Positions 1-46,142 of a DNA stretch of 46,142 nucleotides are shown piece by piece. The first letter of the stretch is position 1. Each line of letters starts with the position of its first letter. The stretch is from IMG/VR virus record IMGVR_UViG_3300028585_000034, positions 1 through 46,142 of that record; one strand, given 5' to 3'. The notes beneath the pieces were generated by a model. The model was not told the DNA's origin, made no database searches, and saw nothing but the letters and a program-made list of their open reading frames with translations. The DNA is from a virus. Taxonomy: Duplodnaviria; Caudoviricetes. The position numbers and the translations under genes are program-made.

Positions 1-2
1 AC

Positions 3-104
3 GCCGATCAACGGGATTATTTCACCCTCAGAGAGCGAATCGAAATCGCCGGAAAGCAGATAGCCGGGTTACAGGAGTATGTTAGAGAACAGTGCTTGCG
101 ATGA
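3..104 (+). CDS. rz: Rz i-spanin, C-terminal end (partial)
   Basis: Frame reads ADQRDYFTLRERIEIAGKQIAGLQEYVREQCLR*, resembling the lambda Rz C-terminus (DYFTLRER...EQC). Confidence 0.85.
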   Translation, partial: ADQRDYFTLRERIEIAGKQIAGLQEYVREQCLR

Positions 105-130
105 AAAAGCGAGGACTAGCCTCGCTTCAG
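104..130. terminator. Hairpin terminator between convergent rz and KTSC genes
   Basis: aagcgagg-actag-cctcgctt with an A-run on the left. Confidence 0.65.
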
Positions 131-134
131 TTAA

Positions 135-350
135 TCACCCAACTTTACGGTAAGGGTAGCCAGCTTTTTTGATGTGAACATCAAAGTACTGACCTTTTGA
201 AGGTGCGTTCATTAATGCTGTGTGAATGGAGGCTGGAACTTTGGAATATTGATAAATACCCCCTCCGAGGAAAGCAATTTCCAAAGTGGAACTTGCGCTA
301 TCGTAACCAACTGAATGAAGGTTTGAAGATGAAACAGGATGACGAATCAA
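135..350 (-). CDS. KTSC domain protein
   Basis: VSSSNLHSVGYD...LEIAF.GGGIYQY..VP..IH..LMNAPSKGQYF matches the KTSC pattern; TTG start preceded by GGAG. Confidence 0.85.
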   Translation of the reverse strand: MIRHPVSSSNLHSVGYDSASSTLEIAFLGGGIYQYSKVPASIHTALMNAPSKGQYFDVHIKKAGYPYRKVG

Positions 351-502
351 TTGTTAACTCTCCATTAAATGGCAAAAATGCCGAGGAGATATTAGATCAT
401 TTTAAGGGTTACAAATTTGCGGACGATCACGGTCATCGTCTTGAACTATGCCAGGACTTCATTGAACTTGTAAAGCTGGCAGCACAAGCTAAAGCTGAGT
501 GA
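329..502 (+). CDS. Small hypothetical phage protein (57 aa)
   Basis: ATG at 329 within the 197..502 ORF; its start overlaps the divergent KTSC start. Confidence 0.4.
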   Translation: MKQDDESIVNSPLNGKNAEEILDHFKGYKFADDHGHRLELCQDFIELVKLAAQAKAE

Positions 503-504
503 CT

Positions 505-538
505 ATCACAAGGCGCATTTGCGAGTGCGCCTGATGAT
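505..538 (+). repeat. Repeated hairpin with CA/GA internal loop (copy 1)
   Basis: atca-CA-aggcgcatt-tgcg-agtgcgcct-GA-tgat; near-identical copies at 3546 and 39261. Confidence 0.8.
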
Positions 539-688
539 CCTCCTCCGGCAAGGGGCTTAGCAACTTTCAGGCATTTTCTATTAGCGAAACTATCCTTAAA
601 GTTTTAAGAGAATTTGACGTTTATAACTATATGAAAATTTGTATTTGGCGGTAGTTCTTCACTGATGCCATTGTCTGAAGGTAATGAA

Positions 689-1243
689 ATGAAATTTTTT
701 TCTGCCTTAATTGTTGTTATGGTTTTAGCTGGTTGTTCACATGAGCAGGTGGTTTATCACCGGGACGACTACTATGACCGTAGTATGGACTCCATATCCA
801 TATTTAACTCAGCCACCTTGCAGGATGCACAGGCAAAGGCTGACAAGTATTGTAATGCGAAAGCATTTGCCATCCCTGAGCGGAGACAAAAGGATTTACA
901 GCGCCTACAAGTAGAAAAAGACTATTTGAAGGTGGAGCCTGCGGGTTATTATTTTGCGTGTAAGGAGAGGGAAGCGTTGTACCAGAGAGGGAGTTATGGC
1001 GATAAAGCTTCTCAAGCACGTTACGAACAGCTTTCAAAAGCTGAGAGCGATGAAGCGGCCATAAAGGGCGCAGAAGATTATAAGCGTCTAAGACAAGCTG
1101 CTAGGGCTCCGGGCTACTTCTCATCTACGGAAAAACTGCCTGACGGCTCAATAATGACACGCTCCTGGGGTAATGGCGTCATCTGTGAGTCATTCTATAG
1201 CGAGACTGGCGGTTACACATCCTGTGATGACGTCGATGAATAA
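689..1243 (+). CDS. Lipoprotein moron
   Basis: MKFFSALIVVMVLAGC signal with lipobox; followed by its own terminator. Confidence 0.8.
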   Translation: MKFFSALIVVMVLAGCSHEQVVYHRDDYYDRSMDSISIFNSATLQDAQAKADKYCNAKAFAIPERRQKDLQRLQVEKDYLKVEPAGYYFACKEREALYQRGSYGDKASQARYEQLSKAESDEAAIKGAEDYKRLRQAARAPGYFSSTEKLPDGSIMTRSWGNGVICESFYSETGGYTSCDDVDE

Positions 1244-1265
1244 TCACCAGCTGTAGCATCTACTT

Positions 1266-1290
1266 AACCGCCTCAAGGCGGTTTTTTATT
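1266..1290 (+). terminator. Rho-independent terminator
   Basis: aaccgcc-tcaa-ggcggtt followed by a T-run. Confidence 0.85.
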
Positions 1291-1329
1291 GGCATGAAAA
1301 TGTTCATTGGCGAGTGCGCCTATTTATAG

Positions 1330-1647
1330 TCATCCAACCATGTCGAGAAAATCTCTTAATGATGATTTTATTTCTAACAAGCCGGACTTAGGTACTGCTG
1401 ATTGGTTTATCCAAGAAGCCTTTGCTTTAGTGTTTATCCAACACTTGTTGATTGGGCAATGATAAGCAAGAATTGTGTCATCAGCAGCCACAATGCGTGG
1501 TTTACCCCAGTAGACAGGAAGAAATTCATTGTTGTCGAAAGATTGTTGGCTAACAGGGTTGTTACACTGTAGATAAATCGTGCTGACCTTATTATAGGCT
1601 GCATAGATTGCTGAACCCAATCCTTGATATTTATCGTTCATTTTCAT
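1330..1647 (-). CDS. Hypothetical moron protein
   Basis: 105-aa AT-rich antisense ORF with GGAG upstream. Confidence 0.55.
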   Translation of the reverse strand: MKMNDKYQGLGSAIYAAYNKVSTIYLQCNNPVSQQSFDNNEFLPVYWGKPRIVAADDTILAYHCPINKCWINTKAKASWINQSAVPKSGLLEIKSSLRDFLDMVG

Positions 1648-1792
1648 CTCCAGTATTTCTCATGATTATCGGCATTTTCTAAATGAAATTTAGGGTTTCT
1701 TATGTCCCGAAACGGGTAACTTTTAATCCGTTATTGGTGGATCTCAGCAGTGATTAATCTAGAACTCCTCCTGGGGTTTTATTGGAGTAAAT

Positions 1793-1939
1793 ATGACCAC
1801 AAGCAATCTGGTTTGCTACATAAGCATCAGAAAGGGTATGTGGCCATTGCTCTATCTTTCGCATCTCACTGGATGGAAATGGCTGTCACGACTGTGCATT
1901 AAAACCAAAGTGATACCACATCAAAAATCTAACGAATAA
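1793..1939 (+). CDS. Small hypothetical protein (48 aa)
   Basis: GGAG then ATG; MTTSNLVCYISIRKGMWPLLYLSHLTGWKWLSRLCIKTKVIPHQKSNE. Confidence 0.55.
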   Translation: MTTSNLVCYISIRKGMWPLLYLSHLTGWKWLSRLCIKTKVIPHQKSNE

Positions 1940-2075
1940 ATGCACAGTTGGTGCATAGGCGATCGCCAGTTCTATGAGATTCATAATTTACCTCCACTAA
2001 GCATGACAACCTCCGAAATGGTGGCTGTTCTATTGTGAGGGTTATCCCTCTATAGCGATGATTTAGGAATTCAAT

Positions 2076-2150
2076 ATGGCATCACCAGATTGGGAGGCCA
2101 TCGAGTCGGCTTACCGGGCTGGCTTGTTGTCCACAAGGGATATTGGCTAA
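2076..2150 (+). pseudogene. Truncated terminase small subunit relic 1
   Basis: MASPDWEAIESAYRAGLLSTRDIG* resembles the PDWEAIE.AYRAG N-terminus of an enterobacterial TerS family; AGGA upstream. Confidence 0.75.
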
Positions 2151-2189
2151 CAACAAGACATGGAAGCTCAACTGCTGGCAGTAAGCTAA

Positions 2190-2363
2190 ATGAGCGGCTA
2201 CCAGATTTACAACATCCTCTCCGGTATGTGCATTGGCGCCCTGATTATGACGTGGATCGCATTCTGGATTCACCAGCGTCAGGAGCGCCGTCACCGGGGA
2301 GAGTTGAGCCGCATGCAGCAGCAGATCATCTGCGAAGTGAAGAACAGTATTGGGAGAGCGTAA
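2190..2363 (+). CDS. Small single-TM membrane protein (57 aa)
   Basis: MSGYQIYNILSGMCIGALIMTWIAFWIHQRQERRHR...: hydrophobic helix then basic tail. Confidence 0.55.
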   Translation: MSGYQIYNILSGMCIGALIMTWIAFWIHQRQERRHRGELSRMQQQIICEVKNSIGRA

Positions 2364-2501
2364 AGCGGGCAGCTATTGAGTTTCCCGAAATTGCGCGCTA
2401 AATTCCCTAAAGATAAGAGCTGCGTCCGAAAGGAAGCGGCTTTTTTTTATGCCCGAAAATCAGCCCTGACAGTTAACTCTTTCGGGGCTTTTTTATTGGG
2501 C

Positions 2502-2706
2502 ATGACAAACCCCAAGAAGAACTGCCAACCGAATTGGCAGAGCATGTTAGTGCGACGAAACGCCCGATGGTTGTCGGATATCGTATGAAGCATGTCATAC
2601 AAATACACCGAACCCTAACCTGTGAAATGAGCCTTTGGAGACGTCAGTTTAGTGCTGGCGAGCCTTCGGTGGGCTGGCGTTTCATTCGGCAAAGGTTCAT
2701 CTCACA
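2502..2706 (+). ncRNA. Structured leader or candidate regulatory RNA upstream of rha
   Basis: Multi-stem fold closed by atgaca/tgtcat (2502-2598), then a long hairpin gtgaaatgagcctttg...caaaggttcatctcac (2622-2706). Confidence 0.5.
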
Positions 2707-2722
2707 AGTAAGGTAAAACGCA

Positions 2723-3241
2723 ATGAATAATCCGTCAGTTATTCCCGCTTTTGACTTCCGGGACATGGTTCAAGCAGTAGACAACAAGGTAATAACCACC
2801 TCTCTAAAAGTGGCTGAGTACTTTGGCAAGCGTCATAAAGATGTGCTTCGTGCTATCAGGAACATGCAATGCTCCGATGATTTCGCCCGGCGCAATTTTG
2901 CGCCCACTGATTTCATTGATAAAAATGGCGATGTTCAGCCCATGTATAGCATCACCCGAGATGGGTGCATGATGCTTGTCATGGGGTTTACAGGCAAAAC
3001 TGCCATGGCTATCAAAGAGTGCTACATCAATGCCTTCAACTGGATGGCAGAGCAGCTCAATCGCCGGGTAGCAATTGGTGAAGAATTGCAGCATCGCTTC
3101 GCCATCAAGGAGACACGATCCAAGCTGAAGGGAACCATAGGCAGCCGACTGATGAATGAGAGAAAAAAAGAGAAGCGCGTGCTTGCGGTTGAACATGACC
3201 ACATCATGCAGATTTCGCAGCCCGAACTGCTAATCAGCTAA
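2723..3241 (+). CDS. Rha family phage regulatory protein
   Basis: TTSLKVAEYFGKRHKDVLRAI...ITRDGCMMLVMGFTGK.A..IKECYINAFN Rha motif. Confidence 0.92.
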   Translation: MNNPSVIPAFDFRDMVQAVDNKVITTSLKVAEYFGKRHKDVLRAIRNMQCSDDFARRNFAPTDFIDKNGDVQPMYSITRDGCMMLVMGFTGKTAMAIKECYINAFNWMAEQLNRRVAIGEELQHRFAIKETRSKLKGTIGSRLMNERKKEKRVLAVEHDHIMQISQPELLIS

Positions 3242-3246
3242 GCCAG

Positions 3247-3286
3247 CCATTACAGAAGCTCTTCAGAAGAAGGGCTTCGATAATGG
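3247..3286 (+). repeat. CA/GA internal-loop hairpin (variant copy)
   Basis: ccatta-CA-gaagctcttc-agaa-gaagggcttc-GA-taatgg. Confidence 0.7.
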
Positions 3287-3322
3287 ATAATGCCTTCTCA
3301 ATTAATGAGAGGAGCAATAGCA

Positions 3323-3520
3323 ATGAAATCATATTGGTTTTTTTCCTGGAATGCTTATGACGCGACGTCGTGGGAGCATCTTCCTGAGTATTCGTATGGT
3401 GAGCTATACACAGGCGAAAGCGACGTTACCGCTGAAGATGTTTTTGAAGAGTTGATGGACGCAAAGCTAAAGCTCAGGAAAAATCTTCACATCCAGTGCC
3501 TGGCATTCAACAAAGTTTAA
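3323..3520 (+). CDS. Hypothetical protein (65 aa)
   Basis: AGGAG before ATG 3323; terminator-like hairpin follows. Confidence 0.65.
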   Translation: MKSYWFFSWNAYDATSWEHLPEYSYGELYTGESDVTAEDVFEELMDAKLKLRKNLHIQCLAFNKV

Positions 3521-3545
3521 CCACCTCCATGCGGCTTTTTATTGA

Positions 3546-3581
3546 CATCACAAGGCGCATTTTCGAGTGCGCCTGATGATG
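3546..3581 (+). repeat. CA/GA internal-loop hairpin (copy 2)
   Basis: catca-CA-aggcgcatt-ttcg-agtgcgcct-GA-tgatg. Confidence 0.8.
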
Positions 3582-3678
3582 ACTCCTCTGACTAGGGATA
3601 GTGGCTAGCCACGCTTTAAAGCGTTAAGAAGCTGGTTAAGAGCTTCATGAAGATCAATAATACCGCTAAAATTTCCAA

Positions 3679-4209
3679 ATGGTTGCCTTCATGAAGTTGG
3701 ATAAAGTGGACTGGAATATGATCTCTGCGCTTGGTGGCTGGGCTTCTGCCATCGCAACCCTATTGACACTTTTCGTTGCCTTTAAAGCGCTAACAACTTG
3801 GCGCGAACAAGAAAAAATAAAGGTGAAAATGGAATTTAAAAAAGCTCTCATGACATTCAAGTCAACTCTAATTCTGATGCCTGAATATCTGAATATGAAA
3901 GAGCTTGCAGAACAAAAAGAAGCTGTTGCCGCGAAGTGGATTTTTGAGGATGTACCTTTGATAAGGCAAGACATTACCCAAGGAGAAAGCAATGTATTGC
4001 AGTTTGAAAATTTCATTTTGTCTTTTGAAAATTGCAACTCATGCTGGGTAGCTACAGAGCATTTATTCGACGGGCATTTCATAGCTGAAAGATGGGCTGC
4101 TGCTAGCAGCACATATTTTGACTACTTAGCTGGAAAGACTGATAAGCATAAACTGTTTGATGCCTTGAATGCAGTATTTTCCATTAGATTTGTCTTCGAG
4201 CACAAATAA
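3679..4209 (+). CDS. Hypothetical moron protein with N-terminal TM helix
   Basis: WNMISALGGWASAIATLLTLFVAFKAL hydrophobic segment; AT-rich; terminator at 4208-4230. Confidence 0.75.
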   Translation: MVAFMKLDKVDWNMISALGGWASAIATLLTLFVAFKALTTWREQEKIKVKMEFKKALMTFKSTLILMPEYLNMKELAEQKEAVAAKWIFEDVPLIRQDITQGESNVLQFENFILSFENCNSCWVATEHLFDGHFIAERWAAASSTYFDYLAGKTDKHKLFDALNAVFSIRFVFEHK

Positions 4210-4281
4210 CCGCCTCCGGGCGGTTTTTTATGGGCGTCACCAAGGGTATCGAAGAGATCGCCCAAAACTAAATCAAGTTGG

Positions 4282-4908
4282 TTAGTTGACTAGACTAATA
4301 AAATCCGGGCTGTGCAAAACCTCATGCGCCATTTGCCTTAGGGCTACGTGATGGGCATTTGCTATATCAGATTTTGTTAAAGTATTAAGTATTTCATCAA
4401 AAGCTTCAAAGGTACCCAAGGCACCATCTTGAGATAACGACTCATATAAAGGCTCAAGTTTATCGTCTACGTGAGCACCACCATCATTATTAGCAGCCCC
4501 ACTCATTATGTTAAACCTTGTTATCAACTTTTCAGGTTCTAAAATATAAACGCATTCTTTCCACCAATCTTTTATGGGTAAAATCTTACTGTCTGTCTGC
4601 TCAACGCCTACGTATGGCCTATAAATGCACTCACTAGCTCCGACTAGGCTTAAAATACCAAGACCAAAATACATGCAGCAACCAACAGCCTCATCTCTGG
4701 ACATCCCTCCTGTACTAAGTAGAGAAAAATTACTGGTGTCAACATTCATATGCTTGATTAGTGATTTGCTAGTTTTAGTTGAATAAAATATAACCCGGAG
4801 ACAAAGAGCGATTCTATACGCTTCGTGAGTATTCCCTCTGTCATAACTTTCGCATGAGCTTTCAAGAAAAGATATTTGCTCAATGAGCTTCTTCTTAAAT
4901 CTATCCAT
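4282..4908 (-). CDS. Hypothetical AT-rich moron protein (208 aa), possible defence protein
   Basis: Likely start MDRFKKKL at 4908; motifs ANNDGGAHVD and LRQMAHEV; antisense to the late operon. Confidence 0.75.
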   Translation of the reverse strand: MDRFKKKLIEQISFLESSCESYDRGNTHEAYRIALCLRVIFYSTKTSKSLIKHMNVDTSNFSLLSTGGMSRDEAVGCCMYFGLGILSLVGASECIYRPYVGVEQTDSKILPIKDWWKECVYILEPEKLITRFNIMSGAANNDGGAHVDDKLEPLYESLSQDGALGTFEAFDEILNTLTKSDIANAHHVALRQMAHEVLHSPDFISLVN

Positions 4909-4930
4909 AATTTCCACTGTAGGTATTAAT

Positions 4931-4996
4931 ATGGCGCTCACCGACAAACAAGAAATGTTCTGTCGCGAGTACCTCATCGATTTGAACGCAGAGTAA
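4931..4996 (+). pseudogene. Truncated terminase small subunit relic 2 (Terminase_2/G1P-like)
   Basis: MALTDKQEMFCREYLIDLNAE* resembles the LTDKQ..F..EYL.DLNATQAA N-terminus; AGGT upstream. Confidence 0.8.
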
Positions 4997-5031
4997 AAAA
5001 GATGTAAAGAGGGAGCGAAATTAAAGCAAGG

Positions 5032-5301
5032 TAGAGCTTTTTGGAAGTGGGAACGCAGCCCCACAACCAAGCGTAAAAAGTAAGACGTCATTCATTGTCA
5101 CATCATTTGTTTGGTGGAAAACCTTGCGGTACACAGCTTGGCACATCTGAATAGATTTCTTCATGGCGTTACTCCTTGCTCGGATTGTTACATTCATCAT
5201 GGATAGTGTTTTTGGGATTAAAGGCCACCAAAGCAGCCCTACCGTTATTACATTTTTCACAGTCTGAATGACGTCACCTTCGCAGCTTCCAAAAAGCTCT
5301 A
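5032..5301. ncRNA. Candidate ~270-nt structured RNA with nested inverted repeats
   Basis: Perfect 16-bp IR 5032-5047/5286-5301, 11-bp IR 5084-5094/5265-5275, 8-bp IR 5110-5117/5225-5232. Confidence 0.55.
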
Positions 5302-5344
5302 AAGGCAATATTGATCGAATCGAGAAAAAATTAAAGGAAAATTT

Positions 5345-5779
5345 ATGGCGACCAAGACCAAAACTGGCCGCCCTTCTGATTATCTACCAGAGGTGGCTGC
5401 TGACATCTGTTCACTGCTTGCCGATGGTGAGAGCCTACGAAAAGTTTGTGAGCGCCCTGGCATGCCAAGCAAGACGTCTGTCTTTCGTTGGCTTGCTGAG
5501 CATAAAGAGTTTCGTGACCAGTACGCGACAGCAACTGAGACACGCGCTGACGCCATTTTCGAAGAGATGTTTGATATCGCGGATGATGCTGCTGAAGAAT
5601 CTGCAGCCGTCGCAAAGGCCCGCCTGCGTATCGATACCCGAAAATGGGCGCTGGCCCGAATGAACCCGAAGAAGTACGGCGACAAAGTCAGCCAGGAAAT
5701 CGACCACAGATCATCTGATGGCACCATGGCGACCAAACCCACAACTATCCAGCTTCTCCCTGTTGAGCCTAAATCATGA
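5345..5779 (+). CDS. terS: Terminase small subunit (Sf6 gp1-like)
   Basis: GRPSDY.PEVA.DIC..LA.GESLRKVC.RPGMP...ARLRIDTRKW...PKKYGDK; overlaps the terL start. Confidence 0.92.
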   Translation: MATKTKTGRPSDYLPEVAADICSLLADGESLRKVCERPGMPSKTSVFRWLAEHKEFRDQYATATETRADAIFEEMFDIADDAAEESAAVAKARLRIDTRKWALARMNPKKYGDKVSQEIDHRSSDGTMATKPTTIQLLPVEPKS

Positions 5780-7023
5780 GTGAAGCTGTACAACTTCCGA
5801 TCCCCGCTAAGCTCGCTCCACTATTCACCGCTGTCAACAAACGCTATCGCTGCTCACATGGTGGCCGTGGTAGCGCCAAGACGCGCACATTCGCCCTGAT
5901 GACTGCCGTTAAGGCATATCAGGCAATGATGAACGGGGAGAGCGGCGTAATCCTCTGTGCACGTGAGTTTATGAACTCACTGGAAGAGTCGAGCATGCAG
6001 GAGGTAAAGCAGGCGATCCTGTCGGTTCCGTGGCTGGCTTCCAACTTCGACATTGGCGAGAAATACATCCGCACCATCGACAAAACGGTGACATACGTTT
6101 TTGCGGGCCTGCGTCATAACCTCGACAGCATTAAGTCGAAAGCTCGAATCCTTCTCTGCTGGGTGGACGAAGCTGAATCCGTCAGTGAAATCGCCTGGCA
6201 GAAATTAAGCCCGACAGTGCGTGAAGAAGGTTCAGAGATTTGGGTGACGTGGAACCCGGAGCGTGACGGCAGCGCCACTGATAAACGTTTCCGCAAAGAG
6301 TTTGGTGACGACTGCGTAACCGTTGAGATGAATTACACGGATAATCCGTGGTTCCCTGATGTGCTTGAGGGCGAGCGACTAAACGACTCTCGCCGCCTTG
6401 ACCCTGCAACCTATGCATGGGTTTGGGAAGGCGCTTATCTCGAAAACTCAGATAAGCAGGTGCTGGCTGGTAAATACCGAATCGCTGAATTTTCTGATGA
6501 GCTGTGGAAAGAGGCGGATCGCCTTCACTTTGGTGCAGACTTTGGTTTCGCCAAAGACCCTAACACGCTCACCCGCACATTCATCCTGCACAACCGGCTT
6601 TACATCGAGTACGAGGCATACGGGCAGCAAACCGAGTTGGACCATATGCCAGAGTTGTACGACACCATCCCCGGCTCACGTGAATGGCCGATCAAAGCCG
6701 ACTCCGCGCGACCCGAAACAATCAGCTATCTCAGACGACAGGGATTCAATATCTCAGCCGCTGAAAAGTGGCAGGGCAGCGTGGAGGATGGTATCGCCCA
6801 TCTGCGCGGATTTGACGAAATCATTATCCACCCACGCTGCAAAAACGTGGCTATCGAGGCAAGGATGTGGTCATACAAAACCGACCGCATTACTGGTGAG
6901 GTTCTGCCTAAACTGGCTGATGGTTATGAGCACTGCTGGGATGGAATACGTTATGGCCTTGATGGACACATCAAACGCAAAGGCCAGATGGCCGGGATGA
7001 TGATTCCCAAGCGACTGCGTTAG
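5776..7023 (+). CDS. terL: Terminase large subunit (PBSX family)
   Basis: GGRGSAKT Walker A, WVDEAE Walker B, GADFG nuclease motif, HCWDGIRY. Confidence 0.96.
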   Translation: MSEAVQLPIPAKLAPLFTAVNKRYRCSHGGRGSAKTRTFALMTAVKAYQAMMNGESGVILCAREFMNSLEESSMQEVKQAILSVPWLASNFDIGEKYIRTIDKTVTYVFAGLRHNLDSIKSKARILLCWVDEAESVSEIAWQKLSPTVREEGSEIWVTWNPERDGSATDKRFRKEFGDDCVTVEMNYTDNPWFPDVLEGERLNDSRRLDPATYAWVWEGAYLENSDKQVLAGKYRIAEFSDELWKEADRLHFGADFGFAKDPNTLTRTFILHNRLYIEYEAYGQQTELDHMPELYDTIPGSREWPIKADSARPETISYLRRQGFNISAAEKWQGSVEDGIAHLRGFDEIIIHPRCKNVAIEARMWSYKTDRITGEVLPKLADGYEHCWDGIRYGLDGHIKRKGQMAGMMIPKRLR

Positions 7024-7083
7024 TATGTAAAGAATTCACTGAAACTGACGTTAAGTTAATTGATGTACTACAAGGAGATAGTT

Positions 7084-7257
7084 ATGCAGCATCATTTTAA
7101 AAATGTCATTCTCCAGCGAATCCCAAAAGGAATGACCACAGGGATTCAAGTCAAGTTGTCTGATGTTCTTGCCAATGGCAATACAGAGTCAGCATTAATT
7201 GAGGCTCTACAGAAACAATTCAAAGGCGACACAATAAAGCTGAAAAGCTTTCAATAA
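7084..7257 (+). CDS. Small moron between terL and portal (57 aa)
   Basis: AAGGAG before ATG; terminator agccac-ttcg-gtggct-tttt at 7263-7287. Confidence 0.7.
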   Translation: MQHHFKNVILQRIPKGMTTGIQVKLSDVLANGNTESALIEALQKQFKGDTIKLKSFQ

Positions 7258-7313
7258 TTCCCAAGCCACTTCGGTGGCTTTTTTATTGCCTGAATTCCAC
7301 CAACGGACAAACC

Positions 7314-8624
7314 ATGACAGATAAATTAACTCTGGCCGTCAACCATGCGTTGAGTGATGTCAGGCTTGCCCGCGCGCGTGCCATGGCATTTAACCCGGGC
7401 ATGGGGCTTGATGCAAAGCGCAGCTCAGCATGGTGCGAGTATGGCTTTAAAGAAGACCTCACCTTCGACGATCTCTATAAGCTTTATCGCCGCGGCGGTA
7501 TCGCCAATGGTGCAGTAAATAAACTCGTCATCAACTGCTGGAGAACCAACCCTGAAGTCATTGAGGGTGACATCTCTGATGAATCCCGCGAAGAGACGGA
7601 ATGGGAGAAGGCAAGTAAGCAAGTTTTTACCCACCGTTTCTGGCGGGCATTTGCGAAGGCCGACACACGGCGCCTGGTTGGCCGGTGGGCTGGCATACTG
7701 CTTCACATCAAAGACAGCAAGAACTGGAACGAACCTGTAGTCAAAGGTAAAGCTCTGCAAAAGATAACGCCGGTTTGGGCCAGCGCCTTGCAGGTGGGAA
7801 ATCGTGATGGTAACGGCAACATCACCAACTGGCAGTACACAGAGACGCTTTCTGATGGCAGCACGGCGCGCCGCGATATCCATCCCGATCGCATCCTGAT
7901 TATCGGCGATATGTCCGATGACGAAATCGGCTTTCTGGAACCCGGCTATAACGCATGCGTCAGCCTGGAGAAAGTCGAGGGCGGTTCGGGCGAGTCATTC
8001 CTGAAAAATGCCGCACGCCAGCAGAACATTAACTTCGACAAAGAAGTCGACTTTAATAATCTGGCCTCAATGTATGGCGTCACCGTTGATGAGCTGCAGG
8101 AGCGCTATAACGAGGCCGCCCGGGAGATTAACCGCGGCAATGACGCGCTCCTGATAACGCAGGGTGCGCAGATTACTTCGATGGTCTCTGCTGTATCGGA
8201 CCCCTCACCAACGTACAGCGTAAACCTCCAGACCTTCAGCTCATCGGTGGATATTCCTTCGCGGATTATCGTCGGCAATCAGTCTGGCGAGCGCGCCAGC
8301 ACGGAAGACCAGATTTACTTCAACGCTCGCTGTCAGTCACGGCGCGGCGACCTGTCTTTCGATATTGAGGATTTGGTCGACAAGCTTATCTACCTGCAGG
8401 CGCTGAAGCCGGTATCAAAGTTCAGCATCGTATGGGATGAGCTGAACGAGCAGTCATCATCCGACAAGCTCGATAGCGCGGTGAAGATGAGCAACATCAA
8501 TCAGACATCGCTCGCATCTGGTGAGGCGGTTTTCTCCGGTGATGAGATTCGTGTTGCCGCCGGTTACCAGCCGCTGGGTAACGACGTATTAGGCGAGGAT
8601 GACGAAGAGGATGAAGAAACCTAA
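7314..8624 (+). CDS. Portal protein (DUF1073-type)
   Basis: Position after terL, 436 aa, acidic C-terminal tail. Confidence 0.85.
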   Translation: MTDKLTLAVNHALSDVRLARARAMAFNPGMGLDAKRSSAWCEYGFKEDLTFDDLYKLYRRGGIANGAVNKLVINCWRTNPEVIEGDISDESREETEWEKASKQVFTHRFWRAFAKADTRRLVGRWAGILLHIKDSKNWNEPVVKGKALQKITPVWASALQVGNRDGNGNITNWQYTETLSDGSTARRDIHPDRILIIGDMSDDEIGFLEPGYNACVSLEKVEGGSGESFLKNAARQQNINFDKEVDFNNLASMYGVTVDELQERYNEAAREINRGNDALLITQGAQITSMVSAVSDPSPTYSVNLQTFSSSVDIPSRIIVGNQSGERASTEDQIYFNARCQSRRGDLSFDIEDLVDKLIYLQALKPVSKFSIVWDELNEQSSSDKLDSAVKMSNINQTSLASGEAVFSGDEIRVAAGYQPLGNDVLGEDDEEDEET

Positions 8625-9558
8625 ACCAGCAATCCTGCCCGGAAATAAGCAAGACCCTACCGGAACAGACCGGCTTGAGCGCAGGGCGATGAAGGATTTC
8701 GCAGCGCGAATGAAAAAGGTCGTCGGTGCCTACATCACTGCTCTTGAAAGGTTCCCTGCAACACTCGCAGTAAACGCCAGCTACGAATACCAGCTCGATC
8801 CTCTGCTTCTCAATATGACGCTCAACGACGCCAGCATACTGGTTGACTCTGTTCTGCTTGAAGGGGACCAGAACAACAACTGGTTCGCTGAAACCTACGT
8901 AGAGGCGGCGGTTGTGAGGGGAACGGCGCAGGCATTCGCCAACCTGTCCCAGCAGTCAGCGACATATCTGGCCGACAGGCAATCCCTTCAGACGCTTTTG
9001 TTAAGCGATCCCTATCAACGCCGCATGGCGCTGGTAAACGCCCGCGTCTTTGAAGAAATGAAAGGGCTGACCGCTGAAACCAAAAGGAACATGGCTCGCG
9101 TACTGACTGACGGAATTGGCCGGGGGTTAAACCCGAAGGAAGTAGCCAGGAATCTGCGCTCACAGGCTGGTATTGAAAAGCGGCGTGCAAACACGATTGC
9201 CCGTACAGAGCTGACCACTGCCTTACGCCGTGCCAGATGGGATGAGGCCGACGAAGCAAAAAAAGACCTCGGCCTGACTATCCGGCTGATGCATATCTCT
9301 GCGCTCAGCCCAACAACCCGTCAGTCGCATGCGTTTCGCCATTATCACCTCTATACGGTGGAGGAGGTCAGAACGTGGTATGCGACAGGGGCCAATGCCA
9401 TCAACTGCAAATGCAGTCAGGTTGAGGTGCTGGTCGACGCTAAGGGGCAACCACTTAGCCCCAAAGTGGTCGAAATGGCCCGCAAAGAGTTCCAGCAATG
9501 GAAAAGCATTGCTGCCAACAAATCAAACCACTGCTGCGGCCATAAGCATGCCGCTTAA
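8611..9558 (+). CDS. Minor head / head morphogenesis protein (SPP1 gp7, MuF-like)
   Basis: RA.TIARTE and INCKC motifs; follows portal. Confidence 0.85.
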   Translation: MKKPKPAILPGNKQDPTGTDRLERRAMKDFAARMKKVVGAYITALERFPATLAVNASYEYQLDPLLLNMTLNDASILVDSVLLEGDQNNNWFAETYVEAAVVRGTAQAFANLSQQSATYLADRQSLQTLLLSDPYQRRMALVNARVFEEMKGLTAETKRNMARVLTDGIGRGLNPKEVARNLRSQAGIEKRRANTIARTELTTALRRARWDEADEAKKDLGLTIRLMHISALSPTTRQSHAFRHYHLYTVEEVRTWYATGANAINCKCSQVEVLVDAKGQPLSPKVVEMARKEFQQWKSIAANKSNHCCGHKHAA

Positions 9559-9573
9559 TTGAGAGATATCCCA

Positions 9574-10848
9574 ATGCCCATGCAGGTTAACGTCACCACA
9601 AAGGTGAACAGTCAGTCTATCCGGCGGGAGGTGCACAACGGACGCGATCACATCGTCATCCCGAGCTACACGCTGCCGGCCAACGTCGTTATGAATAACG
9701 AGCTTTATCCTGAATCAGAAATCGATGCCCACTATAAAGGGCTTGAGGGCACGCTGGCACCGCTCGGCCATCCGACTGTTAACGGCCAGTTCGTTTCCGC
9801 GTTCTCGCCGGAAGGCATTAACGTCGGCTATGCAGGCGCATGGAACCGCAACGTTAAGAAGTCCGGTAATCGCATCTACCTGGAGAAATGGGTGGACGTG
9901 CTGAAGGCCAACGAGAGCGAAAACGGGCGTGAGCTGATTGCACGCGTTGAGGCCATTGAGCGTGGCGAAGACGTCCCGCCTATTCACACCAGCGTTGCGG
10001 TATTCCGCGATCAGCTTCCTGCTTCCGATGAGCAAAAGGCGATGGGTGCCAACCATGTAGTGAAGATTCACGCAATGGATCATGACGCCATCCTGCTGCA
10101 TGAGGTTGGTGCCGCGACGCCGGAGCAGGGCGTTGGCCTGATGGTCAATGCTGACCTTGCTCAGCCACTCAGAACAAATTCAGGCGCGCTTATTGGCGAA
10201 AGCTACCGCGAACGCGAGCGCCGCATTGAGAAGGCCGCACGTGACCGGTTTGCGAGTGGACAGGATGAGTATTGCTGGGTTGCAGACTTTACCGATTCGC
10301 AGGCCGTAATCATCCGAAACGGCGGCGATGCTCAAATCTACGGATACACCTCTGAAGGCGGGAAGATCACATTCGACGACGCCGGAACACCGGTCGTTCG
10401 CTCTGAGTCGTGGGTGTCCCTCATTGGCAACAAATTCAAGGCACTTTTCAATACGCAGGAAACCCCTGCAACCAACCACCAAACGGAGGGCGACATGCCT
10501 TTAACCACTGAAGAGAAACAAGAGCTGATTACGGAAATCGGTAAAGGTCTGGCCGCTAACTTCGCTGAAGCGCTCAAGCCGGTCACCGAGCAAATTAACC
10601 AGCTGCAGGCGAACCACAAAGAGCTGTCCGACTCGCTGACCGCGAACTCACGCGCCGAAGAGCAGACCATGCGTGAAGCAGTGAAAGCTGTTCATGGCGA
10701 GCTGATCGCAAATGCCCTGTCTGGCGATGCCCTGAAAGAAATGTTCAGCAAGCTCGGCGTGGCGGCTCCTATCGGTGCTAACTCCGCGAGCAATCCGGCA
10801 GAAAGCGGCGCTCCTGATTTTAAAACCTACTTCGGAGGTGCTGCGTAA
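9574..10848 (+). CDS. Prohead protease / scaffold protein
   Basis: Position; LGHP and DHDAIL motifs; coiled-coil C-terminus. Confidence 0.7.
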   Translation: MPMQVNVTTKVNSQSIRREVHNGRDHIVIPSYTLPANVVMNNELYPESEIDAHYKGLEGTLAPLGHPTVNGQFVSAFSPEGINVGYAGAWNRNVKKSGNRIYLEKWVDVLKANESENGRELIARVEAIERGEDVPPIHTSVAVFRDQLPASDEQKAMGANHVVKIHAMDHDAILLHEVGAATPEQGVGLMVNADLAQPLRTNSGALIGESYRERERRIEKAARDRFASGQDEYCWVADFTDSQAVIIRNGGDAQIYGYTSEGGKITFDDAGTPVVRSESWVSLIGNKFKALFNTQETPATNHQTEGDMPLTTEEKQELITEIGKGLAANFAEALKPVTEQINQLQANHKELSDSLTANSRAEEQTMREAVKAVHGELIANALSGDALKEMFSKLGVAAPIGANSASNPAESGAPDFKTYFGGAA

Positions 10849-11300
10849 TGGCACGTTATCGTCGAGTAAATATTGACGGTCAGTCACTGTACAAGACCGA
10901 AACCCGCGCCACCGCAGCTGCGTTGCTGCCCGGTACCGCTGCTGTGATCAACGGCGACAATGAGTTCGCTCAGGCCGCCACGCTTAAGGGCCGACTCTAC
11001 ATTGTCGACGTCGCCTACCATCAGGGGCTGAATATCGACGAAGCAATCCCCGCCGGTGACTCTGCAGTTGGTAATTACGTGGAGGAAGGCCGCGAGCTGG
11101 CCGTGCGCTGCGTGCCTGGCGCATACAAAAAAGATTCACCGATCACTCTCGGCGCAAATGGTCAGTTCAAAATCGCTGCGGCAGACACTGACTCAGTGAT
11201 CGGCTACAGCCAGGACGAAGCCAACATCGCTGCGAGCACCACAGACCTCATCCGCGTGCGTATGCGCGCTGGCACCGTTGCCGCAGCCGCTGGCGCGTAA
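10848..11300 (+). CDS. Capsid decoration / stabilising protein
   Basis: 150 aa, located between scaffold and major capsid genes. Confidence 0.65.
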   Translation: MARYRRVNIDGQSLYKTETRATAAALLPGTAAVINGDNEFAQAATLKGRLYIVDVAYHQGLNIDEAIPAGDSAVGNYVEEGRELAVRCVPGAYKKDSPITLGANGQFKIAAADTDSVIGYSQDEANIAASTTDLIRVRMRAGTVAAAAGA

Positions 11301-11315
11301 TCAGGAGAATTAAGA

Positions 11316-12413
11316 ATGTATTTTACCGCTGAAACTTTGGCTGCAAACAGCCGACTGCGCGTGCAATGGGATTCGTTGTGGGCGCAGCGCAACATGTTTA
11401 ACCGCTCACATGATCTGATGGTAAACGCCTATCGTGGCGTGATGGATGCTGAAACCATTGCAGCCAACGCTGTTGGCGGCTTTACCCGTGATTTCTGGGC
11501 TGAGCTGGATCGCCAGGTCATTCAGATGCGCGATCAGGAAATCGGCATGGAAATCATCAATGACCTGATGGGCGTCCAGACCGTCCTGCCAATCGGCAAA
11601 ACCGCCAAGCTGTATAACGTGGCCGGAGATATCGCCGATGACGTATCAATCAGCATCGATGGTCAGGCGCCTTATTCCTTTGACCATTCCGATTACGATA
11701 ACGATGGCGACCCGGTTCCTGTCTTTACTGCGGGCTACGGCGTCAACTGGCGTCATGCTGCCGGGCTGAGTTCCGTGGGTATCGATCTGGCTCTGGACTC
11801 TCAGGCCGCCAAGATGCGCAAATTCCATAAAAAGCGCGTCAACTACTACCTCAACGGCAGCGACAGCATTTCCGTAAATGGCTACAAAGGCCAGGGCATC
11901 CGTAATCATCGCAACACCGCCAAAATCAACCTTGGCAGCGGCGCGGGCGGTGCCAGCATCGATCTGACCACCGCAACTCCGGCTCAGTTGCTGGCATTCT
12001 TCGGGCCGACCGGCGCATTTGGCGTAACGGCTCGCCGCAACAAAGTCACCGTTTATGACAAGCTGTGGGTGAGCGCTGAGATTTACGCCAACATGGCTAA
12101 GCCTTACCTGATTGACGTCAATGGCGGCACCAATGCCATGGTGAGCGGTACCGTGCTGGATGCAGTTTCCCGGTTTATTCCTGCCAAAGAAATTCTTCCT
12201 ACCTATGCGCTTACCGGCAATGAGTTCTTCGGTTATCAGCGTCGTCAGGACGTAATTTCTCCGCTGGTCGGCATGGCGGTTGGGGTTGTTCCTCTGCCTC
12301 GCCCAATGCCGCAGAGCAATTACAACTTCCAGATCATGTCTGCTGAAGGCCTGCAGATTAAGAAAGATGGCGAAGGCCTGTCTGGTGTCATCTACGGTGC
12401 CAACCTGGCATAA
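11316..12413 (+). CDS. Major capsid protein
   Basis: 365 aa, strong AGGAG RBS, position in the head operon. Confidence 0.85.
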   Translation: MYFTAETLAANSRLRVQWDSLWAQRNMFNRSHDLMVNAYRGVMDAETIAANAVGGFTRDFWAELDRQVIQMRDQEIGMEIINDLMGVQTVLPIGKTAKLYNVAGDIADDVSISIDGQAPYSFDHSDYDNDGDPVPVFTAGYGVNWRHAAGLSSVGIDLALDSQAAKMRKFHKKRVNYYLNGSDSISVNGYKGQGIRNHRNTAKINLGSGAGGASIDLTTATPAQLLAFFGPTGAFGVTARRNKVTVYDKLWVSAEIYANMAKPYLIDVNGGTNAMVSGTVLDAVSRFIPAKEILPTYALTGNEFFGYQRRQDVISPLVGMAVGVVPLPRPMPQSNYNFQIMSAEGLQIKKDGEGLSGVIYGANLA

Positions 12414-12423
12414 GGAAAAAGGC

Positions 12424-12720
12424 ATGACTGATAAATACGAAGTAATTCGCCCGTGGCATGGCGTTGCAAAGGGTGACGTGGTTGAGCTGGAAAAGCTGCA
12501 CCCGTCACTGAAATCGCACGTTCGCAAGCTGTCAGATAAGGCTACCGCTCAGCTGACTCCGGCAACGCCGAGCGCGACCTCGGATAAGCAGGCGCGCAAA
12601 GAGGCCATCACGAAACGCCTGGATGAACTCGCCATTGAGTACAAAGGAAATCTTGGGGCGGATAAGCTGGCAGAGCTGCTGCCGCAAGGCGAGCTGGAAA
12701 AGCTCTTTCCTGCTGAATAA
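12424..12720 (+). CDS. Head-associated hypothetical protein
   Basis: AAGGA then MTDKYEVIRPWHG; terminator at 12723-12746. Confidence 0.7.
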   Translation: MTDKYEVIRPWHGVAKGDVVELEKLHPSLKSHVRKLSDKATAQLTPATPSATSDKQARKEAITKRLDELAIEYKGNLGADKLAELLPQGELEKLFPAE

Positions 12721-12777
12721 CAGCCGCCGGAATGGCGGTTTTTTTATGCCCTGTTCCGGCAGGGCTGAGAGGTATTC

Positions 12778-13176
12778 ATGGTCACTCAGGAACAGGCAAA
12801 AGAGTATCTGGTGAGCCAGGGTATTTCGCTGCCAGACTTTATTCTTTCGGCGCTGGTCGAGCAGGCTGGCAGCATTCAGGCATGTCTGGATGCTAATTAC
12901 CCGTCAGCTACTGCACTTTTGATTCAGATGTACCTGTTAGGACTGATGGGGCTGGCACAGGGCGATCGTTATATCAGCTCTCAGTCAGCCCCGTCTGGTG
13001 CGTCGAGGTCATTTCGCTATCAGTCGTTTGCCGATCGCTGGTCTGGTTCGTTATCCCTGCTTCGCGGGCTGGATAAGTACGGATGTGCAACAGCGCTTAT
13101 ACCTCCCAATCCGGGTCAGAAGGTATTTGCAGGAATATGGATTGCTAAGGGCGGATGCATGTCTGGGGATAAGTAA
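12778..13176 (+). CDS. Head-tail adaptor
   Basis: Size and synteny. Confidence 0.65.
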   Translation: MVTQEQAKEYLVSQGISLPDFILSALVEQAGSIQACLDANYPSATALLIQMYLLGLMGLAQGDRYISSQSAPSGASRSFRYQSFADRWSGSLSLLRGLDKYGCATALIPPNPGQKVFAGIWIAKGGCMSGDK

Positions 13177-13343
13177 TGGACTGGCATGCTGCACAGCAGC
13201 TACCCAAGCCATTCGAGCGGGTATGGATTAGAACATCCAATGGCCGGGAAACAACGGGGTATGTGAACAGCAGCGGCGCGTGGGTAATTAACTGTCCGCG
13301 CATAGCCGCGCAGAAGCCTGCCGTGACGAGCTGGAGGAAATAG
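13176..13343 (+). CDS. Small hypothetical protein (55 aa)
   Basis: TAATG coupling; MDWHAAQQLPKPFERVWIRTSNGRETTGYVNSSGAWVINCPRIAAQKPAVTSWRK fills the gap exactly. Confidence 0.7.
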   Translation: MDWHAAQQLPKPFERVWIRTSNGRETTGYVNSSGAWVINCPRIAAQKPAVTSWRK

Positions 13344-13344
13344 C

Positions 13345-13692
13345 ATGTCATCACTGGCTAGCTGGTCATACACCGCACAGGCGACGATCTGGAAGCGCTC
13401 AGGCGCAACCAATGATTATGGCGACCCGTCATTCGATGCACCGTTCGTAATTGCCTGTGATTATCAGGGCGGGCTGTCAAAGCGGCTCGGGGATATCGGT
13501 GGTGAGAAGGTGGTTAAAAATACCGTCTGGACCGAACACCCACTGGCTGACACGGGCGACTATCTGCTCATCGGCGTATCAACCAATCCTGACCCAATCG
13601 CAGCCGGTGCTGACGAGGTAATGCAGGCCATTCGCTATGCAGACACCTTTGAGCGCCTGACTGACGATTACGCCATTCTTACCGGAGCCTGA
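13345..13692 (+). CDS. Head closure protein
   Basis: Size and synteny; GGAGG RBS. Confidence 0.65.
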   Translation: MSSLASWSYTAQATIWKRSGATNDYGDPSFDAPFVIACDYQGGLSKRLGDIGGEKVVKNTVWTEHPLADTGDYLLIGVSTNPDPIAAGADEVMQAIRYADTFERLTDDYAILTGA

Positions 13693-13694
13693 GC

Positions 13695-14063
13695 ATGGGT
13701 GTAAAAGTGAAGGGGGTTAAACAGGTAGCCCGAAAGGTTAACCGGGCCATCGATAACATTCAGGATCGAAAGGTCGTCAGGGCGTTAACCAGCGCCATGA
13801 TTATCGGCGGGTCTCAGGCGGCAATCTACACGCCAATTGATACCTCATACCTGATAAACAGTCAGTTCCGCGAGATAGTGATTAACGGTACCAGAATCAC
13901 CGGCAGGGTTGGCTACACGGCCAATTACGCAGCGTACGTTCATGACCCGTCTGTCCCTCAGAACTTCCGGCGCTCGACAGCTCAGAAAGAGTTCCTCACC
14001 AAAGGCTTTGAAGATGAGCGTGAGCTTATCGACAGAACCATTGCAAGGGAGATGTCGCTTTGA
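13695..14063 (+). CDS. Neck protein (HK97 gp10-like)
   Basis: VKGVK...TPIDTS.L..S...YAAYVH...FL pattern. Confidence 0.75.
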   Translation: MGVKVKGVKQVARKVNRAIDNIQDRKVVRALTSAMIIGGSQAAIYTPIDTSYLINSQFREIVINGTRITGRVGYTANYAAYVHDPSVPQNFRRSTAQKEFLTKGFEDERELIDRTIAREMSL

Positions 14064-14443
14064 ATCCTCCAATGCATACGCGCGTCCGTAATTACTTTTC
14101 TGATGCTGGCCTAATCGGCAGCTTCACGCCGCAGTTGCTTATCTGGAATGACAGCGGCAATGCCGCAGATAGCTTTATGGTGTTCCGGCCAAACGGCGGC
14201 TCTGCTGTACGGAATGGCCTCGGATCAGAGTATTACGTGATGGTTGACGTGATTGGCTCCAAAGGTAGCAACAGAGCTACTGATAGCGCAGTTCAGGCAA
14301 TCATCGATCATGTTCAGGAAAACCCTATGGCAGACGAGTGCGTCGGCTATCTCCAGAATCTCGGCGGCATACCCGCACCTGTCCCAACCTCCGAGGGCCG
14401 CCTGGTCTATCGGCTTCAGTTTGTCGCCACATACGGCGCTTAG
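14060..14443 (+). CDS. Tail terminator protein
   Basis: Synteny before the major tail gene; GRLVYRLQF C-terminus. Confidence 0.65.
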   Translation: MNPPMHTRVRNYFSDAGLIGSFTPQLLIWNDSGNAADSFMVFRPNGGSAVRNGLGSEYYVMVDVIGSKGSNRATDSAVQAIIDHVQENPMADECVGYLQNLGGIPAPVPTSEGRLVYRLQFVATYGA

Positions 14444-14468
14444 TTAAACGTCAAAGAGGAATTAAAAC

Positions 14469-15212
14469 ATGGCTAATTGCCAGAACAGCAACGAACGTTT
14501 GTTCGGTGGCGCCGTTGTGCTTGAAGTGGCCGATGGCTGCCCGGATCAGGTACCGCAGGAATCAGAGTGGAAAGCGCTCGCCGCCGGCACATCAAAGGGT
14601 TTCGACTTCAGCCCGAATACGGTAACCAGCGATGCGGATGATGGCGGCGGCTATGTCGAAAGCATCATCACCAACTCCGATTTCACCATCAGCTTTGAAG
14701 GTGAAGTACGTAAAAAAGACAAGCTGGACCAGTATGGTATTGGCCGGTTCATTCAGTATTTTGCAACGGAACTGAAAGCGCGCCGTCAGCCGGGTATCTG
14801 GGTTCGCATGGAATACGGCCCGGTAACCTTTCAGGGTTATATGGTAGTGACCGCGCTGAGTTCTGACGGCGGCACTAACGACATCGTATCGCTGTCCACT
14901 GAGTTCAAAGTAGGCGATGCCAGCACGATTCAGGTAACCGACTCTGATGAAGTTGTCCCGGCTACTGGCGTCACAGTGACGCCAGCAACCACGTCCATCG
15001 TTGTTGGTGCGAATCGCCAGCTCACCGGCACAGTTAACCCGGCTGATGCTACTGACAAGTCAGGCACCTGGACAACGTCTGACGCGACGAAGGCGACGGT
15101 TAACAATGTTGGCCTGGTAACCGGCGTTGCCGCTGGCTCTGCGACGATCACTTTCACATCGCGAGATGGCGCCTTTACCGGCACCACCGCGGTGACCGTC
15201 ACCACGTCTTAA
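14469..15212 (+). CDS. Major tail tube protein with C-terminal Ig-like (Big_2) domain
   Basis: VTVTPAT...LTGTVNPADATDKS.TWTTSD...ATV...GLVTGVAAGSATIT. Confidence 0.9.
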   Translation: MANCQNSNERLFGGAVVLEVADGCPDQVPQESEWKALAAGTSKGFDFSPNTVTSDADDGGGYVESIITNSDFTISFEGEVRKKDKLDQYGIGRFIQYFATELKARRQPGIWVRMEYGPVTFQGYMVVTALSSDGGTNDIVSLSTEFKVGDASTIQVTDSDEVVPATGVTVTPATTSIVVGANRQLTGTVNPADATDKSGTWTTSDATKATVNNVGLVTGVAAGSATITFTSRDGAFTGTTAVTVTTS

Positions 15213-15216
15213 TTGC

Positions 15217-15252
15217 CATTTCAGGGGCTTCCTTGTGGTGGCCCCGAAAATG
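15217..15252 (+). repeat. CA/GA internal-loop hairpin (variant copy)
   Basis: cattt-CA-ggggcttcc-ttgt-ggtggcccc-GA-aaatg directly after the major tail stop codon. Confidence 0.65.
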
Positions 15253-15271
15253 ACATTTAACGGATGATGCA

Positions 15272-15946
15272 ATGACACCTCTGAAGGAAATAGGCGAGTG
15301 CCTCATCAGCGACGGAGAGAATGATTATTTCTTTCGGCCATCGTTCATGAGCATGGCGAGCATAGGCTCACCAGAAGACATCGTGACAACCTTTCACGAG
15401 CTGCATAATGATGAGTTGAAGCAGTTAGTGGACCGCGCGACCGAGGCATACAGCACTGTTCCTGACTGGCTGAAAAAGTATGTAGCAAGGCCGCAATTTT
15501 CCAAACCGACCATCTATGCAGCAATGCGCGTGCTGGCTGCCTGTTGTGACAATGACATAACACCCCTGACGGGTGAGCTGATTCCCGGAAAGTCAGGGAG
15601 GTGGGCTTTCGTTTATCGGTCCGGAAAGATGAATCATGCCGATATGGTGCTGATTGCACGATCGCTAATCGTGCACGGCATAATCGGCAAAGCCAAGGTG
15701 CGGCAGCTTCAGCGCCATGAAGGCGGACAGGCATCGACTGAATTTAACGCATTCGAGTACATCAATGCGGCTAGAAATCATTTTGGCATTAGCAGGAATG
15801 AGGCAGAACAACTGACGATGACAGAGTTTCAGATGCTGCTTTCTGCCAAGTATCCTGAACAGAAAGGCTTCACACGCGAAGAGTATGACAGCGTGGCTGA
15901 TGAGTATTTGGCGAAGAAAGCTCGTCGACTTGAGATGGGGAATTAG
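15272..15946 (+). CDS. Tail assembly chaperone (DUF6246-like)
   Basis: Position after the tail tube gene; LTMTEF C-terminal motif. Confidence 0.7.
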   Translation: MTPLKEIGECLISDGENDYFFRPSFMSMASIGSPEDIVTTFHELHNDELKQLVDRATEAYSTVPDWLKKYVARPQFSKPTIYAAMRVLAACCDNDITPLTGELIPGKSGRWAFVYRSGKMNHADMVLIARSLIVHGIIGKAKVRQLQRHEGGQASTEFNAFEYINAARNHFGISRNEAEQLTMTEFQMLLSAKYPEQKGFTREEYDSVADEYLAKKARRLEMGN

Positions 15947-16007
15947 TTTAAAGCCCTCAAAAACGTTCATAGGCGTTCGTTGCAGTTCGCTATATGTACG
16001 ATTAAGG

Positions 16008-16036
16008 TTGCAGTAGTTTGTTGGCGGTAATAGAAT
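16008..16036 (+). promoter_or_regulatory. Sigma70 promoter of a moron
   Basis: TTGCAG-17 bp-TAGAAT. Confidence 0.7.
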
Positions 16037-16096
16037 TCTATTGTCTGACGTAAGCGTCAATCGCTACAACAATGACAATTAAGGAGTATCTATATC

Positions 16097-16129
16097 ATGA
16101 GAATTAACGAAGAATTTGACGGATTCTAA
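16097..16129 (+). CDS. Candidate 10-aa micropeptide MRINEEFDGF
   Basis: AAGGAG at 16081; lies between the promoter and a terminator at 16156-16183. Confidence 0.5.
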   Translation: MRINEEFDGF

Positions 16130-16200
16130 GCCGAAACTAAACATGAACACATGAACGGAGGTGCATATCGCCTCCGTTTTTTATTCAATGGAATGTCAAT

Positions 16201-16707
16201 ATGTGGGAATGCTTCAAAGCGATCATATCTTCAGAGATAACTCGTAATTTATTTGTTCTTCTAGGTATCATCGTAGCGATCGTATCTGTTAAGAGTAACA
16301 AAATCACAGCAAGAAAGAAGCAGACTGCTGATTTCCTCTTTGCTAGCAGAACTGATGATAAGCTTGTAGATGGGAATAAATGCTTGGCAGATTTGCATTC
16401 ATCTCCTGATGTAAACATGAAAAAATTTGCATCCCGGGATCAATGGCATACAGATGAATGCGCAAATATAAGATATGTTCTGAATCATTATGAGCGCGTT
16501 GCTATTGGCATACAGGCAGACATTTATGACGAAGAAATGCTCAAAAAGGCATCTTATAGCACCGTGATTAGGCTTCACAATCAAGCGAAGCCATTCATAG
16601 ACGGCGTTCGAGAGAGCGAAAATGTTGCTATGTACTATCAGGAATTTGAGTGGCTTGTGCACCGATGGACGACCAGTCCGCTTAAAAAAAGAAATGTTAA
16701 ATCCTAA
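16201..16707 (+). CDS. DUF4760-like membrane-anchored protein
   Basis: N-terminal TM; VLNHYERVAIGI...YDE...Y.EFEWL..RW pattern. Confidence 0.75.
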   Translation: MWECFKAIISSEITRNLFVLLGIIVAIVSVKSNKITARKKQTADFLFASRTDDKLVDGNKCLADLHSSPDVNMKKFASRDQWHTDECANIRYVLNHYERVAIGIQADIYDEEMLKKASYSTVIRLHNQAKPFIDGVRESENVAMYYQEFEWLVHRWTTSPLKKRNVKS

Positions 16708-16714
16708 CCCACCG

Positions 16715-17029
16715 TCAGGTGGGTTTTTTATTGTGTTTTTTTATAATATCTGTGGCCTGATTTAGCACCTTGGTGTGTTCTTTTATTGCCTTAAACCATG
16801 CCTCTAAGTCTTCATTGTTCATCTCTGCCAGCATATTGAAGTAAGTCCTATCTATAGAGTCGGATGCAGCCTGTTCTGGCGAGTAATCTAAGGCATCCTG
16901 CAAAATTTGCACGATTTCAGAGTTCATAGATCTGCCATTAATTTTTGCACGCTCAGCTATGGCATCACGCATCCCAGCGGGTAGCCTTACATTAAATCTG
17001 TCCATTTCTTGGCTTGGGTAATTGCTCAT
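16715..17029 (-). CDS. Arc/Mnt family ribbon-helix-helix repressor
   Basis: DRFNVRLPAGMRDAIAERAK.NGRSMNSEIV. Confidence 0.9.
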   Translation of the reverse strand: MSNYPSQEMDRFNVRLPAGMRDAIAERAKINGRSMNSEIVQILQDALDYSPEQAASDSIDRTYFNMLAEMNNEDLEAWFKAIKEHTKVLNQATDIIKKHNKKPT

Positions 17030-17156
17030 CTCTTTACCATAAAAGTAGGTCGTTCGACATATAACTTCATAATAGCACCTACTTGACACCATCTAATATG
17101 GTGGTAAATTGGAACTAGTACCAAGTTGGTGTCTTTTGGGTGAGTGGAGAACCTTA

Positions 17157-17330
17157 ATGCAAGACGTAATGTACACAGGCCGAAAAAATGTTGTTTTCAA
17201 TCTTCGCCTGCCTGAACGAATGGATGAAGAGATACGCAGGATGGCAGAGATGGATGGCATTTCTATTAATTCAGCAATTGTGCAGAGGCTGGCAAAAAGT
17301 CTGAGAGAGGAAAAATTGAATGCGCAGTAA
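17157..17330 (+). CDS. Arc family repressor
   Basis: FNLRLPERM.EEI...A..DG.SINS.IVQRL; divergent from the Mnt-like gene. Confidence 0.88.
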   Translation: MQDVMYTGRKNVVFNLRLPERMDEEIRRMAEMDGISINSAIVQRLAKSLREEKLNAQ

Positions 17331-17403
17331 AAACAGCGAAGCCCTAACTGCGCTAACAGCTAGGGCTTCTAATTTGCCAGTTAACCTTTGCGAGAAAACC
17401 AAC

Positions 17404-17988
17404 ATGAACATTGTAGCTAAACCAGATTTGAACTTCCACGGCATTCAACTGCAACCTGTCGCAAATTTAAGTCAGGTATGGCTGACTTCGGCAGATATAG
17501 CTAATGCCCTCCAATATAAAAATGCTAAGTCGATAACCAATCTTTTCAATCAGAACGCGGATGAGTTCAGCGCCGAAATGACTCAGGTCATTGAATCAGT
17601 GACCTCAGGTAATTACCGGAAAAAGGTACGCGTGTTCTCTCTGAGAGGTGCACATCTGATCGCAATGTTTGCTCGCACTGCGGTGGCAAAAGAATTTCGG
17701 CGTTGGGTGTTGGATATCTTAGATCGCGAAGTTGCTATCAACATGCCGATTTCAGCCATGCCAAGCGAGCGTGAGCGTCATGCTTACAACGTTGATTCCC
17801 TGTGTCGGCACTATCAGGTGATGTACGAAGCATGGAAGACGCAAATTGAGCCTGCTTTGCGAGCTATTGAGTCACCGTTGGCAGGTCGCCTACATGACAG
17901 GTTTCAGGATGGGAAAGTGTTCATGAGCTATGTGAAGCAGGGTGCGGAAAATCAGTTAAAGGAAGGAGAGGAAGCAAGGATTCGCTAA
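17404..17988 (+). CDS. BRO-N domain antirepressor-like protein
   Basis: WLTSADIANALQY...VRVFSLRGAHLIAMFART.VAKEFRRWVLD. Confidence 0.85.
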   Translation: MNIVAKPDLNFHGIQLQPVANLSQVWLTSADIANALQYKNAKSITNLFNQNADEFSAEMTQVIESVTSGNYRKKVRVFSLRGAHLIAMFARTAVAKEFRRWVLDILDREVAINMPISAMPSERERHAYNVDSLCRHYQVMYEAWKTQIEPALRAIESPLAGRLHDRFQDGKVFMSYVKQGAENQLKEGEEARIR

Positions 17989-18045
17989 AAAGAAAACCGC
18001 CAATGTGGAGTTGGCGGCTTATTAACAAAAACCATGAGAGGCTTT

Positions 18046-18750
18046 ATGTCTGGACTAACTGTAGCAAACCCAAGATCTGCTGTCACCAAAATGTCGAGCC
18101 GTGAAATTGCAAAATTGACCGGAAAGCAGCACAAAAACGTGATGGCTGACTGCCGGTCCATGCTCGAGGCGCTGAATCTTCAATCGGCTGACTTCTCAGC
18201 CGATTACAAAGACGAGCGTGGACGCACATATCAGGAGTTCTGGCTCGACCAAGACCTGACGCTTACCCTCATGACCGGCTACAGCATTCCGCTGCGTCAT
18301 AAGGTGGCAAAACGCTGGCGTCAGCTTGAGTCCGGGGAAGTTCTTTCGCAAAAGTCCAAATCACATCTTCCAGAATATCGACGCGCCCGTGCAATAAAAA
18401 TGGAAGTTGAGGCAATGAGCCTAGCTCTTTCATTCATGCCCAAGTTAAGCGATGTGGCAAAGCAGACCGCTATGGCTCGCGCCGTTAATGATGCGGCAGG
18501 AATGGAATTGCTTCCGCTTCCACAGGTTGAGGAGCATTACCACAGCGCGGGAGAAGTCGGCGAAATGCTGGGCGTTTCCGCTCAGAAGATTGGGCGGGTA
18601 GCTAATGCTAACAACCTCAAGACCGAGCAGTACGGAATTACCGTCATGGACAAGTCAGCCTACAGCAGCAAGCAGGTTGAGGCATTCCGCTATAACGCCG
18701 AAGGGGTAAAGGCTCTACGCCACCTGATTCACGGTGCAGATGTAGCATAA
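18046..18750 (+). CDS. Rha family antirepressor-like protein
   Basis: MSSREIA.LTGK.HKNV..D...LMTGYSIPLR N-terminus; HTH-like SAGEVGEMLGVSAQKIGR near the C-terminus. Confidence 0.85.
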   Translation: MSGLTVANPRSAVTKMSSREIAKLTGKQHKNVMADCRSMLEALNLQSADFSADYKDERGRTYQEFWLDQDLTLTLMTGYSIPLRHKVAKRWRQLESGEVLSQKSKSHLPEYRRARAIKMEVEAMSLALSFMPKLSDVAKQTAMARAVNDAAGMELLPLPQVEEHYHSAGEVGEMLGVSAQKIGRVANANNLKTEQYGITVMDKSAYSSKQVEAFRYNAEGVKALRHLIHGADVA

Positions 18751-18867
18751 AGAATTGCGATCATCACAACGCAGTAAATCACAACCCGCTCCGGCGGGTT
18801 TCTTGCTTCCCATTGCGTTAGTTTCCCTTTAGGATTTATCTCATCAATTACAGGTGGGGATAAGGAT

Positions 18868-19275
18868 GTGAAAAACTTTGTGATACCGGGCAGCCCAAAA
18901 GATTATTACGTAGCTATGAATGGTGATGGTGGCGTAGTTGAATACAGCGCGCTGCGCGGTAAGATTCGACAGTTAGTCGAGATTTATAACTCCTGCATTA
19001 GAGAAATCATCAATGAGGGCGGCAACCACTACACGGCGTCGCTTGATATGACAGACATTGTTAATGATTTCATGTCAAAAGAACCACCAGAAGCTCAAGT
19101 AGCTTTCCTCAATGTATTCTCACAAGAGATGAACGCTGCCACGTCAGAGACAATTGATAAAACAAACCGATTGAATGCAGAAACAGCTAAGCGTGAAGCT
19201 GGCGCTATGCAGGCGGGCCAATGGATAGGCGCGATCATATTGTTTTTTGTGATTCTCGCTTTTTTTATGTACTAA
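18868..19275 (+). CDS. Hypothetical protein with C-terminal TM
   Basis: WIGAIILFFVILAFFMY; flanked by terminators at ~18784 and ~19293. Confidence 0.7.
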   Translation: MKNFVIPGSPKDYYVAMNGDGGVVEYSALRGKIRQLVEIYNSCIREIINEGGNHYTASLDMTDIVNDFMSKEPPEAQVAFLNVFSQEMNAATSETIDKTNRLNAETAKREAGAMQAGQWIGAIILFFVILAFFMY

Positions 19276-19336
19276 ACAAACTGCACACAATAGAGCCTCG
19301 CTAATGCGGGGCTTTTTTACGCTTGGAGAAAGGTAA

Positions 19337-22300
19337 ATGGCTGGATCAGTTAATGCAGGCAGTATCATTTATGAAGTGGATATGGATACAGCTAAATTGC
19401 TTGCCGCGCGCAGAGAAGTCGACGCCGCACTGAATGGCATGGGTGCCAATATGGGCAGGCTTGAGGCTAGCGTTAACAGAACCGAGCGTTCCATTTCTTC
19501 CATGCAAGGAACCATGTCCAGCTTAACCGGTGTAGCCAAGGGGTTGCTAGCCGCGCTTTCTGTACAACAAGTTGGTGCTTATGCTGACGAGTGGACGGTG
19601 CTCAATAATAAGCTGGCTAACGCCGCTCGCACCGGGGAAACCCAAGCACAAGTAATGCAGCGTGTTTTCGACATATCCCAAGCCACTCAAACCAGCCTGA
19701 ATGGAACTGCGACACTCTATGCAAGGCTGGAAAGAGGCACGCGACTGTATAACACCAGTGCCGAAGACCTTGTGCGACTAACTACCATAATCAACCAAGG
19801 CTTTGCTGTTTCAGGCGCAACGGCTCAGGAGGCTGAAAACGCGATCATTCAGCTTTCGCAAGGTCTTGCCTCAGGCGTCTTGCGCGGTGAAGAATTTAAC
19901 TCAGTGGCAGAGCAAGGGAGTCGCTTAACTATCGCCTTAGCAGATTCGTTAGGCGTAGGCATTGGTCAGTTAAGGAAGATGGCGGGGGAGGGAAAGCTTA
20001 CGGCAGATGTAGTGGTTAAGGGATTGCTCTCTCAAGGGGACGCAATTGGGAAAGAGTTCGCCAAAACAACTGTGACAATATCCCAAGGATTGCTGGTAGC
20101 AGGAAATAATATCACCAAGTTCTTCGGTGAAAATTCCACAGTAAAATCGTTTGCGGCTGGATTCAGAGATTCAATAATCACCGTCACTTCCAACCTGGAC
20201 ACTCTGACCAATGCTCTTATTGTTGTTGCTGGAGTATTGGGAAGTAGGTATGCAGCTGCTTTTTCAATAGCTACCGCTGCAAAAATAAAAGACACAGCAG
20301 CTTCAATAGCAGCATCAAAAGCATCAGCTGTTGCTGCAAAAGATACCGAAATTGAATCGGCAGCTAAAGTCAGGCTGACGCAAGTTGAAAAGGCTGCAGC
20401 CATTCAATCTCTGCAGCTGGCTGAAGGTAGGCTGGCATCAATGAGAGCTACGCAAGGAGCAGCGGCGTCAGAGGTGCAGCTTGCAGAAGCACAAACGGCA
20501 TCAGTCAGGACCAACATTGCGCAAATAGAGGCAGAAAAGGCGTTGGAGGTGCAAAGGCTTCGATCGCAAATAAGCGATCAGGGGCGAATAGCGTCAACCA
20601 CTCGTATGGCTCAGTTGCAGCAAGCTTCAGCAGCCCTGACAACTCGGCTTGCTAGCGCAGAGGCGGCGGCTTCACAAGCTAGGGCTACAGCAATAGCGGC
20701 GGCAGAAGCTCAGGTCAGCGCAGCAAGATTAGCCGCTGCTGATGCAACTGGAGCGGCAGCAGCTGCTAATGGCAGATATGTCGCCTCTCAAGAGGCATCA
20801 ATAGTGGCCGCAAGGGCTGCGACCGCATCAACTGCTTTGTTGCGCGGGGCTTTGTCCGTAGTGGGCGGCCCTACTGGTGTGGCGTTTTTGGCAGGCGCAG
20901 CTCTTTATTATTTCTACCAGAAATCTCAGCAAGCAAAGCAAGAAAGTATCGACTTCGCGGGCAAGTTGGACACCGTAATCTCTAAAATGAAAGAGATGGA
21001 CCAGATTCAGCTCAAAGGCAACCTAGCTCGCACAGGAGAGGCGATAGATGCGTTGCGCGAGAAACTGCAGGATCAGGTTTCAGCTCAGGATAAAGCGAGA
21101 AATTCGGTAGCTGAATATCAGAAGCAGCTGAATGGACTGCAGAAGTCAGGTGCACCTCTTGAGGTGATAAATGCAGCTCAGAAGCGATTAACTGATTCCC
21201 TTCGTGATATGGATAAGGCTTCGGCAGATACGGATGAAACATCCAAAGCTTTAAGTTCAACTCTGCAGAAGCAATCGCAGATACAGGATGAGCTAAACCA
21301 AAAGGCCAGGGATTCAGATGCTGCCTTTGATGTGCTGGCTAACAATTTGCGAGAGAAGATACCTAATGCTAGTGCGGCAGCTATTGCTGCAATGTCGGCA
21401 ACGCTGAAGTTTATTAACGATGTAAACTCACAGTCTAAAAATGTTGCTCAACCAGAAGAGCCTAAGGTTTCTGACAAAGCAAAAGAACTTATCAAGAATG
21501 CCGAACGGCGCCTTGCCTTATCTAAGCTTGAGGGAGAGTCAAGAGCCAAGTTGCAAGCTCAGTATGACGCTGAGGACGCTGGGATAGAGAAAGGTAATAA
21601 GCTCGTTGGCGTCTTAGAAGCGCAGTATGCAGAAACAGAGCGCAACACCGCGAGTCGCAAAGAAAATAACCGCGAATCCAAAAAGGCAGCCAACCAAGCT
21701 GAAAGTGTTGCTCAGAAGCTGGCTAAGTTAAAAGAGCAATCTGAGCTTGCCGCCGAATCAACGCAGGAGCTGACGCGCGAGAAGGCCATCCTCAACGCTC
21801 AGCAGTCGCTTGGCAAGGGCGCGACCGATAACGATATCCGGCAGGCTGGCGAATACGCCGCTAAAACTTTCGACAGTGCCAAGGCAGTTCGCGATCTGGC
21901 TCAGGCTGAGCAGGGCCGTAAGTTTGCCACGCAGGAAATAGCGGCGGCCAATGTCATGCCTGATGCAGTAACCGGCGCCGTGGTTGACCCGACTGCGCAG
22001 ATTGACCTGCAGGAGCAACAGAAGCTGGCAGCACTTGCCAAGTATCAGGCCATCGATACCGAGAACACGCAGATTTACGAGGATGCCAAAACCGCAATTC
22101 AGCGGCAGGCTTCCAATGCACGGCAGCAAATCATTCAGGATGAAGCTGACATGCAGTCTGCGGCCATATCCTCGATTATCGGGTCTGTGGCTCAGGGCTT
22201 TGACGGGCTGGCTAATCTTGCGGCCGGCGCAGCAGGCAGAAGCAGCGGCGCTTATCAGGCCATGTTCGCACTCAGCAAAGGGTTTGCTGTAGCTCAAGCG

Positions 22301-22762
22301 GCAATGAACTTACAGCTTGCAATGTCACAAGCTCTGGCCGATCCAACCAAACTCACGACTGGTCAAAAATTGGCTGGCTACGCTCAAATTGCAGCTGCTG
22401 GAGGTTCGCTATTGTCGACAATAGGCAGTATTTCCTACGGCGGCGGACGCGAGCATGGTGGCCCGGTTAACGGCAATTCGATGTATCGAGTGGGTGAGGG
22501 TGGCAAGCCTGAAATCTACAAAGCCAGTAACGGCAATCAGTACATGATTCCTGGTGATAACGGTCGAGTGATTAGCAATAGCGACATCGGTGGCAGCAGC
22601 TCTGGCAGCATGCCGGTAATTAATCAGGTCAATAACTTCACATTCAACAATGCGAGTGGCGATCAGCAGCAGATGGTCACCACTATTGCGAAAATTGCTT
22701 ATGAGCAATCTCTTCGCGCCATGAAAGATCAGCAGCGCCCCGGCGGCATGCTTCGCAAATAA
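19337..22762 (+). CDS. Tail tape measure protein
   Basis: 1141 aa, Ala-rich and helical; QLSQGLASGVLRGEEFNSV and VGEGGKPE motifs. Confidence 0.95.
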   Translation: MAGSVNAGSIIYEVDMDTAKLLAARREVDAALNGMGANMGRLEASVNRTERSISSMQGTMSSLTGVAKGLLAALSVQQVGAYADEWTVLNNKLANAARTGETQAQVMQRVFDISQATQTSLNGTATLYARLERGTRLYNTSAEDLVRLTTIINQGFAVSGATAQEAENAIIQLSQGLASGVLRGEEFNSVAEQGSRLTIALADSLGVGIGQLRKMAGEGKLTADVVVKGLLSQGDAIGKEFAKTTVTISQGLLVAGNNITKFFGENSTVKSFAAGFRDSIITVTSNLDTLTNALIVVAGVLGSRYAAAFSIATAAKIKDTAASIAASKASAVAAKDTEIESAAKVRLTQVEKAAAIQSLQLAEGRLASMRATQGAAASEVQLAEAQTASVRTNIAQIEAEKALEVQRLRSQISDQGRIASTTRMAQLQQASAALTTRLASAEAAASQARATAIAAAEAQVSAARLAAADATGAAAAANGRYVASQEASIVAARAATASTALLRGALSVVGGPTGVAFLAGAALYYFYQKSQQAKQESIDFAGKLDTVISKMKEMDQIQLKGNLARTGEAIDALREKLQDQVSAQDKARNSVAEYQKQLNGLQKSGAPLEVINAAQKRLTDSLRDMDKASADTDETSKALSSTLQKQSQIQDELNQKARDSDAAFDVLANNLREKIPNASAAAIAAMSATLKFINDVNSQSKNVAQPEEPKVSDKAKELIKNAERRLALSKLEGESRAKLQAQYDAEDAGIEKGNKLVGVLEAQYAETERNTASRKENNRESKKAANQAESVAQKLAKLKEQSELAAESTQELTREKAILNAQQSLGKGATDNDIRQAGEYAAKTFDSAKAVRDLAQAEQGRKFATQEIAAANVMPDAVTGAVVDPTAQIDLQEQQKLAALAKYQAIDTENTQIYEDAKTAIQRQASNARQQIIQDEADMQSAAISSIIGSVAQGFDGLANLAAGAAGRSSGAYQAMFALSKGFAVAQAAMNLQLAMSQALADPTKLTTGQKLAGYAQIAAAGGSLLSTIGSISYGGGREHGGPVNGNSMYRVGEGGKPEIYKASNGNQYMIPGDNGRVISNSDIGGSSSGSMPVINQVNNFTFNNASGDQQQMVTTIAKIAYEQSLRAMKDQQRPGGMLRK

Positions 22763-22774
22763 CAGGATTAAACC

Positions 22775-23128
22775 ATGCCAGAAACTTTTATCTGGAGCCC
22801 TCAAAAGGGCTTCACGGCTGATCGCACGCCAAATGTGGCAGTAGTGAAGCTTGGAGATGGTTACGAGCAGCGCCAGACCAAAGGCATTAATCCGCTCATG
22901 GACAAATATTCACTGGAGTTTGTAGGGGTGGATGATGCGAAGTGTTTGCGTCCAAACGTGGCAAAACAGGCAAATGCTTTTCTTAAGGCGCGAATGGCAG
23001 TGGAGTCATTTTACTGGACGCCATCGGATACCGGAACGCAGGCGTTGTTCGTATGCAGATCATGGTCGCTCGTGAAAACCGGAGGCCACTACAAGCTTTC
23101 CGCTGATTTTGAGCAGGTACCACGATGA
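22775..23128 (+). CDS. Minor tail protein, lambda gpM-like
   Basis: GDGYEQR...GIN, F.WTP and FEQV motifs. Confidence 0.9.
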   Translation: MPETFIWSPQKGFTADRTPNVAVVKLGDGYEQRQTKGINPLMDKYSLEFVGVDDAKCLRPNVAKQANAFLKARMAVESFYWTPSDTGTQALFVCRSWSLVKTGGHYKLSADFEQVPR

Positions 23129-23829
23129 GAGACATTCCGGCAGAGCTGATTATCGAAAGTGTTGATGCTGGCGTTGGCGCAATGCTTGACCTCTTTGAGG
23201 TTGATTTGCAAGCGTTCGGTGGGGATGTGATTCGCTTCCACTCAGGGACAAACGGCTATTACGGCGATGTTGTGTGGCAGGGAAGAAAGTATTCAGCGTA
23301 TCCGATCGCGGTGGAAGGGTTTGAAACCAAATCTGAAGGGACGTATTCGCGCCCCACGATGAAGGTGGCAAACATATCCGGCCTGATTACCGGTATCAAC
23401 CATGACTTTGATGATGCGCTTGGGGCTGTGGTAACTCGCCGTCAGGTTCTGGTTAAGCATCTGGATGCGGTCAACTTCCCCAATGGCAATGCGAATGCAG
23501 ACAGCACTATGGAGGCCGTTTCAAGGTGCGTCATTGAGGAGATGACGGAAGAGACCTTTGAGACCGTTACCTACAGCCTCGCCACTCCCGTAGACTGCGA
23601 CAATGCGATCATCCCGGCTCGCACGATACTGGCAGACGTTTGCCAGTGGGTTTACCGCGGTGATGGCTGCTTCTATGACGGTCCGGCAGTAGCCGATGAG
23701 AAGGATAACCCCACATCAGACCTGTCGAGAGATAAGTGCTCAAAGCACCTTTCCGGTTGTAATTTTCGCTATCCGAAGCCTTCGCCTAAACCATTCGGGG
23801 GATTCCCCGGTTCAGGGAAAATCTCATGA
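23125..23829 (+). CDS. Minor tail protein L
   Basis: CQWVYRGDGC...DKCSKHLSGC..R...FGGFPG Fe-S cysteine pattern. Confidence 0.93.
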   Translation: MRDIPAELIIESVDAGVGAMLDLFEVDLQAFGGDVIRFHSGTNGYYGDVVWQGRKYSAYPIAVEGFETKSEGTYSRPTMKVANISGLITGINHDFDDALGAVVTRRQVLVKHLDAVNFPNGNANADSTMEAVSRCVIEEMTEETFETVTYSLATPVDCDNAIIPARTILADVCQWVYRGDGCFYDGPAVADEKDNPTSDLSRDKCSKHLSGCNFRYPKPSPKPFGGFPGSGKIS

Positions 23830-24554
23830 CGTTAGAAAGTGAATGCCTTGCATATGCAGCATCGTCGACCCGCGAGGTCTGCGGTCTGATTATTGATCGC
23901 GCCAGGGTGATGCGTTGTGAGAACGCTCACCCTGAGCCAGACAGGAACTTCAGGATAAGCGATACAGACTGGATGAAAGCAGAGGCGGCGGGAGAAATTA
24001 CCGCCGTTTTTCATTCTCACCCTCAGTCAAAGTTGGTTCTTTCTGGTGCTGATCGCCAGTCGCAGATTGCCACGGATGTTGAGTGGTGGCTTGCCAGCAC
24101 CGGAGATCTGAGGAAATTCAGGCCGGTGCCGCATCTTCTTGGGCGCGCTTTCGAGCACGGCGTAATGGACTGTTACACGCTTTTTCGGGATGCCTACCAC
24201 CTGTGCGGAATCGACCTTCCTGACTTTGAGCGCTCAACGGGTTGGTGGGTCAGAGGAGAAAACCTCTACATCAAAAACATGGTTGCCAATGGCTTTAGTG
24301 AAGTTGATACGCAAACCATCCAGCCCGGTGACGTCATCATCCGACGGGCGTTTGCAGAGTCCGATCCCTGCCACGCAATGATCTGGCTTGGAGATAACTC
24401 AGTCCTGCATCACGAGCAGGCCGGGCGCCTGAGTCGTCGCGAGCCATATCGACCAGCCTACGTAAAACTTACCCATTCAATCTGGAGGCATGAACAATGC
24501 TCATCTTTAGATTTGCGGGGAATCTTCGACGACATTTCCGCCAGATCGCTTTAA
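23826..24554 (+). CDS. Tail assembly protein K (JAB + NlpC/P60)
   Basis: EVCGL, HSHP and DCYTLFRD motifs. Confidence 0.92.
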   Translation: MTLESECLAYAASSTREVCGLIIDRARVMRCENAHPEPDRNFRISDTDWMKAEAAGEITAVFHSHPQSKLVLSGADRQSQIATDVEWWLASTGDLRKFRPVPHLLGRAFEHGVMDCYTLFRDAYHLCGIDLPDFERSTGWWVRGENLYIKNMVANGFSEVDTQTIQPGDVIIRRAFAESDPCHAMIWLGDNSVLHHEQAGRLSRREPYRPAYVKLTHSIWRHEQCSSLDLRGIFDDISARSL

Positions 24555-25024
24555 ACGTTGATACTCCTTCTCAGGGATTAAGGCTGCTCCTGGCGCAGTG
24601 CCCCGCATTTAAGCGTGACTTCTATAAAACCCGTCTGCGTATTCGCGTTGATCGTTCAGACGTAGCCAGCAATGAACTCGAATTTCATATGAACCGTCAT
24701 CTTAAGGATGGCTCGACGGTGCTGTTCGCGCCCGTCGTTGAAGGTTCGATAAGTGCTGCAGCGGCGGCATGGATCATGGTGGCAGTAACGGTGGCTTCGG
24801 TCGCTTACTCGCTCTACATGACTTCCCACATGAAGACCAAAACGTCAGCTGATGACGCAGCAAATAACTCGCTAACCAATAACTCGTTTACCAACGCAGA
24901 GAACCGGATTGGTCAGGGCCGTCCGGTACCGCTTTTGCTTGGCGAGATGGTTGTTGGTTCCAATGTGATATCTCTAGGCATCGACACTTCTAATAACCAG
25001 GATTGGTCGGAATCCATCAGTTAA
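24497..25024 (+). CDS. Tail assembly protein I
   Basis: QGRPVPLLLGEMVVGSNVIS. Confidence 0.9.
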   Translation: MLIFRFAGNLRRHFRQIALNVDTPSQGLRLLLAQCPAFKRDFYKTRLRIRVDRSDVASNELEFHMNRHLKDGSTVLFAPVVEGSISAAAAAWIMVAVTVASVAYSLYMTSHMKTKTSADDAANNSLTNNSFTNAENRIGQGRPVPLLLGEMVVGSNVISLGIDTSNNQDWSESIS

Positions 25025-25033
25025 GGTGAAAAT

Positions 25034-28000
25034 ATGAGCTCAGGCGGCGGCGGTGGAAGCACACCAAAACTTATCGACGACAACTTAAAATCAAAACAAT
25101 TCCTCCGCGTTCTTGACCTGATTTCAGAAGGCCCAATCTACGGACCGGTAGACCAAAACAGCCTCTCTTCATTCATGCTTAACAAGACTTCAGTCACTGA
25201 CAGAGCAGGTAACCCAAGCATTAATGGCGTTAGCATCGCGTGGCGGCCGGGCTCAGCAACACAGGCACCCATAACCGGATTTGATTCAATCGAATCAACG
25301 ACTGTAGTCAACACCGAAGTGACGCTGAACACGCCACTTGTGCGGACCGTAACAGACACTGATGTCACTCGCGTGAGGATGAACATCGGCGTGACAGGGT
25401 TAGCGGAGCAGGACACCAAAGGCAATCAAAAAGAAACGTCCGTCAGTATGTCGATTGACGTCAGGGTAGGGAATAGCGGATGGGAAGTGGTCAAGATGGT
25501 TACCATTTCCGGCAAAATATCCGGCGAGTATCTTGAAGCGCATATGATTGATGCGCCTGCAACAAAGCCCTTCGATATACGCTTGCGGAGGCTGACCGCC
25601 GACAGCGGAAGTGACCTGCTCACCAACGGCACCATCTGGAACAGCTTCAGTGAAATAACAGATCAGAACCTTTCCTATCCGTATGCAGCCATTGCAGGGG
25701 CGGTAATAGACCGCGACCAGTACACCGACACACCCACGAGAACCTATCACCTTCGCGGGCTGATTGTGGATGTGCCGGACAACTATGACCCAATAAACCG
25801 CACCTATGCAGGAATCTGGACGGGCGGATTTAAATCGGCCTGGACAAACAATCCTGCGTGGCTGTTCCGTGCACTGGTTAAAAATACCCGCTTTGGGCTG
25901 GCTAAGCGTGCCGGTTATATCGATGTCGATGACGGAAGTTTGTATGTGCTTTCACAGTTCTGCGATCAGCTGGTTGATGATGGTTATGGCGGGAAGGAAC
26001 CGCGCTTCACGCTCAATGCTTACATCACAGAGCAGAAGACGGCAAGAGACCTGCTGGATGACATCGCCGGGATGTTTCGCGGCATCGCCCTGTGGGATGG
26101 GCTGCGCTTTTCAATCATGCTCGACAACCCCCAAGACCCCATTGCTGCAGTGACTAATGCCAGCGTTGTAGATGGCCTGTTCACATACAGCTCGATGAAG
26201 CGATCGGAGCGTTTTAATGCCGTAGTGGTTTCGTGGACTGACCCAAACAACGGCTGGGAGCAGGTAAAAGAATACGTCTCCGATGATGCAATGATCGATC
26301 GTTACCAGTACAACGAGACGACGCTGGAGGCATTCGGATGCACGTCACGGGGACAGGCATTTCGGGCTGGCAAATGGTTGCTGGAGACGGCAAAGCGGGA
26401 AACCAAAAAAGTCAGCTTCAGGATGGCAAGAGATGCGATCGCATTCATGCCTGGCGATGTCATTGAGCTGATGGATAACAATTATGCGGCAACCCGTCTG
26501 GGTGGAAGAATAACTTCGCATAGCGGAGCCAGAATTACCGTCGATGCTGACGTTTCCAGCCTGGCTGGAGCCGGAGACCGGATGTCGCTTATGGGCTCTG
26601 ACGGCAAATTCGTTAAGTATGAAATAGCATCTGCTTCAGGAAGGATTATCACTCTTAAGTCGGTGCCCGCATGGGTGCGCGACGGCACTATATTTGTCAT
26701 CTCAACGGGAGAGGTTGCCACCCGACTGTTCAGAGTAATGGGTATCACAGAGGACGATAACAACTCGCTTTACAGCATTTCGGCCACTCTGTATGACCCT
26801 AACAAGCAGTCCATTGTTGATGATGGCGCCGTATTTGATATTCCCAACGACACTCTGAACGGATATCGGGTTCCGAATATCGAAAATCTGCGCATTATCA
26901 ATAACAACACTGAAACGGTGCAGGTAACGGCCACCTGGGAGACGGCAACGACAACAAAGAGAATGATGTTTGAGCTTTATGTGTACAGCCTCGATGGAAA
27001 GGTTGTCGCGCAGTATGAGACCGATCAGTTTCGTTATGAGTTTTACGGGCTTGATGCCGGAAGCTATACGCTTGGCGTTCGTGGTCGCAATGACAACGGA
27101 ATGAAGGGCACAGAGACGCAGGTAAGTTTGGTTATCGGTGCACCTTCTGCCCCTTCATTCGTGCAGTGGACTCCTGGCATTTTTTCCGCGGATATCGTAC
27201 CTGTGATGAGCGTGTCAGCAACGACAGATACTTCATTCGAATTTTGGTACACAGGCGAGGTCAGGGTAACCAGCATTGGTAACGTTGAGAATGAAGCTCA
27301 GTTCCTTGGGCGGGCATCGCAATGGACGTTACACGGGCTAAAAGCTGACACAACCTACTATATGTACGTTCGCACTAAGAATGCCTTCGGCGTATCACTT
27401 TTCGTTGAGGTATCTGGAAAGGCATCCGACGACATCCCTGGTATGCTGGATTACATCGACGAGGCCATCAGAAAATCCGAAGCCTTCGATCGCCTGTCCT
27501 CAATAATTGACACCAATATTGAAGGCCTGCTTCAGAACGCACTTAATCTGGACGCGTCAGTCGACCATCAGTTTAAAGCTTATGGCGAGAACCGGGCTGA
27601 TATTCTGGTCGTCAAGAAAACCATCGTGGATAACGATCATGCCTATGCCGAAAAGTTCGAGCAGGTGCAGGCGCAGTCTGCGCAAAACACCGCAGCAGTC
27701 CAGCAAGTCTCCAGTGCTTACGCTGATTTAACCGGTAAATTATCCGCTCAGTGGGGTGTGAAGGTACAGGTAGACAGTAATGGTAATAAGTATGTAGCAG
27801 GCATGCAGTTAGGTGTTGAGGGAAACAACGGATCGGTGCAGTCCTATGCGCTATTCAGCGCGGATAATTTTGCAATTTACAACACCAATAACGGCAGTTA
27901 TCAGCTCGCTTTTGCGGCAGTTAACGGGCAGACGTTTCTGCGATCCACTTTTATTCAGGACGGAACGATAGATAACGGCAAAATTGGTAATTTCATTCAG

Positions 28001-28162
28001 TCGACGAACTACAACGGAACCATCGGGTGGCGAATTGATAAAAACTCCGGTTTCTTCTTCGGAGGGGCGGGAGGTGGCGGATCAACACGCATGGACGAAA
28101 CTGGCTTTGCCGTTTACGACGGTGGTGGGGTTGAGCGGTTTAAAGCGGGGAAACTGAGCTGA
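25034..28162 (+). CDS. Tail tip / host specificity protein J
   Basis: DLISEGPI.G, WTNNPAW, GCTSRGQA.R.G.W motifs; FN3-like region; C-terminal KYVAGM. Confidence 0.95.
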   Translation: MSSGGGGGSTPKLIDDNLKSKQFLRVLDLISEGPIYGPVDQNSLSSFMLNKTSVTDRAGNPSINGVSIAWRPGSATQAPITGFDSIESTTVVNTEVTLNTPLVRTVTDTDVTRVRMNIGVTGLAEQDTKGNQKETSVSMSIDVRVGNSGWEVVKMVTISGKISGEYLEAHMIDAPATKPFDIRLRRLTADSGSDLLTNGTIWNSFSEITDQNLSYPYAAIAGAVIDRDQYTDTPTRTYHLRGLIVDVPDNYDPINRTYAGIWTGGFKSAWTNNPAWLFRALVKNTRFGLAKRAGYIDVDDGSLYVLSQFCDQLVDDGYGGKEPRFTLNAYITEQKTARDLLDDIAGMFRGIALWDGLRFSIMLDNPQDPIAAVTNASVVDGLFTYSSMKRSERFNAVVVSWTDPNNGWEQVKEYVSDDAMIDRYQYNETTLEAFGCTSRGQAFRAGKWLLETAKRETKKVSFRMARDAIAFMPGDVIELMDNNYAATRLGGRITSHSGARITVDADVSSLAGAGDRMSLMGSDGKFVKYEIASASGRIITLKSVPAWVRDGTIFVISTGEVATRLFRVMGITEDDNNSLYSISATLYDPNKQSIVDDGAVFDIPNDTLNGYRVPNIENLRIINNNTETVQVTATWETATTTKRMMFELYVYSLDGKVVAQYETDQFRYEFYGLDAGSYTLGVRGRNDNGMKGTETQVSLVIGAPSAPSFVQWTPGIFSADIVPVMSVSATTDTSFEFWYTGEVRVTSIGNVENEAQFLGRASQWTLHGLKADTTYYMYVRTKNAFGVSLFVEVSGKASDDIPGMLDYIDEAIRKSEAFDRLSSIIDTNIEGLLQNALNLDASVDHQFKAYGENRADILVVKKTIVDNDHAYAEKFEQVQAQSAQNTAAVQQVSSAYADLTGKLSAQWGVKVQVDSNGNKYVAGMQLGVEGNNGSVQSYALFSADNFAIYNTNNGSYQLAFAAVNGQTFLRSTFIQDGTIDNGKIGNFIQSTNYNGTIGWRIDKNSGFFFGGAGGGGSTRMDETGFAVYDGGGVERFKAGKLS

Positions 28163-29235
28163 TGGCAGATTATTACGGCGTAAGGATTACCCCCGATGAT
28201 GGAGGTAAGCAAATCATCCTGGATGCAGGGACGCGCTTTCTTTCTTATCTGTCGACCATGCAGCTCAACGGCAGGGATCGAACCCGAGGCATTAAGGCGC
28301 CAACGCCCGGTGCTACGCCACTGGTGGTGCCGCGAAGCCTTGTGGGCGTCTTTCCGGGTGACGGTCAGGTGCCGCAGTTCTTCTATGTGAATGGATGGGG
28401 CGTGGATGCTGGAGGCAACTTCAGCTATTCCGTGGGCGGCAGCAAGGGCGTGGAGAACGTGGTCAATAATTTCACCACGGTTGACGTGTTTTCGATTGCC
28501 GGGCAGTCAAATCCGGGAAGCTATGGCGCGCGCATCACGGACGGTGCCAACTTCATGGAGATCAACGACACGAGTTATCTTGGCTACGTCACATGGCGCG
28601 GAACTGTGGATGTGAATGGATACTGGGACATCCCGGCCAGCGTGCTGAATATGGGCCCGTATGTGGTTTTTGCCCGATGGAACAACACGGCAACGCCATT
28701 ATTCCTCAACAGAGATAACAACCGGATTGAGTGCTACACCGGCTTTGGCAGTGCGGGTGGGGCGGGCGTGGGCGACTCTGTTGCAGGCGTGCAGCTGGTC
28801 ATCATTTCCTGCGCATTCTCTCCGTCTCTGCCAGCGTCGGGCTGGGGCATGGTGATTCGTAATGCACAGAACGTCATTACCTTCTCCAGCAAATATCCTC
28901 CGGTGATGTGGCGCGGCGGTTCATTCAACTTTCCCAACTATGACAACTTCGACACGTCCTCTGGAGAGGTGCTGAGCTGGGTGGGTCCGTCCGGTAACGT
29001 TGCGCAACCCATGGTGCCGCTCTGCAGCATTGGGATTCAGCGCGGAGATTTCAGCCGGTCATCAGGGAACTACTCATTCCGGCCTGTTCTGTATGCCGGT
29101 TTCAAGATGTCAGGTAACAGCGTGTCCTGCGCGCGTGCCAGACCAGCAGGGGCTGATGCGCCCGTTAGCCTTTATCAAAAGGCCAAGCAGGTAGGGTGCT
29201 CACTGCCCTGCCTGGACGCTGTTGATTACTTTTGA
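28162..29235 (+). CDS. Tail-associated protein (DUF6453-like)
   Basis: Translationally coupled to J; beta-rich, repeated YG..I motifs. Confidence 0.65.
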   Translation: MADYYGVRITPDDGGKQIILDAGTRFLSYLSTMQLNGRDRTRGIKAPTPGATPLVVPRSLVGVFPGDGQVPQFFYVNGWGVDAGGNFSYSVGGSKGVENVVNNFTTVDVFSIAGQSNPGSYGARITDGANFMEINDTSYLGYVTWRGTVDVNGYWDIPASVLNMGPYVVFARWNNTATPLFLNRDNNRIECYTGFGSAGGAGVGDSVAGVQLVIISCAFSPSLPASGWGMVIRNAQNVITFSSKYPPVMWRGGSFNFPNYDNFDTSSGEVLSWVGPSGNVAQPMVPLCSIGIQRGDFSRSSGNYSFRPVLYAGFKMSGNSVSCARARPAGADAPVSLYQKAKQVGCSLPCLDAVDYF

Positions 29236-29297
29236 ATTAAAACCCCCTTCAACAGACCCGGCCACTGCGCCGGGTTTTTTATTGCCCGGAGAAAACT

Positions 29298-30479
29298 ATG
29301 CCAGCAGGCACTATTGCTTTAACCAATAACTCAGCCGCAGTAACAGGCACAGGAACCAGCTTTAACAGCGAGCTGAAAGCTAATGATTTTGTTGTTGTAG
29401 TGGTTGGAGGCGTGACTTACACGCTGGGGGTAAAGTCTGTTGATTCAGCGACTGCGCTCACACTGACAACGGCTTACGGTGGCGCAACCACTTCCGGTCT
29501 GTCATGGACTCCCGTTCTTAATGCAACGCTGGTTGGCATTACTGCGCAGGTTGCGGCGGATGTAGCAAAAGCGATTCGCGGGCTTAATCTGGACAAGGCC
29601 AACTGGCAGCAGGTCTTTACCGGCACCGGCAACGTCACGGTTAACCTGCCGGATGGCACATCATTTACCGGGCCTGCATGGAATGGAATAACCACGTCTA
29701 TTGCTGCCAAGATGGATAAGAACAAAAATCTCAGCGATGTCGCTGATAAGCCCAGCGCACGCTCTAACCTTGGGCTTGGCAACTCAGCTTTAAGGGATGT
29801 GGGAACAACGGCAAGCACTGTGGCATCAGGAGCAGACGCGCGATTAGAAACCTTAAACGGAAAGTCGGGCGGGAGAATTTCTAGCGGTATTGAAATGCGA
29901 TATGTCAGCAGCACTGGTTCACAGGGACATCGGCTTGTTTCTGCTATCGGCAACACGTATGACGGCTCATACCATACTGCAGTAACCCTGATGCCAGAGA
30001 TTACATCCACCGGCAGCCGCTATGCTCATCTGATCGTTAATCAGGATTCCAGCTATAAAGATTGGTTTTTCGATTACAGCCAAGGTAATGCTTATGCGCC
30101 AAACTCATGGGTAAACCAGTCTGACAATCGCCTTAAAGAAAACATTGAGGCCGTTACCAAACCACTAGAGAAAATGCGGCAGATACGCGGCTGCACTTGG
30201 ATACGTATTGATGAGCAGGCCAAAGGGAACTTTGGCATAGGATTCATTGCACAGGAGATTCAGGCAGTTTTTCCAGGCGCGGTTAGTGCAGGCCCAACTG
30301 GAAGCGTCAAAGTGAACGGAGAAGATATCGAATCACCGCTAGCTCTTTCAGCAGGAGATATAGCTGCCGCTCTACATCATGAGGCAATACTGGCGCTGAT
30401 GGATAAAATTGAGCAGAGAGATGCTGTTATCGAAGAGCTTCAAAATCGCATGAAAGCTATTGATGGTCTCGATGCATAA
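29298..30479 (+). CDS. Tail fibre with peptidase S74 intramolecular chaperone
   Basis: M.AGTI.LTN...VTGTGTSF N-terminus; ARSNLGLG; SDNRLKENI...GFIAQE. Confidence 0.9.
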   Translation: MPAGTIALTNNSAAVTGTGTSFNSELKANDFVVVVVGGVTYTLGVKSVDSATALTLTTAYGGATTSGLSWTPVLNATLVGITAQVAADVAKAIRGLNLDKANWQQVFTGTGNVTVNLPDGTSFTGPAWNGITTSIAAKMDKNKNLSDVADKPSARSNLGLGNSALRDVGTTASTVASGADARLETLNGKSGGRISSGIEMRYVSSTGSQGHRLVSAIGNTYDGSYHTAVTLMPEITSTGSRYAHLIVNQDSSYKDWFFDYSQGNAYAPNSWVNQSDNRLKENIEAVTKPLEKMRQIRGCTWIRIDEQAKGNFGIGFIAQEIQAVFPGAVSAGPTGSVKVNGEDIESPLALSAGDIAAALHHEAILALMDKIEQRDAVIEELQNRMKAIDGLDA

Positions 30480-30589
30480 AGAAGCTCGGCGATCGGGCAA
30501 GCTTCGAGGCGTCTCGCATCTTTGTGCAAGGCCGCATGCACAGTAAGGCTGGCACGTATATCGTGAGCCTTCATCAATATGGAGGCATC

Positions 30590-30772
30590 ATGGAAAGAGA
30601 TTTCGCAGACCAACTATATGACGCAGCGTGTCAGGAGATAGGGGCAGCAGTGGTGGAGATAGTCAGCTCCGGCCACGCAGTCACGGATGAGGCGATTAAA
30701 CTCACGCTGGCGCGGTACCTCGAAGCAGGCGATCAGCTTGCAGCGGACACCGCCATCTACCTGATGCAGTAG
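30590..30772 (+). CDS. Small hypothetical protein (60 aa)
   Basis: GGAGG before ATG 30590. Confidence 0.65.
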   Translation: MERDFADQLYDAACQEIGAAVVEIVSSGHAVTDEAIKLTLARYLEAGDQLAADTAIYLMQ

Positions 30773-30828
30773 CGGACTGACAAATCTCCTGACCCATTTC
30801 GCTTGATCGAAATCACCCACAGATATTA

Positions 30829-30844
30829 CTGTTGTTATATACAG
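30829..30844. promoter_or_regulatory. LexA (SOS) box
   Basis: CTG-TTGTTATATA-CAG overlapping a TTGATC...TACTGT promoter. Confidence 0.75.
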
Positions 30845-30864
30845 TAATTTGGCTGGGGGATTTT

Positions 30865-31128
30865 ATGGGCGGCAAGGACAGCAATTTCAGGGTTGTGTAT
30901 CGGGGTGAGGCGCTTGAGAACTTCAGGGAGGGTGAGTGGGTATTCTTCCAGCGGGCAAAGGAGTGCGGCGGCGGCTACTGGTTTGGCCGGACGTATGCCT
31001 TTTACTTCTTGCTTGAGTTTGAGCAGCCGACGTCACTGGCGCAGGGGATCAACTACCTGCTAGTGCTGGAGAGCAACAGGCCGCAACTTGAAGTGTTCGA
31101 CGATGACCAGTTTGGCCTGCCGCTCTGA
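30865..31128 (+). CDS. Putative SOS-regulated hypothetical protein (87 aa)
   Basis: GGGGGA before ATG 30865, directly downstream of the LexA box. Confidence 0.7.
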   Translation: MGGKDSNFRVVYRGEALENFREGEWVFFQRAKECGGGYWFGRTYAFYFLLEFEQPTSLAQGINYLLVLESNRPQLEVFDDDQFGLPL

Positions 31129-31139
31129 ATCACAGACAG

Positions 31140-31290
31140 GATTCTGGGGTAGCACATATGGAGCACAAAAAAATACCGCAAATCAGCTTAAACCAACTCA
31201 AGTGCTGGAATCTGCCTTGCGGTATAACTCTGTGAAAGCTTAAAGCAACTCACATCAACCTAACTCATTGAATGTAAAGCTCGGTATCAT
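31140..31290. other. Probable attR / integrase arm-site region
   Basis: Short direct repeats (agcaca x2, aactca x3) in AT-rich DNA at the composition boundary; the core cannot be defined without attL. Confidence 0.45.
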
Positions 31291-31610
31291 GAATATGCAG
31301 CTGTAACATCGCGCATCCGCAGGCGCGCCGTGTTGCGGCCAGCCTGCATGCCACGCCCTTAAATGAGCACGGCGTACAGGATCGCGGGTGGACAGCCGCC
31401 GCGATAATCATGCACGTCGCCTTGTTTTCACCGCACCCGTTGTTGTCATTCCCCCAATAATCTGGCGCGTTCGCGCTGCTTTGCCGGTCTGCAAACTGAC
31501 CGGGGCAGAGTTGCACGCTGCGGTCTGACGCAGCGGATGTATCGTGCGGCTTCCCGCCTCTGAAAAGGGCCGGGCCGTGCGTTCAACCGCAGCGATCTCA
31601 GGATAAAATA

Positions 31611-31949
31611 ATGAAAAAAAACCTGCTTGCCGTGGCCCTGATGCTGCTGGCTGGCTGCGCCACCAAACAGTATCCACAGGCACCCGCGGTCACTGCTGAA
31701 GAAGCTGCCGCCTTTGATTGCCGGGCGCTGGATCAGGAAATTGCCAGTGCGCGTAGCGTGCAACATGAAATCGATGAAACCGGCCGCTTCGATGTGCTGA
31801 CGGTGATGGGCTTTGTTGGTGATTTCGGTCTGGGGAATGGCATCGCCAAAAGCCGCGCTACCGGCAAAGCGCAGGCGCGATTACATCAGCTTAACCAACT
31901 GAAAACGGTACAGTGCGCCGGAGCGGTTACGCCTGCCGGTGCGGGCTGA
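31611..31949 (+). CDS. Lipoprotein
   Basis: MKKNLLAVALMLLAGC lipobox. Confidence 0.85.
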   Translation: MKKNLLAVALMLLAGCATKQYPQAPAVTAEEAAAFDCRALDQEIASARSVQHEIDETGRFDVLTVMGFVGDFGLGNGIAKSRATGKAQARLHQLNQLKTVQCAGAVTPAGAG

Positions 31950-31990
31950 TCGACACGGAAATCACCTGCGCGTGGCCACCGTTGCTCATA

Positions 31991-32025
31991 CAAAAGCGCA
32001 TAAAAAAAGGCCGCTTGCGCGACCT
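31991..32025. repeat. 35-bp direct repeat, left copy (contains a minus-strand terminator)
   Basis: caaaagcgcataaaaaaaggccgcttgcgcgacct; one mismatch to 39495-39529. Confidence 0.85.
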
Positions 32026-32057
32026 GTCTGTGTTTGTTCCACCACGGCGACTCAACA

Positions 32058-32159
32058 TCACCCGACCCATTGGCGACGAATTGTCAGGGTGGTGCGGGCT
32101 GTCAATGTAGTCAATCCCACTGCGACTGATAATACTGACATTATCAGGGTAATCAGCAT
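32058..32159 (-). CDS. Small hydrophobic peptide (33 aa)
   Basis: AAGGAGGT RBS; MLITLIMSVLSVAVGLTTLTARTTLTIRRQWVG. Confidence 0.6.
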   Translation of the reverse strand: MLITLIMSVLSVAVGLTTLTARTTLTIRRQWVG

Positions 32160-32296
32160 CAGCTCACCTCCTTACAAAGAGATCGTTATTTTGCCTGCCT
32201 GCCTGCATCCGCGCCTCATCACCATTTAACTTTATCGTCGACGCTCATCTTTAAGATGTCTGGTAGCGCTATGGCGTAGCCTGTCCCTTTCATCGC

Positions 32297-32458
32297 CTAT
32301 CTCGCGGTTACTGCTTTGGTCGGCTTAGCGTGCCCAACGTTATAAAGCGTCGTGATGCTTCCACCGCCATACAGGCCACCTGTTGCAGCAAGGATACTGC
32401 GCTCATTTTCCCTACGTGCATGGCGACGCGCCCGGCAACGTTGTCTTGCATTCATCAT
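32297..32458 (-). CDS. N-like antitermination protein (53 aa)
   Basis: Arginine-rich MNARQRCRARRHARR N-terminus and LY..GH.K....VTAR C-terminus as in lambdoid N proteins; located left of the repressor. Confidence 0.8.
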   Translation of the reverse strand: MMNARQRCRARRHARRENERSILAATGGLYGGGSITTLYNVGHAKPTKAVTAR

Positions 32459-32503
32459 GACCTCTCTTTGTCCGGTACAGAACGTTATAACCACAAGCGG
32501 TAA

Positions 32504-32565
32504 CTGGATTTTTTATCCAGCGGTCGCCCGGCATAAGGTATCAATAACGTTGAGTGTTAAAGCGC
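32504..32565 (-). promoter_or_regulatory. nutL-like site
   Basis: boxA-like GCGCTTTAACA then hairpin CTGGAT-AAAAA-ATCCAG upstream of the N-like gene. Confidence 0.55.
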
Positions 32566-32608
32566 ATTGGCTTTGTGACGGTTAATGCTGCCTGTTAGCG
32601 GGATAAAT

Positions 32609-32670
32609 AATACCTTTTGGTATTGATTTCGGCAAAGAGTATTGGCTGCTAATCAATAGCTAAACGCATA
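32609..32670. promoter_or_regulatory. OL-like operators
   Basis: AATAC-cttttg-GTATT (32609) and AATAG-ctaaac-GCATA (32655), same consensus as OR. Confidence 0.65.
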
Positions 32671-32808
32671 AATGCTTGCCATGAAAAGAAAAATATTTTC
32701 GACAGGAGGAGGAGATTGCGCGGAAAAGTATCGATTGAAATGGATTGATGCGAATAATTAACGTCACTGCCTTGTAATTTCTTCATTCTGTGGCACAGTA
32801 TTAAAACA

Positions 32809-32824
32809 CTGTATATAAAAACAG
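32809..32824. promoter_or_regulatory. LexA (SOS) box
   Basis: CTGTATATAAAAACAG, near-consensus. Confidence 0.85.
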
Positions 32825-32953
32825 TTTACTGGATTATCGTGAGATAACCCATTGATTAATCTCGTCACGAAACGGAGGAGTTGTGGCTATAGCGTTGCTG
32901 AGAACAGGAAAAGGAGGATATGTTGAATACGTCCCGCCGGCACGGGACGAGCG

Positions 32954-33574
32954 CTATTTTCTACGTTTTAAATCGCGAAGAAGAAAAACAGCAACGCCGA
33001 TGAGTTCGGCAGAGGATGAGATATCCAGCAAGGGAACGCGTGGATCATCTACTGCAAGAAATCCAGATTCTCCGCCATCCAAAAAGCGATAAATTGAATA
33101 TGATGAATTGACTTTCGCATAGACCAGATCGCCATTCCCGGGCTTTTCACCGGTATCGATAACCACGATGGTTCCCGCTGGTGCTTCTGCGCATCCGCTG
33201 TTTCTTGGCAGGACGTAAGCCCTGCAGTCGTTGCTCTTAACAACGTCAGGAACATACACTTCTTGTCCAGTCCTGCCATCCTGATCCCAGATGTTGACAG
33301 AAAATACGCCGCCTGGCTGCATGCTGTTTGCTGGAGGATGTGGGTAACTCATCTTTCCGCCAGCGTCCATTTCCCCAACGCCATTTGCAAGCCAGTCAAT
33401 ATTGACTGACAAAGCATTAGCGATATCCACCAGCTTGGTTGAGCCCTTCGCCTGTCCGTTCGCAAGTCGCCAGATAGTAGGTTGAGCAACGCCAGACGCT
33501 TTAGCTAAAGCACCCTGAGAGAAATTACGCGCAGTCATGGCCTGCGTGAGCCGTTCAGCAAGAGTTGTTTTCAT
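32954..33574 (-). CDS. CI-like repressor (HTH + degenerate S24 domain)
   Basis: LAERL...SQGALAKASGVAQPTIWRL HTH; C-domain lacks recognisable AG, GDSM and KRL motifs. Confidence 0.9.
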   Translation of the reverse strand: MKTTLAERLTQAMTARNFSQGALAKASGVAQPTIWRLANGQAKGSTKLVDIANALSVNIDWLANGVGEMDAGGKMSYPHPPANSMQPGGVFSVNIWDQDGRTGQEVYVPDVVKSNDCRAYVLPRNSGCAEAPAGTIVVIDTGEKPGNGDLVYAKVNSSYSIYRFLDGGESGFLAVDDPRVPLLDISSSAELIGVAVFLLRDLKRRK

Positions 33575-33585
33575 GAGAGGCAATT

Positions 33586-33679
33586 TATAGCCGTGCGTAT
33601 TGCACGTCAATTGCAAAAAGGTATTGCATCAAATAATACTTATTGCTATTGTTTGTGGCATGCAATACGAATGTGAATA
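33586..33679 (+). promoter_or_regulatory. OR operators and pR
   Basis: AATA(C/G)-N6-(G/C)TATT-like sites at 33586, 33610, 33635, 33664; TTGCAT-17-TATTGT at 33624-33652. Confidence 0.7.
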
Positions 33680-33882
33680 ATTGATGGCGGCCAGACTATT
33701 TATAAAGTCGCCATCCTTACAGGGAGCCGGTAAAGCGCCTGTTCCTGCACAGGGTGATGCATCCCACTAAGTAGTGCGAGTTACACGGTGGTGGAATGGA
33801 TGCTTTTAACATTTTTGTGAACGTTAAAGCACAAGCGTGTCTTCCGGATTAGGCAGGCCGCCTGTAGCAAGTTAAGCACGAC

Positions 33883-33926
33883 CGCTCTTTATCAATTTGA
33901 ACCCTCACCCTATGCCGAGAAGGCGT
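33883..33926 (+). promoter_or_regulatory. nutR site
   Basis: boxA CGCTCTTTA; boxB ATGCC-GAGAA-GGCGT. Confidence 0.75.
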
Positions 33927-34447
33927 CTGGTGAAAAATTACGTGACCTGCTCACCGCACTGCCACACCGGTTAAATACGGGTTAAGGCGTTGTCGGCTAC
34001 AGGACGCGAAAAAAAGCAACGAGGTCGAAAGCAGCGGGTTTAACCGAATCGTTGTAGCAGGCCCTGACAAAAGTGCCGCTGCTGCTGTCGACAATGCGTA
34101 GATCTCTCGCTGAAAACGCGACTGCTATAAACATCCCTATGTTGCTGGCGTTTAAAGCAGTATGAGCGAATCACTCGCTGTCGAAATACACAGCCGATAA
34201 CGTCGTGAAGAGATGTATGTATTACCTGTCTCTGCTGACGAAGCTCTCTAACAGAATTCAGGGGGCAACATTTTCTCTGCAGGGGCAGGCAATAGCAGGG
34301 GTATTTAGTCGCCACAGCATCATTTTGCTGTGAAAGTCATACCGGAATGAGAACGGGTATCTCTGGCACCAGGTTGAAGCATACCTCACGCCTGAACGCT
34401 CATCCCGGTGCGCTGTTTATTTGACTCCTGCACGTTAATCACTTTTT

Positions 34448-34474
34448 AAAGGCCGCCATCAGAGCGGCCTTTTT
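34448..34474 (+). terminator. Terminator upstream of the lysis genes
   Basis: aaaggccgc-catcaga-gcggccttttt. Confidence 0.75.
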
Positions 34475-34575
34475 GCGTTTCACGCCACTCGATATTTCTC
34501 AATATACGCCTGCCAGCGAAGTGACGTGCTTTCTTTCCAACCATCAACAGCACCGACCGTCGTCATGGAGGTGAT

Positions 34576-34818
34576 ATGAGTATTGATATGAGCAAACTGG
34601 CATCAGGCGCTGCTTATGGCGCATCTGCCGGGACGATCGCCAACGGGCTTTTGACCTGCTTAAGTCCCGATGAATGGAGTGCTGTAGGCGTGCTGGCCGG
34701 TATTGTGGTGGCGCTTATTACGCTCGGGATCAACTGGTATTACAAACGCAAGGCCACGCTGGCGCAGATCAAGGCGCTTCAATGCTGGCCCATCGCATCA
34801 CATATTACAGAGGACTAA
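34576..34818 (+). CDS. Class II pinholin (phage 21 S-like)
   Basis: MSIDMSKLASGAAYGASAG...W...G....T..INWYYKRK; dual Met start; GGAGGT RBS. Confidence 0.9.
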   Translation: MSIDMSKLASGAAYGASAGTIANGLLTCLSPDEWSAVGVLAGIVVALITLGINWYYKRKATLAQIKALQCWPIASHITED

Positions 34819-34821
34819 CCC

Positions 34822-35334
34822 ATGGCTATGTCAAACAGCCTGCGCAATAAGCTAATGACTGCTGCGGGCAGCGGCGCCATGTTTATCGCTATGGCGTTCC
34901 TTGGCGGAAAGGAGGGGGTGGAAGGGCGACAGTATACGCCCTATCAGGATGTGGCTGGTGTCTGGACGGTCTGTGACGGGCACACCGGCAGCGATATCGT
35001 TCAAAGTAAGCAGTACACCGATCGTGAATGCAATCATCTGTTATCGGTTGACCTGCAGCCGGTCAAAAAGACGGTCGACAGCATGGTAAAAATCCCGCTG
35101 GGCGAATATCAGCGCGCCGCGCTCTACAGCTTCACCTATAACGTCGGCACCCGCGCATTTTCTACATCAACGCTGCTAAAACAGCTGAATGCCGGTGATG
35201 TGAAGGGTGCCTGTCAGGCGCTTCGTCACTGGGTTTATGCAGGCGGCCAGAAGTGGCGTGGATTGATGAATCGCCGCGATATGGAGCGGTCAATGTGCCT
35301 GGCGGAGAATGCTGATGAGCTGGCTGGCAAATAA
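34822..35334 (+). CDS. SAR endolysin (GH24 lysozyme)
   Basis: Ala/Gly-rich N-terminal anchor; EG....YQDVAGVWTVCDGHT; GL.NRR.ME. Confidence 0.93.
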   Translation: MAMSNSLRNKLMTAAGSGAMFIAMAFLGGKEGVEGRQYTPYQDVAGVWTVCDGHTGSDIVQSKQYTDRECNHLLSVDLQPVKKTVDSMVKIPLGEYQRAALYSFTYNVGTRAFSTSTLLKQLNAGDVKGACQALRHWVYAGGQKWRGLMNRRDMERSMCLAENADELAGK

Positions 35335-35716
35335 CTGGCGTTCGGTATTGTGGTTCTTGCTGGTGGCGGCTGTGGTGACGTTTGGCACCGCTGCCAGCCA
35401 CTATCACGCCAGGATGTTGCAGGCACAGGAAAAGGTATCGGCGGCACTACAGGCCCGGAAAAAGGCAGAGTCGATCGCCAGTAACCTTATCACTGCCGTG
35501 ACGCTCTTCAACGATATCGGAAAGGCGGCCCACGATGCTCGGTATCAAAACGAGACAGAAAGTGAGAGGCGTATTGTTTACATCAGGCAGTCAATTCAAC
35601 GCGATGCGTGCGCTGCTCATCCTGTTCCCGCTGATGTTGCTGACAGCCTGCGCAAACACAACGAAAGAATACGTTCAGCTTCCGGCAGTGCCCATTCCGG
35701 CAGAACTGCTGGCTGA
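35309..35716 (+). CDS. Rz-like i-spanin
   Basis: N-terminal TM, coiled coil, overlaps the endolysin end. Confidence 0.8.
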   Translation: MLMSWLANNWRSVLWFLLVAAVVTFGTAASHYHARMLQAQEKVSAALQARKKAESIASNLITAVTLFNDIGKAAHDARYQNETESERRIVYIRQSIQRDACAAHPVPADVADSLRKHNERIRSASGSAHSGRTAG

Positions 35717-35849
35717 CTGTGAAATACCTCCCGTACCAGAATCGGTGACCTATGGCGACGTTCTCGAAATGAATGAAAAGCTTATGACATCGATTGAAAA
35801 CTGTAACCGGGATAAACGAGCCATAAAAGAAATTGAATCCCTCAGGTAA
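35604..35849 (+). CDS. Rz1-like o-spanin lipoprotein
   Basis: MRALLILFPLMLLTAC lipobox, Pro-rich, CNRDK; overlaps Rz in another frame. Confidence 0.85.
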   Translation: MRALLILFPLMLLTACANTTKEYVQLPAVPIPAELLADCEIPPVPESVTYGDVLEMNEKLMTSIENCNRDKRAIKEIESLR

Positions 35850-35954
35850 TTTATAAATTAATAGCTAACTGCATTTTAAAGATTATTTATTTTAAAGAAT
35901 AAATAAACATCCCCCCATGAGCAAAATGCTCAATAAACCATGAAAGGAAATACC

Positions 35955-37775
35955 ATGATCGAAGTAAATTCATTTGCTGAACTCCGTACCACCAAGCCTT
36001 CTGCATCAGGCGAAATCGCATTTCTTAAACGTTATTACGACAAGGATTCAACTTTTAATGGCGGCGGCCGCTTCGCAGGTTTTATTGACACCAAGGGGAA
36101 AGCGCCTGCGGATGACAATGGCACCATTGCGGTATCTTCTGCCGGAGATTATTACTGGCAACGTATTATTGATGATGTTTCTACTATCAATATTTTCCAT
36201 TTTGGCGGTAAGCGCTTACGTGGTTCGGCTTCATTTGATGCAGATAACGGCACGGTTAACCACGACGCCTGCATTAACATGTATCGCTGGGCCAAAAGCT
36301 TTGTATCACCGATCGATGATGCGTCCAAAAGCCCTATCCGTGATATCGGTATTCGTTTTCCAGCCGGTAAGTTCATCATTAACCCTGTTGATTTAACCGG
36401 TGAGGGTGAACTACCATTTTTCAATATGTATGGCGATGACTGCGAATATGGCGTTGCGCCCAGAACAATTATTACCTCTGATAAGTCTGCTAATACAGTA
36501 TTCAAGGTTAAAGCGCGACGTACGGCTATTCGCGGTATTTTCTGGGATGGTCAGGCGACCGCCGATACCACTGCAAATACCGGCGCAATTACCTCTGCCA
36601 TGGTAAGTAATCAGCAGCCATTTTTTCAAAACATCACGATCGAAGGGCAGTATATTAATGTCACCTGTTTTCGCGCAGAAAACACCGGTAACTCCGTGTT
36701 CAAGTTTATTGATACGCTTGATACACGACTGGATCAGATCTACTCCAAAAATACCTATAGTCGGGTATTTGACATCACCTGGTCAGATTCAACTCAGGGT
36801 AACTGGGACCATTCCACGGCCGTGGAGTTAACCAACTCCAACTTCCAGTATGGTTATGGTGAAGCCACGCTATTTATGCCGCGCGTGGGCCAGGGGCTGA
36901 TTCGTAATGTGTGGATTGAGCACACGCGATTCCCTGGCGATCTAAGTAATGGTCAGTGGATCATTGATGCGCTGAGCATTGAATCTTCCGTTAACCCCTT
37001 AAAGCTCAATTATTCACGCGTACTAATGCGCCAGCTGAGCTTGCAGTCTGGTGCCAGCATTGATACCGAGCGCACCGGTTCTGCACTGCTCTCAAATTAC
37101 GAACATGGCTGGCGTCGTGATGAGAACTATGGCACTCAGATGACCGGTTCTATGAAGGCTGGCTGGTACTCGGGCTATCGCGTCACCAATACAAGTACTG
37201 AAGATAAATGGTTCCGTCTGGGCAAGTTCTTTTTCCCTCGTGCTAATCAGCACTGGCATATTGAAATGCTGGGTAAAGCACTCCGTGATACCACCACACC
37301 GTCTGGCACTGCGCCCTTACTGGCCAATGTCTGCGGTAAAACACTGCTTAACATTTACCGTGGGGAGAGTTCTGTCGGCGGAAACCTGCATTATGAAGGT
37401 GATTCCGGTGTGATTGACTGCATTGTTCGCACCAGTGACGACAAAGGAAAATATGGTGAAGTCTGGATCAAGCTTAAAGCACAGTGTGGTGATGTGGTAA
37501 TCAACCTTACCACTGATGGCCCATCGCGCTTCGAGGCCGGTGAATGCTCTCTGTTCACTGTTGATTTGTCTGAAGTAACCGATCTGAAAATAGCTGACCG
37601 TGTGGCTCTGTCAACCGTGATGAATTATCACAATGGCGCAGCTGGCGTTGGTTTTGACGGCAAGGTCGTTACGCTGGCTTCGGAAGTGACTTCGGCACCT
37701 GCTGCCTCCGCGACACCAGCGGGGTATATCACCGTTAAGATCAATGGCGTTAACCGCAAGCTCGCGTATTTCTAA
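35955..37775 (+). CDS. AmsF/WceF-like tailspike-fold protein, putative EPS depolymerase
   Basis: SFAELRTT.P...GGG.F...W.R...NI.HFG N-terminus and FPAGKF beta-helix entry; no signal peptide. Confidence 0.7.
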   Translation: MIEVNSFAELRTTKPSASGEIAFLKRYYDKDSTFNGGGRFAGFIDTKGKAPADDNGTIAVSSAGDYYWQRIIDDVSTINIFHFGGKRLRGSASFDADNGTVNHDACINMYRWAKSFVSPIDDASKSPIRDIGIRFPAGKFIINPVDLTGEGELPFFNMYGDDCEYGVAPRTIITSDKSANTVFKVKARRTAIRGIFWDGQATADTTANTGAITSAMVSNQQPFFQNITIEGQYINVTCFRAENTGNSVFKFIDTLDTRLDQIYSKNTYSRVFDITWSDSTQGNWDHSTAVELTNSNFQYGYGEATLFMPRVGQGLIRNVWIEHTRFPGDLSNGQWIIDALSIESSVNPLKLNYSRVLMRQLSLQSGASIDTERTGSALLSNYEHGWRRDENYGTQMTGSMKAGWYSGYRVTNTSTEDKWFRLGKFFFPRANQHWHIEMLGKALRDTTTPSGTAPLLANVCGKTLLNIYRGESSVGGNLHYEGDSGVIDCIVRTSDDKGKYGEVWIKLKAQCGDVVINLTTDGPSRFEAGECSLFTVDLSEVTDLKIADRVALSTVMNYHNGAAGVGFDGKVVTLASEVTSAPAASATPAGYITVKINGVNRKLAYF

Positions 37776-37992
37776 TCACTTCAAACAGCGTTTATCCCAA
37801 GGCGCACTCTTCGGAGTGCGTTTAAATATAAACGTCTTCGGCAATTATCCGTTCTGTGATTTTTTGAAAATAGTAAAGCCAGGGTGAATGACTGACAGTC
37901 ACTCCCTGGCTATACGTTTATTTTTTGCGTGTATGAAAAATAAACTGCGTGATGTTAATGCGTTTTTTGGCTGAGTTATAAAAGGAAAATTT

Positions 37993-38805
37993 ATGTCTGA
38001 TATGATTGTTATTTCTCCTCCTGTGGTTACTACGGGCGACAGTAGTGTGATGTATCCCGGTGGTAATGGCGGCGGCGCAGCAGCAGGCGGCCCGCCACCC
38101 AATGTAAGATATGCGACAGAATTGCATGGTGGGAGTTATTACCGCAACGCCACACCCGTTATAGCGAAAGATTTAAAAGGTAATTTATCTGAGGAAAAGA
38201 AATTAGAGAATGCGATGTGGTGGTTTAAGAACTGTGTATTCATTAATATGTGCGAGCTCGCAGCAAGCCCTGTTGCAGAATTGGCTAGTCGATTTGATAC
38301 GCGCGAGCGAATTAATTTCTCCCCTGATAATGGTCCGCCTCAGTTAAGCAACTCTCCTTATGCAATTGCAGCTGCGCTAAGCAATTTTTTATGGGGTAAT
38401 GGCAGAACAATGAGTGTGGATATCGGTGCACTTTCATTGCAATTTATTCAGGCAGGTAACATCCCTGGTTTCAATGAACGAATGAATGCAATCGGCAACC
38501 CGGGACGTCATAATCTGACATTTTCGTTCCCTTATAACACAGCCAGCTCTAATGTGTTTATGCCTTATATTCTGGGCAATATTACGCTGCAACTTGATGG
38601 TACTTTTACCCGTAATGCTACCGGAACCTGGTCTTTTGATGGCGTGGTCAGAGCTCAGGCGCCAGATTTATATGATTTCAACGCCAGTACGCACCGAAGT
38701 AAAACTAACGAAGACTTGACCACCATCGGTCGATGGATGGGCGAGCGCTTCAACGGTGTGCCTTATAAGATAGAAATTAATGGTGAAACCGCTGTTAAGT
38801 TCTAA
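37993..38805 (+). CDS. Colicin M-like lipid II-degrading bacteriocin
   Basis: LGNITL..DGT and DLYDFNASTHR...E.LT match the ColM catalytic region; TonB-box-like DMIVIS and Gly/Pro-rich N-terminus. Confidence 0.92.
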   Translation: MSDMIVISPPVVTTGDSSVMYPGGNGGGAAAGGPPPNVRYATELHGGSYYRNATPVIAKDLKGNLSEEKKLENAMWWFKNCVFINMCELAASPVAELASRFDTRERINFSPDNGPPQLSNSPYAIAAALSNFLWGNGRTMSVDIGALSLQFIQAGNIPGFNERMNAIGNPGRHNLTFSFPYNTASSNVFMPYILGNITLQLDGTFTRNATGTWSFDGVVRAQAPDLYDFNASTHRSKTNEDLTTIGRWMGERFNGVPYKIEINGETAVKF

Positions 38806-38853
38806 AAGGTAAACGAGTAAGATTTTCATCTTGTTGCCTGAAGGAGGAGTCAT

Positions 38854-39237
38854 ATGAAAGGCGTAGTAAAATTTTTAGTTATGACCGCCATAGCGTCAGG
38901 CGTGCTTGCTTTAGCTGCGCTGATCGTTCTGATTATCTGGAGCAGACCTTCAAAGATCGAAGCTTCCGACGTTGAAGCATGTCGCCATTATGATAATCAG
39001 GCAATCATGTCAAAGGTTATCAGGGCTAAATCGGGTGACAGGTCTCCGTGGAAAAGCTTCTCTGATGCTCAGGATGTCGCTGAGAAAAGTGGAATGCTTA
39101 TCGACCCCGATCAGATATCATTTGGTAATGATATTTGGCTGGTTCCTTTCACTCAGCGCACAGGCCAGTCGGTGACCGAGGCGTACTTCGGCATGCTGGA
39201 CTGTACAACCGATAATGTTGAATTTAGTAAAAAGTGA
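38854..39237 (+). CDS. Colicin M immunity protein (Cmi/YebF family)
   Basis: N-terminal TM anchor, two Cys, W.VPF...Y...LDC....VEF; adjacent to the toxin gene. Confidence 0.85.
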   Translation: MKGVVKFLVMTAIASGVLALAALIVLIIWSRPSKIEASDVEACRHYDNQAIMSKVIRAKSGDRSPWKSFSDAQDVAEKSGMLIDPDQISFGNDIWLVPFTQRTGQSVTEAYFGMLDCTTDNVEFSKK

Positions 39238-39260
39238 CGCCAACCCTCATTGGTAAGACG

Positions 39261-39299
39261 GTATCACAAGGCGCATTCCTGGAGTGCGCCTGATGATAT
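39261..39299 (+). repeat. CA/GA internal-loop hairpin (copy 3)
   Basis: gtatca-CA-aggcgcattc-ctg-gagtgcgcct-GA-tgatat. Confidence 0.8.
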
Positions 39300-39494
39300 T
39301 AGCTGCCATAACACGCCTCCCGTTAACGGTTAGCTACGCTGACCCCTCTCTGCATTAAAACGATGCGCTTATTCTCTTCAGTTATCTGCGAAACAGTGTC
39401 TTCTTCGTTATCCGGGGTGAAAGTTCAGGCTGGTCCAGCTTGCCTTGCTGCACGCTAAAATGCCCGGCAGCGGCGGTTGTTGTTATCACCGGCG

Positions 39495-39529
39495 CAAAAG
39501 CGCATAAAAAAAGGCCGCTTACGCGACCT
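39495..39529. repeat. 35-bp direct repeat, right copy (terminator of the 39550 gene)
   Basis: caaaagcgcataaaaaaaggccgcttacgcgacct. Confidence 0.85.
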
Positions 39530-39549
39530 TTTTTGCCAACTGTGCTGGA

Positions 39550-39738
39550 TTACGCCGCTTTCAGCGCTTTCACATCGATATCTGAACGGAAGATGCCGTG
39601 CTTTGATGCCTGCTCTTCAAAGAAATCGTTCAGCGCGCGTACCACGCTTTCACCCTGAATCAGCAGCGTATCTTCAATAGCCTGACCGCTTTTCTTCACG
39701 ATGTAACTTACTGACCAGCTCATAGGTTGTGCATTCAT
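39550..39738 (-). CDS. Small hypothetical protein
   Basis: GGAG upstream; terminator downstream. Confidence 0.65.
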   Translation of the reverse strand: MNAQPMSWSVSYIVKKSGQAIEDTLLIQGESVVRALNDFFEEQASKHGIFRSDIDVKALKAA

Positions 39739-40020
39739 TTTATTCACTCCGCTTCATGTCATCGCTTATTTCGCCTTACCTTATTAATCGACCACATCAC
39801 ATCGAAACTTTACTGCTTTCTGTAAAATTTCCGCGCCCGCAGCGGCCAGTGTGCCGCGTTACGCTGAACTCAGCTTGCGCCGATTTCTTCTGGCCCGCAT
39901 TTTGAGTTAGGCTGTTGGCGGGCAGAAAGACCTGCTGAGCGGCATCAGGGTGCGCTAATCAGCCCGGGCCTGGGGTCGTTATGGCGGCGAGCAGGCCGTT
40001 TATTTTCCAGGGGACGTAAA

Positions 40021-40377
40021 ATGAAAAATGTTGTTCTGAGCATACTGGCGAAAATTTCTAAAATGGATGTCACCACCAAGCAGCTGAGCGCCAGAGTAGA
40101 AGCGCAGTCGCTGCTGATCGGCGCGCTGGTGCTGGCTGTAGGGAAAAATGGCGGCGTCATTAATATGATTGAGAGCGTCAACAAAGCGATCAACTCGGTG
40201 CTGAACTCAGCGGAAGACGATGCCGGTTTAAAATCAGATGCGGCGATTTTGCTCGGCGAGTTTCAGGAACTGCTGGCGATTTCAAAGCTGATCGAAAGTG
40301 AGGATCCTGAAGTCGACCATCAGGAGCTTTCGGCGCTGACCATCGCTGCGGAGGCCGAGCTGGAAAATAAAAAATAG
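40021..40377 (+). CDS. iraP: IraP-like anti-adapter protein
   Basis: MKN....L.K.......KQL.A.VEA pattern of the IraP family. Confidence 0.6.
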   Translation: MKNVVLSILAKISKMDVTTKQLSARVEAQSLLIGALVLAVGKNGGVINMIESVNKAINSVLNSAEDDAGLKSDAAILLGEFQELLAISKLIESEDPEVDHQELSALTIAAEAELENKK

Positions 40378-40567
40378 TGGCCGATAGTCCGTTTTCCCTT
40401 CATTAAATGTCGCTTTTACCTCGGCGGGCCTTGCCGGACCCGCCGCATTATTCTTGCTCTACCCCCCTCAGTTAACCTTCGTCACACCTCTGCACTGGCT
40501 GGCCAGCCGCATGCGATCGTCTTTCTGTGAAACAGGCGTCACAAAAAAAGGGCGCGCTTCGCTTAAA

Positions 40568-40585
40568 ATTTAAGTAAACTTAAAT
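40568..40585. promoter_or_regulatory. P22 c2-type operator
   Basis: ATTTAAG-TAAA-CTTAAAT. Confidence 0.75.
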
Positions 40586-40612
40586 TTCAGAGTGATTTTT
40601 CAGGAGTGTAAT

Positions 40613-40909
40613 ATGGCGAGTTTTAACATTTCGATTGAACTGCGTGGGGAAGACGATGCGGCAGCTGACTATCGACGGCTGCGCAGCAAAATGAGCGAGC
40701 ACGGTTTCAGGCACAGCGTCTCGGATAAAACCGGCACGCATTTTCGTCTGCCGCGTGATGAATATACCTGGTCAGGGTATGCCACGCGCCACGAGGTGCT
40801 GGATAAAGTCTATCTGATTCTGGTGGAGTTTATTCCCGATCCCGGTGTGATGGTCACCGAAGCTGCCGGACGGGCGTGGCGCGGGCTGAAAGAAATCGAT
40901 CTCTCGTGA
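40613..40909 (+). CDS. GhoS/DUF2622-like protein
   Basis: F.I.IEL....DY..L..KM...GF...G..F.LP..EY...VMVTE..GR.W.GL; AGGAG RBS. Confidence 0.75.
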   Translation: MASFNISIELRGEDDAAADYRRLRSKMSEHGFRHSVSDKTGTHFRLPRDEYTWSGYATRHEVLDKVYLILVEFIPDPGVMVTEAAGRAWRGLKEIDLS

Positions 40910-41145
40910 CGGTTATCACGGCTGCCGCCTGGCAGCCTGCTGTCATCGCCGGCGTCAGCCGATCGTTTTTTCTGGCGTATCCTCGCCAAAAAAGGGACGG
41001 CTTGCCGGGCACGCTGCCGTTTCGGCTGCTATCTTTAACCGGCAGCGAATCCCCCTGAGCGGCGGGGCGCAGAGTCGATACCTGCCTGAGAGCGCAAACA
41101 AACTTGACCTGGTTTGTTTACCGGGAGGCACCCGGCGCTGCAACT

Positions 41146-41814
41146 TCAGTCACGCTCTTTATCCGCGTCGTCGGCACCGTAATAGAGCTGGCCTAATTTA
41201 ATTAAGGGCCTGCCCTGCGATTTACGATGCAGGTTAGTGTCGCGCAGCGAGTAAACACAGCCACAATATTCCTGCTGATAGAACTGCTCGCGCTTGCTGA
41301 TCTCAATCATGCGCGACGATCCGCCCTGTTTCCGCCAGTTATAGTCCCAGTAAGTCAGGCCATAGCCCGCGGCGGCGCGATGCCCACAGTCGTTGATCTG
41401 CTTCATATCTTTCCAGCGCGAAATGCCCAGTGAGCTGCTGATCACGTTGAAGCCGTGTTCCGCGCCGTACAGCGCAGTGCGCTCGAAGCGCATATCAAAA
41501 CACATGGTGCAGCGCGGACCGCGTTCCGGTTCCCACTCCATGCCTTTGGCACGTTCAAACCAGTTATCGGTATCGTAATCGGCGTCGACGAAGGGCACGT
41601 TGTGCTTTTCGGCAAAACGAATATTTTCTTCTTTGCGGAGAAGATATTCCTTTTGCGGATGGATATTAGGGTTATAGAAAAAGATGGTGTACTCGATGCC
41701 AGAAGCCTGAATGGCTTCCATCACTTCTCCTGAGCAGGGCGCGCAGCAGGAGTGCAGCAGCAGTTTTTTTTCACCGGCGGGCAAGGTAAGAAGAGGGCGT
41801 TCAAATTCCTGCAT
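41146..41814 (-). CDS. queH: Epoxyqueuosine reductase QueH
   Basis: [25 protein letters not shown] and YQQEYCGC motifs. Confidence 0.95.
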
Positions 41815-41925
41815 GGGATATCCACAAATCGATTAACGGTTAGCGCGCACCATAACAAGAATGGCGGCGAGGGTTAACCGCTAATGTGGTTCTGCTACGG
41901 TAAACAGCCTGCTAACGGTCGATTA

Positions 41926-42180
41926 TCAGGCATCGCAGAAGCCGGTTTTCTCCAGCAGGCGGCGCGCATAATCGAGCTCTTCGCTCGACGCGCCTTTACT
42001 GGCTTCGCGCATCAGGCAGTCGTCATTGTTTAACATCGGCGGACGACCGTAGCCCGGTTTGTCATACCACTCCAGCGACCAGCGGTTGGTGTGGCGATAA
42101 TGATAAATCGTCAGCCAGCGGCTGCAGTTGGCCGGATAGCCGCTGAGCACCTCAACTTTTTGCTGTGTGAGCGTGCCCAT
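41926..42180 (-). CDS. Hypothetical protein
   Basis: Probable start MGTLTQQK within the 110-aa ORF. Confidence 0.55.
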   Translation of the reverse strand: MGTLTQQKVEVLSGYPANCSRWLTIYHYRHTNRWSLEWYDKPGYGRPPMLNNDDCLMREASKGASSEELDYARRLLEKTGFCDA

Positions 42181-42470
42181 TAATGAGGACAGAAAGCTAA
42201 GAAACTCGGGAACTTTTATCGCGCCGGTGATGGTTATCATAGGGACCTTGCTGGGCAACAGCGCACGCCTCGAAAAAGCGTCGCCTGAAATTCTGAATAT
42301 TGACTATAGCCGCAAGGGGTAATAATTCCCGTTCCTGATGAATAAAAAGTAAAAAAGTTGACCGGGCGCGCGATTTTTACGCGGCGTAAGGCCAAAAAGG
42401 CTGCGTGGTAAAAGAGACGCTCATACCAGATTAATCTGTTTCCTGCGCAAAAGTCCCCCAACTTAACTAA

Positions 42471-42488
42471 ATTAAAGTAAACTTAAAT
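42471..42488. promoter_or_regulatory. P22 c2-type operator
   Basis: ATTAAAG-TAAA-CTTAAAT. Confidence 0.75.
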
Positions 42489-42518
42489 CTCATTTCTCGA
42501 CAGGGTAAGGGGTACCAT

Positions 42519-42809
42519 ATGGCTAGTTATACCATCCGCGTTGAACTACGCGATGCCACGGCAGAGGATTATGAAAACTTGCATGAACGGATGAAACATC
42601 ACGGCTTCCGGCGCAGCCTGATTTGCAAGCAGGGCACCGTTTACTGGTTGCCGCATGAGGAGTATGTCTGCGTCAGTTTTGATACACGACAGGAGATTCT
42701 CGATCGCGCTTTTCAACTGGCCACTGAGGTCAACGTCAATCCGGCAGTGCTGGTCACGGAATCGACCGGCCGCACCTGGCGGGGACTTGAAGCACTGGAC
42801 TGCCTGTAA
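42519..42809 (+). CDS. GhoS/DUF2622-like protein (paralog)
   Basis: MASYTIRVEL...DYENLHERM...GF...G..Y.LP..EY...VLVTE..GR.W.GL. Confidence 0.8.
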   Translation: MASYTIRVELRDATAEDYENLHERMKHHGFRRSLICKQGTVYWLPHEEYVCVSFDTRQEILDRAFQLATEVNVNPAVLVTESTGRTWRGLEALDCL

Positions 42810-42891
42810 AACAGGCACACATTAACCCCACCCGATTACGCGACGCCGCTGGCTAACGTGATCGGGTGGTCTTGCCGCGGAGGCGCACGAA

Positions 42892-42993
42892 CTAACTGGC
42901 ACCAGGCAGGTAAGCGCCGCTGGCGATAAACCAGACCAGCAAACCCACGCCGGCGATAATGATCGCGATGGGAAAAAGCACACCGATACGCAT
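42892..42993 (-). CDS. yoaK: YoaK family small membrane protein
   Basis: MRIGVLFPIAIIIAGVGLLVWFIASGAYLPGAS resembles E. coli YoaK. Confidence 0.75.
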   Translation of the reverse strand: MRIGVLFPIAIIIAGVGLLVWFIASGAYLPGAS

Positions 42994-43260
42994 CTCTGTT
43001 TCCTTGAGGTTGAACTGCGCGCAACTGGCGCAACGGACCGAAATTATAACGGCTATTGCCGCCCGGCAACAGCGCTTGCCTCGCACCCTCCACAACAAAA
43101 AAAGGGCCACACACCTTGCGGCAGTGGCCAAAAAAACTCTCCCATTCGCGCTGCGGCACATGTTTCCGCATAAACGCATTGATGACAGCACGTCATCGCT
43201 GGCGCCACTCACTGAGCAGCGCCAGCGCTGCGGTCCCGGCATCGTCCTGCTAGCAACCAT

Positions 43261-43278
43261 ATTAAAGATAACTTAAAT
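43261..43278. promoter_or_regulatory. P22 c2-type operator (OL position)
   Basis: ATTAAAG-ATAA-CTTAAAT just downstream of the repressor gene. Confidence 0.75.
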
Positions 43279-43335
43279 AAAATTGCAAGCTTATTGCGCG
43301 CTCAATGAAAAAAAGTCAGTGACGGTAATCTGTCG

Positions 43336-43995
43336 CTACGCCTGAGTCGTGGTTTTTTGCCGATAACGACGATGCTCTATCAGCGTGCCTGCCAGGCTCA
43401 CCGGCGTTTGATTAGATCGCAGGGAAGGGTAATCGTCATTCAGCGGCACCAGTTCGAACACCTCTTCACCTTCCACCATGCCGCGCGGCCGGTATTTCGC
43501 AAACAGCGCTTCGCTGCCGGTGGCGGCCACCACAAAATCACCGGGTATCGGCGTGACCGCCGGGTCGATGATGATGGCATCACCGGCTCGAAATTCCGGC
43601 TCCATTGCGTTACCGGTAATGATCAGGGCGAAGGCAGCGCTGGAGAGATCCACATTACTCTGTAGCCAGCTAACCCCTTCAGGCGACTCAAGAAAGGCGG
43701 TGCCGCGCCAGTTAGCGGCCTGTTGATAGCTGATAATCGGCACCGCATGCGCGCGCTCCGTCGGGCTGGTGGGCAGCATAAACAGATCGCCTTCACCATC
43801 AAAAACCCAGGCGGGCGTGCAGCCGAGTGCTGCCGCAACCCGCAGCAGGTTTTCCCCGCGTGGCACGGTTTCATCCTTCTCCCACTGAGAAATCGCGACG
43901 TGTGAAACGCCGACTTTTGCCGCTAACGCTTTCTGCGTGAGCCGGCATTCTTTGCGTCTCGCCCGAATGCGATCGCCGATAGTTTGTCTGTTCAT
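43336..43995 (-). CDS. P22 c2-like repressor with inactivated S24 domain
   Basis: G.RIRARRK...Q.AL...VGVSHVAISQWE..ET.P.GENLL closely follows P22 c2; GNAMEP and QQAA replace GDSM and QAG. Confidence 0.9.
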   Translation of the reverse strand: MNRQTIGDRIRARRKECRLTQKALAAKVGVSHVAISQWEKDETVPRGENLLRVAAALGCTPAWVFDGEGDLFMLPTSPTERAHAVPIISYQQAANWRGTAFLESPEGVSWLQSNVDLSSAAFALIITGNAMEPEFRAGDAIIIDPAVTPIPGDFVVAATGSEALFAKYRPRGMVEGEEVFELVPLNDDYPSLRSNQTPVSLAGTLIEHRRYRQKTTTQA

Positions 43996-44062
43996 AGTTA
44001 AGTAACCTTAAATGAGCTTGACTTAAGTTTTCTTTAGATAAATAATTTAAGTATTCTTTATC
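43996..44062 (+). promoter_or_regulatory. Three OR operators and pR
   Basis: AGTTAAG-TAAC-CTTAAAT, ACTTAAG-TTTT-CTTTAGA, ATTTAAG-TATT-CTTTATC; TTGACT-17-AATAAT. Confidence 0.8.
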
Positions 44063-44108
44063 TTTGGCTGGTGCTAATCAGTCAATTGGTTAACGAAGCT
44101 GAATTACC

Positions 44109-44156
44109 CGCTCTTTCACAACGGACATGATGTCCTATAGCCGCCGAACAGGTGGC
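44109..44156 (+). promoter_or_regulatory. nut site
   Basis: boxA CGCTCTTTCACA; boxB GCCGCC-GAACA-GGTGGC. Confidence 0.75.
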
Positions 44157-44703
44157 AATTCTTTGCAGTGATTTCCTGCATTTATAACGTCAGGCCCCGC
44201 TACGTCCGTCGCGAGGTGCCTGCACTCTCCCTGATACGTTTTTTTCTCACAATTATGCACCCGTGCTGGCGCCTTGCTTTTGGCGCTGCCTGGTGCGCTA
44301 TGGCAGTTCATTAGTGACGTCAGGAGGCATCATGACCACATTTTATTGCATCGCCAGCAGCGCTCGCCGTTGCCCGCTTTGTACTCCGCAGGCGCTTTAC
44401 CTGCCTTATAACCGCACCCGTTTTGGGGCAATACCATGGGCATCAGGATTTCCCTCGCACGCTAAACCACCACGACTTACCCGCACCACCAGACTTTGGC
44501 TGATTGTTAACACGCAGAAGCACAAGCAAATGCATGAGCTTCTGAAATGAGGGCGGGTTGTTGTCAACGCGACCGGCTACCCGAGCGGGAATTGCGTTTC
44601 TTACGACAACCTCATTTGTGGCAGGTTTTAGCGGAAATAACGATGAGCAAATATCCCTTTTTATCCTTGTTAACGTTTTTTAGCCAAGTCGAAGAGGTGT
44701 GGC

Positions 44704-45087
44704 ATGGAAAGTAGTTTGATTACCAGCATCGGCGCACTCCTTCTTGGCGGTAGTGCCGCGGCACTGTTCTGGAAACCCCTGATGGCGGGCTTAGCCACCA
44801 TCATCACCAGCAATCGGGCAGGAGGTGAAATTATTACCAGCTACAAAGAGCAGGTCGTGTGGCTTAAGGAAGCCAACATCGCGCTCAGAAAAGAGAACGA
44901 CGATCTGCGTACGCGTCATGAACAGAACATGCGTTGCATCTCTTCACTCGAAACCGATATGCGCCTGATGAAGAACTCGCTTGGCATCCTGCGCACAATG
45001 ACCGAGGTTGAGCAAAGCGACAAGTTCAGTAAGGAGATCAATCGTTTAATCACCACTTTGGAGACTATCAGCGATGACAACTGTTAA
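44704..45087 (+). CDS. N-terminal TM coiled-coil protein (possibly holin-like)
   Basis: GAGGT RBS; TM segment then heptad-rich region. Confidence 0.7.
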   Translation: MESSLITSIGALLLGGSAAALFWKPLMAGLATIITSNRAGGEIITSYKEQVVWLKEANIALRKENDDLRTRHEQNMRCISSLETDMRLMKNSLGILRTMTEVEQSDKFSKEINRLITTLETISDDNC

Positions 45088-45391
45088 CGACTCAATACGG
45101 CCCCGGAACTTCAGGCGCAACATCATACTCGGCAGTATTCTGCTGATTGCCGCGGTGTTCTGCGTGGTGATGACGGTGATTTTTGCCTACGTCAGTAATC
45201 AGGCAAACCAACAGCTGGACAGTATTCGTAAGGATTATCGTGAAGCGGCTATGCGCCGCGAAGCCAAGGTCGATGCGGTATCTGAACAGGTAAAGCAATT
45301 ACAGCACAAACTGGATGTGCTGCCGAACCGGACGGCGGACATGACGGCAGATAAAGTCAAGTCGGTGGTTAAGGAAGAAAACGCCCGTTAA
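45074..45391 (+). CDS. Single-TM coiled-coil protein
   Basis: Overlaps the upstream gene; IILGSILLIAAVFCVVMTVIFAYV TM. Confidence 0.7.
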   Translation: MTTVNDSIRPRNFRRNIILGSILLIAAVFCVVMTVIFAYVSNQANQQLDSIRKDYREAAMRREAKVDAVSEQVKQLQHKLDVLPNRTADMTADKVKSVVKEENAR

Positions 45392-45522
45392 GCACCTTGG
45401 CAGTGGCGTTTATGTTGTCACTGCCTGTTTTACCCCCCAAGGAATTAGCCATGAATGTTACCCCTTTAATCTGGAGCGCTTTTAACGCGCTGCTTTTCTT
45501 TAAAAAGACGCAGGAGTCTACT

Positions 45523-46142
45523 ATGTCCGATATCAATGCAGTTACCCCAAATACCGCCGCAAACCCTGAGCAAAATCTGGTCGATTCGGCAGCGGTACAA
45601 AGTGCGCAACCCGCCGCGACAGCGGCAGAAACGCCCACTGAGGCCAGCCCACGCGACCCGATGTTTGATGCTCCGCCCGCGCGTACGATTGACGCTGTCG
45701 AAGAGGCGTCAACCGCCGCACCGGCGGCCACCGCGCCAGCCGAAAAAGCTACCGATGCCGCCGATGCCGTCAGCGCCGCACCGCTGGAAGCCACACCAGC
45801 CGCGCCGAAAGCGGTAACCGCTGCGCCAGTAGATGTTGCCGCTGAGCCAGCCGCACCTAATGCTGATGCTGCGCCCGCTGAACCGGCCGATGTCGTCGCA
45901 ACTGCCAGCGCCGCGCCGGAAGCGGTAACCGCTGCGCCGGTCGATGTTGCCGCTGAGCCAGCCGCGTCCAATGCTGATGCTGCGCCCGCTGAACCGGCCG
46001 ATGTCGCCGCAACCACCAGCGCCGCGCCAGAAGCGGTAACCGCTGCGCCAGCCGATGTTGCCGCTGAGCCAGCCGCGCCTAATGCTGATGCTGCGCCCGC
46101 TGAACCGGCCGATGTCGCCGCAACCCCTAGCGCCGCACCCGC
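45523..46142 (+). CDS. Ala/Pro/acidic low-complexity repeat protein (partial, runs off the window)
   Basis: AGGAG then MSDINAVTPNTAANPEQ...; frame open to the window end. Confidence 0.8.
   Translation, partial: MSDINAVTPNTAANPEQNLVDSAAVQSAQPAATAAETPTEASPRDPMFDAPPARTIDAVEEASTAAPAATAPAEKATDAADAVSAAPLEATPAAPKAVTAAPVDVAAEPAAPNADAAPAEPADVVATASAAPEAVTAAPVDVAAEPAASNADAAPAEPADVAATTSAAPEAVTAAPADVAAEPAAPNADAAPAEPADVAATPSAAP
45799..46142 (+). repeat. 111-bp (37-aa) in-frame tandem repeat
   Basis: Units start at 45799, 45910, 46021, 46132 (AAPEAVTAAPVDVAAEPAAPNADAAPAEPADVAATTS). Confidence 0.9.

Follow-up and report, generated by a model that had tools for sequence, protein, structure and literature searches.

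Phage-derived regulators linked to the SOS response control the lytic release of an enzyme or a bacteriocin in the RdgA/RdgB-carotovoricin-pectin lyase system of Pectobacterium and the PrtR/PrtN pyocin systems of Pseudomonas, which combine a cleavable repressor, an activator and tailocin genes. In the alpRABCDE system of Pseudomonas aeruginosa, the repressor AlpR cleaves itself and the Q-like antiterminator AlpA binds DNA (PMC9371919), and the Type 10 secretion cassettes YenLC of Yersinia entomophaga and chiWXYZ of Serratia are governed by the host-type activators RoeA and ChiR (PMC10847048). LexA-controlled antirepressors include GfoA, GftA and GfhA of the Gifsy phages, Tum of 186 and AntC of N15 (PMC3121763), and in the Bacillus AimX-AimC system AimX overlaps the 3′ end of the repressor gene in antisense (bioRxiv 10.1101/2025.11.23.689978). 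Repressor-gated suicide release is already known, and the examples compared either depend on host activators or pair a Q-like factor with a repressor that can be cleaved.

Here we describe a block at positions 31991 to 39529 of a 46,142-nucleotide window (the whole stretch of viral DNA analysed), in which a preliminary description had recognized a lambdoid switch wired directly to a lysis cassette. The block resembles alpRABCDE in its phage-type repressor, in a DNA-damage trigger (which we infer here) and in an antiterminator for passing an intrinsic terminator before the lysis genes, but differs in that its repressor lacks the catalytic Lys, its antiterminator is of the RNA-binding N/nut type, and its cargo lies behind the lysis genes; neither a self-cleaving repressor nor a Q-like antiterminator was found. 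It shares a holin, a peptidoglycan hydrolase and spanins beside signal-less cargo with the Type 10 cassettes, a likeness of genes only, whereas in the latter lysis of a subpopulation releases signal-less proteins; unlike YenLC and chiWXYZ, it keeps a lambdoid immunity switch and has its cargo in the same orientation behind the spanins. With the Gifsy, Tum, AntC and AimX systems it shares a non-cleavable repressor and a small LexA-gated gene; unlike the LexA-controlled antirepressor systems compared, its repressor has an S24 domain that is complete but inactive and its switch drives a non-replicating module, and whereas the Gifsy antirepressors lie outside the immunity region its candidate overlaps cI. 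The cleavable repressor, activator and tailocin genes of the RdgA/RdgB and PrtR/PrtN systems are all absent from it. No description of such a module was found in the literature searched, which was mostly outside subscription journals and without supplements.

Location and boundaries of the block

The block adjoins fliE in the chromosome of Duffyella gerundensis and is flanked by two short repeats:

31991..32025, no strand assigned: left copy of a 35-bp direct repeat, terminator-like, either an att-like junction or a phage tL terminator
39495..39529, no strand assigned: right copy, a bidirectional terminator-like hairpin

It is not restricted to one strain. The same block is present at the same site in G418 (97.6%), L035 and L085/L086, other strains have it there without the neighboring prophage, all D. 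gerundensis-like loci fetched carry it, and an identical copy of cI is present on 84 contigs, with cI2 on 81. The possibility that the block is a piece of the upstream prophage was rejected, as the match of five strains breaks at the prophage junction near 31285; the block is independent of that prophage. The two repeat copies are 97% identical to each other, and the left copy is 83–86% like the terminator behind N in prophages L135, L136 and L139 and also resembles a third chromosomal terminator. Its status as an att site is not established, because similar terminators occur both in these prophages and at another place in G418, and the search for an empty site yielded none: three of 50 genomes carried the right-flank gene, and the single locus inspected had another context. 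A search for relatives around G418, whose genus is represented by one genome, was uninformative (3/61 matches).

As described previously, the block contains no recognizable Q, replication, integrase or virion gene (for Q, no match in the block). It is a real, selectively pruned prophage kept in the chromosome, and the domestication proposed earlier is supported both by the common site across strains and by the retention of cI, N and nutR while cro, cII and nutL decayed.

The repressor and a gene antisense to it

The control region contains the following features:

32601..32670, minus strand: OL operators and pL, 69% identical to intact prophage L141, with a repeat common to OL and OR
32809..32824, plus strand: LexA (SOS) box, 14 of 16 positions as in the consensus, preceding the antisense gene
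32883..33092, plus strand: conserved 69-aa gene antisense to the 3′ end of cI, candidate antirepressor
32954..33574, minus strand: cI-type repressor, 206 aa, non-cleavable (PF01381, phrog_4)
33575..33683, no strand assigned: OR with pRM and pR, 65% identical to L141; the position of pR comes from alignment with L087, L073 and L141

A helix-turn-helix repressor gene divergent from pR and accompanied by OL and OR is the arrangement of a lambdoid immunity region, and the PF01381 and phrog_4 matches confirm the CI-like repressor reported earlier. The column of the catalytic Lys is occupied by Tyr162, as in all 53 of 53 sequences, the match to PF00717 is below cut-off, and the Ser/Lys dyad of RecA-cleavable S24 proteins was not found; judged from its sequence, the repressor lacks the self-cleavage lysine and cannot self-cleave. 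It aligns without gaps to that of L087, with a dN/dS of about 0.08. Promoter-like sites are present at OL/pL (32635-32607) and for pRM (33610-33582), from which the cI transcript is likely leaderless. Of the OR and pR reported previously, OR is supported, while pR was not reported by a consensus promoter scan and is placed by homology alone; its −10 sequence, TATTGT, is weaker than the TATTAT of its prophage relatives.

The LexA box and the overlapping antisense ORF were not among the features listed in the preliminary description. A LexA-like box lies at the equivalent place in 23 of 29 non-module loci, and the antisense gene overlaps cI by about 139 nt, compared with 30 in AimX. There are several features of this gene. 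First, its start is present in 55 of 62 distinct loci, a Shine-Dalgarno sequence in 54 and an R-x3-G-x-Y motif in 54, and its frame is stop-free in 56 of the 62 (versus 16 and 25); within cI the frame is open as a consequence of the cI protein sequence and does not count as separate evidence. Second, in the part outside the overlap, which alone was used to assess conservation, divergence by codon position is 0.42/0.32/0.62, and by this comparison the gene is conserved as a protein. Third, the protein has no Pfam, PHROG or usable Atlas match, and a profile search returned 39 unnamed proteins; it is set apart from Tum, AntC, GfoA and AimX on the lack of a family match in these collections rather than by pairwise alignment. 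Fourth, prediction of a complex with cI gave weak support, with a score of 0.36 versus 0.00 for the best control, which may be inflated because the gene overlap couples both alignments; at least 64% of contacts recurred between runs, with a partner pLDDT of 45–48. The mark used was reached by 116 of 157 solved and two of 215 mismatched pairs, those at 0.60 or under comprising only 18 solved pairs and both mismatches. Finally, the combination of a non-cleavable repressor and a LexA box before a small conserved ORF is that of a LexA-antirepressor switch, and phage vB_YenM_21.09, which was recovered after mitomycin C (PMC9224151), carries this cI type, the antisense gene and the LexA box. The 69-aa protein is likely an antirepressor, and the LexA-gated overlapping gene is likely the trigger of the switch, for which the preliminary description had named none.

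Antitermination, lysis and cargo genes

The remaining features are as follows:

32297..32455, minus strand: 52-aa mini-N antiterminator candidate, with an Arg-rich motif and the C-terminal motif of full-length N
32515..32572, minus strand: decayed nutL (boxA altered, boxB stem broken), 32 of 61 columns identical to L141
33684..33875, plus strand: cro pseudogene, interrupted relative to L087 cro by deletions and frameshifts and by in-frame stops (codons 16, 30 and 63)
33883..33938, plus strand: intact nutR (boxA and boxB hairpin, GAGAA loop), 52 of 56 positions identical to L141 nutR
33991..34165, plus strand: cII pseudogene, with frameshifts and stops at codons 22, 38 and 42 when aligned to L087 cII
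34448..34480, plus strand: intrinsic terminator (fold z −5.0), 96 nt before the holin
34576..34818, plus strand: P21-type pinholin (PF04971, E 3e-20)
34822..35334, plus strand: SAR-type endolysin (PF00959, E 3e-43)
35309..35716, plus strand: Rz inner spanin (phrog_214, E 8e-29)
35604..35849, plus strand: Rz1 lipoprotein spanin (PF23793, E 7e-18; lipobox LLTAC)
35955..37775, plus strand: candidate AmsF/WceF-like EPS depolymerase, 606 aa, signal-less and headless (phrog_4250, E 9e-165)
37800..37915, plus strand: two strong hairpins between amsF and colM (z −4.8 and −4.2)
37993..38805, plus strand: predicted colicin-M-family lipid II-degrading bacteriocin (PF14859, E 8e-33)
38854..39237, plus strand: immunity candidate, membrane-anchored, two-Cys, distantly YebF/Cmi-like with matches below cut-off

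The N-like gene reported earlier has no Pfam or PHROG match in HMM searches and is supported by homologues and position: 12 other viral loci have a homologue of this length as the first gene from pL, preceded by boxA/boxB, mini-N is found together with this boxB in prophages, and its C-terminus matches both the N of L143 and that of L073 (PF25694). The block thus has an Arg-rich N candidate at the first pL position and a cognate nutR, as lambdoid N regions do. Mini-N may not act alone, because a lambda-type N lies directly behind it in three of the 13 viral loci checked.

Both nut sites had been described as intact, which holds for nutR only. It is 93% identical to that of L141 (conservation p 3e-14 versus the flanking pseudogenes), folds with a z of −3.1 and has a stem in common with seven prophages, in which the G-N-N-A-A loops vary, whereas nutL is degenerate (52%; fold z −1.0). 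Identity to the intact prophage L141 is 93% for nutR, 71% for the LexA region, 69% for N, 69% for OL and 64% for cI, and falls to 52% for nutL, 44% for cro and 37% for cII, with the provisos that nutR is strongly constrained in prophages too and that the cII of L141 is a distant allele. The roughly 900 bp said to contain no convincing ORF, and no cro or cII, in fact contain decayed copies of both, while the segment 34190-34440 had no relative among the sequences searched. Stops and frameshifts are confined to cro and cII (about 370 nt), cI, N and the antisense gene being free of them over approximately 1 kb, and the indels listed in RNA runs all lie outside the ORFs of the block, including an 8-nt deletion polymorphism at 34032, in the cII pseudogene, in one run. 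The earlier view that cis-sites and ORFs are intact stands for nutR, cI and N and fails for nutL; intact nutL, cro, cII and Q of a complete lambdoid region are lacking. The special character of the block is that Q and the replication genes are lost, and the lysis genes would therefore be under pR/nutR/N. The N/nutR wiring proposed earlier is supported: N and nutR are both kept, and the Erwinia-type module described below has the same pattern of nutR retention and nutL loss.

The terminator ahead of the lysis genes is confirmed and has 87% similarity to the one that precedes the holin in Pantoea phage AH07. The pinholin, SAR endolysin and Rz/Rz1 assignments are borne out by their family matches; the endolysin has a Gly/Ala-rich, SAR-like N-terminus and an E-x8-D-x5-T triad read from the sequence, and the lysis genes begin within about 650 nt of nutR. 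Over 3.1 kb the lysis and cargo genes are 80% identical to the Q-dependent L147 and L148; they may have arrived later than the switch, and their intactness is accordingly not dated to the same interval.

The AmsF/WceF-like protein without a signal peptide is likewise upheld. Its predicted beta-helix body is homologous to WceF of Pantoea stewartii (PMC7949094) along its whole length (6tgf, E 3e-79), the alignment beginning at WceF residue 169, and it is 40–45% identical to Erwinia phage depolymerases. This depolymerase candidate differs from WceF in having neither a Tat signal nor an N-terminal head domain and in lying outside an EPS operon. The ColM-like toxin has an intact DxYDx5HR catalytic motif when aligned to colicin M. 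The likeness of the immunity candidate to YebF/Cmi is weak and below cut-off (Pfam E 0.068; NCBIfam E 2.5e-4); it is 30% identical to a gene beside an Erwinia-genus ColM and fits, by description only, PeiB (PMC5821083), a source that states that ColM-type bacteriocins need lysis genes from elsewhere.

Both cargo types sit behind the lysis genes in intact Q-dependent prophages, as morons in the orders Q-lysis-AmsF-terminase (L146) and Q-holin-lysin-Rz-ColM-imm-terminase (L150), and in L147 and L148. The cargo families directly behind the lysis genes are the same as in the block (74–90% identity), but all four prophages retain Q, and L146 and L150 also virion genes. These gene orders indicate that the cargo was not recruited de novo and is of the known late-operon type.

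RNA contigs from four studies end just before amsF, at 35941 (X2), 35912 (X4), 35875 (X6) and 35945 (X10), where a DNA-type run continues past, and this is a weak hint that amsF has its own transcription start, which tells mildly against a single transcript through the cargo. RNA contigs also cover amsF-colM-imm; genes were not ranked by the depth of these contigs, nor were gaps in them taken as silence. Visual inspection of the sequence before amsF revealed no conserved promoter motif, and the LexA scan found no box before colM; in addition, amsF and imm are each probably served by a weak promoter of their own. Two amsF alleles about 10% apart are present among strains (dN/dS about 0.27). The dN/dS comparison called for earlier gave 0.08 for cI, 0.17–0.30 for N, 0.13 for the lysin and 0.07 for the holin versus prophages, values to which the phage branch contributes and from which selection cannot be dated; among strains there are too few changes for a post-domestication value (0–2 in N, the antisense gene, cI and the holin; two nonsynonymous and 0–1 synonymous in the endolysin).

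Sister modules, proposed mechanism and alternatives

The proposed comparison of synteny across relatives revealed modules of the same kind, with separately derived cI, in 26 of 50 genomes of one genus (inferred to be Erwinia) and nine of nine of another. In the Erwinia-type modules boxB lies to the right of cI in 25 of 27 and to the left in none of 27, the N ARM is present in 23 of 27, and a PF06530 Q is carried. Cargo is kept in every module architecture. No LexA box was found in any of 33 Erwinia- and G540-type modules, and another trigger must therefore exist there. A single origin of the Duffyella and Erwinia switches was rejected, the tree (a quick tree, with the group defined once a first tree had been seen) rejecting one clade with the Duffyella cI. 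The comparison indicates that the Erwinia-type module was derived independently and that the same design arose repeatedly. More tentatively, and with rather less than even confidence, we suggest that Erwiniaceae repeatedly domesticated lambdoid switches into family-wide programmed lysis for biofilm remodelling: at least two origins would stem from a single lineage of non-cleavable cI that carries the overlapping antirepressor, and a third module, in Duffyella itself, would be wired to pL-nut-N. N/nut antitermination would serve the host as a checkpoint. In the older Erwinia/G540 clade, in which the LexA box is lost (33/33) and the antirepressor gene kept, a host lifestyle signal would have replaced DNA damage as the trigger.

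For D. gerundensis, we consider it probable, though well short of certain, that the pruned prophage is a DNA-damage-triggered self-lysis and cargo-release device. The repressor would hold pL and pR off until SOS cleavage of LexA freed the small antisense-gene protein to inactivate cI, perhaps aided by the convergent transcript. Transcription from pL would then yield mini-N, N would load at nutR, and the pR transcript would pass the pre-holin terminator and probably also the hairpins before colM. The cell would commit to lysis because cro is dead and provides no damping, and would spill the signal-less depolymerase and the bacteriocin while immune siblings survive. If true, N/nut antitermination has been kept for a host purpose, and the block offers a natural 52-residue minimal N candidate and, concealed within cI, what may be a new family of antirepressors. 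A conserved module in half of the Erwinia-genus genomes searched could also explain the exit of signal-less EPS depolymerases and colicin-M-type bacteriocins from these plant-associated bacteria.

An unlikely alternative is that amsF and colM-imm are morons with their own promoters, released by any lysis, and that cI is kept since its loss fires lysis, the switch not being used on purpose. The moron status of both cargos in prophages, the weak RNA hint of an amsF start, the contigs over amsF-colM-imm, the swapping of amsF alleles among strains and the weak-looking pR all fit this, but it gives no reason for the retention of the LexA box, the antisense gene, N and nutR alongside the decay of cro, cII and nutL; losing pR or the holin alone would end the danger, and N and nutR are kept in 23–25 of 27 Erwinia-type sister loci. 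Somewhat less probable again is a phage-defence trap, in which cI immunizes against homoimmune phages, and the antirepressor or N of an incoming or co-resident phage fires lysis early and kills the infected cell, the cargo riding along. Close relatives of cI, the antirepressor, mini-N and nut occur in intact prophages (L087, L141, L130-L139), antirepressor cross-talk between prophages is documented (PMC3121763), and the 33 modules lacking a LexA box need another trigger; against this, the Duffyella copy retains its own LexA box and antirepressor candidate, and cargo is retained in every architecture. That the block is a neutral remnant of a prophage grounded not long ago, now partway through decay and under no selection for function, is very improbable: the broken cro, cII and nutL would be expected of it and strain polymorphism is too low to reveal purifying selection, but the concentration of numerous lesions in cro and cII (about 370 nt) and their absence from cI, N and the antisense gene (about 1 kb), the 93% identity of nutR, the presence of the block in all D. 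gerundensis-like loci fetched and the repeated, independent origin of the same design all argue otherwise.

Host setting and leader of the block

The block at 31991–39529 is found again at 97.6–98.3% identity in the genome G418 and the record G003, and metagenome loci L081–L086 carry it complete or clipped by contig ends; it is not restricted to one strain. Cluster members of its proteins bear the name Duffyella gerundensis, 84 contigs have an identical repressor, a number close to the 81 for the neighbouring cI2 gene, and by sequence the block is evidently retained at species level. The window is one single virus record of 46,142 bases, in which a separate, strain-specific head-and-tail prophage fills positions 1 to about 31,285 and has its right end inside the 3′ end of fliE. 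In G418 the block adjoins fliE with no prophage upstream, and in five loci the match to the window ends at 31,282–31,286; from this we judge that the block belongs to the host chromosome, the upstream phage being merely a strain-specific neighbour.

The preliminary description had reported ~900 bp without a convincing ORF and no recognizable cro or cII. Alignment to the closest intact prophages instead places pseudogenes of cro and cII, with nutR between them, to the right of cI. With the intact prophage L087 as reference, in-frame stops interrupt cro at codons 16, 30 and 63 and cII at codons 22, 38 and 42, and indels shift the reading frame of each (exact lesion counts vary with the alignment), while cI aligns without a gap (divergence by codon position 0.17/0.10/0.54). 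Against L141, an intact prophage with the cI subfamily and N type of the block, nutR is identical at 52 of 56 positions and nutL at 32 of 61, and identity is 44% in cro, 37% in cII, 69% in N, 69% in OL and 71% in the LexA region (Fisher P for nutR, 3e-14 against cro plus cII and 1e-6 against nutL). The claim of intact cis-sites holds for nutR and not for nutL. In lambda, nutL serves only genes downstream of N, and nutR serves whatever lies to its right; the genes downstream of N are gone from the block, which these alignments show to have been pruned selectively. The pre-holin terminator is similar to its counterpart in Pantoea phage AH07, which lies behind Q. A weaker LexA-like site (12/16) lies at 34178–34193, where the cII pseudogene ends; in lambda this is the position of the oop promoter.

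The candidate N is a peptide of 52 aa without a match in an HMM search. It is not a truncation; homologues of 51–53 aa exist. Among 14 viral loci with a match (one being the same block), 12 have this mini-N at the first pL position, following the same boxB; L143, also among the 14, has a full-length N matched via its C-terminus, and mini-N and full-length N proteins correspond at the C-terminus. Homologues, position and C-terminus thus agree with the N-like gene described earlier; a lambda-type N immediately behind mini-N in 3 of 13 viral loci counts against it. Prophages at L131:8001–8720, L133 and L134 have two or three tandem N-like genes (mini-N, lambda-type, P22-type).

The repressor and a hidden small gene

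At the alignment position of the catalytic Lys the repressor has Tyr, as do all aligned homologues (53/53). One further site is relevant here:

32809–32824, LexA box, 14/16, followed by a ribosome site and an ORF of 69 codons

The ORF runs into the 3′ end of cI on the opposite strand. Several features indicate, at the level of sequence, that this hidden small gene is conserved. First, across 62 distinct loci with enough flank, which are related by descent and give non-independent counts, the start is present in 55, a Shine-Dalgarno match in 54 and an R-x3-G-x-Y motif in 54. Second, its frame past the cI stop is free of stops in 56 of the 62, versus 16 and 25 for the other two frames. Third, codon-position variation among 46 sequences is 0.42/0.32/0.62, highest at third positions. 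Of 29 prophage-type and Duffyella loci, 23 have a LexA-like box; none of the 33 modules of the Erwinia, G740 and G540 types has one. Phage vB_YenM_21.09, obtained from a mitomycin C-treated culture according to PMC9224151, has the same cI type, small gene and LexA box.

A complex prediction for repressor and small protein scores 0.36 (best control 0.00), a value that the gene overlap could inflate; in calibration 116 of 157 solved and 2 of 215 mismatched pairs pass, with only 18 of the solved pairs at scores up to 0.60. At least 64% of contacts agree between runs, and partner pLDDT is 45–48. The model hints that the small protein may act on the repressor. The design matches Gifsy-type antirepression and AimX-AimC, as described in PMC3121763 and bioRxiv 10.1101/2025.11.23.689978, respectively.

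Lysis and cargo genes

Family matches confirm the described repressor, P21 holin, lysozyme, Rz, Rz1, EPS-depolymerase-like (AmsF/WceF-like) protein and colicin M domain, and the catalytic motif of ColM is intact. WceF has a Tat signal and head domain (PMC7949094); its 606-aa homologue in the block (35955–37775) has neither, since the alignment begins only at WceF residue 169 (E 3e-79), and Erwinia phage relatives (40–45% identical) likewise lack both. Two alleles of this gene, about 10% apart, differ mostly around 37190–37600, with flanking genes less than 1% different, a pattern that suggests recombination or diversifying selection. The candidate immunity gene beside colM, called Cmi-like, is only weakly YebF/Cmi-like; it shares 30% identity with the neighbour of an Erwinia-genus ColM gene and fits the PeiB-type immunity described in PMC5821083.

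In intact prophages, too, this cargo follows the lysis genes. The order is Q, lysis, AmsF (74%), terminase in L146, and Q, holin, lysin, Rz, ColM (86%), immunity, terminase in L150; in L147 and L148 a 3.1-kb match (80% nucleotide identity) extends from holin to amsF, and L147 has Q. What sets Duffyella apart is therefore that replication genes and Q were lost, placing lysis and cargo in the reach of nutR.

RNA-library contigs, which register presence only and may include DNA, span cI, amsF and colM-imm, and the leader and lysis genes patchily. Those from four studies terminate at 35,875–35,945, just upstream of amsF, where a DNA-type run goes through; this weakly hints that amsF may have a promoter to itself and speaks against one strictly continuous transcript. 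Ahead of colM lie two strong hairpins, and no LexA box was found there.

The anatomy of the block is well established from sequence. We think it fairly probable that SOS induction would act through the small protein, N would read through the terminator, a subpopulation of cells would lyse, and the cargo would be released and active. The block would work like the Alp pathway and type 10 lysis cassettes, but its regulator falls outside both. A literature search found no description of such a module; supplements may list these loci.

Sister modules and other repressor loci

In the family sample, 19 of 401 genomes have the same cI subfamily; the figure is 29 of 50 in the genus of G755 (Erwinia, from protein names) and 9 of 9 in that of G540. 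The synteny comparison proposed earlier finds sister modules in 26 of the 50 and in all 9. Those 26 have N-cI-Q-lysozyme-holin-spanin-AmsF at one site (Q 26/26, lysozyme 25, holin 24, AmsF 25, one contig ending); the other three of the 29 are prophages with cro. With G740 added (n = 27), boxB lies right of cI in 25/27 and left in 0/27, and the N motif is present in 23/27. In one Erwinia-genus subgroup (L097, L098, L099, L104, L107, L109) the N-like protein is C-terminally extended with two CxxC pairs. In the G540 genus, pR leads directly into lysozyme, holin and a 560-aa cargo without assigned family, and neither N nor Q is seen in the module. At these loci (L057:5074–10523, L060, L061, L117–L122; 9/9), where cI drives lysozyme and holin directly, one or two cargo proteins of 560–600 aa match no Pfam or PHROG family.

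Duffyella cI falls among prophage repressors, and the remaining module cIs form a clade of their own; one group of all module cIs is rejected (quick trees). The trees thus indicate that the module arose repeatedly.

G418 has a second domesticated module (L123:3997–8865; G418:C1 about 994.0–998.9 kb). Its repressor is a different one, in which Ala replaces the catalytic Ser, and the module also has a nut-like site, a terminator, a P22-type N, Erwinia-type lysis genes (lysozyme, DUF7940-like holin, spanin) and an AmsF paralogue (50%); its lysis genes sit on the N (leftward-type) operon. At L054:13812–14868 a cI-like gene with intact catalytic motifs precedes a holin-like gene; close by, L054:17553–19457 encodes a third paralogue of AmsF, of 634 aa.

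The segment at 40566–45391 of the window looks like another domesticated repressor regulon. A second cI-like gene (43336–43995) has Ala in place of the catalytic Ser and is followed by two small membrane-type genes (44704–45391); 24-nt operator-like repeats lie at 40566, 42469, 43259 and 43994, two of them preceding paralogous phrog_8894 genes. Rfam STnc100 matches at 41013–41187, and the right end of the window (45369–46142) contains a low-complexity ORF rich in Ala and Pro, with tandem repeats of 111 nt.
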